Shown here: positions 1 through 64,000 of the stretch, one piece after another
Numbering within the stretch: position 1 is the stretch's first letter
Layout of the letters: each line of letters opens with the position of its first letter
Assembly (NCBI RefSeq): GCF_040218025.1
Contig: NZ_JAVJQD010000025.1
Strand: one strand, 5' to 3'
Length of the DNA: 64,000 nucleotides
Source: Hoeflea sp.
GTDB lineage: Bacteria > Pseudomonadota > Alphaproteobacteria > Rhizobiales > Rhizobiaceae
Notes under the pieces: model-generated
Seen by the model: the letters and a program-made list of their open reading frames with translations, nothing else
Database searches by the model: none
What the model was told of the DNA's origin: nothing
Program-made: the position numbers and the translations under genes

Positions 1-333
1 ATGGCGCGGAAATCGGGCCAGTTCATAACCGGGTCCGGAAAGGTCGAAGAGGCCGTTCGATCGGGCGCCGCCATTGCGCTGATGCATGCAACGGACGCGG
101 CCGAGGACGGCGTACGCAAGCTGCGGCAGGCCAATACGGCGCAGGCCAGGGGTGACAGGCAGGCCGAGATTCCGGTCTTCAGGCTGTTTTCTGCCGGAGA
201 ATTGTCGGCTGCCATGGGCGAAGGCGCGTTTATCCATGCCGCTGCGCTTGCGGGGCAGGCCGGTGAGGGTGTAGTGAAACGCGCAATAGGACTTGCGCGC
301 TATAGATACGGGCCCGAGAAGGGCGCCGATTGA
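1..333 (+). CDS. YlxR/DUF448-family RNA-binding protein, C-terminal part (5' end outside window)
   Basis: Frame-1 ORF is open at the window start, with stop TGA at 331-333. It lies directly upstream of infB, as ylxR-type genes do in nusA-infB operons. [12 protein letters not shown]...ALMHATDAA resembles the L7Ae/YlxQ-like C-terminal module. The call rests on synteny plus a weak motif. Confidence 0.55.
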
Positions 334-427
334 AAGCGGGCTAACGGGCACGACCGCCCGGAGGCGATCGATTACGAAGCCGCTGCGCCCAGGCGTGCAG
401 CGAGGCTTCCGCGGAAACGGATACGGA

Positions 428-3025
428 ATGAGCGACAGCAAAGACGACAAGACAATCAGTGTTACCGGCAAGAAGACCTTCTCGCTGAAGCGGCCCTCCG
501 TCGAACAGGGGATGGTGCGTCAGGAGATGGGCCGCGGCCGGACCAAGGCGGTGGTGGTGGAAACGCGCAAGCGGCGCATCAACCGTCCGGAAGACGAAAA
601 GCCGGCGCAGCCGATAACCCTCAAGCCGCGCAAGGCCCCTGAGCCCGAGAAGGCTGCGGAAAAGCCCGCACCGGCGCCTGCCGCACCGGCGGCCCCCGCC
701 CGTGGCGGCGTCGTGCTCAATGAACTGTCGGCCAGCGAGGTCGAGGCCCGCCGCCGCGCGCTTCAGGACAGCCGCGTGCGCGACATCGAGGAGCGCAAGC
801 GCGCCGAAGAGGAAGCCGCGCGTCGCGCCGAGGAGGAGGCCCGTCGCAAGGCTGAAGAGGCCGAAGAGGCAAAGCGCCGCGCCGAGGAAGAGGCGCGCCT
901 TGCCAGGGAAGCCGAGGAAAACAAGAAAAGCGAGCCCGAGCCTGAACAGGTTCCGGACGTTGCCGGCCTTGAGGCTGCGGCCCCTCCCTCTCCCGAAGAT
1001 GCCGCTGCACGGGGCCGCCGCCGCGAACCCGAAGCCGACGCGTCGCCGCGCTCCGGCGGTCCGGCCCGTCCCGGCTCCAAGGTTGCCCGGCCCGAAACGC
1101 CCAAGCCGAGCCGTACCAAGGGCGAGGACGATCGCCGTCGCGGGAAGCTGACGCTGACCGCTGCTCTCAATGATGACGGAAATTCCCGCGGTCGCTCGCT
1201 TTCGGCCATGCGCCGCCGTCAGGAGAAAATGCGCCGCTCGATGTCGCAGGAGCCGCGCGAAAAGGTGATGCGTGAAGTCACGCTGCCCGAGACCATTACC
1301 ATTCAGGAACTGTCCCAGCGTATGGCCGAACGGTCGGTCGACGTGATCAAGTATCTGATGAAGGAAGGCCAGATGATGAAGCCCGGCGACGTCATTGACG
1401 CCGACCTGGCCGAAATCATCGCCGGAGAATTCGGACACACGGTCCGGCGCGTTTCGGAGTCCGATGTCGAGCTTGGCATTTTCAACGTCGAGGACGAGGG
1501 CGGCGAGACCGTTCCGCGTCCTCCGGTCGTCACCATCATGGGCCATGTCGACCACGGCAAGACCTCGCTTCTTGACGCCATTCGCGATGCGAACGTGGTC
1601 TCCGGCGAGGCCGGCGGCATCACCCAGCATATCGGCGCCTATCAGGTCGAGAAAAACGGTCAGCTGATCACCTTCATCGACACGCCGGGTCACGCCGCCT
1701 TTACCGCGATGCGCGCACGTGGCGCCCAGGCGACCGACATCGCGATCCTCGTGGTCGCGGCAGACGACGCCGTGATGCCGCAGACGATCGAATCGATCAA
1801 TCACGCCAAGGCGGCCAATGTGCCGATCATTGTCGCCATCAACAAGATGGACAAGCCTTCTGCCGATGCCAACAAGGTGCGCACGGATCTTCTGCAGCAC
1901 GAGGTCTTCGTCGAATCCATGGGTGGTGAAGTGCTGGACGTCGAGGTGTCGGCGCTCAAGCAACTCAATCTCGACAAACTGCTCGACGCGATCCTGCTCC
2001 AGGCCGAACTGCTCGACCTGAAGGCCAATCCGGACCGCACCGCCGAGGGCGTTGTCGTCGAGGCCAAGCTCGATCGCGGCCGCGGTTCGGTCGCCACCGT
2101 GCTGGTCCAGACCGGTACGCTGCATCCCGGCGAAATCCTCGTGGCGGGCGATCAGTGGGGCCGTGTGCGTGCTCTGGTCAACGACCGTGGCGAGCAGGTC
2201 AAGCAAGCGGGTCCTGCCTCTCCGGTGGAGATTCTCGGGCTTCAGGGTACGCCGCAGGCCGGCGACCGCTTCGCAGTCGTCGAGAACGAATCCCGTGCCC
2301 GCGAAATCGCCGAATACCGTCAGCGGCTTGCCCGCGACAAGGCGGCGGCGCGCCAGAGCGGCTCGCGCGGTTCGCTCGAGCAGATGATGACCCAGTTGCA
2401 GGACACCGGCAGCCAGGAATTCCCGCTGCTGGTCAAGGGCGACGTTCAGGGATCGATCGAGGCCATTGCCGGTGCGATCGAGAAGCTCGGCACCGACGAG
2501 GTGCGCGCGCGCATCATCCATTCGGCCGCCGGCGCCATTACCGAATCCGACATCTCGCTCGCGGAAGCTTCCGGTGCGGCGATCATCGGCTTCAATGTCC
2601 GCGCCAACAAGCAGGCCCGCGATGCGGCCGAGCGCGAGGGCGTCGAAATCCGCTACTACAACATCATCTACGATCTCGTGGATGACGTGAAGGCGGCGAT
2701 GTCGGGCATGCTCTCGCCGGAGCGCCGCGAAACCTTCCTCGGCAACGCCGAGATCCTGGAGGTGTTCAACATCACCAAGGTCGGCAAGGTGGCCGGTTGC
2801 CGCGTCACCGAAGGCAAGGTCGAACGTGGCGCGGGCGTCCGCCTGATCCGCGACAGCGTGGTCATTCACGAAGGCAAGCTCAAGACCCTCAAGCGTTTCA
2901 AGGACGAAGTGGCCGAGGTCAACGGCGGCCAGGAATGCGGCATGGCCTTCGAGAACTACGAGGACATCCGCGCAGGCGACGTCATCGAGTGCTTCCGCGT
3001 GGAGCACGTCACACGCACGCTTTGA
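428..3025 (+). CDS. infB: translation initiation factor IF-2
   Basis: ORF 293..3025; ATG 428 chosen ([12 protein letters not shown]). G-domain motifs [14 protein letters not shown] and NKMD are present. The Lys/Glu/Ala/Arg-rich N-terminal region is typical of IF-2. Confidence 0.97.
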
Positions 3026-3114
3026 TCGGAAGTTTGCCCGGCGCGTGAAGTGCCGGGCTGGTTTCCTTTGCCGCCTTCCCGGACAGGCTTGTCCGCAACA
3101 CAGGGTGGATTTCC

Positions 3115-3555
3115 ATGCCCAAACCCACATCCTCCGCCCCGTCGCAGCGCATGCTTCGTGTCGGCGAACAGGTGCGCGCCGCCATCACGCAGGTGCTGCA
3201 GCGCGGCGATGTCCGCGATCCGCTGATCGAGAAAACCGTCATTTCTGTCTCGGAAGTGCGCATGTCGCCCGATCTGAAGATCGCGACGGCCTACGTCACC
3301 CCGCTCGGCCAGACCGATCATGCGGAGACCATCGCGGCGCTGAACAAGCATGCGCGTTATCTCCGTGGCCGGATTTCGCCATTGATCAGGCAGATGAAAT
3401 ACATGCCTGAACTCCGCTTCCGCGATGACACCAGCTTCGACAATTACTCGAAGATCGATGCACTGCTGCGTTCCCCCGAGGTCGCCCGCGATCTCGATGC
3501 TGACGATGAAGACGGCGGCGACCGGCGTCGCGACGACGGCGCGGAGAACGGCTGA
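3115..3555 (+). CDS. rbfA: ribosome-binding factor A
   Basis: 146-aa ORF ([17 protein letters not shown]...[17 protein letters not shown]) in the conserved infB-rbfA-truB order. Confidence 0.9.
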
Positions 3556-3556
3556 T

Positions 3557-4492
3557 ATGGGCCGTCGCGGCAAGAAGAAGGGCCGGCCGGTTTCGGGCTG
3601 GCTGGTGCTGGACAAGCCGTGGGACTTTGGGTCCACCGAGGCTGTCTCCAAGATCAAGTGGCTGTTCAAGGCCGACAAGGCCGGCCATGCCGGAACGCTC
3701 GATCCGCTGGCTTCTGGCATGCTCCCGATTGCGCTCGGGGAAGCCACGAAGACGGTTCCCTATGTCATGGACGGCCGGAAGGTCTACGAGTTCACCGTCG
3801 CATGGGGCGAGCAGCGCAACACCGACGATCTCGAGGGGCAGGTGACGGAAAGCTCCGGCGTCCGCCCGGACCGGGCTGCAATCGAGGCGATTTTGCCGAA
3901 CTACACCGGCGTGATCGAACAGGTTCCGCCCGCCTTCTCCGCCGTCAAGATTGCCGGCGAGCGCGCCTATGACATGGCCCGCGACGGCGAGGCGGTTGAG
4001 ATCCCCTCCCGCGAAGTCGAGATCCATCGGCTGACATTGCTGGGTTGCCCCGATCCCGACCACGCGGTTTTCGAGGTCGAATGCGGCAAGGGAACCTATG
4101 TCCGTGCGCTGGCGCGCGATTTCGGCCGGGACCTCGGCTGCTTCGGTCACATCTCGGCGCTCAGGCGCACGATGGTGGCGCCCTTCGATGAAGCCCAGAT
4201 GGTGCCTCTTGCCGATCTGACCGCACTTGAAGGGGTCGAGGATGAGGCCGAACGGCTGTCGGCACTGGACGCCTTCCTGATGCCTACCGGCGAGGCGCTT
4301 GCTGCACTCCCGCGCATCGACATCTCCGGCGACCAGGCTCATCGGCTTAGGATGGGCAATCCGATCATCCTGAGGGGCCGTGACGCTCCCGTCGCCACCG
4401 ATGACGCCTGCGCTTTCGCGTCCGGAGAACTCGTGGCGATCGGCGAGGTGGCCGGCGGCGAATTCCGCCCCCGGCGCGTCTTCAAGGTCTGA
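3557..4492 (+). CDS. truB: tRNA pseudouridine(55) synthase
   Basis: ATG 3557 ([21 protein letters not shown]) lies 1 nt after the rbfA stop. The catalytic-Asp motif [23 protein letters not shown] is present. Confidence 0.93.
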
Positions 4493-4568
4493 TCCTCCCG
4501 AGCCGGCATGACTTGCCTTTGACCGTCCAAGCGGCCAAACTGGTCTTCCGGGATGGGGGAAACCAGTC

Positions 4569-4919
4569 ATGAAGAGATTTTGCACAATCGGCGCGTTGGC
4601 CCTGATGGCCTTTGTTTCAAACATCACCGTCATTCCGGCGCTGGCGCAAAGCCCTGGCTATGACCGCAATGGCTGCGGCTGGTACATCATCCTCGGCTGT
4701 TCGACGAACCGTTCGGCTGCCGCGGCAACGCTGAATGATCTTGGCGGCATCATGGTCGGTGGCGGGGCCGGTTCGCGCATCCTCAACACCACCGGTGTCG
4801 AGGGCTTTCGCAACGGGTTCTACTGCGTTGCCGACGGACCCTATCTCAGCGAGGCGGATGCGGGTTCGGTCGCGTGGCGGGAGGCTGTGCCCGACGCCTA
4901 CGTGAAGCGCGGCTGCTGA
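4569..4919 (+). CDS. small exported protein, SPOR-like (hypothetical)
   Basis: N-terminal signal peptide (MKRFCTIGALALMAFVSNITVIPALA). GWYIILGC...GFYCVADGPY resembles a SPOR-type repeat. Four Cys residues. The family call is tentative. Confidence 0.5.
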   Translation: MKRFCTIGALALMAFVSNITVIPALAQSPGYDRNGCGWYIILGCSTNRSAAAATLNDLGGIMVGGGAGSRILNTTGVEGFRNGFYCVADGPYLSEADAGSVAWREAVPDAYVKRGC

Positions 4920-5133
4920 TTTTCCAGGCTGATCCGCCTTCTGTTTCCGGCGCATGCCGGGTCGCTTCCGGCGCTGCAGCATATTTTCCTTTCATTTCGG
5001 GCGATTTTGGCCTATAGCCCGGCCGTCGCACTGCCTTGGCCCTCAGAGTGGGCCGGTGCGGCATTTCGAGGCCCCTGCTGGACGACATCCCGGCAGCGGG
5101 CGCCATTCCCATCCGACACGAAAGGATATGACG

Positions 5134-5403
5134 ATGTCGATTACTGCCGAGCGCAAGGCTGCGCTGATCGAAGAATACGCCACCAAGCCTGGCGACACGG
5201 GTTCGCCGGAAGTCCAGGTTGCGATCCTGACCGAACGGATCAACAACCTGACCGAACACTTCAAGGGCAACAAGAAGGACAACCATTCACGGCGCGGGCT
5301 GTTGAAGATGGTGTCCACGCGCCGTTCGCTGCTTGACTATGTCAAGGGCAAGAACCACGAGCGCTATGCCGAGCTGATCGCCCGTCTGGGCATTCGCCGC
5401 TAA
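5134..5403 (+). CDS. rpsO: 30S ribosomal protein S15
   Basis: 89 aa, [52 protein letters not shown] lies upstream of ATG 5134. Confidence 0.97.
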
Positions 5404-5737
5404 GCATTGAACCGGCGGGCAGGGCGTAAGCCTTGGCCGCCGGATCGCCATTCAAGGCCCTGATGCAGGACCTTGGCGTCGAGGCGCACGCAATCCGGCG
5501 ACAGCCGGCCAAAGCGCCATAACCGTCCGCCGGACCTGGAAATGGGTCACGGACACACACAAGAGCCCGTCATGGGGCAGGATTGCCGGATGTTTTGGCC
5601 GCGCGCCGCGCGGATCGCCAGAGCCACAAAGCCTCCCGCTGTCTTGCCCGTGATGCGCCAAAACAAATGGAGTGTGCGCCGCGCGGCTGCCCGAAGCAGC
5701 CGGCACTGCACTGCACTTCGCATACGAAGGACAAGAC

Positions 5738-7855
<2,118 letters not shown>

Positions 7856-7898
7856 GCTCCGGCTGAATGACCTGACACACACACAACTGTGTCTTGTT

Positions 7899-7936
7899 GA
7901 ACCCCGTACGGTGCGAACCTGCGGGGTTCTTATTTT
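7899..7936 (+). terminator. intrinsic terminator after pnp
   Basis: GAACCCCG ... CGGGGTTC stem (7899-7906 / 7922-7929) followed by TTATTTT. Confidence 0.6.
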
Positions 7937-8002
7937 CCCGCCACGGCTTGATCCCGAAGGGGGGTTGCCCGACACTGGCTTCCGGACTACGGGGAGCCAC
8001 GT

Positions 8003-9286
8003 TTGACCGATGCCGCGACACGCACAAGGCCCGGACATCATTTGGGCGCGCCGCTGGTGCTTCCCTGTGGGGTCGTGCTGAAGAATCGCATTCTCAAGTC
8101 CGCCATGTCGGATTCGCTTGGCGACGGCGCGGGCAACCCCTCTGCAGCGCAGGTCGCGCTTTACCGCCGCTGGGCCGAGGGCGGGGCTGCAGTGTCCATC
8201 ATCGGCGAAGTTCAAGGCGATCCCCATGCGCTTGAGAAGCCGGGCAACCTCGTCCTTGCGGATGACTCCGACACGGCATTGTTCGCCCGTCTCACGAAGG
8301 CAGGCACCGCAAACGGCGCAGGGCTTTGGGCTCAACTCGGCCATGCCGGCGCGCTGAGCTATGCGCCGCTCGGCAGGCCACGCGGTCCTTCCGCGCTCGA
8401 ACTCGACGGCCTGATCTGTGCGGAATTGTCGGCGGACGAGATTGATCAGGTGCCGGTTCTTCTTGCGGACACGGCCAAAAAGGCAAAGGCTTTGGGTTTC
8501 ACTGGCGTGCAGGTCCATGCCGCCCACGGATTCTTGCTGTCGCAATTTCTGTCGCCGCTCTTCAACCGCCGCTCCGATCGCTGGGGCGGCAGCCTTGGCA
8601 ACAGAGCCCGGCTTCTGATCGAGACGATTGATGCCGTGCGCGCAGCGGTGGGAAACACCTTCCCGGTCGCGGTCAAGCTCAATGCCACCGATCGCATTGA
8701 TGGCGGCTTTTCGGAGCAGGAAGCGGCAGTCGTGATCACGATGCTGGATGAGACGTCCGTGGATCTGATCGAGATCTCGGGCGGCACTTACTTTCCGGGC
8801 GCCAGCTCCTCCGGCGGCGGTCGTCCGGGGGAACCGTATTTTCTCGATTTCGCCCGCAGGGTTCGTGAACTGACAAGAAAGCCGCTGGCCGCCGTCGGTG
8901 GCTTCAGGACATACCGGCAGGCCGCCGGGGCGGTTGAGGATGGAACGCTCGACATGGTAGGTCTGGCGCGGGCGCTGGTTTTGGATCCCGATCTGCCGGG
9001 GGTATGGACGACCGACGCCGGGATTGATCCCGAGTTCCCTCGCTTCGAGAGCCCGCGCGAAGGCGCGGTCACCGCGTGGTACACCCTTCGGCTCGCGGCA
9101 CTCGGCGGAGCGCCGCTGCCCGGCTTCCCGATTCCGGCCTCTTCCGGGGTTCCGGATGCGAATGCCGCACTGGCAGCCTACGAAGCCCGAGACCGGACGC
9201 GTCACGAGGTCTGGCGGGCCCGTTTCGGTCGAGGCAGGGCCGGGAGGTTCTCCGACAGATTCAGTACCACACGGGTTTCCTCATGA
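8003..9286 (+). CDS. NADH:flavin oxidoreductase, Old Yellow Enzyme family
   Basis: TTG start. Motifs LKNRILKSAM, WAQLGHAGA, HAAHGFLLSQFLSPLFNRRSDRWGGSLGNRARL. The 3' end overlaps the convergent AraC-type gene by 85 nt. Confidence 0.85.
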   Translation: MTDAATRTRPGHHLGAPLVLPCGVVLKNRILKSAMSDSLGDGAGNPSAAQVALYRRWAEGGAAVSIIGEVQGDPHALEKPGNLVLADDSDTALFARLTKAGTANGAGLWAQLGHAGALSYAPLGRPRGPSALELDGLICAELSADEIDQVPVLLADTAKKAKALGFTGVQVHAAHGFLLSQFLSPLFNRRSDRWGGSLGNRARLLIETIDAVRAAVGNTFPVAVKLNATDRIDGGFSEQEAAVVITMLDETSVDLIEISGGTYFPGASSSGGGRPGEPYFLDFARRVRELTRKPLAAVGGFRTYRQAAGAVEDGTLDMVGLARALVLDPDLPGVWTTDAGIDPEFPRFESPREGAVTAWYTLRLAALGGAPLPGFPIPASSGVPDANAALAAYEARDRTRHEVWRARFGRGRAGRFSDRFSTTRVSS

Positions 9287-10269
9287 TCCCGCCACTGGCT
9301 CGGCGAGACTCCGGTGACACGCTGGAACTCGCGATTGAAGTTCGATTTGGTGTTGAAGCCGCTCGAAAGCATTGCCTCGGTGATCGGCGTTCCCGTGGCG
9401 ATCAGCTTTGAAGCGTGCCGGATGCGCCAGCGGTTGACGTAGCGCGAGACATTCTCGCCGGTCACGCGATTGACCGCCGCCGACAATCTCTTCTCCGGCA
9501 CATGCAGGCGCCGCCCCAGCCGTGACAGCGTCAGGTCGGGGTCGAGATGTGCGCCTTGCTGCTCGAGCAGGGCATTGAGCTTGCCGACGATGGCCGGATA
9601 CTCGGCGGCATGTTTGTCGGGGGCAGGGTCTTGCGGCGATTCCACCGGATCGTCGCTCGGGCCGGACGCATCGGGCGACACGCTCAGGAGCCCGACGAAC
9701 AGGAGCGCCAGCGAGGAAGAGACGCTGATCAGCACAAGCGCCCAATCCGCCCGGCCGCTCAAATAGGTAAGCGCAATCAGGACATCGCTCGCCGCCGAGC
9801 CGATCAGCGCCCAGGCGAGCGCTTTCCAGATCAATGCCGGATAGTCGCCGGCTTCGAGACGGGCGAGCGGCATTGCCGGCGCGCGGCGGATAAACAAGAG
9901 CAGTGACACCCCATAGGCGAGGAAGATCCCCGGCACGACGATATCGAGGGTTAGCGGCGCGAAGATCGTGCAGAACAGCGTAAACGCAGGTGCGGAAAGA
10001 TGAAGCCAGTCGTCGCGGATCCGCTGATGGGCAAGCAGCGCATCCCGAAAGGTAACCCAGGCCAGCGGCGGCACCAGTGTGGCCGTCACCGGCAGCGCCG
10101 GACGCAGAACCTCGACACTGTAAAAGACGACGAGCGCAACCATCAGTGACTGCGCAGCACAAAGGCACAAGAGTGCAAGCAACAGCGGCCGCCCGCCCGC
10201 CAGAAAGGTCCGGAGTGCAAGATAGCCGATCACGAGAGCGACAAAGACGGGGACGGGAAACATCAGCAT
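9202..10269 (-). CDS. membrane-anchored AraC-family transcriptional regulator
   Basis: About 200 aa of hydrophobic helices precede a C-terminal AraC HTH (SRLGRRLHVPEKRLSAAVNRVTGENVSRYVNRWRI...GFNTKSNFNREFQRVTGVSPSQWR). Confidence 0.8.
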   Translation of the reverse strand: MLMFPVPVFVALVIGYLALRTFLAGGRPLLLALLCLCAAQSLMVALVVFYSVEVLRPALPVTATLVPPLAWVTFRDALLAHQRIRDDWLHLSAPAFTLFCTIFAPLTLDIVVPGIFLAYGVSLLLFIRRAPAMPLARLEAGDYPALIWKALAWALIGSAASDVLIALTYLSGRADWALVLISVSSSLALLFVGLLSVSPDASGPSDDPVESPQDPAPDKHAAEYPAIVGKLNALLEQQGAHLDPDLTLSRLGRRLHVPEKRLSAAVNRVTGENVSRYVNRWRIRHASKLIATGTPITEAMLSSGFNTKSNFNREFQRVTGVSPSQWRDHEETRVVLNLSENLPALPRPKRARQTS

Positions 10270-10387
10270 GGGGGCACTATCGTCTCAAATACGGATTGTG
10301 GCGACCTGAATCCCGGATAAAGGACGCGCCGCGATCATCTTTGTCGTCTCCTGGTGACCTCTTGAACACGTACAAGGAGGTTCTCCC

Positions 10388-11401
10388 GTGAAACGTCTCG
10401 TAATCGTCCCTGCACTCACACTGGCGCTGGCCGTGCCGGCATCCGCCGAAATGCTGCTGGGGTATGACAGCTTCGATCTCGTTGCGGCCCACCGCTCCCG
10501 CCCGGTTGCTGCATCGATCTGGTATCCGGCCATGAACCCGACCTATCTTGCGCCGGTCGGCGATGGGCCGATCTTCGAACCGACGAAGGCTCATATAGGA
10601 CCTGCAGTCGAATCCGGCCGTCATCCCCTGGTCCTGCTTTCCCATGGTTCGGGCGGGAATGCCCAGACGCTGGGATGGCTTGCGAGCGGTCTCGTGGAAA
10701 GGAATGCGATCGTCCTCGCTGTCAATCATCCCGGTTCAACAAGCGGAGACAGCTCGCCGCGCCGTTCCGTCGATCTTGAGGCAAGGGCCGCAGATCTTTC
10801 GGCCGCGCTCGACAGCATCCTGGCAGACCCTGCATTCTCTGCCCGTGTCGACAGCCAGGAGATCAGTGTTGTCGGCTTTTCACTCGGCGGCGCCACGGCC
10901 TTGGGGCTCGCTGGCCTGCGCTTCGACGGCGAAGTCCAGGATGCCAGATGTGAGGATAGCCGCGAGGCGGGCGATTGCGTCTTTTTCCACAAGGGTGGCG
11001 TGTCCTTCGCTGACTATCCGGCTTTTGAGGCCGATAGCTCCGACGATCGCATCGTTCAGAGCGTCGCCATCGATCCGGGCTTCGGTGCCGCCGTCACCGA
11101 GGCAAGCCTCAGCGACGTGAATTCGCGCATCACCCTGATCAACCTCGGTTACGAGAACCGGCTTGAGGCGGCGGATGTTTCGCCGAAGGGTAACGATCTC
11201 GTCACCCGTCTCGGCGTCGCGGAATATCTGGAGATCGGGCCCGCGAACCATTTCACCTTCCTGGGTGTCTGCAAGCCGCGGGCCGCCGAGCTCCTTGCCG
11301 AGGAGGGCGAGGATCCGATCTGCACCGATCCCGATGGCGCTGACCGGAAGGAGATCCACGACAGGCTCGTTGCGGCGATCGCCGACGCGCTTGGCCTGTA
11401 G
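10388..11401 (+). CDS. secreted alpha/beta hydrolase (dienelactone hydrolase / PAF-acetylhydrolase-like)
   Basis: GTG start 7 nt after AAGGAGG. Has a signal peptide, an LLSHGSGG segment and the nucleophile elbow GFSLGG. Confidence 0.75.
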   Translation: MKRLVIVPALTLALAVPASAEMLLGYDSFDLVAAHRSRPVAASIWYPAMNPTYLAPVGDGPIFEPTKAHIGPAVESGRHPLVLLSHGSGGNAQTLGWLASGLVERNAIVLAVNHPGSTSGDSSPRRSVDLEARAADLSAALDSILADPAFSARVDSQEISVVGFSLGGATALGLAGLRFDGEVQDARCEDSREAGDCVFFHKGGVSFADYPAFEADSSDDRIVQSVAIDPGFGAAVTEASLSDVNSRITLINLGYENRLEAADVSPKGNDLVTRLGVAEYLEIGPANHFTFLGVCKPRAAELLAEEGEDPICTDPDGADRKEIHDRLVAAIADALGL

Positions 11402-11553
11402 GTGAGCACACCGGCTCCGGCGCCCGAAGCTTTGCATCGCCCCTTCGGGACCGGATGCCGGTTCGTCTTGGCCGTCTGACGCGGTGACCTCGGCGGAGTC
11501 CGGAACAATCGCCGCGCTTGCGCATTGGCCCTCAACAAACAGGGAGCATATAC

Positions 11554-12219
11554 ATGGGCCACACGCTTGCCATTTCGAGGATCGCCAACGTCACCCACGA
11601 CGTTTGCCAGTTCACCTTCGAGAAGCCGGAGGGTTTTGAATTCACCCCCGGGCAGGCGGCGGAGGTCGGCATTGACCGGGACGGTTGGCGCGACGCGGGT
11701 CACCCCTTCACCTTCACTTCGCTGCCGGACTGGGATCACCTCCAGTTCACCATCAAGATCTATCCCGAGCACGATGGGCTGACCGAGCAGATCGGCACGC
11801 TCAAGCAAGGCGACAGCTTCATCGTCGGCGATCCTTGGGGCACGATCGAGTACAAGGGGAAGGGCACCTTTATCGCCGGCGGCGCCGGCGTCACGCCCTT
11901 CATCGCCATCCTCAGAATGCTGCGGGATCGTGGCGAACTTTCCGGGCACCGGCTGATCTTTGCCAACAAGCGCGAGGCCGACATTATCCTTCGCGAAGAG
12001 TTCGACGCCATGCCGGGCCTCGAGGTGATCTATGTTCTGAGCGAGGAAGACAAGGACGGGTTCGAGCACGGGCGCATCGACAAGCAGATGCTTGAGCGCC
12101 TGGTCGGCAGCGCTTCCGAAAAATTCTACGTTTGTGGTCCCGACGAGATGGTTGAGAGCATAAACAGTGCACTCGAGGAATTGGGCGCCGACCCCGATGG
12201 CCTCGTGTTCGAGGAGTGA
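11554..12219 (+). CDS. FNR-type FAD/NAD(P)-binding oxidoreductase
   Basis: ATG 11554 follows AGGGAG. HPFTFTS (FAD-binding R/HxYS-like motif) and GGAGVTPF (NAD(P)-binding motif) are present. Confidence 0.8.
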   Translation: MGHTLAISRIANVTHDVCQFTFEKPEGFEFTPGQAAEVGIDRDGWRDAGHPFTFTSLPDWDHLQFTIKIYPEHDGLTEQIGTLKQGDSFIVGDPWGTIEYKGKGTFIAGGAGVTPFIAILRMLRDRGELSGHRLIFANKREADIILREEFDAMPGLEVIYVLSEEDKDGFEHGRIDKQMLERLVGSASEKFYVCGPDEMVESINSALEELGADPDGLVFEE

Positions 12220-12315
12220 GGAGCGGTCCGCTCAAGCGGAGAAATCAGTCCAGTGGACTGATTTCAGCGACGAACGCCCGGAACCAAAGCGAAGGCCGGA
12301 GCGGTCCGCTCAAGC
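12220..12315. repeat. 18-nt perfect direct repeat pair flanking a 25-nt perfect palindrome
   Basis: GGAGCGGTCCGCTCAAGC occurs at 12220-12237 and 12298-12315. GAAATCAGTCCAgTGGACTGATTTC lies at 12241-12265. Confidence 0.8.
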
Positions 12316-12355
12316 CGACTTTGTTTGCGCGCCGAAACGAGAAGTGCCGGCACAC

Positions 12356-12387
12356 GAAAAACCCCGGATCGGCCGATCCGGGGTTTT
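12356..12387. terminator. bidirectional intrinsic terminator (FNR-like gene / fabI)
   Basis: 22-nt palindrome CCCCGGATCGGCCGATCCGGGG (12362-12383) is flanked by an A-run on the left and TTTT on the right, between convergent genes. Confidence 0.7.
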
Positions 12388-12415
12388 CAGCTTTTCGAGG
12401 CCGGGAATGCTGCCA

Positions 12416-13225
12416 CTATCCCTCGTCTGCCTTGTTCAGTTCCGAGACGATCGGCATCGAGGTGATGTTGAAGCCCGAATCGACGTAATGGATCTCTCCG
12501 GTCACACCCGAACTGAGATCCGAAAGCAGGTAGAGCGCCGACTTGCCCACATCGCCGATGTCGACGGTGCGCCTGAGCGGTGCGTTCTTCTTCTGGAAGT
12601 TGAACATGGCGCGCGCATCGCCGATGCCGGCGCCTGCGAGTGTCCGGACCGGCCCTGCCGAGATGGCGTTGACCCGAATGCCGTCCTGTCCGTAATCGGC
12701 TGCGAGATAGCGCACCATGGCCTCGAGCGCGGCCTTGGCGACGCCCATGACGTTGTAGTTGGGCATGACCCGCACCGAGCCGCCATAGGTCAGCGTCAGG
12801 ATCGAGCCGCCGTCACTCATCAGCGGTGCCGCGCGCTGCGCCACTTCCGTAAACGAATAGGCGGAGATCACCATCGTACGGGAGAAATTTGCCCGTGTGG
12901 TCACATCGGCGTAGCGGCCCTTGAGCTCGCTCTTGTCGGAAAAACCGATGGCATGCACCACAAAGTCGATTTTGCCCCATTCGGCTTTCAGCGTTTCGAA
13001 TACCGCGTCGACGGTTGCTATGTCCTCCACATCGCAAGGCAGCACCAGTTTCGAGCCGAGGCCTTCCGCAAGCGGCTTCACCCGGCGGCCGAAGCCCTCG
13101 CCCTGATAGGTGAACGCCAGTTCGGCTCCGGCGTCGGCCAGCTGCTTCGCGATCCCCCAGGCGATCGAGTGATCATTGGCGACCCCCATAATGAGGCCGC
13201 GTTTGCCCTTCATCAGCGCTTCCAT
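12416..13225 (-). CDS. fabI: enoyl-ACP reductase (NADH)
   Basis: MKGKRGLIMGVANDHSIAWGIAK...YNVMGVAKAALEA (Tyr/Lys catalytic region). Part of a fabA-fabB-fabI cluster. Confidence 0.95.
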   Translation of the reverse strand: MEALMKGKRGLIMGVANDHSIAWGIAKQLADAGAELAFTYQGEGFGRRVKPLAEGLGSKLVLPCDVEDIATVDAVFETLKAEWGKIDFVVHAIGFSDKSELKGRYADVTTRANFSRTMVISAYSFTEVAQRAAPLMSDGGSILTLTYGGSVRVMPNYNVMGVAKAALEAMVRYLAADYGQDGIRVNAISAGPVRTLAGAGIGDARAMFNFQKKNAPLRRTVDIGDVGKSALYLLSDLSSGVTGEIHYVDSGFNITSMPIVSELNKADEG

Positions 13226-13261
13226 CTCTGTCCCCCGATCATCTTTATCCCCCGATCCCGT

Positions 13262-14485
13262 TCAACGGTCATGCCGCTGGAAGACCAGCGTCGAGTTGGT
13301 GCCGCCAAATCCGAAGGAGTTCGACAGCGCGGTGTCGATCCTGGCGTCGTTGATCCGCTCGCGCACGATCGGAACACCGTTGAATTCAGGGTCGAGATCG
13401 GTGATGTGGGCGCTCTCCCCGATAAAGCCCTCCTTCATCATCAGAAGCGAGTAGATCGCTTCCTGCGCCCCGGCGGCGCCGAGCGAATGGCCGGTCAGCG
13501 ATTTTGTCGACTGGATATGCGGCATGTCCTGACCGAAGATTTCGCGGATCGCGCCGATTTCCTTTGAATCGCCCACCGGCGTGGATGTGCCGTGGGTGTT
13601 GATGTAGTCGACCTGACCCTCGACGGTGGCCAAGGCCTGACGCATGCAGCGCACCGCGCCCTCGCCCGATGGCGCCACCATGTCATAGCCGTCCGAAGTC
13701 GCGCCATAGCCGGTCAGTTCGGCGTAAATCTTGGCGCCGCGCGCCTTGGCATGCTCAAGCTCCTCGAGCACGAGAACGCCCGCACCGCCGGCGATGACGA
13801 AACCGTCGCGGCTCGTGTCATAGGCGCGCGATGCTGTTTCGGGCGACTCTTCATTGTATTTCGATGACATCGCGCCCATCGCATCGAACAGGTTCGACAT
13901 GGTCCAGTCGAGATCCTCGTGTCCGCCGGCGAACATCATGTCCTGCTTGCCCCACTGGATCAGTTCCGCGGCATTGCCGATGCAATGTGCCGAGGTCGAG
14001 CAGGCCGAAGAGATCGAGTAGTTCACGCCGTGGATCTTGAACCAGGTCGCAAGCGTCGCCGAAGCCGTTGACGACATCGATTTCGGAACCGCGAAGGGGC
14101 CGATGCGCTTCGGGCTGCCGTTCTTGCGGGTCGTGTCCGCAGCATCGATAAGGGTCCGTGTCGAAGGGCCGCCTGAGCCCATCACGATGCCCGTACGCTC
14201 GTGGGTGATCTCGTCCTCTCCAAGTCCGGCATCCTCGATGGCCTGCTGCATGGCAACATGGTTCCACGCCCCGCCGCGCGACAGAAACCGCATGGCGCGC
14301 CGGTCCACCAGTTCGGTGGGATCGAGTGACGGCGAACCCCAGACATGGCTGCGGAAGCCGTGATCGGCGAAGTCCTGGCTGAAGCTGATGCCGGATTTGG
14401 CGTTGCGCAGCGATTCGGTCACCTCTGCCGCATTGTTGCCGATGGAGGATACGATCCCCATGCCCGTGACGACGACTCGTCTCAT
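13262..14485 (-). CDS. fabB: beta-ketoacyl-ACP synthase I
   Basis: [18 protein letters not shown], active-site [12 protein letters not shown], and His motifs [11 protein letters not shown] and GHSLGAAG. Confidence 0.95.
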
Positions 14486-14538
14486 GTGATTGCCCTTTCG
14501 AGTGGCGGGTCCTGGTTGCTGGGTTCAGCCGGGATGTG

Positions 14539-15054
14539 TCAGCCGGTTTTGTCCTTAGCAAGGCCGACGCGCAAATCAGTGGCGTTGTAGATGGTTTCGC
14601 CATCCGCCTTGAGCCAGCCATTGGCGATACCGAGCACCAGCCGGCCGCGCATCACGCGCTTGAAATCGATGCCGTACTCGAGCAGCTTGACGTCCGGCGT
14701 CACCATGCCCTTGAACTTCACCTCGCCGGTCGAAAGCGCCATTCCGCGACCCTGTTCGCCCAGCCAGCCCAGGTAGAACCCGGTCAGCTGCCACATTCCG
14801 TCCAGTCCCAGGCAGCCGGGCATCACCGGGTTGCCCTTGAAGTGGCAGGGAAAGAACCAGAGGTCGGGGGTAATGTCGAACTCGGCCCGCAGATAGCCCT
14901 TGTCGAATTCGCCGCCGGTTTCCGATATGTCGGTGATCCTGTGCACCATCAGCATTGGAGGCAGCGGCAATTGCGCATTTCCCGGGCCGAACAATTCGCC
15001 CTCGGCACATTTGATGATTTCGTCGTAGGTGAAGCTTGATTGCCTGTCGACCAT
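14539..15054 (-). CDS. fabA: 3-hydroxydecanoyl-ACP dehydratase/isomerase
   Basis: Start chosen at [13 protein letters not shown] (15054). Contains [24 protein letters not shown], the FabA active-site region. Confidence 0.93.
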
Positions 15055-15315
15055 GTAAAATGCGTCTCCCGGTTCGCCGTCTCTCCGTGCGGCCCTTGTC
15101 ATCGATCCCAATGTCAGCCGAATTATCAATTCACGCTAACATACCAGCAGCGTCCGGTGAAACCGGCCTCGCGAGCCATGTCGAATACCGGATGCTGCCT
15201 GTGAACGAAAGAGGCGACGCTACGGAAAGTCACAGTCGCGGGCGCTCTATTGAAAGCAATGCCCACAAAAGTTATATCATGGGCAAGGAAACCGAACGTC
15301 TGGACAGTTTCGACA

Positions 15316-15747
15316 ATGCACTCCGCGACGAGACACAAAAACGCCGCACGCGATTCGGCCCTGCGCTTGCGCGATGCGGGCCTTCGCCCCACCAGGCAGC
15401 GCGTTGCGCTTGCGGATCTGCTGTTTGCCAAGGGCGATCGTCATCTCACCGCCGAGGATCTGCATGAGGAGGCCGTGAGCGTTGGCGTGCCGTGCTCGCT
15501 GGCCACTGTCTACAACACGCTGCATCAGTTCACGGAAGCCGGCATGCTCAGGGTTCTGTCACTGGAAACCGCGAAGACCTATTTCGACACCAATGTCTCC
15601 GATCATCACCATTTCGTGGTCGACGGCTCCAACGATGTGCTCGACATCCCGGTCGGCAACATCTCGATTTCCGATCTGCCCGAAGCCCCCGAGGGCATGG
15701 AAATCACCCATGTCGACGTTGTGATCCGGGTCCGCCCCAAGCGCTGA
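15316..15747 (+). CDS. irr: iron response regulator Irr (Fur family)
   Basis: GLRPTRQRVALADLLFAKGDRHLTAEDLHEEA...ATVYNTLHQFTEAG plus the Irr-typical DHHHF motif. It is divergent from fabA, as in Rhizobiales. Confidence 0.9.
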   Translation: MHSATRHKNAARDSALRLRDAGLRPTRQRVALADLLFAKGDRHLTAEDLHEEAVSVGVPCSLATVYNTLHQFTEAGMLRVLSLETAKTYFDTNVSDHHHFVVDGSNDVLDIPVGNISISDLPEAPEGMEITHVDVVIRVRPKR

Positions 15748-15964
15748 TCCTGCTGCCCGGGAAATCCCGTCTTTTGCCGGTCATTCTGCGTTTCCGGCGC
15801 CGGTGCGCCCCGGAATCCGGTTCAGGGCAGCGGACCCGCGGCATTGTTTCCGGCTTTACAGCGTAGCTCGCCTCCGAGGCCTGGCAGGGCGGTGTCGAAG
15901 CTCGCAAGGCCGTGTCCCGGCCGCTCTGGAAATGCTGGCGTTTTCCCGCTAAGAACTTTGTGAC

Positions 15965-16005
15965 ACCGTCAGGCGCGGATGAATGCGCGCCTGACGGTTT
16001 TGTTT
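15965..16005 (+). terminator. intrinsic terminator inside the ilvD 5' leader (candidate attenuator)
   Basis: 13-bp perfect stem ACCGTCAGGCGCG / CGCGCCTGACGGT (15965-15977 / 15986-15998) with an 8-nt loop, followed by TTTGTTT. The ilvD SD lies at 16015-16022 and the ATG at 16029. Confidence 0.7.
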
Positions 16006-16028
16006 CGGGAGTCCAAGAGGAGAGTTGC

Positions 16029-17873
16029 ATGCCGCCCTATCGTTCGAGAACCTCCACCCATGGCCGCAACATGGCTGGTGCGCGCAGTCTCTGGCGCGCC
16101 ACCGGAATGAAGGACGGAGATTTCGGCAAGCCGATCATCGCGGTGGTCAATTCCTTCACCCAGTTCGTGCCCGGCCACGTGCACCTGAAGGATCTCGGCC
16201 AGCTCGTCGCCCGCGAGATCGAGAAGGCGGGCGGCATCGCCAAGGAGTTCAACACCATTGCAGTCGATGACGGCATCGCCATGGGCCATGACGGCATGCT
16301 TTATTCGTTGCCCTCGCGCGAAGTCATCGCCGACAGTGTCGAATACATGGTCAACGGCCATTGCGCCGACGCCATGGTCTGCATCTCCAACTGTGACAAG
16401 ATCACCCCGGGCATGCTCAACGCCGCCATGCGGCTCAACATTCCGGCGGTATTCGTCTCCGGCGGCCCGATGGAAGCGGGCAAGGTGGTGCTGGAGAACG
16501 GCGTCGCCAAGTCCGTCGATCTCGTCGACGCGATGGTCCTTGCCGCCGATGACAGCGCGTCCGATACCGATGTGATGACCATGGAGCAGAACGCCTGCCC
16601 GACCTGCGGCTCGTGCTCCGGAATGTTCACGGCCAACTCCATGAACTGCCTCACCGAAGCGCTCGGCCTGGCGCTGCCGGGCAACGGCTCGACGCTCGCT
16701 ACCCACAAGGACCGCGAGCGCCTCTTCGTCGAGGCCGGCCACCTGATCGTCGATCTGGCCCGGCGCTATTATGAGCAGGATGACGAGACCGCGCTTCCGC
16801 GCTCGATCGCAAGCTTTGCCGCCTTCGAGAACGCCATGACGCTGGATATCTCCATGGGCGGCTCTACCAACACGGTGCTGCATCTGCTTGCCGCGTCCCA
16901 TGAGGGCGAAGTCGGTTTCACCATGGACGATATCGACCGGCTGTCGCGCAGGGTTCCGGTGCTGTGCAAGGTCGCTCCCGCTGTCGAGAACATCCACATG
17001 GAAGACGTGCACCGCGCCGGCGGCATCTTTGGAATTCTCGGCGAACTGGACCGCGCCGGGTTGATCGACAGTTCGCTTCCCACCATCCACGCCGCCACCA
17101 TGAAGGAGGCGCTGGCGCGCTGGGACATCGCCCAGACCAACTCGGAAGCCGTGCACACGTTCTATTCGGCGGCCCCCGGCGGGGTTCCGACACAGACCGC
17201 CTTCTCCCAGGATCGCCGCTATGAGGAAGGCGTTGACCTGGATCGCAAATCCGGCGTCATCCGCTCAAAAGAGAACGCCTATTCGCAGGACGGCGGACTG
17301 GCCGTGCTGTTCGGCAACATCGCGCTGGACGGCTGCATCGTCAAAACCGCTGGCGTCGATGAATCGATCCTCAAGTTTACCGGCCCCGCGCGCATCTTTG
17401 AAAGCCAGGATTCGGCCGTCTCGGCGATCCTCACCGGCAAGGTCAAGCCCGGCCAGGTGGTCCTGATCCGTTACGAAGGCCCGCGCGGCGGCCCCGGCAT
17501 GCAGGAAATGCTCTACCCGACCAGCTACCTGAAATCCAAGGGATTGGGCAAGGACTGCGCCTTGATCACCGATGGCCGCTTCTCGGGCGGCTCGTCGGGC
17601 CTGTCCATCGGTCACATCTCTCCGGAAGCGGCCGAGGGCGGTGCCATCGGTCTGGTGGAAGAGGGCGACACGATCGTCATCGACATTCCGAACCGGGTCA
17701 TGAAGGTCGATCTGCCCGACAGCGTGCTGGCCGAGCGGCGCGCGGCGATGGAAGCCCGCGGCGCCGATGCATGGAAGCCGACCGAAAAGCGCAAGCGCAA
17801 GGTCACCACGGCGCTCAAGGCCTATGCGGCCATGACCAGTTCGGCGGCCAGAGGCGCGGTGCGCATCGTCTGA
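16029..17873 (+). CDS. ilvD: dihydroxy-acid dehydratase
   Basis: [37 protein letters not shown]...CDKITPGM...[16 protein letters not shown]. Confidence 0.97.
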
Positions 17874-17880
17874 ACGCAAT

Positions 17881-17916
17881 CGGTCCGGGCAGGCCCGTAG
17901 GGGCCTGTCCGAACCG
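17881..17916. terminator. GC-rich hairpin between convergent ilvD and the SH3-like gene
   Basis: CGGTCCGGGCAGGCCC gtag GGGCCTGTCCGAACCG forms a 16-position stem with one mismatch and one G-U pair. There is no U-tract. Confidence 0.45.
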
Positions 17917-17969
17917 ATGAGAGAGCTGAAAACTGCGCGCTGCGGTTTCTGGAAGGCGCCGGCTCGCGG

Positions 17970-18524
17970 TTACTTGAAGGCCTCGCCCGGATAGGCGCCC
18001 CAGATCTCGTTCTGCGCCACGAAACCCTCGGCGCCATCTGCCCTGGCCTCGCACCAGTCTCCGTCACATGCCTTGATCTCCACAACGACGCCGGGTTCGA
18101 GGCGCGCGACGATCCGTGCATTGGACCGGGCTTCGCGATGCATGTTGATGAACTGCTCCTCGCCGGCCGCACTCTTCCAGGGGGCCGCCATGGCGGTGCG
18201 CTCGCCCGACAGGAGCGACTGATAGACCCAACCCTCCGTCCCCTCGGCATCGCGCACGCGCCGCCAGTTGTCGTATTCCTGGATTACCTCCATCGGAACG
18301 CCAGGCCGCGTGTAGAGCCACGCCACGGCGTAATCCCGTCCCGGACCGATCCTCAGGTTCACCCGCGTGGCTTTCAGGCTCACGAACCGTGGCAGCGGCA
18401 ATCCGCTCGGCCCCTTGCCGGCGGTTTGCGCATGGGCGGCATCGAGGCCGGACAGGGCGAGCGGGGAAACCGTGGCGGCTGCCATCACGAGGCAACTTGC
18501 AACGAGAAGGGAAAGGCGACGCAT
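17970..18524 (-). CDS. exported bacterial SH3-like domain protein (DUF1058-like)
   Basis: Signal peptide, then RFVSLKATRVNLRIGPGRDYAVAWLY...GWVYQSLLSG, and a second SH3-like half. Confidence 0.7.
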   Translation of the reverse strand: MRRLSLLVASCLVMAAATVSPLALSGLDAAHAQTAGKGPSGLPLPRFVSLKATRVNLRIGPGRDYAVAWLYTRPGVPMEVIQEYDNWRRVRDAEGTEGWVYQSLLSGERTAMAAPWKSAAGEEQFINMHREARSNARIVARLEPGVVVEIKACDGDWCEARADGAEGFVAQNEIWGAYPGEAFK

Positions 18525-18793
18525 GACTTACACCTTTTTCTGTGGCGCGCCTTATCCGGCGCCGCCGTGTTTCTGAGGCCTCGCCGCCGTTCGCGTGATG
18601 CGCTGCCGGCCGGGCTATTTGCGCTCTCGTCGTCCGTGCCGCCTTGGTAAGGCGCACTTAACGCAATGCTTTTTCGCCCGCAATCCGGGTCGGTCGGATT
18701 GTCATCCCCGGAGGGTCTGTTAGAAAAAGCGGTACGCAAGCAACATTGTCGCCGAGTTTGGTTAAAGAGCTCTCAACGCCGGACCTGCCTATC

Positions 18794-19798
18794 ATGCCAA
18801 ATCGAAAAAAGCCGAAGGTCTACATCACCCGCCGTCTGCCTGACGCAGTGGAAACGCGCATGCGGGAGCTTTTCGATGCGGAACTCAACGTCACCGATGA
18901 AGCCCGCACCCAGCCCGAGCTTGTGTCCGCGATGCGGTCCGCCGACGTCCTTGTGCCCACGGTGACCGACAGGATCGACTCTGCCCTGATAGAGCAGGCG
19001 GGGCCCCAGATGAAGCTGATCGCCAATTTCGGAAACGGTGTCGACAATATCGACGTCGAGGCGGCGCAGAAGAAGGGCATCACCGTCACCAACACGCCCA
19101 ACGTCCTGTCCGAAGATACGGCGGACATGACCATGGCCCTGATGCTGGCAGTGCCGCGGCGGTTGACCGAGGGCGCCAATGTACTCGTGGGCAATGGCGG
19201 AAGCTGGAAGGGGTGGTCGCCAACCTGGATGCTCGGCAACCGCCTCGGTGGCAAGAGGCTGGGCATCGTCGGCATGGGCCGCATCGGCACGGCCGTCGCA
19301 CGCCGGGCCAAGGCTTTCGGACTGTCCATTCATTACCACAACCGGCGCCGGGTCGATCCCAGGACCGAGGACCTTGTCGAGGCCACCTATTGGGACAGCC
19401 TCGACCAGATGCTTGCCCGGGTCGACATCGTCTCGGTCAATTGCCCGTCGACGCCGGCGACGTTTCATTTGCTTTCGGCCCGCAGGTTGGAGCTGATGAA
19501 GCCCGGCGCCTACATCGTCAACACCGCCAGAGGCGGCATCATCGACGAGGACGCGCTCGTCAAGGCGCTGCGCGAGGGCCGTCTTTCGGGCGCCGGTCTC
19601 GACGTCTTCGAACACGAGCCTGCCGTCGACAAGCGGCTGGTCAAGCTGGCCACCGAAGGCAAGGTCGTGCTCCTGCCGCATATGGGCTCGGCCACCATCG
19701 AAGGCCGCATCGACATGGGCGACAAGGTGATCATCAACATCCGCACCTTCTTCGACGGTCATCGTCCGCCAGATCGGGTGCTGCCACTCAGGGACTGA
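18794..19798 (+). CDS. D-2-hydroxyacid dehydrogenase (glyoxylate/hydroxypyruvate reductase-like)
   Basis: NAD-binding motif GIVGMGRIGTAVARRA. Catalytic region NTARGGIIDEDAL...LLPHMGSAT. Confidence 0.88.
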   Translation: MPNRKKPKVYITRRLPDAVETRMRELFDAELNVTDEARTQPELVSAMRSADVLVPTVTDRIDSALIEQAGPQMKLIANFGNGVDNIDVEAAQKKGITVTNTPNVLSEDTADMTMALMLAVPRRLTEGANVLVGNGGSWKGWSPTWMLGNRLGGKRLGIVGMGRIGTAVARRAKAFGLSIHYHNRRRVDPRTEDLVEATYWDSLDQMLARVDIVSVNCPSTPATFHLLSARRLELMKPGAYIVNTARGGIIDEDALVKALREGRLSGAGLDVFEHEPAVDKRLVKLATEGKVVLLPHMGSATIEGRIDMGDKVIINIRTFFDGHRPPDRVLPLRD

Positions 19799-19842
19799 GT
19801 GGGCGCTGTGCGCCTCGCGCCTGCGGCCCGGGTCTTGTTGGT

Positions 19843-20613
19843 TCAATCCTTTCGCCTGTAGCGGATGGTCCGGAAACTTGCCGCCAGCCCGTCATAGAGC
19901 AGCAGCCTGCCGATCAGCGGCTCGCCCGCGCCGGTAATCAGCTTGATCACCTCCATCGCCTGAAGCGTCCCGATCACCCCGGTCAGCGCTCCCACCACGC
20001 CTGCCTCGGCGCATGCGGGCACCATGCCCGGCGGCGGCGGTTCCGGAAACAGGTCGCGAAACCGGGGGCAGGGCTTTCCGGCCGCATCGGTCATGTGAGG
20101 TGCGACCACGGTCACAGAGCCGTCGAAACGCCCCACAGCTGCGGTCACCAGCGGAATTCCGAGCGCCTCGCAACTGTCCGCCAGCAAATAGCGTGTATCG
20201 AAACTGTCCGAGCCGTCCACCACCATGTCGTAGGCGGTGATGATGTCGACCGCATTGTCGGATGTCAGCCGCACGGGATGCGTGACCACGCGCACATGCG
20301 GATTGAGCCTTCGGATCGAACGCGCCGCACTATCGGTCTTGGCCATGTCCACATGACCGGTGTCATGCAGGATCTGGCGCTGAAGATTGGACAGCGAAAC
20401 CACATCGTCGTCGACCACGCCGAGCGTGCCCACCCCGGCGGCAGCCAGATAGCTCAGCACCGGGGAGCCAAGTCCGCCCGCTCCGAGCACCAGCACACGC
20501 GTCGCCTTGAGTTTCTGCTGGCCGGCCCCGCCGATCTCGGCAAGCACGATATGGCGCGCATACCGGGCAATCTCGTCGGGATTGAGCTGGCTGTCGTCCA
20601 TCGCGTCGTCCAC
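19843..20613 (-). CDS. moeB: ThiF/MoeB-family adenylyltransferase
   Basis: RYARHIVLAEIGGAGQQKL...VLVLGAGGLGSPVLSYLAAAGVG...SLSNLQRQILH. Confidence 0.8.
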   Translation of the reverse strand: MDDAMDDSQLNPDEIARYARHIVLAEIGGAGQQKLKATRVLVLGAGGLGSPVLSYLAAAGVGTLGVVDDDVVSLSNLQRQILHDTGHVDMAKTDSAARSIRRLNPHVRVVTHPVRLTSDNAVDIITAYDMVVDGSDSFDTRYLLADSCEALGIPLVTAAVGRFDGSVTVVAPHMTDAAGKPCPRFRDLFPEPPPPGMVPACAEAGVVGALTGVIGTLQAMEVIKLITGAGEPLIGRLLLYDGLAASFRTIRYRRKD

Positions 20614-20696
20614 TCTCCTGCGGCGGTCCTCGGAACTGGCCGGACCACGTTACCGTCCGGACCCGACCATGCAAACACATCATCGCCCGCAATCGG

Positions 20697-21833
20697 TCAA
20701 CCGCGCGCGACGACCCTGCCGTCCTGAACATCGAACATCTGGCCCCGCGATTCCAGGCTCTCGAACATCGCCGCATCTGTCCCGGTCATGAAGGCCTGGC
20801 AATCCAGAGTCTCGATCAGATCGAACAGCGCCGCGCGCCGTCCTTCGTCGAGATGCGCCGCCACCTCGTCAAGCAGCAACATCGGCGCGTGGCCGGTCAG
20901 CCGCCGAACAAGCTGCGCGTGTCCCAGCACGATGCCGATCAGCAGGGCCTTTTGCTCCCCGGTTGATGACAGGGCCGCGGGCATCGTCTTGGCCCGGTGG
21001 TGAACCACCAGATCCATCCGGTGCGGGCCCGACAATGTTCGCCCTGCGGCGGCATCGCGCGCCCTGCCTTGCCGCATCATCTCGGAGAAGGCGATTTCCA
21101 TCTCGCTCGCCGAGGCAAGAGTGTGCTCGTCGAGAAATCCCTCAAGTCGCAGATCGGCCGCGGGGAAGGGGCTTCGGGCCTGTCCGTCATCGATCAGCGT
21201 CGACAAGAGCTTCACCACTTCGTTGCGCGCCAGCGCCATGGCAACGCCGAGCTCGCTCATCTGGGTCTCCAGCCCGTCGAGCCAGGCGGGATCCGGCCGT
21301 CCCTCGGAAAGCAGGCGGTTGCGGCTGCGCATCGCCCGCTCGTAGCTCAAGGCCCGGCTGCCATGGGCCGGGTCGACCGAAAGCACAAGCCGGTCGAGAA
21401 AGCGGCGCCGGTCGCCGGCCGGTCCGGTAAACAGCCCGTCCATCGCCGGCGTCAGCCACAAAAGCCTGAGGTGATCGAGAAGATCGTCGGCGGTGCGCAC
21501 GGGCGAACCGTTGATGCGGATCCTGCGGGATCCGTTTTCCTCGATGCCATCCACGCCGGTGCCGATGTCGACAGACCCCGCCATGCCGTGAAGGCTCGCG
21601 AACACCGCGAACCCGGCCGCGGCATCCGAACCGGTCTTGATCAGGTCGCCATAGGGCGCGCGCCGCATCCCGCGTCCGGGCGTCAGCAGCGACACCGCTT
21701 CCATGAGATTGGTCTTGCCCGCGCCATTGTCGCCGACCAGCACCACGTGGCGTTCATCGAGCGTCAGCGACTGGCTGGCGTAATTTCGGAATCCCGTCAG
21801 CTTGAGGCGCTCGATATAAACCTTTGCGGCCAT
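20697..21833 (-). CDS. recF: DNA replication/repair protein RecF
   Basis: Start at MAAKVYIERLKLTGFRNY (21833). Walker A GDNGAGKTNLMEA. dnaA-dnaN-recF order. Confidence 0.93.
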   Translation of the reverse strand: MAAKVYIERLKLTGFRNYASQSLTLDERHVVLVGDNGAGKTNLMEAVSLLTPGRGMRRAPYGDLIKTGSDAAAGFAVFASLHGMAGSVDIGTGVDGIEENGSRRIRINGSPVRTADDLLDHLRLLWLTPAMDGLFTGPAGDRRRFLDRLVLSVDPAHGSRALSYERAMRSRNRLLSEGRPDPAWLDGLETQMSELGVAMALARNEVVKLLSTLIDDGQARSPFPAADLRLEGFLDEHTLASASEMEIAFSEMMRQGRARDAAAGRTLSGPHRMDLVVHHRAKTMPAALSSTGEQKALLIGIVLGHAQLVRRLTGHAPMLLLDEVAAHLDEGRRAALFDLIETLDCQAFMTGTDAAMFESLESRGQMFDVQDGRVVARG

Positions 21834-21962
21834 GTCAGGGCAGTCCCTGGAGTTCAAGGGAAAGATCGGCGCCTCCGGCAGCCCGGAAACTGCCGGGCCG
21901 GGAACGGCGCGGAAGCCGTCCCTTCGAATCTGGTCCGGAAATCAAACCCGCAAGCCGCGCGT

Positions 21963-23081
21963 CTAGACGCGCATCGGCATGAGAACGTAAAGCGCGTCGT
22001 CGCCGGCCGTGTCGCGCACGAGCGTCGGGGAGCCCGGATCGGCAAGCATGAACACCGCATCCGTGCCCGAGAGCTGGTTCGTGATGTCGAGAAGATACTT
22101 GGCGTTGAAGCCGATTTCCAGCGGATCGCGGTCGTAGCCGACGGCAAGTTCTTCGGTCGCGCTGCCCGAATCCGGGTTGTTCACCGTCAGCGTCAACTGG
22201 CCTTCCGCAATCGCGAGCTTGACCGCGCGGCCGCGCTCCGAGGAGATCGTCGACACCCGGTCGACCGCCTGTGCAAAACTGTGGCAGTCCACGGTGAGTT
22301 CCTTGTCGTTCCCGGTCGGGATCACCCGCTGGTAATCCGGGAAGGTGCCGTCAATCAGTTTCGAGGTCATCACCACCGAGCCGATGGTGAAACGGATCTT
22401 GGCGTCGGAAACCTCGACCGTAACGCTCACGTCGGGATTGTCGACCAGCTTCTGCAATTCGCCGACCGTCTTGCGCGGAATGATGATGCCCGGCATGCCT
22501 TCCGAGCCTGAAGGCGCGTCCACATCGGCGCGCGCCAGCCGGTGACCGTCGGTCGCCACCGCGCGCAGCTTAAGCGCGCCTTCATTCTCGATCGTGTGGA
22601 CGAAGATGCCGTTGAGGTAGTAGCGCGTCTCCTCCGTGGAGATCGCGAATTGGGTCCGGTCGATCAGCATCTTGAGCTGCGTCGACGGCAGCCGGAATGT
22701 GTGGGTGAAAGCGCCCGCGGTCAGATCCGGGAAATCCGATTCGGGAAGGCACTGCAGCGAAAACTTCGAGCGCCCGGACGCCACCGTCATCGTCGCGCCG
22801 TCCGGATCGGTCGCCAGCAGCACCTCCGAGCCATCGGAGAGCTTGCGGACGATATCGTAGAGCAGGTGGGCGGGAACGGTGGTCGAGCCGGCCTGCTCCA
22901 CCATCGCCGGTGTCGCTTCCGTGATCTCTAGGTCCAGATCGGTCGCCTTCATGTCAAGCGTCGCGCCCTCGGCCTTGAGCAGCACGTTGGACAGGATCGG
23001 GATTGTGTTGCGGCGCTCGACCACGCGATGCACATGGTTCAGCGATTTCAGGAGGTTGGAACGCTCGAGGGTGACACGCAT
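21963..23081 (-). CDS. dnaN: DNA polymerase III beta sliding clamp
   Basis: Start at MRVTLERSNLLKSLNHVHRVVERRNTIPILSNVLL (23081); 372 aa. Confidence 0.96.
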   Translation of the reverse strand: MRVTLERSNLLKSLNHVHRVVERRNTIPILSNVLLKAEGATLDMKATDLDLEITEATPAMVEQAGSTTVPAHLLYDIVRKLSDGSEVLLATDPDGATMTVASGRSKFSLQCLPESDFPDLTAGAFTHTFRLPSTQLKMLIDRTQFAISTEETRYYLNGIFVHTIENEGALKLRAVATDGHRLARADVDAPSGSEGMPGIIIPRKTVGELQKLVDNPDVSVTVEVSDAKIRFTIGSVVMTSKLIDGTFPDYQRVIPTGNDKELTVDCHSFAQAVDRVSTISSERGRAVKLAIAEGQLTLTVNNPDSGSATEELAVGYDRDPLEIGFNAKYLLDITNQLSGTDAVFMLADPGSPTLVRDTAGDDALYVLMPMRV

Positions 23082-23315
23082 GATCTGGCTACCGCTTGGC
23101 TTGGGGGCCGGCGCGTGGGCCGCGCTGGCCGTTCGAATTCTGTCGTGTAAGGCTTGAGCCTTGGAAGGGCCGGCAGGAGGGCGCTCTGTGGAATGCGCAT
23201 TTCGCCGGGCCCGGGCGGGCAAAATGGCAGATAATGGGACGTCAATGCAACTAAAACCGGCCCGGGCGTTGCCGCCCGAACCGGGATTCTGGGGATAATT
23301 GTCCTGGGTTGCGGA

Positions 23316-24779
23316 TTATTCGACGATAAGCCGTTTGAGCAATTCGATCTCGTGACCGAGCTTGGTGTCCGAATTGATCAGTTCTTCTATTTTTCGAACC
23401 GCGTGCAGCACCGTCGTGTGGTCGCGACCGCCGAAACGGCGGCCGATTTCCGGAAACGAGCGCGGCGTCATGGTCTTGGCCAGATACATCGCGATCTGCC
23501 TGGGCTTGACGATCACCCGGGTCCGCCGGTCCGACACCAGTTCCTGCCGGGTGACATTGTAGTGGCGCGAGACCACCCGCTGAATGTCCTCGATACGCAC
23601 CCGCTTTGGCTCGCCCGCATTGACGAGATGGCCGAGCAACTGGTCCACCCGCTCGATCGTGAGATTGGGCTCGAAGCTGCGCCGGAACAGCAACTGGTTG
23701 AACGCCCCCTCAAGCTCCCGCCCGCTTGAGGTGATGTTCTGGGCGACATGGGCGAGAATGGTCTCGTCGATGTCAAGCGTGGCATCCTCCATCTGCGCAA
23801 TCGCAAGGCGCCTGCGCAGCATTTCCAGTCTCATTTCGTAGTCGGGGGCCTCGATCTCGATCGCCACCCCGCCCTGAAGCCGCGAGCGGACCCGCGGATC
23901 AAGGGATTCGAGCTCCCACGGCGCGCGGTCGGCGGCCACCACCACCTGCCGGGCGGAATCGAGCAGCATGTTGAGCAGATGACAGAATTCGTGCTGGATC
24001 GACTTGCCCTGCAGGAACTGCATGTCGTCGATGACCAGAAGGTCGATGTTGCGCAGCGATTCCTTGAACGACAGCGCATCATTGTCGCGAATGGCGGTGG
24101 CAAAGCGCCACATGAAGTATTCCGCCGTCAGGTATACGACCCTCGGGTTGCGGGCATGGGTGCTGGCCGATGCCGCGATCGCCTGCAGCAGGTGGGTCTT
24201 GCCAAGCCCGACATTGGAATGAATGAACAGCGGATTGAACCGCACCGATCCCGTTCCCGCCTCGGCGATGGTCCGCGCCGCCGCCAGCGCCACCCGGTTG
24301 GACGAACCTTCCACATAACTCTCGAACGTGCATTGCGGATCGAGCGGCGAGCCGATCACGGCATTGGCGGCCTGCGGACCGCGCTGATGCGATCCGAACT
24401 TGGCCCCGGCGCCCGCGCCCTTGAGCGTCACCTGGCTTTCCTTGCGGTTGCCTGCCGGAGAAGCTGGCGACGGTTCCGCAACGGCCTGGCTTGCCGCTTC
24501 CGAAACGCCGGTCTGTGGGGTCGCACGCGTCGCGGTCCGCACCAGGATCTCGATCTTGAGAAGCCCGGGCTCCTCCTCCCGGTAGAGGGCGCTGATCTGG
24601 TCCAGGTATTTGTTGTTGATCCACGATTTCAAGAACGTCGTCGGAACCGACAGCCGGACCACGCTCTTGGAGGCGGATTGAAGTTTCAGTCGCCCGAACC
24701 AGCTTGTGAAGACCTCCTGCCCGACCTGCGCCTTCAACCGCGTCATGACCCGGTCGAAAACCTCATTGCTCATGCTCAT
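23316..24779 (-). CDS. dnaA: chromosomal replication initiator DnaA
   Basis: Start at [11 protein letters not shown] (24779). AAA+ motifs [17 protein letters not shown] and [11 protein letters not shown]-terminal DNA-binding region [17 protein letters not shown]. Confidence 0.96.
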
Positions 24780-25602
24780 GTCCGCCCCCTTGTCAGTCGT
24801 CGGGCAAACATCGTCACTGTGCGGCCGGGCTCCGGTTGTTGTTTTGCCCCACCGTGCCGCTGCCTGTATCTGTGCTTGCATCGCCGCCGTATTCCCTGTT
24901 GCCGCATCTAACCGGAATCATTCCGGTCATTCTTCCGGGCCGGATATGATCCGATCCCGTCCAATTCCCGTACTCACGTCAATTGGCGGTCGTCCCCCGC
25001 CTTTCGGTCTCCTATGTTCAGCCCCTGGACGGCCTCGTACCGCCCGCAGGGCACAGTTCCTCCGCGCCGCCGGCCCCATTCGGTTCCGGCAGTCAAAGCT
25101 CCCTCGCTCGGCAAGGCCCTTGCCGATGCTCACGGAGGAGATTATTCTGGGTTAGCCTGACAGGATCGCCGGGCAACAGTGAGCGGGCAAAAGTCAGCCG
25201 CAAAACGCGTCCAGACCCTCTCGGAACCCCCGGCCCCGCGCTCTCTGTTGGGCTTATTTAGGCAGGATGAGAGACCCAGATCAAGCTGCTTATTTACGAA
25301 TAATTAGCACTTTGGGGCTTGACTCAAAAAGGTGAAAAAGAGCCCGTCAGCCCGCCGTTGAGCAGTCGATTGGATTCATTGCTTTTTCGCGGCTTCGGGA
25401 TTTTTTGCACTCTCCGGTCAGCCCCGCATACAAAATTTCGGGGCTTGACAGGAGTCCGGCTCAAACCGGCTTCCCGCATCGCTCGTCTCAGCCGCACCTC
25501 CGGCAAGATACTGAAATATAGTAACTTTTGCTGCGAACGTGACGGAACCGTGACATTTTCCTTCGCCGCGAAAACAGCATTCCCCGCAAGCTGTTGGAGC
25601 AT

Positions 25603-25632
25603 AAACGAAAAAGGCCCGGACAAGCCGGGCCT
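25603..25632 (-). terminator. intrinsic terminator of rpsT
   Basis: AGGCCCGG acaag CCGGGCCT (25612-25632). The A-run at about 25608-25611 on the + strand gives a U-tract on the minus strand, about 25 nt past the rpsT stop. Confidence 0.7.
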
Positions 25633-25658
25633 TTCGTCGACTAAATAGTTTTTGCCGG

Positions 25659-25925
25659 TTAAGCGGAGATCGCCTTGACCCGGTTGGAAAGCCGCGAAAT
25701 CTTCCGCGAGGCCGTATTGGCGTGCACGACGCCCTTGCCCGCGGCGCGCATCAGTTCAGGCTGCGCGGCCTTCAGAGCGGCAGCCGCTGCGTCCTTGTCG
25801 CCGGAGCTGATGGCTTCCTCGACCTTGCGAATGAAGCCGCGGACCCGCGAGCGGCGGGCTTTGTTGATCTCGGTGCGGCGAGCGATCTTGCGGGTCGCCT
25901 TTTTCGCCGAAGGTGTATTGGCCAT
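25659..25925 (-). CDS. rpsT: 30S ribosomal protein S20
   Basis: [39 protein letters not shown]; 88 aa. Confidence 0.97.
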
Positions 25926-26142
25926 GAATGCCTCTCAGTTGTCAAAAACGCCGGCCCGGCAAAAAGCGGTGCCCCTCAGCGGAGCTTCGCGCCTAGATGT
26001 CCGGAAAGCGGAAATACCACGGCAAGCCCGGAAGCTGCCATTCGATGGCGGGCCTATAGCCGGTATCCGGGCTGTCGTCAACGCGAAAATCCGCGTTTCG
26101 TGCCGCTTTCGCCGCCTTGAGGTCCCGCCCTCGCGTTTCGGT

Positions 26143-26916
26143 TCAGCGATGCTTGAACTGCGCCTTGCGCTTCTCGACGAAGGCGCCCATGCCTTCCTTC
26201 TGGTCTTCGGTCGCAAACAGCGAGTGAAACAGCCGCCGTTCGAACCTCAACCCTTCGGCAAGCGGCACCTCGTCGCTCCGGTTGACCGATTCCTTCACCA
26301 TCATTGCGACCGGCAGCGAGAATCCGGCGATCTTTTCCGCCGCCTTGAGTGCGGTCGCCATCAGTTCATCCGCGGGGACGACGCGGGCCACCAGTCCGGA
26401 GCGTTCGGCTTCCTCGGCTTCCATGAAGCGGCCGGTCAGGCACAGATCCATGGCTTTGGCCTTGCCCACGGCACGGGCCAGCCGCTGCGTACCGCCCATG
26501 CCCGGGATCACTCCGAGCGTAATTTCGGGCTGTCCGAACTTGGCGGTTTCCGATGCGATGATGAAGTCGCACATCATCGCCAGTTCGCAACCGCCGCCCA
26601 GCGCATAGCCGGAGACTGCGGCGATCACCGGCTTGCGCGTGTTGGCGACCGCGCTCCAGCCCTCGAAAAAATCGTCGAGATAGGCGCCGACATAGTCGAG
26701 CGGCTCCATTTCCTTGATATCGGCCCCGGCCGCAAAAGCCTTGTCCGACCCGGTCAAGACGATGGCGCCGATCTTGTCGTCAGCGCCGAATTTGGCCAGC
26801 GTGTCGCGCAACTCGCCCAGAAGCTCGGAATTGAGCGCATTGAGCGCGTCCGGCCGGTTGAGCGTGATGATGGCCACGCGGCCGCGGGTTTCGGTCTTCA
26901 GCGTCTTGAGCGCCAT
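26143..26916 (-). CDS. enoyl-CoA hydratase (crotonase family)
   Basis: [12 protein letters not shown]...[11 protein letters not shown]...[15 protein letters not shown]...[20 protein letters not shown]. Confidence 0.9.
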
Positions 26917-26970
26917 TCCCAGTCTCCTTGTTTGCCTCGGGGCCGCCCCGGCGAGGCGCCCCGAAAGGCC

Positions 26971-27867
26971 TCATGCTTTCTGGCAACGCGGACACAGGAA
27001 GGTCGAGCGCCCGCTTTGCACAATCCGGCGAACCGTATCGCCACAGCCCGACCGTGGGCAAGTCTTTCCCTCGCGGTCATAGACCGAAAAGCCGTGCTGG
27101 AAATATCCCAGTGTCCCGTCTGTCTGGATGTGGTCGCGCAACGAGGATCCGCCTGCCGCGATCGCTTCGCTGATGACCGTGCGGACATCCGCTGCGAGGC
27201 GCCGGAGCGGCGCCCGGGCCTGGCCGGATTTCGTCACCAGCCGGCCCGCCGGCTTGAGCGGCGACAGTTGCGCGCGCCACATCGCCTCGCAGACATAGAT
27301 ATTGCCAAGCCCCGCGATGATCCGCTGATCCAGCAGCGCCGCCTTGAGCGGCGCGGTTTTGCCCGCAAGCCGCCGCGCAAGTTCGTCGGCGTCCAGGCTG
27401 TTGCCGGTCGGTTCGATGCCGAGGCTGCTGAACCAGGGATGATCGGCGAGCGCGCTGCGCGGCATGAGGTCCATGTAGCCAAAGCGGCGGGGGTCGTTGT
27501 AGATCACGCGCGCCCGTCCGGCCGGACCCTCGAGATGAAAGACCACGTGGTCGTGGCGGTCATCCTTGGAGCGCGGGTGGTGAAACACGCCCGGGCCCGG
27601 CATCCCGTCGCCCTCGGGCTCGATGCGGAAGGAACCTGACATGCCCAGATGGCAGGCGAGCACCATGCCGTCGTCGAGATCGGCGAGCAGGTATTTCGCC
27701 CGCCGGCCCATCGCCCTGATCCGCCGGCCTGTCAGGCGTGCGGCGAATTCCGGCGGAAACGGAAATCTGAGGTCGGCCCGGCGCTGATCGAGGCGGACAA
27801 TCAGCGCGCCCTCCATGACCGGCTGCAATCCGCGGCGCACGGTTTCGACTTCGGGCAGTTCGGGCAA
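26971..27867 (-). CDS. mutM: formamidopyrimidine-DNA glycosylase
   Basis: N-terminal [14 protein letters not shown] and C-terminal zinc finger [27 protein letters not shown]. Confidence 0.95.
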
Positions 27868-28193
27868 ATCCGTCTCCTTGCGGGTAGGCGCGTTCGGTTC
27901 TCGGCCGCATTGTCGATCCTTTGCGACCGGGCCGAGCGGCCTTCATCCATGCTTGTCCGCCCCGGTTTCAACCGCGCCGGCCTGTGCGCCATGCAAGCCG
28001 TGCCTTACGCCGTGGCGTTCGTGTACAGACTGCCCTATAAGTCGCGCGCTATGCCGCAGCAAGTCCGTTGCCGCTTCGATGGCATGCCGTGCTCCGATCG
28101 GCTATGGTCACGCGGACCCGCGGGGAGCTGCGGCCGCTACGAAGCCGGCAACGGTCCCGGCTGTGAACCCGGAATGAGAAACAGGAACCGGAC

Positions 28194-28970
28194 ATGTCTG
28201 ATCAGCGCGTCTCCGCCACGGGCGGAATGCAAACCTCCTACGGCTTCCGCACCGTCAGTGACGGTGAGAAGCAGCCCCTGGTCAATGACGTCTTTCACAA
28301 GGTCGCCAAGCGCTACGACATCATGAACGACGTGATGTCCGGCGGCCTTCACCGCGTCTGGAAGGACGCGATGGTCGCTCATCTCAACCCGCCGCGCCGG
28401 CCGGCCTTCCGGTTTCTCGACGTGGCGGGCGGCACCGGCGACATCGCCTTTCGCATCGTCGCCGCCTCCGGCCGCCAGGTTCGTGGCACGGTGCTGGACA
28501 TCAACGCCTCCATGCTCGGCGTGGGCGCCGAGCGCGCGGCAAAGAAGGGCTATGCGGACAATCTCGACTTTGTCGAGGCCAATGCGGAGGACCTGCCCTT
28601 CGAGGATGCAAGCTTCGACGCCTACACGATCGCCTTCGGCATCCGCAACGTGCCCGACATCGACAAGGCGCTGCGGGAAGCCTTCCGCGTTCTCAAGCGC
28701 GGCGGCCGGTTTTTGTGTCTCGAGTTTTCCGAGGTCGAGATGCCGATCCTTGACCGTGTCTACGATGCCTGGTCGTTCAACGGGATTCCGGCGGTTGGAA
28801 AGGCGATTGCCGGCGACGCCGAGCCCTACCGGTATCTCGTCGAATCGATCCGCAAGTTTCCCCGTCAGGCCGATTTCGCGGCGATGATCTCCCGTGCCGG
28901 GTTTTCGCGGGTGAACTACACCAATTACACCGGCGGCGTCGCCGCCCTTCATTCAGCCTGGAAGATCTGA
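28194..28970 (+). CDS. ubiE: ubiquinone/menaquinone C-methyltransferase
   Basis: [25 protein letters not shown]...[12 protein letters not shown]. Confidence 0.95.
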
Positions 28971-28975
28971 ACGGC

Positions 28976-30550
28976 ATGGCAAGTCTAGGCACCTATCTGC
29001 GCCTTGTGCGCGCGGGTTTCATCATGGTGCGCGAGGGCGTCGTCTCCTCGCTGCCCGCCGATGATCTGCCGGCGCCGGCGCGCTTCGCCCATTCGGTCGC
29101 GGGCCTGCTGGCCAGACGCCGCGCAAAAAGTGCGGAGCGTTCCGACAGGCTCGCCCGCGCCGTCGAGCGCCTTGGCCCCTCCTGGGTCAAGCTCGGCCAG
29201 TTCCTCGCCACCCGGCCGGATGTGGTCGGCGTCGACATCGCCAATGATCTCGCCGGTCTTCAGGACCGGATGACCACCTTCCCCGAAACCGTCGCGCGCC
29301 GGGCGATCGAGGAGTCGCTTGGCCGCGAGGTCCCGGAGCTGTTCTCGCGTTTCGATCCTCCGATCGCCGCCGCCTCCATCGCCCAGGTTCACCCGGCTGA
29401 AATCAGCGAAGGCGAGGGGACACGCAAGGTTGCGGTCAAGGTTGTCCGCCCTGGCGTCAGGCAGCGTTTCCGGCGCGATCTCGAGGCATTCTATCTGGTC
29501 TCCCGGATGCAGGAACGCTTCATCCCGTCCTCGCGCCGACTGCGTCCGGTCGAAATCACCAAGACGCTTGAGCAGACCACGCGTATCGAGATGGATCTCA
29601 GGCTTGAGGCTGCCGCCCTGTCGGAGATGGCCGAAAACACCCGTGGCGATCCGGGTTTCCGCGTGCCCGCTGTCGACTGGGAACGCACCGGCCGCGATGT
29701 CGTCACGATGGAGTGGATCGACGGCACCAAGATGAGCAATGTCGAGGGCCTGCGCGCGGCAGGACATGATCTTCATGCGCTTGCCGACACTCTCATCCAG
29801 TCCTTCCTGCGCCATACCCTGCGCGACGGCTTCTTTCACGCGGACATGCACCAGGGCAATCTCTTCGTCGATTCCAGGGGCATGATCGTCGCCGTCGACA
29901 TGGGCATCGTCAGCCGTCTGCACCGCAAGGAGCGCCGCTTTCTGGCCGAGATCCTCTACGGCTTCATCACCCGCGATTACCGCCGGGTGGCCGATGTGCA
30001 TTTCGAGGCAGGTTATGTGCCTGCCCGGCACGATCCGGCGAGTTTCGCCCAGGCGATCCGCGCCATCGGCGAACCGATCCACGGCCAGCCGGCCGAAACC
30101 ATCTCGATGGCGCGGTTGCTGACGCTGCTGTTCGAGGTCACGGAACTGTTCGACATGGAGACCCGGCCCGAACTGGTCATGCTGCAGAAGACCATGGTCG
30201 TGGTCGAGGGCGTTGCGCGCACGCTCAATCCGAAGTTCAACATGTGGAAGGCGGCCGAGCCGGTGGTGGAGAGCTGGATCCGCGACAATCTCGGCCCCAA
30301 ACGCATCGCCACCGATGTCAAGGCCGGCGCCATGGCCGCGCTCAGGCTTGCGGAACAGTTGCCGGATCTCGCCACGCGCACCGAACGGCTTGCCGCCGAA
30401 GTGGGCGAAATGGCCGAAAACGGCCTGCGGTTCGACGATGTCACCTCCGAGGCCATCGGCAAGGCCGAGGCGCGCCACACACGGTCCGGACGGATCGCGC
30501 TGTGGGTGATTGCGATCGCCCTCGTCGCCATCGCGGTGCGGCTCTACTGA
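28976..30550 (+). CDS. ubiB: UbiB (ABC1 atypical-kinase family) ubiquinone biosynthesis protein
   Basis: GPSWVKLGQFLATRPDVVG...ASIAQVH...VAVKVVRPG...FFHADMHQGNLFV, plus a C-terminal TM helix. Lies 5 nt after ubiE. Confidence 0.93.
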   Translation: MASLGTYLRLVRAGFIMVREGVVSSLPADDLPAPARFAHSVAGLLARRRAKSAERSDRLARAVERLGPSWVKLGQFLATRPDVVGVDIANDLAGLQDRMTTFPETVARRAIEESLGREVPELFSRFDPPIAAASIAQVHPAEISEGEGTRKVAVKVVRPGVRQRFRRDLEAFYLVSRMQERFIPSSRRLRPVEITKTLEQTTRIEMDLRLEAAALSEMAENTRGDPGFRVPAVDWERTGRDVVTMEWIDGTKMSNVEGLRAAGHDLHALADTLIQSFLRHTLRDGFFHADMHQGNLFVDSRGMIVAVDMGIVSRLHRKERRFLAEILYGFITRDYRRVADVHFEAGYVPARHDPASFAQAIRAIGEPIHGQPAETISMARLLTLLFEVTELFDMETRPELVMLQKTMVVVEGVARTLNPKFNMWKAAEPVVESWIRDNLGPKRIATDVKAGAMAALRLAEQLPDLATRTERLAAEVGEMAENGLRFDDVTSEAIGKAEARHTRSGRIALWVIAIALVAIAVRLY

Positions 30551-30764
30551 GGCGCCGGACTTGCCGGTTCAAACGCTGAAACACGGCGTGATTTGCATTT
30601 TTTGCCCGGATCGCGCTAATTTGTGTCGTGCCCCGGCATAAGACCGGGCCAGCATTCGCCGGCGGCGCAGGGCGCCGCCAGGACAAGAAACCCGGCAGCG
30701 GGACGCTTTTTAGCGTCCGGACTTGATGTTTGCGCCGGGACAGTCACAAGCATTGGATAGATAT

Positions 30765-31199
30765 ATGAGCGAGGCCAAATCCGGCGATATCGTGCGGATC
30801 AACTATACCGGAAAACTCACCGACGGCACCCAGTTCGACAGTTCCGAGGGGCGCGAGCCTCTGGAATTCGAAATCGGCTCGGGCCAGATCATCAGCGGTC
30901 TTGACCGCGAGGTGCAGGGCATGAAGGTCGGCGACAAGCAGACCATTACCGTTCCGGCCGAAGAGGCCTATGGCGCGCACGACGCCGCCAAGGTTCAGCA
31001 GGTGCCGCGTTCGGCGCTGCCTGCAGAAGTCGAGCCGCAGGAAGGCATGCAGTTGCAGGCCCGCACCCCGCAGGGCCCCGTCGCGCTGATCGTCACTTCG
31101 GTGGGCGAGCAGGAAGTCACTGTCGACGCGAACCACCCGCTGGCGGGCAAGGACCTCGTGTTCGACATCGAGATGGTCGACATCGTCAAGGCGGCCTGA
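30765..31199 (+). CDS. FKBP-type peptidyl-prolyl isomerase (SlyD-like)
   Basis: DIVRINYTGKLTDGTQFDSSEGREPLEFEIGSGQIISGLD...HPLAGKDLVFDIEMVDI. Confidence 0.88.
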   Translation: MSEAKSGDIVRINYTGKLTDGTQFDSSEGREPLEFEIGSGQIISGLDREVQGMKVGDKQTITVPAEEAYGAHDAAKVQQVPRSALPAEVEPQEGMQLQARTPQGPVALIVTSVGEQEVTVDANHPLAGKDLVFDIEMVDIVKAA

Positions 31200-31216
31200 G
31201 CGCCGGACTGAAACAG

Positions 31217-31246
31217 GGCGATCCCGGATAAACGCCCGGGATCGCC
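31217..31246 (+). terminator. hairpin downstream of the FKBP gene
   Basis: 11-bp perfect stem GGCGATCCCGG / CCGGGATCGCC with an 8-nt loop. No clear U-tract. Confidence 0.45.
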
Positions 31247-31469
31247 GCTGCGCTTGAAGAAGCGGAATGGCGGATGCTCGCAACCGGGCGCCTGTCGGTT
31301 CCATTTCGCGCCGATTGTCGACCGCCGCATCAGGATAGCCGGTGCGGCGGAAGCGCTGCCGCGTTGCCGTCATGGCAGAAAACTGACCATTCGGAGTGTC
31401 CCTCGTGGCGCTCCGGCCAGGCAACTTGTCCTTCGGAACGCCTCTCTGCAAAAGCCTGACCGGTTCGCT

Positions 31470-31500
31470 TTGACTGCAATGCATGCAATGCCTACATTGC
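31470..31500 (+). promoter_or_regulatory. candidate sigma70-type promoter with GCAATG repeats upstream of RHH-coaBC
   Basis: TTGACT (31470-31475), a 17-nt spacer, then TACATT (31493-31498). The spacer contains GCAATGcatGCAATG, followed by the inverted CATTGC. The GGGGGAG SD lies 7 nt before ATG 31540. Confidence 0.5.
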
Positions 31501-31539
31501 GGCGATCACAGTCGGCGTTGACGCCGGGGGAGACGTCGC

Positions 31540-32952
31540 ATGGCAACCTTGACCATCCGAAATCTTGATGAATCGGCCAAGCAGGCCTTGCGCGAGCGCG
31601 CCGCGAGGAACGGCCGTTCCATGGAAGAGGAGATGCGCTCGATCCTCACCGGTCTGGAAGGCATCGCTGAGGTCCAGGCCCCGACTCAGGCCGCGGTCTC
31701 AACTAAAGTGCCGCCAGTAACAGCCCCGAGCGCCGTGGAGCGCCAGAGTCTGTCAGGCAAACGCATCCTGCTGATCGTTTCGGGCGGCATCGCCGCCTAC
31801 AAGTCGCTCGATCTCATCCGCCGACTGCGTGAGCGCGGCGCCCATGTCCGGCCCGTCATGACCGCCGGCGCGCAGGAGTTCGTCACGCCGCTCACGGTCG
31901 GTGCGCTTGCCGCCGATCATGTCTACACCGATCTGTTTTCCCGCGAGGACGAGCAGGATGTCGGCCACATAAGGCTGGCGCGCGACTGCGATCTCGTCTG
32001 CGTCGCGCCCGCCACCGCCAATCTGATGGCGCGGCTTGCGAACGGCCTCGCCGACGACCTGGCCTCCACCGTGCTTCTTGCCACCAACCGTCCGGTGCTG
32101 ATGGCGCCCGCCATGAACCCGGCGATGTGGTCCCATCCCGCAACCCGCCGCAACGTCGAAACGCTCCGGCGCGACGGCCTGGGCTTCGTCGGCCCGGGCA
32201 GGGGCGAGATGGCGGAATCGGGAGAGGCGGGCGTCGGCCGCATGTCCGAGCCGCTCGCCATCGTCGCCGCCATCGAGGCGCTGGTCGACGATACTCCAAA
32301 GCCGCTTGCGGGCCGGCGCGCCATCGTCACCTCCGGCCCCACGCATGAGCCGATAGACCCGGTGCGCTACATCGCCAACCGTTCGTCGGGCAAGCAGGGC
32401 CACGCCATTGCCGCCCATCTCGCCCGGCTCGGCGCTGATGTCACGTTGGTCTCGGGTCCCGTCGCCATCCCCGATCCGGCCGGAGTCAACGTCGTCCGCG
32501 TCGAGAGCGCGCGAGAGATGCTCGACGCGGTCACGGGCGCGCTGCCCGCCGACATCGGCGTTTTCGTCGCCGCCGTGGCCGACTGGCGCGTGGCGTCCTC
32601 GGCGGACAACAAGATCAAGAAGAAGGAAGGCCAGGGCCCCGCGCCGCTCGAACTCACCGAAAACCCCGATATCCTCCGCACCATCGGCCATCACGACAAC
32701 CGGCCGAAGCTTGTGGTCGGCTTCGCCGCCGAAACCGCCGACGTGATTTCCAACGCTGAAGCCAAGCTTGCCCGCAAGGGCGCCGATTTCATCGTCGCCA
32801 ACGACGTCTCCCCCGAAACCGGCATCATGGGCGGCGACCGCAACCGCGTCCGCATCGTCTCCAACGACGGCGTCGAGGACTGGCCGGACCTGAGCAAGGA
32901 CGAAGTGGCGGAAAGGCTTGCGGCAAGGATCGCGGAGCGTTTCGATCAGTAG
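31540..32952 (+). CDS. coaBC: phosphopantothenoylcysteine decarboxylase / phosphopantothenate-cysteine ligase with N-terminal FitA-like RHH extension
   Basis: Residues from about 71 are canonical CoaBC (GKRILLIVSGGIAAYKS...PAMN..MW...; C-terminal CoaB half KKKEG...FAAET). Residues 1-40 (MATLTIRNLDESAKQALRERAARNGRSMEEEMRSILTGL) match the FitA/VapB-type ribbon-helix-helix signature. No stop codon separates the two parts. Confidence 0.9.
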   Translation: MATLTIRNLDESAKQALRERAARNGRSMEEEMRSILTGLEGIAEVQAPTQAAVSTKVPPVTAPSAVERQSLSGKRILLIVSGGIAAYKSLDLIRRLRERGAHVRPVMTAGAQEFVTPLTVGALAADHVYTDLFSREDEQDVGHIRLARDCDLVCVAPATANLMARLANGLADDLASTVLLATNRPVLMAPAMNPAMWSHPATRRNVETLRRDGLGFVGPGRGEMAESGEAGVGRMSEPLAIVAAIEALVDDTPKPLAGRRAIVTSGPTHEPIDPVRYIANRSSGKQGHAIAAHLARLGADVTLVSGPVAIPDPAGVNVVRVESAREMLDAVTGALPADIGVFVAAVADWRVASSADNKIKKKEGQGPAPLELTENPDILRTIGHHDNRPKLVVGFAAETADVISNAEAKLARKGADFIVANDVSPETGIMGGDRNRVRIVSNDGVEDWPDLSKDEVAERLAARIAERFDQ

Positions 32953-33024
32953 ATAGGTCAAAGACTGGAACAGAACCAACCGCAACCAAGCCGGCGCGCG
33001 GTGTCGGCGGGTTCGTCGATACAA

Positions 33025-33627
33025 TTAGGTTTCTGTGAACTCGAAAACGGAAAGCGCCATGGCGAGCACTTCCGTCGGATCCTCTCCGCGCGCACGCTGA
33101 TCCAGGGCCAGGCCGATTTGCGCATGCAGGTAGTGCGCGGCCAGTTCCACCGGAATGTTCCCGGCCCACTCCCCGTTTGCCTTGCCTTCAGCCAGCACCG
33201 TTGCAAAGGCATCGCGGCTCATGCTCTCCAGATGCGCGATCAGTGTCTGGGTCTTTTCGCCCATCTGGCTTTTCTCACTCCGCATCTTGACGAAGAGGCA
33301 CCCCTTTTGATGCTGCGCGTCCTGGGCCGCAAGATGGGCTACGCGCTTGATTATGTTCGGAAAACGGTCCTTGCTGTGAAGAATTTCCAGCATCTTCACC
33401 ATGACAAACTGCCCGTAGTGTTCAAGCGCCGCGCAGGTCAGTCCATCTTCACTTCCGAACGCGTTGTAGACTGACGGCTTGGATACAACGGCCCGCTGAC
33501 AGATGGAGTTGAGCGAAACCGCGGTCGGTCCATCTTCCCAATAAGCGTTCATGGCCACATCGAGAACGTCTTCCTTGCTCATTTTCGGCGGGCGGCCCCG
33601 GCCGGGTTTGGATGGTGCTTCAGGCAT
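33025..33627 (-). CDS. TetR-family transcriptional regulator
   Basis: N-terminal HTH region SKEDVLDVAMNAYWEDGPTAVSLNSICQRAVVSKPSVYNAFGSEDGL. Confidence 0.88.
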   Translation of the reverse strand: MPEAPSKPGRGRPPKMSKEDVLDVAMNAYWEDGPTAVSLNSICQRAVVSKPSVYNAFGSEDGLTCAALEHYGQFVMVKMLEILHSKDRFPNIIKRVAHLAAQDAQHQKGCLFVKMRSEKSQMGEKTQTLIAHLESMSRDAFATVLAEGKANGEWAGNIPVELAAHYLHAQIGLALDQRARGEDPTEVLAMALSVFEFTET

Positions 33628-33631
33628 TAAT

Positions 33632-33689
33632 GTACCATATGGTATTTAATTGTTGACAGGCTGATGACTTTATTTGTACCAATCGGTAC
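33632..33689. promoter_or_regulatory. two TACC-N4-GGTA inverted repeats (candidate TetR operators) flanking a TTGACA
   Basis: TACCATATGGTA (33633-33644, perfect palindrome) and GTACCaatcGGTAC (33676-33689), with TTGACA at 33653-33658, in the AT-rich divergent region. Confidence 0.5.
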
Positions 33690-33888
33690 GTAAATAAGCA
33701 ATCAGGAGCTTCCGGCGATGAACGCCACGAGCAGAACGGCAATGATTCCGTCTCGCTTTGGCACAGTCATATCAAGGCTCAGCTCCAGAAGTCTGCCTGG
33801 GTCGGTTGTCGTTGTGGCGATCGTACCGGGTGAAACGAGAACCCCTGCGCCTGGATGCGTGGGTCATACCCCAAAAAGGATAGATCCG

Positions 33889-34311
33889 ATGAGAAAGCTT
33901 CTTCTTGCCACCGCCGCGATTCTCGCCCTTGCCACCGGCGCCTTTGCGGATGACGCGGGCCACGCTTCGCCCCATGTGGCACTGGGCGACGTCGAATGGT
34001 TCGATGCTCCGATCCCCGGTGTACAGCTTGCCCTTGCGTGGGGCGAAGATGCGACGGGAGCCGCATGGCTGTTCAAGATCGACCCCGGCGTGGAACTGCC
34101 CATGCACATTCACACCCATGATTACTGGGGTCTGACCATTCAGGGCAACTGGGTTCATGTACACGAGGACGGCTCGGAGACTCCGACAGGACCCGGCGAC
34201 TACTCCTTGGTGCGTGGTGGTGATGTTCACGCCGACAAATGCGATGACGCTGCCCCTTGCATCGGCCTGCTTGCTTTCTCCGGCCCCCGGGATGTCGCGC
34301 TTGCGCAATAG
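33889..34311 (+). CDS. exported cupin-domain protein
   Basis: Start chosen at MRKLLLATAAILALATGAFA (signal peptide). Cupin His cluster PMHIHTHDYWGLTIQG...GDVH. An in-frame upstream ATG at 33718 would add 57 aa, so the start is uncertain. Confidence 0.65.
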   Translation: MRKLLLATAAILALATGAFADDAGHASPHVALGDVEWFDAPIPGVQLALAWGEDATGAAWLFKIDPGVELPMHIHTHDYWGLTIQGNWVHVHEDGSETPTGPGDYSLVRGGDVHADKCDDAAPCIGLLAFSGPRDVALAQ

Positions 34312-34392
34312 GTGCCGCCAAGCTTAATCCGAATAGAACGCCCGCCGCCTGAATGCCGGCGGGCGTCCCATCTTGGCTCGACGCGCCGGTGT

Positions 34393-35202
34393 TTATGCCA
34401 CCTCGGCTACCTTCATCGCTTCCACCTGCATAGGCTCAAACCGCATGGAACGCATGCCCGAGGACGTCAGTGTCACGAAGCTGCCGGCGGGGATTTCGTG
34501 CCATTTGGTGTCGGGGTCGTGGAACGGTTCGGAGACCAGGCAGTGCCCGCCATTGCCGCACATCGGCGCCGAATAGAGCGTCGGGGCGTAGGCGTCGGTG
34601 GCGTAGCGGATGGCATGGAGCGTCTCGCCGTCGCTGAAGGCCGAGGTGAACCTGACGAGTGGGCTCAGGCCTGCACGTCCGGCCTCTGCGAGCGTGAAGC
34701 GGATTGTCTCGGCGAAGGCCGCGGCCGGATCGGTCTCGAGGCCGAATTCCAGCGCCAGCAGGAACAGAAGCTCCGAATCCGTCGTGCCGTGCCGGGCGCT
34801 GTAGAGCGGATCGGACAGGGCGGCCTCCATCGGCCGGCGAATCCGCTCGAAGCCGGCGATCTGCCCGTTGTGCATGAAGGACCAGCGTCCGTGAACGAAG
34901 GGATGGCAATTGTCCCGGCTCGTCGCTCCGCCGGTCGAGGCGCGCACATGGGCGAGAAACAGCGGCGAACGGATCTGCCGCGCCAGCGATCTCAAATTGC
35001 AGTCCGACCAGGCGGGCAGCACGTCGCGGTAAAGCCCTGGTTCCGTGTGTTCGCCATACCAGGCGATGCCGAAGCCGTCGCCATTGGTGGCGGTCTTGGC
35101 CTGTGTGGCCTGCTGGGACTGCTCGATCAGGGAATGTCCCGGCGCCGAAACGAGCTGTTCGAGCGGGATCGGCGTTCCTCGGTAGGCGGCCCAGCGGCAC
35201 AT
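34393..35202 (-). CDS. class II (Ntn) glutamine amidotransferase, EgtC/YafJ-like
   Basis: Starts MC (Cys2 nucleophile): MCRWAAYRG...NGDGFGIAWY...HVRASTGG...NCHPF. Confidence 0.85.
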   Translation of the reverse strand: MCRWAAYRGTPIPLEQLVSAPGHSLIEQSQQATQAKTATNGDGFGIAWYGEHTEPGLYRDVLPAWSDCNLRSLARQIRSPLFLAHVRASTGGATSRDNCHPFVHGRWSFMHNGQIAGFERIRRPMEAALSDPLYSARHGTTDSELLFLLALEFGLETDPAAAFAETIRFTLAEAGRAGLSPLVRFTSAFSDGETLHAIRYATDAYAPTLYSAPMCGNGGHCLVSEPFHDPDTKWHEIPAGSFVTLTSSGMRSMRFEPMQVEAMKVAEVA

Positions 35203-35208
35203 GACGGT

Positions 35209-35424
35209 CTATTTGCTCCGGTTGTGCATCCGGTGATGCATGTCGTTGATCATACGGCTTGCAGTTTTCTCAAAGGTGAACGGCAGGATCGCATGAACGA
35301 GCGCGCAGAAGCCGGCGGCGAAAAGCCTGCCCGAGAACTTTCCGGCAAACACGAGGTGCTCGAAATAGGTCTCGTCGACCGACCTGGGGTGATCTGTGAA
35401 AAGGCGTGCGATCTGGTTGCTCAT
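35209..35424 (-). CDS. small conserved hypothetical protein (71 aa, hydrophobic core)
   Basis: ATG 35424 is preceded by GAGGGA. MSNQIARLFTDHPRSVDETYFEHLVFAGKFSGRLFAAGFCALVHAILPF. Lies 6 nt upstream of the amidotransferase gene. I suspect a DUF-type family but cannot verify it. Confidence 0.5.
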   Translation of the reverse strand: MSNQIARLFTDHPRSVDETYFEHLVFAGKFSGRLFAAGFCALVHAILPFTFEKTASRMINDMHHRMHNRSK

Positions 35425-35556
35425 GGGATGTCCCTCTACTTGTCCGCCCCGCTGCTGCGTCCCGGGGCCATTGTGGTGACAGAATAGCCGGGGCGAGCGG
35501 GAGAAGTGTCCCGAATGTCCTTTGAATATGAGAAAATATGGGATAAACATCCCATC

Positions 35557-36030
35557 ATGCATCAGATTGACGATATCGACGTGCGAATTCTCAGCCATCT
35601 TCAGCGCGATGGCACCCTGTCTGTCGAAGCGCTGTCGGAGCGCGTCCACCTGTCGCGCAACGCCTGCTGGCGCCGGGTCAGGCAGCTTGAGGAGCGCGGG
35701 CTGATCCGTGACCGTGTCGCCATTCTCGATGCCGAGGCCGCCGGCTGCGGCCTCTCGGTGTTCATCTTCGTGCGTGCGGCGAGCCACGATGCGGAGTGGC
35801 TCGCGAAATTCCGGGAGGCGGTGGGGGCCTTTCCTGAGATCGTCGGCGTCTACCGCACCTCCGGTGATCTCGATTACGTGCTGCGCGCCCGGGTCTCGGA
35901 TGTGAAGGCCTATGACAGGCTCTATCAGCGGCTGATCGCCAGGGTGCGGCTGGCCGACGTCTCCGCCTCCTTCGTGATGGAGGAAATCAAGGAGACCACT
36001 GCAATCCCGCTCTCGGCGCTCGGGCGCTAG
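35557..36030 (+). CDS. Lrp/AsnC-family transcriptional regulator
   Basis: MHQIDDIDVRILSHLQRDGTLSVEALSERVHLSRNACWRRVRQLEERGLI plus a RAM-like C-terminal domain. Confidence 0.9.
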   Translation: MHQIDDIDVRILSHLQRDGTLSVEALSERVHLSRNACWRRVRQLEERGLIRDRVAILDAEAAGCGLSVFIFVRAASHDAEWLAKFREAVGAFPEIVGVYRTSGDLDYVLRARVSDVKAYDRLYQRLIARVRLADVSASFVMEEIKETTAIPLSALGR

Positions 36031-36130
36031 CGCATGTCCCGCTCAAACCGAAGGTTTGGGCGAAAGGCACATGCGCCACCAAGGATCGCATGTCCCGCTC
36101 AAACCGCAGGTTTGGGCGAAAGGCACGTGC
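36031..36130. repeat. two tandem 44-nt hairpin-forming repeat units (56-bp period)
   Basis: CGCATGTCCCGCTCAAACCGaAGGTTTGGGCGAAAGGCACaTGC at 36031-36074 and again at 36087-36130, with 2 mismatches. Each unit can fold (CGCTCAAACC/GGTTTGGGCG and GCATGT/ACATGC). Confidence 0.85.
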
Positions 36131-36166
36131 TCGGTCCGGACCGGCTCGGAAGCCGGCGCGTTTCTG

Positions 36167-36430
36167 TCACGCGCTGGGCGTGCGTCCCAGTGCGGCGCTG
36201 CCGCCGCCATCGGCGCTTTCGCGCTTGACCTTTGAAATCGCGATGTTGAGCGAGGCCATGCGCTGTTCCACCTGCTCGAGGTCGGTGGCGCCGCGGCCGG
36301 TCTGGCGCTCCAGATCGAACTTCATCTCGTTGAGCCGGTCGAGCTTCTCCTGCCGCGAGAACGAGCCGTGCTCGGCGATGGTCTCGGGCGTAAAATCCTT
36401 CTCGGTCATCAGGTCGGGTTTGTTGGTCAT
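36167..36430 (-). CDS. hypothetical small protein (87 aa)
   Basis: Strong SD AAGGAG 6 nt before ATG 36430. Charged, coiled-coil-like sequence (EKLDRLNEMKFDLERQTGRGATDLEQVEQRMASLNIAISKVK). No family recognised. Confidence 0.55.
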   Translation of the reverse strand: MTNKPDLMTEKDFTPETIAEHGSFSRQEKLDRLNEMKFDLERQTGRGATDLEQVEQRMASLNIAISKVKRESADGGGSAALGRTPSA

Positions 36431-36706
36431 CGGTATCTCCTTTCGTGGCGGTATCCATCAGGCGATACAGGAGTAACGAGTGGCGCGCGGCGTGGTTCCC
36501 GTCCGGCTTTGGCCGTCCATCCCTTCGCATGTGCACAGCCGGCGGTCCGCGTGGGGTGCGAAAGGTGCCTGCGATTGAACAATCCGTCTCCGGATCGCGG
36601 CTTAAAAACCGGACCCGGCTTGGCTACGTATAGGGCAACACAAAGCTTGCCGGTCCCTGTTCGAACTCTCGGACACAGTCACCGGCTCCACCTCAAGGAG
36701 ATTGCC

Positions 36707-37618
36707 ATGTCCATCAGGCCAGTTCGCCACGAAGCCCCCGCAGTCCCGCATCTTGAAGGCGCGGGCGTGCAGCTCAGGCGTGCCTTCGGTTTTGACGATC
36801 CGTCGCTGACCGATCCCTTCCTTCTGTTTGACGATTTCCGCAACGAGCGGCCGGAGAACTACATCAAGGGGTTCCCTTGGCACCCGCATCGCGGCATCGA
36901 GACGATTACCTATGTGCTGGCTGGCACCGTCGATCACGGCGACAGCCTCGGCAACACCGGCTCGCTCGGCGCGGGTGACGTGCAGTGGATGACGGCCGGC
37001 CGCGGCATCATGCACCAGGAAATGCCAAAGGGCGACGCCAACGGCCGCATGCACGGCTTTCAGCTCTGGGCCAACCTGCCCTCGTCGATGAAGATGACCG
37101 AGCCGCGCTACCAGGACGTCACCTCCAACGACATCCCGGTCGAGGTCGATGACGACGGCACCGCCGCCCGCATCATCTGCGGCGAGTTCTGGGGCAAGCG
37201 CGGCCCGGTCGACGGCATCGCCGCCGATCCGTCCTATGTCGACATCTCGGTGCCGCCCGGCAAGCGGAAAACCTTCAAGGTCGATGCCTACCGGTCCGCC
37301 TTCGCCTACATCTTCGCAGGCTCCGGCACTTTCCGCGATGCATCGAAGCCCTTCGGCGTGCTGGTCGAGAAGGAAGTCGAGGGCGAGGAGATCCAGATCC
37401 GCGACATGTCGGGCGACCGCACGCTCGTGGTCTTCGATACCGGCGACGAGATCACGGTTCAGGCCGGCGACGAAGGCATCCGCTTCCTGCTGGTCTCAGG
37501 CAAGCCGATCCAGGAGCCGGTGGCCTGGCACGGCCCGATCGTCATGAACACCCGCCAGGAACTCATCCAGGCCGTCACCGAGCTGCAGAACGGAACCTTC
37601 ATCCGCCCGACTGCCTGA
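36707..37618 (+). CDS. pirin-family protein (quercetin 2,3-dioxygenase-like)
   Basis: AAGGAG SD. GFPWHPHRGIETITYVLAGTVDHGDSLGN...VQWMTAGRGIMHQEMP. Confidence 0.93.
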   Translation: MSIRPVRHEAPAVPHLEGAGVQLRRAFGFDDPSLTDPFLLFDDFRNERPENYIKGFPWHPHRGIETITYVLAGTVDHGDSLGNTGSLGAGDVQWMTAGRGIMHQEMPKGDANGRMHGFQLWANLPSSMKMTEPRYQDVTSNDIPVEVDDDGTAARIICGEFWGKRGPVDGIAADPSYVDISVPPGKRKTFKVDAYRSAFAYIFAGSGTFRDASKPFGVLVEKEVEGEEIQIRDMSGDRTLVVFDTGDEITVQAGDEGIRFLLVSGKPIQEPVAWHGPIVMNTRQELIQAVTELQNGTFIRPTA

Positions 37619-37664
37619 GCGCCGGACCGTCTGACGCGCTGGCGCACTGCCGGACCGAACAATG

Positions 37665-37695
37665 AATGCCGGGCTTGGGTCCGGCATTTTTGTTT
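37665..37695 (+). terminator. intrinsic terminator after the pirin gene
   Basis: TGCCGG ... CCGGCA stem (37667-37686) followed by TTTTTGTTT. Confidence 0.6.
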
Positions 37696-37811
37696 CGCGG
37701 CCCCTTGCTGTTCACTTGGTTGTGGATCCGCGGCCGACCTCGATTGCATATCATTCACCCAAAGGGTTGACTATTTTGCGAACAGTATATATTCAACCAG
37801 TAGGGTGAATA

Positions 37812-38147
37812 ATGGATGACGAAGCTCTGTCGCGCATTCTCAAGGCCGCCGGTGACACCAACCGGCGAAAGATTCTGACGCTCCTTGTTCAGGAGGGCGC
37901 GTTGAGGGTGACAGCGCTCGCCGCCCATTTCGACATGTCGCTGAACTCCGTTTCCAAGCACATCAAGGTGCTGGAGGAAGCGGGGCTCGTCACCCGCAGG
38001 ACTTTGGGCCGGGAGCATTTCATTGCCGCCGAGCTCGAACCGCTGAGGCTGACTGAGGGCTGGTTCGGGCAACTCAAGTCCATCTGGGAGTTGCGCCTTG
38101 CGGCGCTTGAAGATGCACTCGTTTCAAAGGATGACGACAATGACTGA
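37812..38147 (+). CDS. ArsR/SmtB-family transcriptional regulator
   Basis: LKAAGDTNRRKILTLLVQEGALRVTALAAHFDMSLNSVSKHIKVLEEAGLV. Confidence 0.88.
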   Translation: MDDEALSRILKAAGDTNRRKILTLLVQEGALRVTALAAHFDMSLNSVSKHIKVLEEAGLVTRRTLGREHFIAAELEPLRLTEGWFGQLKSIWELRLAALEDALVSKDDDND

Positions 38148-38577
38148 CACGATCCGGGACCTCGAACTGACCGTAAGGCGCAGGATTCCCGCGCCGCGCA
38201 CGAAGGTCTTCGACGCCTGGCTTTCGCCAGGCATGCTGGAAAAATTCATGCGTCCGCCCGGCAGTGACATGCCGTCGAGGGCCACCAGCGACCCGGTCAA
38301 GGGCGGCCGCTTCTCCATCATCATGACGACGCCGGAAAAGGAGATCCCGCACACGGGCACCTATCTGGAAATCGATCCGCACTCGCGGCTGTCCTTCACA
38401 TGGGAATCCCCGCATTCGCTCGAGGATAGCGTCGTCACCCTCGATTTCGCCGAGCCCGAACCGGGCGTCACCGAAATCACGCTGCACCAGGTAAAGTTCC
38501 GCAGCGAAGACGCGCGCGACGGTCACGTCAAAGGCTGGACCGCCATCCTCGACTGTCTTGAGAAGGCCTTGGGATAA
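38140..38577 (+). CDS. SRPBCC (AHSA1/START-like) domain protein
   Basis: Its start overlaps the ArsR stop by 8 nt. LELTVRRRIPAPRTKVFDAWLSPGMLEKFM...HTGTYLEIDPHSRLSFTW. ArsR-SRPBCC is a common pair. Confidence 0.85.
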   Translation: MTDTIRDLELTVRRRIPAPRTKVFDAWLSPGMLEKFMRPPGSDMPSRATSDPVKGGRFSIIMTTPEKEIPHTGTYLEIDPHSRLSFTWESPHSLEDSVVTLDFAEPEPGVTEITLHQVKFRSEDARDGHVKGWTAILDCLEKALG

Positions 38578-38740
38578 ACCAACATCCACGGTCTCGCTTT
38601 GCGGGCCCATTGGTGGGCCGGCCATGCGATCAGATTGCTTGACTGACATGGCCCGGTGTTTCGCGCACCGGGCCTTTGTTGCGCTTGACAAGTTAGATAT
38701 CGAACGATAATAGTAAGACATCTAACCATAGGAGATGATC

Positions 38741-39889
38741 ATGCAACGCAGGCAGTTTCTCTCGATCCTCGGTGGCGGCGTCGTCCTTGCGGCCGCTGCC
38801 GGCACGGGTTTCGCCCTTACCCGCACCCCCGCAAAAGCCCTCGAGCCATGGAGCCTTGCAGGCGCAAGCCCCTATTCCGAGCCGCGGATGCGGGCCCTGT
38901 CCTATGCAATCCTGGCGCCCAACCCGCACAACCGGCAGCCCTGGCAGGTCGAACTTCGCGGCGAGGACACCGTGGTCCTCACCGTCGATCTCGATCGGCT
39001 CCTCCCGCACACCGATCCCTTCAGCCGCCAGATCACCATCGGTCTGGGCTGCTTCCTCGAACTCATGACCATGGCCGCCGCCGAGACCGGCCACCGGGTC
39101 GATCTGGAGCTCTTCCCGGGAGGCTCCGATCCCGAGCGCCTGACCGCCGCGCCCGTCGCCATCGCCCGCTTCGTCTCCGATCCTTCGGTCCGGCCCGATC
39201 CGCTGTTCGCCCATGTCATGGCGCGCAGATCCAACAAGGAACCTTATGATACTGCCCGCCCCGTACCGGACGCGGCACTTTCCGCCGTGCTTGCTTCGGC
39301 GCGGCATGGCGGCCGGCTCGGCGGCGCCAATGATCCCGCCGAGGTCGCTTCCTGGCGCGCGCTCACCGAGCAAGCGCTGCAGATCGAGATCGACACGCCC
39401 CGCACCTACAAGGAGAGCGTCGACCTGTTCCGCATCGGCAAGGCCGAGGTCAACGCCAATCCCGACGGCATCGATTTCTCGGGTCCGATGTTCGAAGGCC
39501 TGGCGCTGATCGGCCAGTTCAGCCGCGAAGTGGCGCTCGACCGCACTTCCATGGGCTTCAAGCAGGGCGAGGCCGCTGTCATCGAGAACACCCGCACCGC
39601 CATGGCCCATGTCTGGATGGTCACACCCGGCAACAGCCGCGCCGACCAGATCGCTGCCGGACGCGACTGGCTGCGCGCCAATCTCGCCGCCACCGGCGAG
39701 GGCCTGGGCTTCCAGCCGCTGAGCCAGGCGCTGCAGGAATATCCGGAGATGGCCGCGCTTTACGAGGATGTCCACACCCGCCTTGCGCCCGATGGCGGGA
39801 CGGTTCAAATGCTGGTCAGGCTCGGTTATGGTCCCGAGGTTGCCGTCAGCCCGCGCTGGCCGCTGGAGGCCAAACTCATGGAGGCGTAA
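38741..39889 (+). CDS. Tat-signal Acg-type nitroreductase-family protein
   Basis: ATG 38741 lies 6 nt after AGGAG. Twin-arginine motif QRRQFLSILGGG. APNPHNRQPWQV is a nitroreductase-fold signature. Confidence 0.8.
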   Translation: MQRRQFLSILGGGVVLAAAAGTGFALTRTPAKALEPWSLAGASPYSEPRMRALSYAILAPNPHNRQPWQVELRGEDTVVLTVDLDRLLPHTDPFSRQITIGLGCFLELMTMAAAETGHRVDLELFPGGSDPERLTAAPVAIARFVSDPSVRPDPLFAHVMARRSNKEPYDTARPVPDAALSAVLASARHGGRLGGANDPAEVASWRALTEQALQIEIDTPRTYKESVDLFRIGKAEVNANPDGIDFSGPMFEGLALIGQFSREVALDRTSMGFKQGEAAVIENTRTAMAHVWMVTPGNSRADQIAAGRDWLRANLAATGEGLGFQPLSQALQEYPEMAALYEDVHTRLAPDGGTVQMLVRLGYGPEVAVSPRWPLEAKLMEA

Positions 39890-39894
39890 CCCCG

Positions 39895-40377
39895 ATGACT
39901 GCCGATCCCGACACCGGCGCCGGCGCCGGCCCCGAACGCGGGACCGTCTTCGCCTTCTTCAACGAGATCGGCATCATCGCGCAGCTCTCCCAGGCGCTGC
40001 TCGGCAAGGTTCTGCCCGATGGCGTGCACCCCTCGCACTTCGCCATCATGAACCATCTGGTGCGCCTGGGCGACGGCAAGCCGCCGGTGCGCATCGCCTC
40101 CGCCATGCAGGTGACCAAGGCCACCATGACCCATTCGCTCGCCGTTCTGGAAAGGCGCGGCCTGATCGAGACCCGCCCGAGCGCCGAGGATGCCCGTTCA
40201 AAGCTCGTCTACCTCACTGTAGCAGGCCGGTCCTTCCACGCCGAGGCCATCGCCGGCGCCAACCGCGCTTTCGGCCGCATCGTCGGGGAACCGGAACTTC
40301 AAACCATGCGGGAATGCATTCCCGCCCTTGTCGAGATCCGCAAGCTGCTCGACGAAAACCGCGATCCGGGCGAATGA
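39895..40377 (+). CDS. MarR-family transcriptional regulator
   Basis: Starts 5 nt after the preceding gene. HFAIMNHLVRLGDGKPPVRIASAMQVTKATMTHSLAVLERRGLIETR. Confidence 0.88.
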   Translation: MTADPDTGAGAGPERGTVFAFFNEIGIIAQLSQALLGKVLPDGVHPSHFAIMNHLVRLGDGKPPVRIASAMQVTKATMTHSLAVLERRGLIETRPSAEDARSKLVYLTVAGRSFHAEAIAGANRAFGRIVGEPELQTMRECIPALVEIRKLLDENRDPGE

Positions 40378-40603
40378 GAGAGCTTCCGTGATGGGAGCAG
40401 GCGGAAAAATGTCCGATTGTGCGCGCCGACCGACCAAGGCTGGCATCCCGTTGCGACACATTCGCGGGCTCAGATGCGGCCAGGATCAATCGGAATGGGC
40501 CTTTCCGTCGAGTGATCCCCTGCGTCGTCAAAACGGGTTTCGTGCTGCTGGCCGCACTCGGTTCCCGGCTTCTGCAGTCACATGTCTCATGGAAGAAATT
40601 CGA

Positions 40604-40635
40604 ATCGCCGCCTTCTCTTTCGAGAAAGCGGCGAT
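40604..40635 (-). terminator. hairpin downstream of the fasciclin gene
   Basis: ATCGCCGC ... GCGGCGAT stem (40604-40611 / 40628-40635). On the minus strand it is followed by a partly T-rich tract. Confidence 0.4.
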
Positions 40636-40662
40636 CGGTTTCGACCTCGGCCGAAGCGTCCG

Positions 40663-41223
40663 CTATTTCGGCAGAAGCACCTTGTTGATCACGTGAATGA
40701 CGCCGTTGGACTGGTTGACATCGGCAATGGTGACCTTTGCGGCGCCGCCGCTTTCATCGAAGATATAAAGGTTCTTCCCCTTGATGACGGCAGTCAGCGC
40801 ATCGCCGGAAACGGTCTGCATGTTGTAGCGGCCACCATTGGCCTTCGCCCTGCGGACAAGGTCGGCGCTCGACAGGTCGCCGCTCACCACATGGGCAGTC
40901 AGCACCTTGGTCAGCGTGTCCTTGTTCTCGGGTTTCAGCAACGTTTCGACCGTGCCGTCGGGCAGCATCTCGAACCCGGCATTGACGGGCGCGAATACGG
41001 TGAAGGGACCGGCGGTCTGGAGCGTATCGACCAGACCCGCAGCCTTCACGGCAGCAACGAGCGTCGTGTGGTCCTTCGAGTTGACGGCGTTCTCGACAAT
41101 GTTCTTGTCAGCAAACATGGCGGCGCCGCCGACCATGGGGTTCTGCGCAACAGCAGAAGTGACGCCGAAGGCGGAGACGATGGTGAAGAGGCTGGCGAAT
41201 GCAGTCTTGCGTGCGAGTGTCAT
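40663..41223 (-). CDS. secreted fasciclin (FAS1) domain protein
   Basis: Signal peptide, then NIVENAVNSKDHTTLVAAVKAAGLVDTL...GPFTVFAPVNAGF...SNGVIHVINKVLLP. Confidence 0.9.
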   Translation of the reverse strand: MTLARKTAFASLFTIVSAFGVTSAVAQNPMVGGAAMFADKNIVENAVNSKDHTTLVAAVKAAGLVDTLQTAGPFTVFAPVNAGFEMLPDGTVETLLKPENKDTLTKVLTAHVVSGDLSSADLVRRAKANGGRYNMQTVSGDALTAVIKGKNLYIFDESGGAAKVTIADVNQSNGVIHVINKVLLPK

Positions 41224-41454
41224 GAGTTTCTCTCCCGGTTTTTCAGTTGAACAACCGGATAGACGGCAGCCCGGGACAGAAAGTTTCAGGTGGTGAAAAA
41301 AAGCTTGGCCAGGGTGAGATGGCCAGACCTCTCGGATTGCCGCTCATCGGAGCGCGGGTCGGAACAGAAATGCTGCCTCGAAGGCCCAACGTGGCGACGG
41401 ATATGGACCGGGACACACAACGCCGGCTGCGCGATCGAGCTTGGGTTTTCGCCA

Positions 41455-41496
41455 GCCGCCGTCATCAAGCCGCCGTCATCAAGCCGCCGTCATCAG
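41455..41496. repeat. 14-bp x 3 intergenic tandem repeat
   Basis: GCCGCCGTCATCAA repeated at 41455-41468, 41469-41482 and 41483-41496 (last base G in the third copy). The unit length is not a multiple of 3. Confidence 0.9.
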
Positions 41497-41643
41497 GCCG
41501 TCGGCCAGGCGCGCGTCCCTTTGCGGTCATCTGCATGCTTGCAAAGCGGACGTCTGCTGTTTGGCTGTATTGGGCCCCTGGTCACCCGGCTCTTGACATG
41601 ATGCCGGAATTCTTCAGGAGTTGCCCAGACAAAGAGCGCAACA

Positions 41644-42534
41644 GTGACATCTCAACGGCTGCCCATCATCGTTACAATTGTTGCGGCTTCCGCATGGGGT
41701 TTGTTCTGGCTCCCGTTGCGCGCATTCGAAGCACACGGTCTGGCCGCCGGTTGGGCAACGCTTGCGATCTTTGTCACACCGGCGGTCTTGATGTTGCCGT
41801 TGGCAGTGCTGCGCTTCGCCCGAAACCTGCCCACAGGCGTTGGAAACGCGACAACAGGGCTTCTGGTCGGAGGAGCGGTCGCACTCTATTCTGAAAGCGT
41901 CCTGCACACGGACGTTGCGCGTGCCCTTATTCTTTTTTACGTCACACCGGTCTGGAGCACGATCCTCGAAGTCACCCTTCTGAAGCGACGCTTGACAGCA
42001 TCGCGCACGACGGCACTGGTTCTCGGCCTGGGTGGCCTGATAACGATACTTGGCGGGAGAACAGGTGTTCCGGTTCCGCAGAACGCGGGAGATGCACTCG
42101 CACTTCTTGCCGGAATGGTCTGGGCATACGGTTCGATGCAGGTTCGGGCAAACCCCGCAGTCGGGATATTCGAGACGGTCTTCTCGTTTTTTCTCTATGG
42201 CGGCCTGGTGGCCTTCGTCATCGCGCGTCTGCCAATCGGGGTAAACAATCACCCGCCCGGCTGGGCGGAGCTCGTCGGTCTCTTGCCCTGGCTGGCCCTG
42301 GCGACGGTCGGATTCCTGATACCCGTCATGTGGGGGCTTTTATGGGGGTCAAAGCATATCGATGCAGGTCGGTTGGGCATTCTTCTGCAAATGGAGGCGG
42401 TCGTCGGTATCGGCAGCGCTGCCGTGCTGACTGACGAGCCGTTTGGGCTCGTGGAGATCATCGGAACCTTGCTGGTCGTTGGCGCCGGGGTCGTCGATGT
42501 TGCGGGAGAGAGGACTGGACCCGGGAGGATCTGA
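41644..42534 (+). CDS. DMT-superfamily (EamA-like) transporter
   Basis: GTG start; about 10 hydrophobic helices. The start codon is uncertain. Confidence 0.75.
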   Translation: MTSQRLPIIVTIVAASAWGLFWLPLRAFEAHGLAAGWATLAIFVTPAVLMLPLAVLRFARNLPTGVGNATTGLLVGGAVALYSESVLHTDVARALILFYVTPVWSTILEVTLLKRRLTASRTTALVLGLGGLITILGGRTGVPVPQNAGDALALLAGMVWAYGSMQVRANPAVGIFETVFSFFLYGGLVAFVIARLPIGVNNHPPGWAELVGLLPWLALATVGFLIPVMWGLLWGSKHIDAGRLGILLQMEAVVGIGSAAVLTDEPFGLVEIIGTLLVVGAGVVDVAGERTGPGRI

Positions 42535-42678
42535 AAGACCATCCTCGGGACTTTCCGGAGGAAGCCGTTCAGCCGTTGACTGTGTTGGCGTTCAGACTGG
42601 TCATGGGCTTTCCCGACAATCGGTTTGGGCGCGCAACATGGTCGCGCCGACCCTTTTGCTCTTGAAGCAGATCCGGCC

Positions 42679-43197
42679 CTATCCTCTGCCGAGCGCGTAG
42701 CGCCCCGGCCCGGTGGCGGCGAGGACGAGCAGGCCGCCGGCGATCGACCAGTTCTTCACGACGATCGTAAGCTGCCACGGGTCGGCGCCGAGCTTCCAGT
42801 GAAACCAGCTGGTGAGAATGCAGTAGCCGGCCATCGCAAGCGCCCAGAACGCTACGCCCGGGCCAAGCACGAGGCCCACCGCGGCGGCGGCATCGAAGGC
42901 TGCGACCGGCCAGATCAGCCAGCCCGGCAGCCCGAGCCAGCCCAGCATCTCGCTCGACGGTCCGGGATCGATCATCTTCTGCGCAGCTCCGGCGAGAAAC
43001 AGAAACGCCAGCAGCATCCGGCCTGCGAGATTGATGAGATCGCGGGTGCGATCGGATGCCGGGATGCCGGTCACGGGCACGACCCTCCAGTTCTGCGGCC
43101 CTGCCGGCTGGCAGGGCTGACTGGCGTGATACCAGAACGAACGCGTGAACGCACTTGGCGATGGCATAGGCCCATCGGCCGGTATCGTCTCGGCCAT
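42679..43197 (-). CDS. DoxX-family membrane protein
   Basis: C-terminal 110 aa (LINLAGRMLLAFLFLAGAAQKM...AMAGYCILTSWFHW...KNWSIAGGLL) is DoxX-like. The start could be 43197 or the downstream Met at 43167. Confidence 0.7.
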   Translation of the reverse strand: MAETIPADGPMPSPSAFTRSFWYHASQPCQPAGPQNWRVVPVTGIPASDRTRDLINLAGRMLLAFLFLAGAAQKMIDPGPSSEMLGWLGLPGWLIWPVAAFDAAAAVGLVLGPGVAFWALAMAGYCILTSWFHWKLGADPWQLTIVVKNWSIAGGLLVLAATGPGRYALGRG

Positions 43198-43217
43198 GCC
43201 GGCCCCCGGTCCGCGCT

Positions 43218-43685
43218 TCAACGCCGGCTGGCGGTGAGCAGCACCCCGGCGAAGATTAGCGCGATGCCGAGGATGGCTTTCAGGTCGATTGGTCGCCGGG
43301 ACAGACCGAACCAGCCGTAGTGATCGAACAGCGCAGCACCCGCCATGTTGCCCAGGATCACCAGCATCAGGAACAGCGTGACGCCCAGAACCGGCACCGC
43401 CTGCATCGAGACCATCACCTGGTAGGCGCCAAACAGCCCGCCGAGCCAGACCCACCAGGGCAGGGTCGCGAGCTGCCGCGCATCCGGGAGCCGCACCTGC
43501 CCGGCCAGCAGCGCCGCCCCCAGCACCAGCGTTGCCGTGGCAAAGGCAAGGAATGCCGGGGCCAGCGGGTTGCCGCCGACCAGCGCCGAAAGCCGCGCAT
43601 AGATCGGCCCCTGGGCAGCCACCAGCACGCCGCCCAGCACAACCGCGAAACCGGCGAGAAGCCCGCTTGTCATCTCCGGCCTCAC
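43218..43685 (-). CDS. DMT-family YdcZ/DUF606-like membrane protein
   Basis: Five hydrophobic helices; ...LGNMAGAALFDHYGWFG... is typical of YdcZ. It directly abuts the GNAT stop codon. Confidence 0.72.
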   Translation of the reverse strand: MRPEMTSGLLAGFAVVLGGVLVAAQGPIYARLSALVGGNPLAPAFLAFATATLVLGAALLAGQVRLPDARQLATLPWWVWLGGLFGAYQVMVSMQAVPVLGVTLFLMLVILGNMAGAALFDHYGWFGLSRRPIDLKAILGIALIFAGVLLTASRR

Positions 43686-44209
43686 AACGTCTTGTACATG
43701 TAGGTCGTGGCGTGCAGGCCCCCGCCATCGGCATCGAGCGCAAAGCCCGGAATCACGCCGGCGGTCCGGTAGCCCGCGGCGCGATACAGCGGCTCGGCCG
43801 CATCGCCCGTCCTCGTGTCGAGGGTGATCAGCGTCTTGCCCGCGGCTCTCGCGTGGGTTTCGACGGCTGCAAGCAGGGCCCGGCCCACGCCCCTCCGCCG
43901 TGCTTCGGGCGCCACCATCATCTTCGCCACCTCCGAGCGGTGAGGCTGGTTGGGCGGCAGCGCGGTGATGAGTTGCACCGTGCCGACGGGTCTACCGTCG
44001 AGCGACGCCGAAAGCAGCAATCGCCGTCCGGCCCGCACTTCGGGAAACACCTGGGTTTCGAAAAACCCCCGCCCGTCGGCCTCATCGAAGGGCTGCATGT
44101 AGCCGATCGTGGCCCCGCCGCTCACGGTTGCAGCCATGATCGAACCGAGGCGGTCGAGCTGACTATCAAGGACTGCGCCGGAAAGCACTGCCACGGAAAC
44201 TTCGGTCAT
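43682..44209 (-). CDS. GNAT-family N-acetyltransferase
   Basis: Start at MTEVSVAV (44209). Acetyl-CoA motif MVAPEARRRGVGRALLAAV. Confidence 0.85.
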   Translation of the reverse strand: MTEVSVAVLSGAVLDSQLDRLGSIMAATVSGGATIGYMQPFDEADGRGFFETQVFPEVRAGRRLLLSASLDGRPVGTVQLITALPPNQPHRSEVAKMMVAPEARRRGVGRALLAAVETHARAAGKTLITLDTRTGDAAEPLYRAAGYRTAGVIPGFALDADGGGLHATTYMYKTL

Positions 44210-44216
44210 GGGGTCC

Positions 44217-44765
44217 TCACAGGAGCAAGAGCATGTAGGAGGCGCCATCGACGCCGGTCTGGAACCGCGAGGCCCCGTAAAGCTGGTACCGCAGACAGTC
44301 CCCGGGGCCGAGTTCATGCGTGGCGCCGTCCACGGTGACCGTCAGCGCGCCCTCGATCATCACCAGATGATGCTCGTGCCACGGTTTGGAGGGGGCTGCG
44401 TAGGCGATGATCTGGTAGGGCTCGATCTCGCAGCGGATCACCTCGGCCGACAGCGCGCCACCCGGCGGCGAAACGACGCGGCGCCGGAAGCCGTTCTCCG
44501 GGTCGTGCCATTCGCTTTGCTCGTGCGCGTACACAAGCGCCTGGAACGGTGTTTCCACCGGCGCAAGCAATTGCGAGATCGTCATCCGGTAGGCACTCGA
44601 AAGACTGCCCAGCGTCTCCGCCGTCGGGCTCACTTCGCCGGTCTCGATGCGCGAAAGGGTGGAGCGGCTGATGCCGCTCCGCTCGGCCAGGTCCTGAAGC
44701 GACCAGCCGCGCGTCCCGCGCACCTGCTTGAGGCGTTCAGCCAGCCGTGCGTTGAGGTCGTTCAT
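44217..44765 (-). CDS. XRE-family HTH regulator with C-terminal cupin domain
   Basis: LKQVRGTRGWSLQDLAERSGISRSTLSRIETGE, plus a cupin C-terminal half. Confidence 0.88.
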   Translation of the reverse strand: MNDLNARLAERLKQVRGTRGWSLQDLAERSGISRSTLSRIETGEVSPTAETLGSLSSAYRMTISQLLAPVETPFQALVYAHEQSEWHDPENGFRRRVVSPPGGALSAEVIRCEIEPYQIIAYAAPSKPWHEHHLVMIEGALTVTVDGATHELGPGDCLRYQLYGASRFQTGVDGASYMLLLL

Positions 44766-44859
44766 TCAATTATTCCGAATATGAGAAAAATTCCCAGATA
44801 CGGAATATGCTTGAATCTCACGCTTCGTCAAGCGCCATGTCGCCGGGCTGTGCCCGGTT

Positions 44860-45894
44860 TCAGGCCAGCATCTGGAACAGCGCGCCGGCAAAGATAGCCC
44901 CGGATACGCCCAGTCCGATATAGGCGGCGAACACCTGTTTCCTGACCAAAGACCACACTGCCGCCATCGCCGGGATCGAACTGACCGCGCCGGAGATCAT
45001 GAAGGCCATTGCGGCGCCGTTGCTCATGCCCTGTTCGATCAGCCCTGCCAGCAGCGGCGGAGCCACATAGGAATTGAGGTAGGCCGGCATGCCCGCGAGT
45101 GCGGCAATGGCGATCGGCGCCAGCCCTTCGCCGCCCACCAGCCCGGCGATGGCCGACGCAGGCACATAGGTGACCAGCAACGCTTCCAGCACATAGGCCA
45201 GCGCCAGCCACTTGATCAGGAAGACGCCATTGACGATTGCCTCCTGGCGGAAGATCGCACGGCGGCTAGCGTCCTGCCAGAACCGCCACACCGGCTTGCC
45301 CGAGAACGGATCCGGCCCGCAGCCGCATCCCTTCCGCGTGTAGGTCCTGAGCGGGTTGCCGAATGCGCCGGCCCCCATCGCCGACTTGATCGCAAAGCCG
45401 CCGAACAGGCCGAGCGCGACGGCGGCCACCGCCTTGCCGATTGCGAACGGCCAGCCGAGCGCGGCCGCGGTGATCAGCAGCGTCGGCGGATCGATCAGGG
45501 GCGACGACAGCCAGAATGCCATCACAGCCGAAAGCGGCGCGCCCAGCGCCAGAAGTCCTGCGATGAACGGGATCACCTCGCAGGAGCAGAACGGAGCGAG
45601 CCCGCCGAACAGCGCCGCCATCACGATCATCCGCGTTTCGCGCCCCTTGAAAGCCGCCGCAATCGCCGCCTCCGCGCCAGCGGCCTTCAGGCCGGCGATC
45701 AGCGCCACGGCAAAAACGATATAGGGCAGGGTGCCGGCAAGCGCCGAGACCGCAAAGGCGAAGACCTCGGCAAGCTTCTCCGGATCCATCAGGGCCACGA
45801 GGGCAAGCGCCAACACCATCGCCGCCCAGGGAGTGGCGATCCATTCCTTGATGTCCCGGCCGGCCCGGCGGCCGGTTTCGGTCGCAACGCTCAT
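44860..45894 (-). CDS. COG0701/UPF0718-type permease (YraQ/ArsP-like)
   Basis: Polytopic membrane protein. Contains the FCSCEVIPF motif and a cytoplasmic loop with GCGCGPDPF. Its start overlaps the arsR-like stop (ATGA). Confidence 0.85.
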   Translation of the reverse strand: MSVATETGRRAGRDIKEWIATPWAAMVLALALVALMDPEKLAEVFAFAVSALAGTLPYIVFAVALIAGLKAAGAEAAIAAAFKGRETRMIVMAALFGGLAPFCSCEVIPFIAGLLALGAPLSAVMAFWLSSPLIDPPTLLITAAALGWPFAIGKAVAAVALGLFGGFAIKSAMGAGAFGNPLRTYTRKGCGCGPDPFSGKPVWRFWQDASRRAIFRQEAIVNGVFLIKWLALAYVLEALLVTYVPASAIAGLVGGEGLAPIAIAALAGMPAYLNSYVAPPLLAGLIEQGMSNGAAMAFMISGAVSSIPAMAAVWSLVRKQVFAAYIGLGVSGAIFAGALFQMLA

Positions 45895-46190
45895 GACGTC
45901 TCTCCCTGGTCGCTGCAGCAGTTTTCCAGAATGAATCCGGCCAGTGCATTGAGATGCCCGTAATTCGCTGTCGAGACGATCGAGCGCCCCTCCTTGCGCT
46001 GAACAATGAGATTGGCGGCGGCGAGAAACTTGAGGTGATGCGCCAGCGTCGAAGCGGCGATTCCTGTCCGAGCCTGAATGTCGCCGACGCTCAACCCCCT
46101 CTCTCCGGCCCGCACAAGCGTCTGCAGCACCGACAGCCGCGATTCCGAACCCATGGCCGAAAATCCCTGCGCCGCTTCAATCCCATTCAT
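45891..46190 (-). CDS. ArsR-family metalloregulator with C-terminal Cys pair
   Basis: SESRLSVLQTLVRAGERGLSVGDIQARTGIAASTLAHHLKFLAAANLI. The C-terminus ends ENCCSDQGETS. No CVC motif in helix 3. Confidence 0.88.
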   Translation of the reverse strand: MNGIEAAQGFSAMGSESRLSVLQTLVRAGERGLSVGDIQARTGIAASTLAHHLKFLAAANLIVQRKEGRSIVSTANYGHLNALAGFILENCCSDQGETS

Positions 46191-46384
46191 GGTCGCACCT
46201 CTAACAATTCTGTAAAACTAGTTATATCGAAATAAAAGATCCGTCAAGAGTTGCCTCCCGGGCCGGCCCCGCCAAATCGATCGACCTGTTCCGGGTTTTG
46301 GCTCGCCGGTCGTGCCCGTGTCCCGATTGTTGCCAGGCCGAACGCTTTGCTCACAGAACCTTAAGCCCTGGCCGCTATTGCTTC

Positions 46385-47800
46385 ATGGTGAAACTGGAGA
46401 CCCGGCTTATGCCCCAAAGCCTGTACCTCGCCCGCCCGGTCAATGATCGCCCGCGCACCTTCCGCCTCGCCGAACTGCTTGGCGCGCTGAGCTACGCGCT
46501 CGACCTCACGGAAGGCCAGCCCGCGGGTCACTGCATGCGCTGCTGCTACATCGGCACGCATATCGGCGAGGCGCTTGGCATGGAGGGAGAGGAGCTCTCG
46601 GACCTGTTCTACACGCTGCTGCTCAAGGATCTCGGTTGTTCCAGCAATGCCGCACGCATCTGTGAATTGTACCTGGCCGACGACATCAGCTTCAAACGCG
46701 ATTTCAAGACCATTGACGGAAGCCTTTCCTCCGCGCTGCGCTTCGTCTTCAAAAAGACCGGCCTCGAATCCGGCCTCAGCGAGCGCATTCGCGCAATCGT
46801 CAACATCCTGCAGAACGGCGGCGAGATTTCCCGCAGCCTGATCGAGACCCGCTGCCATCGCGGCGCCGACATCGCCGGCCGGATGCGCTTCTCGCAGGCG
46901 GTGCAGCAGGGCATTCTCTCGCTCGACGAGCACTGGGACGGGTCCGGCAAGCCCGAGGGCCTGAAGGGGCCCGCCATCCCGCGGACCTCCGGCATCGCGC
47001 TGCTTTCGCAGGTTATCGACATCTTCCACATTGAAAACGGGGCCGATGCGGCCCTGGCCGAAGCGAAGGCCCGCGCCGGCGGCTGGTTCGATCCAGCCCT
47101 GGTCGACGCCTTCATCGCGGCCCAGGCAGCCCCCGGTTTCTGGGAGACGCTCGCCTCGGACGACCTTGAGTCCTCGGTCTTCGCCATGGCCCCGGCGCAG
47201 GGCGCCGAACCGGTCGACGAGGACTATCTCGACGACATCGCCGCAGCCTTCTCCGATGTGGTCGACGCCAAGAGCCCTTTCACCGCCGACCATTCCAATC
47301 GTGTCACGCTCTACACGGACATGATCGCCGAAGAGATGGGGCTCGGTGACGCCCATCGCCGTTGGCTCCGCCGCGCGGCATTGCTGCACGATCTCGGCAA
47401 ACTCGGCGTGTCCAACCAGGTTCTCGACAAGCCCGGCAAGCCCGACGATGACGAGTGGGCCGCGATCCGCCGCCATCCCGCCCAGAGCGAGGCCATTCTC
47501 GCCCGTGTCGGGGCTTTCAACGACATAGCCCCGGTCGCCGCCGCCCATCACGAGCGCCTTGACGGCAAGGGCTATCCCTACGGCCTGAAGGGGGACGAAA
47601 TCTGCCTCGAGGCGCGCATCCTCACCGTCGCCGACGTCTTCGATGCGCTCTCCGCCGACCGGCCCTACCGTGCAGCCATGCCGATCTCAAAGGCGCTCGC
47701 CATCCTCGATTCCGACGCCGGAACCGCCTTCGATCCGGCATGCATCGAAGCCCTCAAGCAGGGCCTCGCCCGGCTCAACGCAGAAGTCGCCGCAGCCTGA
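46385..47800 (+). CDS. HD-GYP domain protein with an additional degenerate N-terminal HD-GYP-like domain
   Basis: C-terminal half is canonical (ADHSNRV...LLHDLGKLGV...HHERLDGKGYPYGL). N-terminal half is degenerate (GHCMRCC...LLKDLGCSS...DEHWDGSGKPEGL). The start could be 46385 or 46409. Confidence 0.85.
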   Translation: MVKLETRLMPQSLYLARPVNDRPRTFRLAELLGALSYALDLTEGQPAGHCMRCCYIGTHIGEALGMEGEELSDLFYTLLLKDLGCSSNAARICELYLADDISFKRDFKTIDGSLSSALRFVFKKTGLESGLSERIRAIVNILQNGGEISRSLIETRCHRGADIAGRMRFSQAVQQGILSLDEHWDGSGKPEGLKGPAIPRTSGIALLSQVIDIFHIENGADAALAEAKARAGGWFDPALVDAFIAAQAAPGFWETLASDDLESSVFAMAPAQGAEPVDEDYLDDIAAAFSDVVDAKSPFTADHSNRVTLYTDMIAEEMGLGDAHRRWLRRAALLHDLGKLGVSNQVLDKPGKPDDDEWAAIRRHPAQSEAILARVGAFNDIAPVAAAHHERLDGKGYPYGLKGDEICLEARILTVADVFDALSADRPYRAAMPISKALAILDSDAGTAFDPACIEALKQGLARLNAEVAAA

Positions 47801-47832
47801 CGCGGAGCTTGCCCTGTATGGTCAGTCAAGAC

Positions 47833-48156
47833 TTACCTGCTGGCGCACTCCCAATGACGGGCCACGACCGTGCCTCCGGGCCCCGTAAACCTGTCCATCC
47901 CGGTGGGAAAGTGCCTCGACTGCTCCAGTGTGACCTCGCGCCCCACTGCGGCCACCGTGCCCGCCGGTTGGCGCTCCGGCACATGCGGACGGATGTCCGG
48001 GCCGTGTCCCGTTAAGCCATGCCGGTCGCTACGGCACACGCCGGTGGCGCCGGGCTCGATCCGGCGCGAGAAGAAACATTTCGGCCCGGGAACTACACCC
48101 GGATCATCGAAACGGGGAGGGGGGAATTTGAATCCGGAGCCTGAATGGCCGGACCC
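47833..48156 (-). pseudogene. relic of a Zn-dependent alcohol dehydrogenase (N-terminal GroES-like part only)
   Basis: Hand translation of the minus strand gives FDDPGVVPGPKCFFSRRIEPGATGVCRSDRHGLTGHGPDIRPHVPERQPAGTVAAVGREVT...TGMDRFTGP. This parallels the MDR-family pattern GVCRSD.H...GH.PDI..PHVPGHE.AG.V.AVG..VT....GDRVTVP. However, the catalytic GHE is lost, there is no start codon, and a stop follows after about 100 aa. Confidence 0.55.
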
Positions 48157-48159
48157 GAC

Positions 48160-48924
48160 CTAGCCGGTCATGAAGTGGATGTGCGGGCGGCTGTGAAACG
48201 GCGAGGTGCTGATCCCGGCCTCAATCCGGAACACCTCGCGCAGCAGCGGTACGGTGATCACGTCCGCCGGCGCGCCGCTCGCAATCACCCGGCCGCCGTT
48301 CAGCACCACGATCCGGTCGCAGAACATCGCCGCAAGATTGAGATCGTGCAGCGCCACCACGCTGGTCAGGTCGAGATCGCGCACCAGCCGCAGGATCTCG
48401 ATCTGGTGGTGAATGTCGAGATGGTTTGTCGGCTCGTCGAGAAACAGAACCCGGGGCGTCTGTGCAAGCGCCCGCGCGATGTGCACGCGCTGCCGCTCGC
48501 CGCCCGAAAGCGTTTGCCAGGCCTGGGCCTTCCGGGCGGACATGTCGACCCGGTCGAGCGCCGTCGTCACGGCGGCCTGATCTTCGGCGGTCCACCCCGA
48601 CAGCGCCGAACGGTGCGGTGTGCGTCCGAGCCGCACCACATCCAGCACGCTCACATTGGTGTCGGTCGCGGCGTTCTGTTGCACAAAAGCCACCTGTCGC
48701 GACAGCGCCCGGCGCGACACCTTGGAGACATCCTGACCGAGCACGCTTACCTGTCCCGAATCCGGGCGCCTGAGCCCCGCCAGCAGTCGCAGCAGTGAGG
48801 ATTTGCCCGATCCGTTCGGACCGATCAGCCCCAGTGTTTCCCCCGGCGCCACCGCCAGCGACACGTCCGACACGATGGCTCTGCGCCTGACGCCCCAAAC
48901 CAGGTTCTCGGCAACGATGCTCAT
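48160..48924 (-). CDS. ABC transporter ATP-binding protein (iron-siderophore/FecE type)
   Basis: Walker A GPNGSGKSS, signature LSGGERQR, Walker B VLFLDEPTNHLD. Confidence 0.93.
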   Translation of the reverse strand: MSIVAENLVWGVRRRAIVSDVSLAVAPGETLGLIGPNGSGKSSLLRLLAGLRRPDSGQVSVLGQDVSKVSRRALSRQVAFVQQNAATDTNVSVLDVVRLGRTPHRSALSGWTAEDQAAVTTALDRVDMSARKAQAWQTLSGGERQRVHIARALAQTPRVLFLDEPTNHLDIHHQIEILRLVRDLDLTSVVALHDLNLAAMFCDRIVVLNGGRVIASGAPADVITVPLLREVFRIEAGISTSPFHSRPHIHFMTG

Positions 48925-49961
48925 GATTGCGGTCTCGCGCGGTACAGGATGATGGCGAAGAACGGCACGCCCACCAGCGCGGTCACCACGCCGATCGGGA
49001 TGGTCTGCTGCGCCACGATTACCCGGGAGACGATGTCGGCCGAAACCATGAACACCGCACCCGTCACCGCGCAGGCCGGGATGAGCCTGAGGTGCAACGG
49101 GCCGATCACGTAACGCGCGGCATGCGGGACCACCAGCCCGACGAAACCGATGGCGCCCACCATGCTGACGATCGTAGCCGTCAGCAGCGCCGTCACCGCG
49201 AACATCACCAGCCGGATCCGCGCCACCGGAATGCCGAGTGCCGCGGCATCCTCATCGCCGAAGGTGAACGCATCGAGCGCGCGCGCCATGTAGATGCAGA
49301 TCCCGAAACAGACGATGATTACCACAAGCAGCAACTGGAAATCCGGCCAGCGCACGCCGCCGAAACTGCCGAGCAGCCAGAACATGACGTCGCGCGCCTG
49401 CTGCGCATTGCCGGATGTGGTGACGATATAGGAGGTGAGCGCGTTGAAAAGCTGTGAGGCGGCGACGCCCGCCAGGATCGTGTGGTTGGGGCCGCTGGTT
49501 GCGCCGTTCGACAATAATGCAACCAGCGCGAATGCTGCGAAAGCCCCGCCGAATGCGCCCAGTGGCAGCGACAGCGCACCCCCGCCCAGGCCCAGCACGA
49601 TCACTGCGACCGCGCCGGTTGACGCGCCGGCGGAGACGCCGAGCACGAACGGCTCGGCCAGCGCATTGCGCAACAACGCCTGCAGGATCGCCCCCGAGAT
49701 CGCAAGGCCTGCGCCGGCGAGCGCCGCCACGAGCGCCCGGCTCAGCCGCAGGTCCCAAACCACGCTTTCTTCGATCCGCGGAATCTCCGCCGTGCTCAGT
49801 CCCAGCCGGTTGGTCACGGCGAGAAACACCGTGCGCAGGCTGATCGAATAGTCGCCGATCGCCGCCGCCACGGCGACCGCCAGCGCCAGGGTGACGGCCG
49901 AGAGCGTCAGAAGCAGCGCAAGGCCGAAGGCTCCGCCGTCTCGCTGGCCCGCATCGATCAT
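48921..49961 (-). CDS. FecCD-family ABC permease
   Basis: 346 aa, about 9-10 TM helices. 4-nt overlaps with both neighbouring genes. Confidence 0.9.
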   Translation of the reverse strand: MIDAGQRDGGAFGLALLLTLSAVTLALAVAVAAAIGDYSISLRTVFLAVTNRLGLSTAEIPRIEESVVWDLRLSRALVAALAGAGLAISGAILQALLRNALAEPFVLGVSAGASTGAVAVIVLGLGGGALSLPLGAFGGAFAAFALVALLSNGATSGPNHTILAGVAASQLFNALTSYIVTTSGNAQQARDVMFWLLGSFGGVRWPDFQLLLVVIIVCFGICIYMARALDAFTFGDEDAAALGIPVARIRLVMFAVTALLTATIVSMVGAIGFVGLVVPHAARYVIGPLHLRLIPACAVTGAVFMVSADIVSRVIVAQQTIPIGVVTALVGVPFFAIILYRARPQS

Positions 49962-51019
49962 TTTGAAAGGTCGAGCGCCTTGAGCTGTTCGGCCACCTGC
50001 TCGGCGCCGTAGAGCGTGCGGATACTCGGGTTCATCGCGGCTCCGCTCATGGTCACGATGCGCCCGTTCTCAACGGCCGGCATCTGGCTGACCGTAGGAT
50101 CGGATTTCAGAAACGAGATCTTGTTTTCGGCCTTGTCGAGATCCCAGCGGTTGCGGTCCACCTGGGCAACCACCATCACCTTCGGATCGGCGGCCATGAT
50201 CCCCTCCCAGCCCAACGTCGGCCATTCGGCATCGGTGGCGATCGCATTCCGCCCGCCGAGCACGTCGGCAATGTAGCCCGAGGGTCCGTTGCCGCCGCCC
50301 AGATAGGCGTCGTCGGCGGGCGAAGGACTTGAGAACCAGAACAGGAACGTCAGATCCGCGTTGGCGCTGAACTGCGCCCTCAGCGCCGCCTCGCGCGCCC
50401 TGAAATCCGCAATAAGCGCCTCGCCGCGCTCGGCCACGTCGAAAATGCGCGAAAGATCCTCGATCTCCTTGTAGAGCAGGTCCATGCTCCACAGTTCCGC
50501 CCGGTCGCCATAGGCATCGGTGGCGTTGCCGGCGGTCGAGCAGGCGCTTGGCGAAAGATAGGTGGGGATGCCGAGCGCGTGGAAATCCTCGCGCTTGGCC
50601 ACCTTGCTGTCGGGGCCAAGCAGCGTCACCAGCATCGCCGCCACGAAGTCGGGCTGCTTGGAAAGCACGGATTCGAGCGTCGGAAATTCGACTGTCAGCA
50701 CCTCGACCCTGTTGTTGGCGTCCTTGACCTCGTCGAGCACGGCGTTGGGCCAGAAAGCCGTCGCCCCCATCCGGTCCTCAAGGCCCAGGAGCAGCAGGAT
50801 CTCGGCGCTGTTCTGCCCCAGCGCCACCGCGTTTTCGGGGGGCTTGTCGAATGTCACGTCCAGCCCGCAATTCTCGATCGTCAGCGGGTAGGCAGTGCGC
50901 TCGGCGCCCGATGCAGGGGAGGCAAGCGCCGTCGAGGCAAGCCCGGAGCAGGCAAGCCCGGAGCAGGCAAGCGTTGCGGCGGCGGCAGCCATGATCAAGA
51001 GGCTTTTCTTCAACATCAC
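49958..51019 (-). CDS. periplasmic substrate-binding protein (siderophore/cobalamin-type, cluster A-2)
   Basis: Signal peptide plus a typical Peripla_BP_2-like layout. First gene of a three-gene operon. Confidence 0.85.
   Translation of the reverse strand: MMLKKSLLIMAAAAATLACSGLACSGLASTALASPASGAERTAYPLTIENCGLDVTFDKPPENAVALGQNSAEILLLLGLEDRMGATAFWPNAVLDEVKDANNRVEVLTVEFPTLESVLSKQPDFVAAMLVTLLGPDSKVAKREDFHALGIPTYLSPSACSTAGNATDAYGDRAELWSMDLLYKEIEDLSRIFDVAERGEALIADFRAREAALRAQFSANADLTFLFWFSSPSPADDAYLGGGNGPSGYIADVLGGRNAIATDAEWPTLGWEGIMAADPKVMVVAQVDRNRWDLDKAENKISFLKSDPTVSQMPAVENGRIVTMSGAAMNPSIRTLYGAEQVAEQLKALDLSK
50936..50965. repeat. 15-bp x 2 in-frame tandem duplication inside the SBP signal peptide
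   Basis: GGCAAGCCCGGAGCA at 50936-50950 and 50951-50965 (a partial third copy follows). On the minus strand it encodes ACSGL-ACSGL. Confidence 0.9.
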
Positions 51020-51035
51020 GATGTTCCTGATTATC

Positions 51036-51050
51036 TGACCCGAATTGTCA
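51036..51050. promoter_or_regulatory. TGA-N9-TCA motif (RirA IRO-box-like) just upstream of the iron ABC operon
   Basis: TGAcccgaattgTCA lies 17-31 nt upstream of the SBP start codon. The motif is short, so chance occurrence is plausible. Confidence 0.25.
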
Positions 51051-51237
51051 TGTTTCCCCTATCCGCAGCGCCGTAGGGAATCAAGAGTATTCTACTCATG
51101 TTTTTGCATCGCCGTTTCCGCCCCATGCAAATGCCCGGGTCGCCTCCGCGGCCCCATGCCAATTTCCTGAGCATTGACGTATGTCATTTCGCGCGGCGCC
51201 CGCCTGCGCGAGACTTGGGTCGAAGGAGGACAAGGCC

Positions 51238-51645
51238 ATGTACAACAACATTCTAGTCGCCGTCGCTTACGATGAGACCCGTGACCGGGCCGCAGCCTTT
51301 GATGTCGCACGCACGCTTGCTGACGAAGGCGCGGTCATCACGGCGCTCCATGTTCTGGAGGATATCCCCGTCCATGTCGCCCATTACATTCCCGTGGAGC
51401 AGGCAGAAGCCGGCCGCGCCGAGGCTCTGGCCCGGCTCAAGGCCGACCTGGGCGGCGTGACCGATGTCCGGCCCGTGGTGGTCCAGGGCAATCCGGGCGC
51501 GAGAATCGTCGAATATGCCGCCCAGCACGAAATCGACTGCATCATCATCGCCTCGCACCGCCCCGGTCTGGCGGATTATGTCCTCGGCTCCACCGCAAGC
51601 CGCGTCGTCCGCCACGCAAAATGCTCCGTGCATGTGTTGAGGTAA
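51238..51645 (+). CDS. universal stress protein (UspA family)
   Basis: AAGGAGGA SD. MYNNILVAVAYD...IIIASHRPGLADYVLGSTASRVVRHAKCSVHVLR. Confidence 0.88.
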   Translation: MYNNILVAVAYDETRDRAAAFDVARTLADEGAVITALHVLEDIPVHVAHYIPVEQAEAGRAEALARLKADLGGVTDVRPVVVQGNPGARIVEYAAQHEIDCIIIASHRPGLADYVLGSTASRVVRHAKCSVHVLR

Positions 51646-51980
51646 GGGGAGAGCGGTTCCCGGCCCTGGTCGGTGCCGCCCCACTGCATCGCAACACACT
51701 ATGGCGCGGGCTCCGGACCGGTGTTCGCGGCAATGCGGGGCAACCGACCAGCAGGATCCGGGGCCGGGCGCGGAGCACCAGTTCTTGCCGTGGCAACAAG
51801 CGAAGCTGACGTCCATTTGAATTGAGTGTTGTGGCGCTTTCGGCCCAAAGCCGACCTACGTTTTTAGGCAGCCCAGGCTCAGTTAGAGCCCATACCTACC
51901 GAGAACGCGATCGAAGTATGCTAACAATCGGATGACATGCCTTCGACTGCAAACTGATCAGAGCAGGGCCGACAACTGGT

Positions 51981-52871
51981 TCACTCAAGTGCCACGAGTT
52001 GACGATCTTGTCGCGGCGATCGTCCAAATTTTCGGGAATACTCCCTCGAAAATTGTGCCGAGCTTTCATATCCAACACCGAATGCGATCTCCGACACTTT
52101 CGCGCTGGAGGTCTGAAGCGCATCTCGCGCCCTGAGCAGGCGCAAATCCTTTTGATATTGCAGCGGAGACGTACCGGTCACAGCCTTGAATTGCTCGAAA
52201 AAGGCCGAACTGCTCATGCCGACATCCCGGGCCAGTTCCTTGACGACGATGGTCTTGGCGAGATGGGTTTGGATGTCCCTCGTGGCCTGAAAAATGCGAC
52301 TGGCCGTGCTCTCATGCCAGAGCAGTCTGTGAAGCGTCTCGCCGTGCGGCCCCATCAACAATCGGGCGTGGATTTCCCGGGCGGTGATCGGGGCCAAAAG
52401 TCGGCGCGCCGCGTCGGTTTCGCATTGGCTGAAATAGCGTCGCAACGCGTCTTCGATCTCTTCATCCGTATCGCACAGGTGAATTGAAAACGGTTCCGAA
52501 GCCCGCGAGACTGACGAAGGCAACACTGCCGGGGCCAACGAGCGGAGCAGGTCCAGATCAAGCGGGAAGACAAGCGCGACATAGGGCAGATCAGGCGCTG
52601 CTTCGGTAATCCGTGAGAGAACCGGCAAGGCGTGGCTGACGATCAGCGACTGGCCGGCGCGCACGGTTATTGTTTTTGCATTGGTCCCAACATCCTTGGC
52701 ACCTTGCAGGATAAGGCAGAGCAATGGGCGGTAGACGGTTGCGTTCTGGCCTGTGGGGGCCTCGTGGCGCAGCAGATGTGTGCCGCTGTCCTCATGAAAC
52801 AACGCCCCCTGACGCAACCCCGATTGATCCAGCAGCGACGACACGCGGTTCAGCAGTGCTTGATGTGTCAT
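51981..52871 (-). CDS. AraC-family transcriptional regulator (AraC_N-type sensor domain)
   Basis: Start at MTHQALLNRV (52871). C-terminal HTH ELARDVGMSSSAFFEQFKAVTGTSPLQYQKDLRLLRAR...GYESSAQFSREYSRKFG. Confidence 0.85.
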   Translation of the reverse strand: MTHQALLNRVSSLLDQSGLRQGALFHEDSGTHLLRHEAPTGQNATVYRPLLCLILQGAKDVGTNAKTITVRAGQSLIVSHALPVLSRITEAAPDLPYVALVFPLDLDLLRSLAPAVLPSSVSRASEPFSIHLCDTDEEIEDALRRYFSQCETDAARRLLAPITAREIHARLLMGPHGETLHRLLWHESTASRIFQATRDIQTHLAKTIVVKELARDVGMSSSAFFEQFKAVTGTSPLQYQKDLRLLRARDALQTSSAKVSEIAFGVGYESSAQFSREYSRKFGRSPRQDRQLVALE

Positions 52872-53034
52872 GCATGTCTCCCTTGCTCTGCCGCGAGCCA
52901 TAACATTGTAAGGCGAGCGAATTTACAGAAAAATCCCATGAGTGGAGGATCGTGCAAGAAAACTGGACTAATCATAAAGATTGCCACGGTGGTCTCGAAT
53001 ATCGTGTCATCATCAACACGAAGGGATCGCAGAT

Positions 53035-53904
53035 ATGAAGAATATTCTCATAACCGGTATCGCAGGTGGCTTCGGCAAGCCCACGGCACTGGCTCTCTTG
53101 GCAAGGGGCTACGTCGTCGCCGGAAGTGTCCGCAGCCGCAGCGGGAAGAATGCCGCGACTGTTGCCGAACTCGAAGCGGCCGGCGCAAAAATTGTCGAGA
53201 TGGACGTGACCGATACGGCGAGCACCGAGCGCGGTGTCTCTGATGCCATATCGCAGCTCGGCGGGCTAGATATCTTGTTCAACAATGCGGGCATTGGCTC
53301 CTATGGCATCCAGGAACTGATGTCTCCAGAGGACATGAAACGGGTTTTCGACGTGAATGTCATGGGCGTTCAACGGGTCATGCGGGCAGCGTTGCCGCAT
53401 CTGCGGGCGCAGGGGCGGGGCACCGTGCTCTATACCTCCAGTTTGATCGGGCGGATTGCGACCCCGTTCTACGGCACCTATTCGGCATCGAAATGGGCGC
53501 TGGAAGCCATCGTCGAATGCTACCGTACCGAGCTTTCGGGGTTTGGCATCGAGTCCTGCCTCATTGAACCCGGTGCCATGCCCACCGCTTTCTTTGATGG
53601 CATGGTAACCCCGAACGATCCTGCACGCGATGCCGAGTACGGCGACTTCGCCGCAGTGCCCGCGATGTCCAGCGCCGGGCTGGCCCAGATGCTCGACGCA
53701 ACGCCCGATCAGCGGCCTGAACGCATTGCGGAAGCGGTCGTCGCGCTCTTGGACAAGCCCTTCGGCGAAAAACCGTTTCGCACCGTGGTCGACTATGTCG
53801 GCGTCGGCCCTGAGATCGAGCGCTACAATGACATGTTCCACGACGTCACCCGCAATATCTTCACCAATTTCGGCATCGAACAGATGCTCGATCTGAACGC
53901 TTGA
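53035..53904 (+). CDS. short-chain dehydrogenase/reductase
   Basis: ITGIAGGFG (TGxxxGxG variant), NNAG, and YSASKWALEA (YxxxK). Confidence 0.88.
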   Translation: MKNILITGIAGGFGKPTALALLARGYVVAGSVRSRSGKNAATVAELEAAGAKIVEMDVTDTASTERGVSDAISQLGGLDILFNNAGIGSYGIQELMSPEDMKRVFDVNVMGVQRVMRAALPHLRAQGRGTVLYTSSLIGRIATPFYGTYSASKWALEAIVECYRTELSGFGIESCLIEPGAMPTAFFDGMVTPNDPARDAEYGDFAAVPAMSSAGLAQMLDATPDQRPERIAEAVVALLDKPFGEKPFRTVVDYVGVGPEIERYNDMFHDVTRNIFTNFGIEQMLDLNA

Positions 53905-53914
53905 GGCGGCTTAC

Positions 53915-54727
53915 ATGAAAACCATACTGATCACAGGAGCCTCATCGGGTATCGGCGAAGCAACGGCGCGGCACTTTCAGGCAAACGGCTGGAACGTGAT
54001 CGCCACCATGCGTGCTCCGTCCGATGACAGCGCGCTTGCCGATCTGGAAAATGTGCTGGTCACGCGGCTGGATGTCACCGATGCCGCCTCGATCCCGGCG
54101 GCAGTGGCGGCGGGCATCGACCGTTTCGGTAAAATCGATGTGCTGCTCAACAACGCGGGCTACGGAGCATATGGCGCGCTTGAGGCGTTCACGATGGAGC
54201 GTATCCGGCGACAGTTCGATACCAACGTGATCGGGCTGCTGGAAGTAACCAAGGCTGTTCTGCCCCATATGCGCCAGAATCGTTCGGGCACGGTCATCAA
54301 TATCTCTTCCATCGGCGGCCAGATCACCTTCCCCCTCGGCACCTTGTACCACGGCACCAAGTTTGCGGTCGAAGGCCTGTCAGAGGCCCTGCACTACGAA
54401 CTTGAACCGCTTGGCATTCGGGTGCGCATTGTCGAACCCGGAATGATCAAGACCAACTTCGGCGGCAGGTCCTTCGATTTCGCGATGGATGAAGGCCTTT
54501 CGGACTATGCACCGACCGCCGAGGCGATGGGCCGCCTGTTCGGCAAGCTGGCATCAAATCCTTCCGCGCCTGAAACGGTGGCGGAGGTCATTTGGGAAGC
54601 CGCGCATGAGGACGGAGACCGCTTGCGCTTCCGCGCCGGAGAGGATGCCATAAGGTTGTTGGACGAGCGAAAAAGCCAGGATGACGGAACCTTCATCGGC
54701 GGCATCAAGAAGTTGATGAGTGGCTGA
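53915..54727 (+). CDS. short-chain dehydrogenase/reductase
   Basis: ITGASSGIG, NNAGYG, and YHGTKFAVEG (YxxxK). Confidence 0.9.
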   Translation: MKTILITGASSGIGEATARHFQANGWNVIATMRAPSDDSALADLENVLVTRLDVTDAASIPAAVAAGIDRFGKIDVLLNNAGYGAYGALEAFTMERIRRQFDTNVIGLLEVTKAVLPHMRQNRSGTVINISSIGGQITFPLGTLYHGTKFAVEGLSEALHYELEPLGIRVRIVEPGMIKTNFGGRSFDFAMDEGLSDYAPTAEAMGRLFGKLASNPSAPETVAEVIWEAAHEDGDRLRFRAGEDAIRLLDERKSQDDGTFIGGIKKLMSG

Positions 54728-55484
54728 GCCAATGTCGGCCACGTTCGCATTGCCGGCAATGGTTCCGACGCAGTAAAAGTCCGCTTGCCGCCCTCTCAGG
54801 ACCTTGGTTGGGAGTGCAGCGAACGGCTGCTTTCGGGGGTTGGATCCAGGATCGTCAACACCCGTTATTGGGGCCGCGCCCCCAGTGCCGCCTGAAATCC
54901 CCGCCATTTCATCCACACTTTCCCGCCCTGTGCGATACTTGTCTCATCTTCCGTCATCGGAGGGTCTGGGCCCACGGAGTCCCGGCCGGCGGAAGGCGGT
55001 GGGTTTTGGTGCGCGGGGGCCGCATCCGCAACGCCAAAAGCCCGCGACCGGATCACGGCGGCGCAAGCCGCAAGCCGGAGCCTGCCGGTCCGCACCGGCG
55101 CCGGCGGCGTTTTCGAAAGGAACGCCGGTCCCGAAAAGGGCCCGGTCAGGCTGGACGGTATCGAGGCCGGGAGCCGATCGGGCATGAGGCGGGTTCGGGT
55201 GGCGGTTCATCCGAACGCGACGACACCGCCAGGGACGCGTGACATCCGGTCCGCGGGAAGGACACCGTGGCCCGCACCCGGAAAGTGCAGGCCTCCCCCA
55301 CTGGCGGGGCGCGGGCAATCGTGCCAAAGCCAAGCCATATCTTTCCTCACGGGCCGGCTGCCCGTGCGCCCCGCACTCCGGTTCTCACCCGGAGACCCGG
55401 ACAATGCCCTATCCCGCCGGCGAAGTGTTTCGCGCGCGGCGTTCTGGCGTGCCCGGTCCTCCAAATCGCATCGTAAGTCTAAAC

Positions 55485-57074
55485 TTACGCAGCTTTGGCG
55501 ACGTGATATTCCTTGATCGCCACCATCTTGATGTCGGGGTAGCGTTCGGCCTCGTAATTGAGCGAGAACTGGTCGGCGGCCAGGAACACCGGGTCACCGT
55601 CGAGATCGCGGGCGACATCGCCGCGATGCCGGTCAATGAAGCGTTCCAGCTCCGGTTTCTCCGGCGCCGAAATCCAGCGGCAGACCGAAAAACGGGCCAT
55701 TTCGAAGCTCACCGGCAGGCCGTATTCCGCCTTAAGCCGCTCCTTGAGCACGTCGAGCTGCAGCGCGCCGACCACGCCGACGATCGCGGGCGAACCGTCC
55801 TCCGGCAAAAACAGCTGCACCACGCCTTCCTCGGCCATTTGCTGCAGCGCTTCCTTCAGCTTCTTGGCCTTCATCGCATCCTCGAGCCGGACCCGGCGCA
55901 GGATTTCAGGCGCGAAGTTCGGCACGCCCTGGAACACAAGCGCCTCGCCCTCGGTCAATGTGTCGCCGATGCGCAGCGTTCCGTGATTGGGGATGCCCAC
56001 CACGTCGCCGGCAAATGCGGTGTCGGCGATCTGGCGCTGCGAGGCGAAAAAGAACTGCGGCGCGGAAAGCCCCATCGGCTTGCCGGTGCGCGAGAGGCGG
56101 GCCTTCATGCCGCGTTCGAGACGGCCCGAGCAGACGCGGACGAAGGCGATGCGGTCGCGATGGTTGGGGTCCATGTTGGCCTGGATCTTGAACACGAAGG
56201 CGGTCATCTTCGGGTCGGTCGCCTCCACCGTGCGGGTGTCGGCAACTTGCGCCCGCGGCTGGGGCGCATGGGCGCCGAGCGCGTTGATCAGGTCGCGGAC
56301 CCCGTAGTTTCTCAGCGCCGAGCCGAAATAGACCGGCGTCAGATGCCCCTCGCGGAAGGCCTCCAGGTCAAACGGCTTGCAGGCTTCGGCGGCCAGCGAG
56401 GTTTCCTCGATGAAGGTCTCGCGCTCGTTTTCGGGCAGCAGCCCCGCCACCTTGTCCGATTGCGGGCCGTTCACAGGCGTCAGCTCCGTTTCCTTGTCGG
56501 AATGCCGAATCGCCGATTGCGCCAGGTGGTAGGTGCCCGAAAAGCTCTTGCCCTGGCCGATCGGCCAGGTCATCGGCGCGCAGTCGAGCGCCAGCTTCTC
56601 CTCCACCTCGTCGAGGATCTCGAACGGGTTGCGCGCCTCGCGGTCCATCTTGTTGACGAAGGTGATGATCGGGATGTCCCGGAGCCGGCAGACCTCGAAC
56701 AGTTTCAGCGTGCGCGGCTCGATGCCCTTGGCCGCGTCGATCACCATCACCGCCGCGTCCACCGCCGTCAGCGTGCGGTAGGTGTCGTCGGCAAAGTCCT
56801 CGTGGCCCGGCGTGTCGAGCAGGTTGAAGACGTGGTTGTCATATTCGAAGGTCATCACCGAGGTGACCACCGAGATGCCGCGCTCGCGCTCGATCTTCAT
56901 CCAGTCCGAACGGGTCTGGATCCGGTCCTTCTTAGCCTTCACCTCGCCGGCAAGCTGGATCGCGCCGCCGAAAAGCAGAAGCTTCTCGGTCAGCGTGGTC
57001 TTGCCCGCGTCGGGGTGCGATATGATCGCGAAAGTGCGGCGGCGGCCGACTTCCTCGGCAAGTGCGTCTGGCAT
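55485..57074 (-). CDS. prfC: peptide chain release factor 3
   Basis: RRRTFAIISHPDAGKTTLTEKLLLFGGAIQ...DTPGHEDF...NKMD. Confidence 0.96.
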   Translation of the reverse strand: MPDALAEEVGRRRTFAIISHPDAGKTTLTEKLLLFGGAIQLAGEVKAKKDRIQTRSDWMKIERERGISVVTSVMTFEYDNHVFNLLDTPGHEDFADDTYRTLTAVDAAVMVIDAAKGIEPRTLKLFEVCRLRDIPIITFVNKMDREARNPFEILDEVEEKLALDCAPMTWPIGQGKSFSGTYHLAQSAIRHSDKETELTPVNGPQSDKVAGLLPENERETFIEETSLAAEACKPFDLEAFREGHLTPVYFGSALRNYGVRDLINALGAHAPQPRAQVADTRTVEATDPKMTAFVFKIQANMDPNHRDRIAFVRVCSGRLERGMKARLSRTGKPMGLSAPQFFFASQRQIADTAFAGDVVGIPNHGTLRIGDTLTEGEALVFQGVPNFAPEILRRVRLEDAMKAKKLKEALQQMAEEGVVQLFLPEDGSPAIVGVVGALQLDVLKERLKAEYGLPVSFEMARFSVCRWISAPEKPELERFIDRHRGDVARDLDGDPVFLAADQFSLNYEAERYPDIKMVAIKEYHVAKAA

Positions 57075-57167
57075 TGCTCGTCAATTCCTGTTGATTGCGC
57101 TGCCTTCTAGCCGCTTGCCGCCCGCCATGCAATTGACCCGGAGACCCCAAGCGTAAAAGCTTGCGCC

Positions 57168-57674
57168 ATGAAAGCGCCCGCTCCCCTGTCAGAGACCGGA
57201 CTCGAAGCCCCTTTTGCCGACCGTCCGGAACTTCGCATCCGGCGTCTTGCGCATGGCGAGGAACTCCCGCTTCCCGCTTATGAAACTCCCGGCTCCGCCG
57301 GCATGGACCTGCGCGCCGCTGTCCCGGAAGAGCAACCGTTGGAGATCGCCCCGGGCGGACGCTGGGCCGTCCCCACCGGTCTGGCGATGGAAATACCGGC
57401 AGGCTTCGAGGGCCAGGTCCGGCCCCGCTCGGGCCTGGCGCTTAAATCCGGCATCACCTGCCTCAATGCGCCAGGCACCATCGACGCGGACTATCGCGGC
57501 GAGGTCAAGGTGATCCTGGCCAATCTCGGAGCTGACCCCTTCACGGTTACACGCGGCATGCGCATAGCCCAGCTCGTCATCGCCCCTGTTGTGCAGGCGC
57601 GGGTCGTCCTTGCCGAAACGCTCAGTGAGACCGGACGGGGAGCGGGTGGTTTCGGCTCCACGGGAAACTCATGA
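57168..57674 (+). CDS. dut: dUTP diphosphatase
   Basis: GSAGMDLRA...RPRSGLALK...[11 protein letters not shown]...GGFGSTG. Confidence 0.93.
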
Positions 57675-58675
57675 GCGCGCCCCTCACCGTCATCGACATG
57701 CACACCGCGGGCGAGCCGCTCAGGATCGTCACCGGCGGCTATCCTGAGCTGCCCCGGGGAACGATCCTGCAAAAGCGCGCCCATGTCCGCGATCATCTTG
57801 ATCACTTGCGCAAGATCCTCATGTTCGAGCCGCGCGGCCATGCCGACCAGTACGGCGCGCTACTGGTCGAACCGGATCTGCCCGGCGCCGATCTCGCCGT
57901 GCTGTTCATGCACAACGAGGGCTATTCCACCATGTGCGGCCACGCCATCATCGCGCTCGGGCGCTACGCGGTGGACGAGGGGCTGGTGAGCCCCGCCGGC
58001 GACCGCGCCACGGTCAACATCGAATGTCCGTGCGGCCTCGTTCGCGCCGAGGTCCTGATGCGCAACGGCAAGGCCGCCGATGTGAGCTTCGAAAGCGTAC
58101 CGTCGTTCCTGTTTGCCCGCGACCTTGTCCTTGCTGTCGGTGACCGGGGCGAGATGAATTTTGACATCGCCTATGGCGGCGCCTTTTACGCGCTGGCTGA
58201 CGCGAAGCAGTTCGGGCTCGAATTCGGCCGCGATCCGGTGTCGGCCTTTGTCGAGGCGGCTGACCTGCTGACCCGCGCGGCGCAGGCGGAAATCCCGCTC
58301 AGCCATCCCGACGCCGAGGACCTTGCCTTTCTCTACGGCTCGATCCTCACCGACGGCCGTGACGCATTTTCCGACCAGCCAACCCGCAACATCTGTGTCT
58401 TTGCCGACCGTCAGGTGGACCGCTCGCCCACCGGCTCGGGCGTAACCGCACGGCTCGCCGCCATGCATGCCCGCGGCCAGATTGGCAAAGGGCAGGTCCG
58501 GATTTTCGAAAGCGTCATCGGCAGCCGCTTCGAGGGCGCTGTCGCGACCGAGACAGACTGCGGGCCGCACCCGGCCATCACCGCCCGCGTGTCGGGCCGG
58601 GCCTTCTATTCCGGTCGGTCCGAATTCATTGTCGAGGATGAGGACCCGCTGGCTTCGGGGTTCCTGGTGCGTTGA
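57671..58675 (+). CDS. proline-racemase-family enzyme, Cys/Thr type (predicted trans-3-hydroxy-L-proline dehydratase)
   Basis: The first catalytic position is Cys (STMCGHA). The second motif is [11 protein letters not shown], with Thr where racemases and epimerases have SPCGTG. The ATGA start overlaps the dut stop. Confidence 0.85.
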
Positions 58676-59561
58676 GAGGCTTCTTGGCCCGGCTTGTGCC
58701 CAGATAGATCGAGACGATGATGATGGCGAGCGCGGTCAGGCGCTGTGGGGTCAGGGCCTCTCCGAGCAACAGGAAACCCAGAACCGCCCCGCCGACCGGC
58801 ACGGCGAAATTGACCTGGGACATGCGCGTTGCGCCAAGCCGGGGAACCAGGTGAAAATAGATCAGATTGGCGCAGGCGGTTGAAAACAATCCGAGATAGA
58901 TCACCGCGCCAAGGGATGACAGGTCCATGCCGGCGCGGTCGGGCACTCCCCCGGAAAGCACGACAACGGATCCCATGATGATGGTGGCGACCAGCATGGA
59001 GCCCGCCGCCATTTCCAGCGGCGGCCGTGTGACGAAGCGGCGGATGTAGATGGTCGAGACGGCATAACAGACTGTGGCGCCGAGGATCGCCAGTTGCCCG
59101 CCGAGATCTGCACCCAGACCGGCCAGTGCAGACGGCCCCACAAGCACCGCGACACCGGAGAGACCGCCTGTGATGCCGAGAGCTGTCCTGACGGTCAGCC
59201 GTTCATCCGGAATCAGCCAGGCGGCGAGCAACAGGGTGATGACCGGTGAGGCCCCCATCAGGATGGAGGCAAGCGCGCTGTCCACCGATTGCTCGCCATG
59301 GGTGATCAGAAGAAATGGCGCCGCACTTCCCAGGGTGCCGGTGACGGCATAGCTGAACCAGCCCGACAGGGTTCGCGACAGCCGGTGTCCCCGCCAGCGC
59401 ATCACGGCAAGGATGACGGCGGCTCCGATCAGCAGCCGGCCGAACACAAGCGCCGCCGGCGAAAGCGTGGTCACGCCGATCTTGATGACGGCGTAGGAGG
59501 AGCTCCACATCGCTGCGAGCAGGAGCCAAAGAATGACGTCAATCGGTGCGGCCTTGCCCAT
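58626..59561 (-). CDS. DMT-superfamily EamA-type transporter
   Basis: About 10 TM helices, two EamA-like halves. The 3' end overlaps the convergent gene by 50 nt. Confidence 0.82.
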   Translation of the reverse strand: MGKAAPIDVILWLLLAAMWSSSYAVIKIGVTTLSPAALVFGRLLIGAAVILAVMRWRGHRLSRTLSGWFSYAVTGTLGSAAPFLLITHGEQSVDSALASILMGASPVITLLLAAWLIPDERLTVRTALGITGGLSGVAVLVGPSALAGLGADLGGQLAILGATVCYAVSTIYIRRFVTRPPLEMAAGSMLVATIIMGSVVVLSGGVPDRAGMDLSSLGAVIYLGLFSTACANLIYFHLVPRLGATRMSQVNFAVPVGGAVLGFLLLGEALTPQRLTALAIIIVSIYLGTSRAKKPLNAPGTPKPAGPHPRQ

Positions 59562-59593
59562 CTGAAATCTTCCTGTAGGGTGCTACGGTATCA

Positions 59594-59611
59594 GTAGCGA
59601 TAGCACGCTAC
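59594..59611. promoter_or_regulatory. inverted repeat GTAGCG-N6-CGCTAC in the DMT/HxlR divergent region
   Basis: It is embedded in a run of GTAGC/GCTAC pentamers (59580-59635), between divergent genes. Confidence 0.35.
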
Positions 59612-59658
59612 GAAAACAGTAGCAATCGTAGAGTGGCGTCTTGAATGGAGAGCAGGCG

Positions 59659-60006
59659 ATGAGTGCGCGGGACAGGCCCGTTGCAAGATTGGGTGATCCC
59701 GTCCGCGGTTCACGCAGCGGTCAGCCGATCATGGTGCTGTTTGATCTGTTGAGCCGTCGTTGGGCGATGGGGATCCTGTGGAATCTGGCGGACGGGCCGC
59801 GAACATTTCGCGACCTGCGGGAGCGGTGCGATTCCGCTTCGCCGAGTGTCCTCAATACCCGCATCAAGGAACTTCGCAGCGTCAATCTCATTGAGAACAC
59901 GCCGGGTGGTTACGCGTTGACTGAAAGCGGGCGTGAGTTGTTCCGACATCTAGAGCCTTTGGGCGACTGGGCCATGGACTGGGTTCCGGGGCTGGATCGC
60001 GGCTAG
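59659..60006 (+). CDS. HxlR-family transcriptional regulator
   Basis: ATG 59659 lies 8 nt after GGAG. LLSRRWAMGILWNLADGPRTFRDLRERCDSASPSVLNTRIKELRSVNLI. Confidence 0.85.
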   Translation: MSARDRPVARLGDPVRGSRSGQPIMVLFDLLSRRWAMGILWNLADGPRTFRDLRERCDSASPSVLNTRIKELRSVNLIENTPGGYALTESGRELFRHLEPLGDWAMDWVPGLDRG

Positions 60007-60207
60007 TCAGGCATTTTGGCGGAGTTGGACCCTTGGTACGTGTACCTTGAAAAAGCTGTCCTGAGCGCCAATTTGCGGAATAATAGTTCGTTAATCAGCC
60101 ATTCTTCGGAATAATTTCGCGCACACACGACGCCGTAACCATCCCCAATGACTCGCACGGCAACCTGTACTGGCTTAGACTTCAATCAGAGAAAAAGGAG
60201 CATTTTC

Positions 60208-61182
<975 letters not shown>

Positions 61183-61211
61183 TCCCGACCGGCCTTGAGC
61201 CTCGCCCGTTC

Positions 61212-61242
61212 CCGCACCGCCGGTTTCCGACCGGCGGTGCGG
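61212..61242. terminator. 12-bp perfect hairpin between convergent cysK and yifB
   Basis: CCGCACCGCCGG tttccga CCGGCGGTGCGG. No U-tract on either strand. Confidence 0.5.
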
Positions 61243-61430
61243 CGGACAGAGCAGCAATCTCCAGGCTGAAAACCCTTCGGTCCAAGAAGCTGAGGCGCAA
61301 AGCCTGCGGCTCAAGGACATCTCGCGCCTGCGTCCGTGCGGGATGAACAGGTTGGCGTCCGCGCGGTACACTTTGAACTGGCACGTGTCGCTCCGGAACC
61401 TGGTAAGCAAACCCCGGCGCGTCGGCTGCG

Positions 61431-62963
61431 TCACGCCGCCTGCGTCGAGCGTTCCGTGCCGATTCTGTAGGAAATCGCTTCGGCGAGATGGATCCTGCCG
61501 ACGGTCTCGGCGCCGTCGAGATCGGCCAGCGTTCGCGCCACCTTGAGAATGCGGTGGTAGGCGCGGGCGGAAAACCGCATCTTCTCCGCAGCATCCGACA
61601 ACAGGCTTTGGCCGCCTGCATCGGGTTGGGCCACCTGCTCGACAAGCGCCGTGGTGCATTGCGAATTGGTGCGAATGTCCGGGCGTCCGAGCTCCCGGTA
61701 TCGGTCCCGCTGCAGTGTCCGCGCCATCGCCACGCGGCTTGCCACATCCACGCTCCCTTCAGCCGCCTGCGGACGGATGAGGTCCTGCGCGGTGACCGCC
61801 GGCACGTCGATGCGGATGTCGATGCGGTCCATCAGCGGCCCCGATATCCGTCCCTGATAATCGGACTGGCATCGCGGGCCGCGCGCGCAGACATGCCCCG
61901 GCTCGCCGGCCATGCCGCACCTGCATGGGTTCATCGCCGCGATCAGCTGGATGTTGGCCGGGTAGCTGACCCGGTGGTTGGCGCGCGCGATCACGCTTTC
62001 CCCGTTTTCCAGCGGCTGCCGCAGCGAATCCAGGACCTGCGGCGTGAATTCCGGAAATTCGTCGAGAAACAGAACCCCGTGATGGGCCAGAGAGACCTCT
62101 CCGGGCCGCGCCTTCAGTCCGCCGCCCACCATAGCCGCCATCGAGGCGGAATGGTGCGGTGCGCGAAATGGCCGCCGGTCCGAGAGCTTGCCGCCGGCCA
62201 GGTGCCCGGCGATGGAATGGATCATCGAAACCTCGAGAAGCTCTGCCGGCGAAAGCGGCGGCAAGATCGACGGCAGCCGCGCGGCGAGCATCGACTTGCC
62301 CGAGCCGGGCGGCCCCACCATGATCAGGTTGTGCCCTCCGGCAGCGGCCACCTCCAGCGCCCTCTTGGCGGTTTCCTGCCCCCTGATCTCCGAAAGGTCC
62401 GGAATGTTGGCCGGAGCGGCCCGCATAGCCGGCTTCGGCCGGGTAAGCACCTGGGTGCCGCGAAAATGATTGGCCATGGCGATCAGCGAGCGCGGTGCGA
62501 TGATGTCGATGTCGTCACCCGCCCAGGCGGCCTCCGCGCCGGAGCCCGCGGGGCAGATGAGACCCTTGCCCAGCGCATTGGCGCCGATCGCAGCCGGCAG
62601 CGCGCCGGCGACGGTGGCGATGGTCCCGTCGAGCGAGAGTTCACCGAGCACCGCGTAGCCGTTGAGCGCGTCGCCGGGGATCGCGCCGAGCGCCGCCATC
62701 AGTCCCAGTGCAATGGGCAGGTCGAAATGGCTGCCTTCCTTTGGCAGGTCCGCAGGCGCGAGATTGATCGTCACCTTCTTGGCGGGGAGCGCCAGGCCCG
62801 AGGCATGCAGGGCCGCCTGCACCCGTTCCCGGCTTTCGGCCACTGCCTTGTCCGGCAGACCGACAATGTGCATTCCCACCTTGCCGGGCGCCACCATCAC
62901 CTGAACATCCACCGGCACGGCCTCGATGCCCTCGAATGCGACAGTGCTGACCCGTGCAACCAT
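61431..62963 (-). CDS. YifB/ComM-family Mg-chelatase-like AAA+ ATPase
   Basis: Start at MVARVSTVAFEGIE (62963). Walker A GPPGSGKSMLA, Walker B VLFLDEFPEF. Confidence 0.9.
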   Translation of the reverse strand: MVARVSTVAFEGIEAVPVDVQVMVAPGKVGMHIVGLPDKAVAESRERVQAALHASGLALPAKKVTINLAPADLPKEGSHFDLPIALGLMAALGAIPGDALNGYAVLGELSLDGTIATVAGALPAAIGANALGKGLICPAGSGAEAAWAGDDIDIIAPRSLIAMANHFRGTQVLTRPKPAMRAAPANIPDLSEIRGQETAKRALEVAAAGGHNLIMVGPPGSGKSMLAARLPSILPPLSPAELLEVSMIHSIAGHLAGGKLSDRRPFRAPHHSASMAAMVGGGLKARPGEVSLAHHGVLFLDEFPEFTPQVLDSLRQPLENGESVIARANHRVSYPANIQLIAAMNPCRCGMAGEPGHVCARGPRCQSDYQGRISGPLMDRIDIRIDVPAVTAQDLIRPQAAEGSVDVASRVAMARTLQRDRYRELGRPDIRTNSQCTTALVEQVAQPDAGGQSLLSDAAEKMRFSARAYHRILKVARTLADLDGAETVGRIHLAEAISYRIGTERSTQAA

Positions 62964-63384
62964 TCCGTCCATTCCTTCCAGATCGGGTTTCGGAGGGCAT
63001 CCCGCATGCCGTACACGATATAGGGGAAAGCTAAGCATAGAAACGGGAATGAAACAAGAACAAGTGTAAAACAAAAGCGATTTTTCTGCGATTTCAGGTT
63101 GCGTCGGGTTGCAGGCGGGGAACATCGCGTCGTGCATCCTATCCGTGCGCCAAGCAAACCTTGCGAGCAAAACCAACGGAATTTCAGGGAACACCGGTTG
63201 CGCACCGCGCACTGGCCCAAGAGCGCAGGGCTCCCTCGCGCAGCGGTCAAGAAAGGTTTCGCATAATGAGCCTGGCGCCCCTCAAGCCGCAGGGGTGTGG
63301 CGGAATGGCGGCCGGATGGCGCTCAAATCCACCCGCCTGGTGCTGAGCTTGCGGGGATCGATCGGGCCGGAGACCGAAGGCGCC

Positions 63385-64000
63385 TCAGCCGCGGCGCGCT
63401 TCGACCGCATCCCAGAACAGGGCCGCGACATCGGCCCCGCCGAAATTGCGGATCTCGCGCAGGCCCGTTGGCGAGGTCACGTTGATCTCGGTCATCCTGT
63501 CGCCGATGATGTCGATGCCCACCAGGACAAAGCCGCGCTCTCTGAGGGCGGGGCCGATACGGGCGCAGATCTCTTCCTCGCGGGATGTCAGTTCCGAGTG
63601 TTCGGCGCGGCCGCCGACATGCATGTTGGACCGCGAATCGTGCTCCGCGGGCACCCGGTTGATCGCGCCCACCGGCTCGCCCTCGATCAGGATGATGCGC
63701 TTGTCGCCTGCGCGAACGTCGGACAGGTATTCCTGTGCTATGAACGGCTCGCGATACATCTGCGCGAACATTTCAAGGAGCGAGGTCAGGTTGCGGTCAT
63801 CGGGCTTGACGTGGAAAACGCCTGCGCCGCCATTGCCGTAAAGCGGCTTGAGGATCATGTCGCCCACTTCCGCGCGGAAGGACTTGATCGTCTCCGGATC
63901 CCGGGAAATCAGCGTCTTGGGCATCAGGTCGGCAAACTCGGTCACGAAGATCTTTTCCGGCGAATTGCGGACCCAGGCCGGGTCGTTCACCACCAGCGTC
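63385..64000 (-). CDS. gshB: glutathione synthetase, C-terminal ATP-grasp part (5' end outside window)
   Basis: [14 protein letters not shown]...[20 protein letters not shown]...SNMHVGG...[15 protein letters not shown]. The ORF runs off the right edge of the window. Confidence 0.9.

Follow-up and report, generated by a model that had tools for sequence, protein, structure and literature searches.

A FitA-like ribbon-helix-helix module fused to CoaBC in Hoeflea sp. and a putative operator in the promoter of the fused gene

Why should CoaBC, an essential enzyme of coenzyme A (CoA) biosynthesis and a drug target, begin with the DNA-binding domain of an antitoxin? The question is raised by the coaBC gene of Hoeflea sp., located in a stretch of 64,000 nucleotides of contig NZ_JAVJQD010000025.1 (assembly GCF_040218025.1) that was analysed as a whole and is referred to here as the window. 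Transcriptional control of bacterial CoA biosynthesis is essentially undescribed so far, and how CoaBC is regulated was wholly unknown before its inhibition by CoA thioesters was found (2021 structural paper, PMC7794376). In the explanation that best fits the comparisons presented below, a domesticated antitoxin ribbon-helix-helix (RHH) domain quite probably makes CoaBC the autorepressor of its own gene, acting via the operator of the antitoxin family in the coaBC promoter.

A FitA-like RHH at the N-terminus, an Ala/Pro/Val-rich linker and an ordinary bifunctional CoaBC from about residue 71 had been proposed from the sequence alone (the original prediction), joined in a single uninterrupted frame, and profile searches and the AF2 model agree with all of this (Table 1); stop codons between the parts are absent. 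The Pfam profile PF22513 (FitA-like_RHH) matches residues 2-37 (66.0 bits, cutoff 27, E 2.9e-18; profile positions 1-36 of 39) and reaches 71 bits on residues 1-70 by themselves; the only PDB sequence matches of the module are the FitA structures 2BSQ and 2H1O. In the AF2 model, an extended segment (residues 1-10, strand about 2-9) is followed by helices at residues 11-24 and 28-42 (pLDDT 81-96), which together with the match to 2BSQ/2H1O corresponds to the strand-helix-helix fold of FitA-like RHH proteins; strand pairing is not representable in this monomer model. Among 100 sequences, T5, R7, K14, L17, R18, A22, G25, S27, E29 and R33 are nearly invariant, T5 and R7 being putative DNA-reading residues. 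The linker is modelled as disordered, devoid of secondary structure (pLDDT 47-72). The remainder matches the coaBC equivalog TIGR00521 at residues 72-463 (409.1 bits, cutoff 219.7; profile positions 2-390 of 392), and this part is complete with both CoaC and CoaB; enzymatic activity and a dodecameric state are expected by homology. Full-length TIGR00521 and both domains are shared with canonical CoaBC (E. coli Dfp; M. smegmatis, PDB 6TGV), which starts 'M-T/A-L-S-G-K-R-I-L-L' and lacks the N-terminal extension of the window protein.

Table 1. Features of the coaBC locus (positions in the window)
Feature	Position	Strand	Remarks
-35-like hexamer TTGACT	31470..31475	+	Half of sigma-70-like pair; invariant in three Hoeflea loci
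Putative operator	31471..31500	.	Three half-sites phased at 9 bp; overlaps -35, spacer and -10
-10-like hexamer TACATT	31493..31498	+	17-nt spacer after -35; invariant in three Hoeflea loci
Shine-Dalgarno-like GGGGGAG	31526..31532	+	7 nt 5' of ATG 31540
RHH-linker-CoaBC gene	31540..32952	+	470 codons plus stop; ATG start; profile matches
FitA-like RHH module	31540..31665	+	Residues 1-42; PF22513, AF2, dN/dS
Flexible Ala/Pro/Val-rich linker	31666..31749	+	Residues 43-70 (~30 aa); AF2
In-frame GTG	31735..31737	+	Codon 66; alternative start, rejected
CoaC domain (phosphopantothenoylcysteine decarboxylase, flavoprotein)	31759..32274	+	Residues 74-245; PF02441, E 7.5e-34; AF2 pLDDT >90
CoaB domain (phosphopantothenate-cysteine ligase, DFP)	32305..32856	+	Residues 256-439; PF04127, E 2.5e-69
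Terminator-like hairpin	33001..33022	+	3' of coaBC stop; convergent TetR gene beyond

Genes neighbouring coaBC code for UbiB (ABC1 kinase), an FKBP isomerase, a TetR regulator (minus strand), a cupin and a GATase; since a terminator-like hairpin and then the convergent TetR gene follow its stop codon, coaBC appears to be monocistronic in the window. An RNA leader or riboswitch was sought in 30500-33700, including the 31200-31540 leader, where Rfam yielded no match at E<=1.

Is the fusion genuine, and is the RHH module translated? The Shine-Dalgarno sequence in front of ATG 31540, and its lack in front of the in-frame GTG 31735, had already been pointed out, correctly in both cases. Other loci with the fusion likewise have GGAG-type sequences ahead of the RHH start; there, the module always begins with M-A-S/T behind a Shine-Dalgarno sequence. 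GTG 31735 was rejected as the true start, as it lacks a purine-rich Shine-Dalgarno sequence and the RHH codons upstream of it are under purifying selection. An internal start at the junction was likewise dismissed, being conserved in none of the fusion loci; these carry QS, GS or GT followed by LSGKR in place of the canonical 'MTLSGKR' start.

Overall, the in-frame RHH-CoaBC fusion was detected in 35 out of 81 coaBC loci of Hyphomicrobiales, and the comparison of orthologues called for by the original prediction revealed a separating stop in none of them. The carriers belong to Hoeflea (one orthologue, L001, is 91 % identical to the window protein), Mesorhizobium, Zhengella, Nitratireductor, Phyllobacterium and Brucella/Ochrobactrum as well as to Bartonella, Bradyrhizobium, Rhodopseudomonas, Afipia and Xanthobacteraceae, and many further RHH-CoaBC fusions are contained in the protein database. 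Two of the fusions (L046 and L059), and 16 of the metagenomic RHH genes treated below, were recognised by HMM search combined with manual reading. Purifying selection acts on the RHH module as strongly as on the enzyme: across nine pairs, dN/dS amounts to 0.02-0.12 in RHH (undefined for one pair) and 0.07-0.24 in CoaBC, as compared with 0.2-1.3 in the linker, which differs in length and sequence between genera while the frame is always kept. Conservation among orthologues and dN/dS rule out an artefact, a frameshift or an internal start as the origin of the fusion. All sequence statements of the original prediction proved correct at their coordinates, and the idea withstood those of its refuting conditions that could be examined in silico.

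The promoter TTGACT-N17-TACATT named in the original prediction is present (9 of 12 positions match), and 30600-33700 holds no other sigma-70-like site, which is weak evidence on its own at a shuffled expectation of 0.6. It is overlain by three half-sites, TGACTGCA (31471-78), TGCATGCA (31480-87) and the inverted TGCCTACA (31489-96). Described differently, the same segment holds a direct repeat in 9-bp phase, TGCAATGCA / TGCAATGCC at 31475-31483 and 31484-31492, and an inverted repeat, GCAATGCATGCA / TGCCTACATTGC at 31476-31487 and 31489-31500, with 12-nt arms that are 83 % complementary and a dyad at 31488. The segment is the only match to TGATTGCANTGCAATCA in the 64 kb. The window operator is degenerate, with 3 of 16 positions deviating from the consensus and a weak third half-site, and the 17-mer consensus finds a single match in the window at <=3 mismatches versus 0.23 expected, a number reached by 20 of 100 shuffles. 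Within the window, promoter and repeats are therefore not statistically compelling, and their significance derives from conservation in other genomes. By alignment, the window operator is in register with the series TGATTGCAt, TGATTGCAa and TGCAATCA of three other loci (L055, L057 and L063), and the block of promoter and operator is near-invariant among three Hoeflea loci whose flanks are not alignable.

In these genomes, the conserved putative operator consists of 8-bp TGATTGCA-type half-sites at 9-bp phase (consensus TGATTGCAtTGATTGCAaTGCAATCA; palindrome form TGATTGCA-N-TGCAATCA), arranged in arrays centred 20-60 nt upstream of the start codon. Within 150 nt upstream of the start, TGATTGCA occurs in 30 of 33 fusion loci versus none of 46 coaBC loci devoid of the fusion; the corresponding numbers for the 17-mer palindrome (<=4 mismatches) are 31 of 33 and 0 of 46, and the two remaining fusion loci (L027 and L044) retain TGATTGCA half-sites nonetheless. 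The operator-like nature of the GCAATG repeats in the original prediction is thus upheld, the repeats belonging to a conserved putative operator that among these coaBC loci occurs alongside RHH only, whereas the hexamer as the unit gives way to the 8-bp half-sites, of which the GCAATG repeats in the window are a local form. Comparison of loci with and without the fusion, and the overlap with -35 and -10 in the window, place the putative operator in the promoter of the RHH-enzyme's own gene. The association was also found in the reverse direction, when 120 metagenomic loci were chosen by a perfect palindrome and then scored for neighbouring genes. At least 92 of them adjoin a FitA-like RHH gene, either as CoaBC fusion or as RHH+PIN pair: an RHH-CoaBC start lies at most 56 nt away in 49 cases, a short RHH gene (mostly followed by PIN) is present in 27, and RHH was detected by HMM in an additional 16. 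The 28 palindromes without RHH reside on low-GC contigs, inside ORFs or at contig ends and share no recurrent neighbour gene.

The operator leads back to the antitoxin family. In Neisseria gonorrhoeae, inspection of the fitA locus sequence revealed an inverted repeat, TGCTATCA-N11-TGATAGCA, 30-57 nt upstream of the ATG, the half-site 8-mer being that of the Mesorhizobium and Bradyrhizobium fusion operators, and TGCTATCA/TGATAGCA belongs to the same 8-mer family as TGAT(T/A)GCA of the fusions. FitA and the window protein have PF22513, the N-terminal position of the RHH and the IRNL strand motif in common, and both operators reside within the gene's own promoter region; the half-sites, however, are adjacent at 9-bp phase in the fusions and 11 nt apart upstream of fitA. 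FitA binds via its RHH, FitAB was crystallised on a 36-bp piece of the fitA regulatory region, and in the DNA-bound complex the partner FitB tethers FitA dimers and thereby holds several RHH dimers (PMC3920265). Unlike FitA's, the RHH of the window forms one polypeptide with an essential enzyme. The antitoxin's C-terminal toxin-neutralising region is missing from the window protein, a variable disordered linker standing in its place, and no PIN or other toxin gene was found on either side of coaBC in 29000-35000, as originally predicted. Thus neither an adjacent PIN gene nor a toxin-neutralising tail, the marks of toxin-antitoxin (TA) systems of type II, is present at this locus, and on these grounds RHH-CoaBC should not function as an antitoxin.

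The idea of a domesticated antitoxin gains from four relatives (L002, L037, L047 and L048) in which an intact RHH antitoxin (PF22513), a PIN toxin (PF01850) and a short coaBC occupy the same slot; PIN was found directly in the first three and deduced in L048, in part from the length of the locus. A further relative (L120) is organised likewise, and all five share the operator family of the fusions. In L037, L047 and L048 the module is located after ubiB, and the TA-state coaBC genes keep the canonical start. One of them is the Hoeflea locus L002, which has the -35/operator/-10 block in common with the window and an RHH 78 % identical, with antitoxin, toxin and coaBC as separate genes and the PIN stop codon overlapping the coaBC ATG. 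Between the window protein and the L002 antitoxin, similarity does not extend past residue 36, and at the DNA level the only homology of the window linker to the tail of that antitoxin or to the PIN gene of L002 is a 6-nt stretch (GCGCCA) in front of the coaBC start. In Mesorhizobium, a weak alignment between the linker of the fusion and an antitoxin continues past the RHH, with 'LRELAV' in common, which as a trace of TA origin is suggestive only. Sequence comparison indicates that the fusion has a common origin with the fitAB-like RHH+PIN module that in some relatives is situated directly upstream of a short coaBC and forms an operon with it. Since loci in the TA state fall inside fusion clades of the CoaBC tree, a single simple deletion leading from TA to fusion is only one candidate route, beside allele replacement or repeated fusion.

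With respect to mechanism, RHH modules of the oligomeric enzyme would pair into dimers, and the two-stranded beta-ribbons of these dimers would enter neighbouring half-sites, blocking RNA polymerase. The amount of CoaBC protein would then set the transcription rate of coaBC, i.e. negative autoregulation. As shown for the mycobacterial enzyme, twelve CoaBC subunits assemble around a core of N-terminal CoaC domains (PMC7794376), and this oligomeric core could take over the bridging role of the PIN toxin by holding several RHH dimers together, a suggested source of avid and cooperative DNA binding. Both the toxin-binding tail and the toxin gene of the fitAB-like module are missing from the fusion allele. 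DNA binding, repression and the contribution of oligomerisation are predicted here from the conservation of module and operator.

Plain dosage autoregulation of this kind accounts for all data. A reading that extends rather than excludes autorepression, and that we consider possible though rather unlikely, is a metabolite-responsive trigger enzyme, in which occupancy of the CoaB/CoaC sites (candidate ligands are 4'-phosphopantothenate, CTP, cysteine, and CoA and acyl-CoA as feedback ligands) alters RHH availability or oligomer geometry, so that coaBC transcription follows CoA demand, much as PutA responds to proline/redox state and BirA to biotinyl-AMP. A free RHH gene would suffice for plain repression, and the covalent link between RHH and enzyme has been kept across families though the linker evolves almost freely; moreover, CoA thioesters act as allosteric inhibitors of M. 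tuberculosis CoaBC (PMC7794376), and PutA offers a precedent (PMC5293562). The disordered, variable linker nevertheless speaks against a rigid allosteric relay, and no sequence feature pointing to ligand coupling was found. In its fullest form, which is unlikely and offered as speculation, a dodecamer would place up to six RHH dimers on the operator, tuned by substrate, CTP or CoA/acyl-CoA, after a TA module had inserted ahead of coaBC and captured its regulation and the toxin's tethering function had passed to the enzyme core. If true, RHH-CoaBC would represent the first bacterial case of a transcriptional sensor for the CoA pathway.

The remaining alternatives dissociate the module from the enzyme, from autoregulation or from translation. 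Proteolytic cleavage of the linker (e.g. by Lon or Clp) would release a small free repressor and a CoaBC of normal length, the fusion ensuring their synthesis at 1:1. Type II antitoxins are typically protease substrates (PMC3920265) and the linker is disordered and fast-evolving, but its alignment lacks a conserved cleavage motif and a free RHH of 40-70 aa would lose the avidity provided by toxin or enzyme core; we consider cleavage improbable. Still lower we rate RHH-CoaBC as a working antitoxin for a remote PIN toxin, or as an enzyme tethered to other chromosomal sites or in charge of a wider regulon, autoregulation being incidental. The closest relatives of the module are indeed bona fide antitoxins (50-115 aa long) and this locus also occurs in TA form; against this stand the missing toxin-binding part and the lack of a PIN gene in the neighbourhood. 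A wider regulon was discarded, as no second operator exists in the 64-kb window and no further site (<=2 mismatches) elsewhere in the 80 coaBC loci, and the metagenomic palindromes lacking RHH do not point to another target gene either. Finally, the first 65-70 codons might constitute a decaying antitoxin remnant or an untranslated leader, with CoaBC starting at GTG 31735, which is in frame and would yield an enzyme of canonical length. This reading, hardly credible, is already contradicted by the selection data, the low dN/dS of RHH being accompanied by many synonymous changes; it is opposed as well by the in-frame fusion, kept at 35 loci from genomes and 49 from metagenomes, and by the constant translation start.

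For autorepression by RHH-CoaBC, the closest precedent in logic is provided by PutA, and the claim of a missing precedent made in the original prediction has to be divided. Literature searches combining coaBC with ribbon-helix-helix, or phosphopantothenoylcysteine with antitoxin fusion, retrieved no report, and coaBC with antitoxin gave only unrelated topics, judging by titles and abstracts; as far as searched, an RHH-CoaBC fusion with its own operator is undescribed. PutA switches by proline/redox-driven membrane binding, and we know of no toxin-antitoxin ancestry for it; a putative PutA site, 'GTTGCA', forms no part of the evidence presented here. RHH-enzyme autorepression as such does have a precedent, since trifunctional PutA (RHH, proline dehydrogenase and P5C dehydrogenase) is an autogenous transcriptional repressor (PMC5293562). 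As in RHH-CoaBC, an N-terminal RHH is fused to a bifunctional flavoenzyme, but the enzyme is unrelated and belongs to a catabolic pathway, whereas CoaBC is biosynthetic. Pfam assigns the window RHH to the FitA-like family and the remainder to CoaC/CoaB; the Pfam search gave no PutA-related match in the protein, whether by RHH subfamily or by PRODH/P5CDH domains. RHH-CoaBC, by its assigned domains, is outside the PutA family while resembling it in logic. Cofactor-biosynthesis enzymes that repress genes of their own pathway via an N-terminal DNA-binding domain are BirA and NadR, which employ (winged) helix-turn-helix domains, ligand-dependent dimerisation being established for BirA. To our knowledge, no enzyme-repressor of the CoA pathway has been described.

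The locus offers a testable cis/trans pair, RHH and a putative operator of 26-30 bp, on the gene of an essential enzyme. Among the members of the large group concerned are Brucella/Ochrobactrum-group species, Bartonella and two genera of agricultural importance, Mesorhizobium and Bradyrhizobium. As a case of TA domestication it is unusually clear, the antitoxin's DNA-binding domain and operator having been kept and the toxin being gone, and sister species still carry the TA and the fused form at one and the same locus, so that the route of evolution lends itself to reconstruction and to experimental replay.

A FitA-like RHH module and a bifunctional CoaBC are joined, as originally predicted, in a single uninterrupted ORF (see table). 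The RHH signature recognized at the N-terminus was recovered by profile search, residues 2-37 matching the FitA-like family PF22513 with 66.0 bits (gathering score 27, E 2.9e-18; Pfam). The ordinary CoaBC proposed to follow from about residue 71 was assigned to the bifunctional equivalog TIGR00521 (residues 72-463, 409 bits vs. a cutoff of 219.7; NCBIfam), comprising PF02441 (flavoprotein/CoaC, residues 74-245) and PF04127 (DFP/CoaB, residues 256-439; both Pfam). In the PDB, the sole sequence matches to residues 1-70 were the structures 2BSQ and 2H1O of Neisseria gonorrhoeae FitA, the alignment spanning the strand and the two helices. For residues 1-250, AlphaFold2 (input alignment of 100 sequences) predicts an extended segment (1-10) and two helices (11-24 and 28-42; pLDDT 81-96), followed by a linker without structure (43-70; pLDDT 47-72) and a confident CoaC fold. 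By family, the module belongs to the FitA-like RHH domains and the enzyme to CoaBC.

Features of the RHH-coaBC region in the window
Feature	Position	Strand	Remarks
FKBP-type isomerase gene	30723-31199		between ubiB and RHH-coaBC
Hairpin	31217-31246		11-bp stem GGCGATCCCGG/CCGGGATCGCC, 3' of the FKBP stop, without T-run
Predicted sigma-70-like promoter	31470..31498		TTGACT-N17-TACATT; only such site in 3.1 kb, 0.6 expected by chance
Operator	31471-31496		TGACTGCAa TGCATGCAa TGCCTACA; degenerate, in register with the consensus triplet
Inverted repeat	dyad at 31488		12-nt arms
RHH-CoaBC ORF	31540..32952	+	470 codons, uninterrupted; GGGGGAG SD 7 nt upstream of ATG
In-frame GTG	31735	+	without SD

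The SD motif, the near-consensus promoter and the alternative GTG lacking an SD were all found where they had been described. The neighbouring genes encode UbiB, the FKBP isomerase, a convergently transcribed TetR protein, a cupin and an amidotransferase; in agreement with the original prediction, none of these neighbours is a toxin gene. A type II antitoxin is ruled out for the window module, because both defining partners, toxin gene and toxin-binding tail, proved absent when tested. No Rfam family matched the leader of RHH-coaBC. In most relatives the ubiB C-terminus leads directly into the operator region, whereas the FKBP gene is interposed in the window.

Scanning one genome per species yielded 80 coaBC loci, making 81 together with the window, which is 91% identical to a locus on a Hoeflea chromosome. 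In-frame RHH fusions were present in 35 of these, 42 carried a short coaBC without RHH, and 4 possessed a separate RHH gene. Fusions occur in Hoeflea, Lentilitoribacter, Zhengella, Nitratireductor, Mesorhizobium, Phyllobacterium, Ochrobactrum/Brucella, Bartonella, Bradyrhizobium, Rhodopseudomonas, Afipia and Xanthobacteraceae. On a tree of the CoaBC core the fusion state tracks taxonomy, being absent from the Rhizobium/Agrobacterium/Sinorhizobium clade, Stappiaceae and Aurantimonadaceae. Many further sequences combining PF22513 with PF02441 (and PF04127) were detected in the protein database, where RHH fusion proteins are annotated as CoaBC only. All fusions start at M-A-(S/T)-(I/L)-T-(I/V)-R and have non-start codons in place of the canonical CoaBC start M-T-L-S-G-K-R; hence there is no conserved internal start from which a short CoaBC could arise. 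For nine close pairs, dN/dS (Nei-Gojobori) amounted to 0.02-0.12 for the RHH (undefined in one pair owing to saturated synonymous sites), 0.07-0.24 for CoaBC and 0.2-1.3 for the linker, indicating that the RHH is translated and at least as constrained as the enzyme. Translation from the GTG only is therefore not supported. The linker varies freely in length (~20-60 aa) and sequence, its frame being intact in every fusion, and strand residues T5 and R7 are almost invariant (100 sequences).

The promoter repeats noted earlier are real: besides the inverted repeat, a direct repeat (TGCAATGCA/TGCAATGCC) in 9-bp phase was identified, and the window operator covers the -35 hexamer, spacer and -10 hexamer of the predicted promoter. 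In three Hoeflea loci, TTTGACTGCAATG..TGCAATGC.TACATTG is almost invariant within flanks that are not alignable. From Mesorhizobium to Bradyrhizobium, fusion genes have TGATTGCA-N-TGCAATCA or TGATAGCA-N-TGCTATCA in common in their upstream regions. In the 150 nt upstream, the 8-mer TGATTGCA/TGCAATCA was present at 30 of 33 fusion loci vs. none of 46 fusion-less ones, and the 17-mer (≤4 mismatches of 16) in 31 of 33 vs. none of 46; no further good operator site was found anywhere in the 80 coaBC loci. In a sample that includes loci picked via the palindrome itself, half-sites stand in 9-bp phase and form either direct-plus-inverted triplets or a pair of palindromes at a distance of 22-23 bp, the arrays being centred 20-60 nt upstream of the start codon. 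The reverse, gene-blind scan of metagenomes for the perfect palindrome returned 120 loci: in 49 an RHH-CoaBC start lies ≤56 nt away, in 27 a FitA-like RHH gene of 80-92 aa is adjacent (usually with a 4-nt overlap to a PIN gene), and a further 16 have an RHH by HMM. The other loci (low-GC contigs, intra-ORF or contig-end sites) share no recurrent neighbouring gene. With an RHH beside the palindrome in at least 92 of 120 loci, the palindrome is, judged from sequence, the operator cognate to a single subfamily of FitA-like RHHs, common to antitoxins and CoaBC fusions. In Mesorhizobium fusions (L024, L026, L032-L039; ATG at 3001), an extra half-site, (G)TGCAATCA, ~10 nt upstream abuts the start codon (…GAGTGCAATCAC ATG) at the usual SD position, which hints at a very short leader or at a repressor that could mask the ribosome-binding region as well. 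In a Bartonella sp. (L059:2890-3000) the operator has drifted to AT-rich TGAAATCATTGAAATCA and the fusion is kept; this locus could serve as a natural test of operator/RHH co-evolution in a reduced genome.

FitA recognizes an inverted repeat made of TGCTATCA half-sites. Upstream of N. gonorrhoeae fitA, ATTGCTATCA-TTTTTTTATTT-TGATAGCAT, i.e. TGCTATCA-N11-TGATAGCA, is located 30-57 nt before the ATG. This 8-mer is the half-site variant of the Mesorhizobium and Bradyrhizobium fusion operators and is one base away from the majority half-site TGATTGCA; spacing and orientation differ, however, the fusions having adjacent half-sites in 9-bp phase and fitAB an N11 gap. In the FitAB crystal, four FitA-FitB heterodimers occupy a 36-bp segment of the fitA regulatory region, the RHH of FitA contacting the DNA and FitB, off the DNA, tethering FitA dimers (PMC3920265, review). 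In this gonococcal locus (L201:1501-1665; GCA_900454075.1), fitA was called at just 54 aa, a 1-nt difference after codons R-L-I shifting the frame relative to crystallised FitA; either the gene is a pseudogene here or the sequencing was in error. IS (rve) genes lie directly upstream.

RHH-CoaBC probably pairs its RHHs on adjacent half-sites, occludes the promoter and thereby negatively autoregulates coaBC. This reading is based on the selected, conserved RHH, on family members binding operators in their own promoters, and on a cognate operator that is kept where the RHH is kept and overlaps the predicted promoter. CoaBC forms a dodecamer around a core of N-terminal CoaC domains (PMC7794376). 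RHH modules of neighbouring subunits of the oligomer would pair up and bind adjacent half-sites, the oligomeric enzyme providing the bridging that is FitB's job in FitAB; the bound RHHs would then block the promoter. Contained within negative autoregulation is the rather less likely option of a trigger enzyme, whose operator binding is tuned by a ligand. That the linker is cleaved by proteolysis to release the RHH appears improbable, and a leftover antitoxin function or other DNA targets somewhat more so. That the module is a relic, or its start mis-annotated, is contradicted by the selection data and can be given hardly any credence.

BirA and NadR resemble RHH-CoaBC in logic. The original prediction knew of no precedent; indeed, among 8 million full texts searched, none connected CoaBC with an RHH or antitoxin fusion, but an RHH-bearing autogenous repressor enzyme is known from trifunctional PutA, a flavoenzyme made so by its N-terminal RHH (PMC5293562). 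RHH-CoaBC would be alike in working and is unrelated in descent. It represents no new principle, is of interest to the fields of CoA metabolism and toxin-antitoxin (TA) evolution, and is directly testable.

The closest relatives of the RHH module (65-85% identity; library of 1.8 billion proteins) nearly all have the length of free antitoxins (50-115 aa). In four genome loci, a short coaBC with canonical start is immediately preceded by genes for a FitA-like RHH antitoxin and a PIN toxin: Hoeflea L002, Pseudaminobacter L037 and Mesorhizobium L047 and L048 (the toxin ORF of L048 itself unscanned); metagenome locus L120 is arranged likewise. L002 and the window have a common -35/operator/-10 block and 78% RHH identity over 36 residues, whereupon similarity ends and returns at the coaBC start. 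From these shared ends it follows that fusion and TA form are alleles of one locus, differing only in the mid-segment (linker, ~100 nt, vs. antitoxin tail and PIN, ~600 nt). One in-frame deletion in the TA form would generate the fusion; however, fusion clades enclose the loci in TA state on the CoaBC-core tree, and no remnant of deleted antitoxin-tail/PIN DNA was detectable in the window linker, so that the fusion may also have come about in another way or more than once.

Window positions 31740-31750 (GCGCCA-GAGTC) correspond to GCGCCATGACC at L002:3693-3703, where the PIN stop codon TGA overlaps the coaBC ATG. Loss of its single T would remove both stop and start; with 6 nt of upstream homology, the match may be coincidence. 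Pseudaminobacter soli (L037:3001-3892) contains tandem FitA-like RHH genes, an orphan 67-aa gene (3001-3204) and a second ending at 3487, followed by the PIN toxin and short coaBC, an arrangement that may be intermediate or reflect duplication of the antitoxin. Mesorhizobium linkers (L035/L036, residues ~45-62) display a conserved helical-looking stretch, GRIDQIEQTLRELAV, which aligns with the middle of the L048 FitA-like antitoxin (RLEVLRELAV) and may be an antitoxin remnant beyond the RHH.
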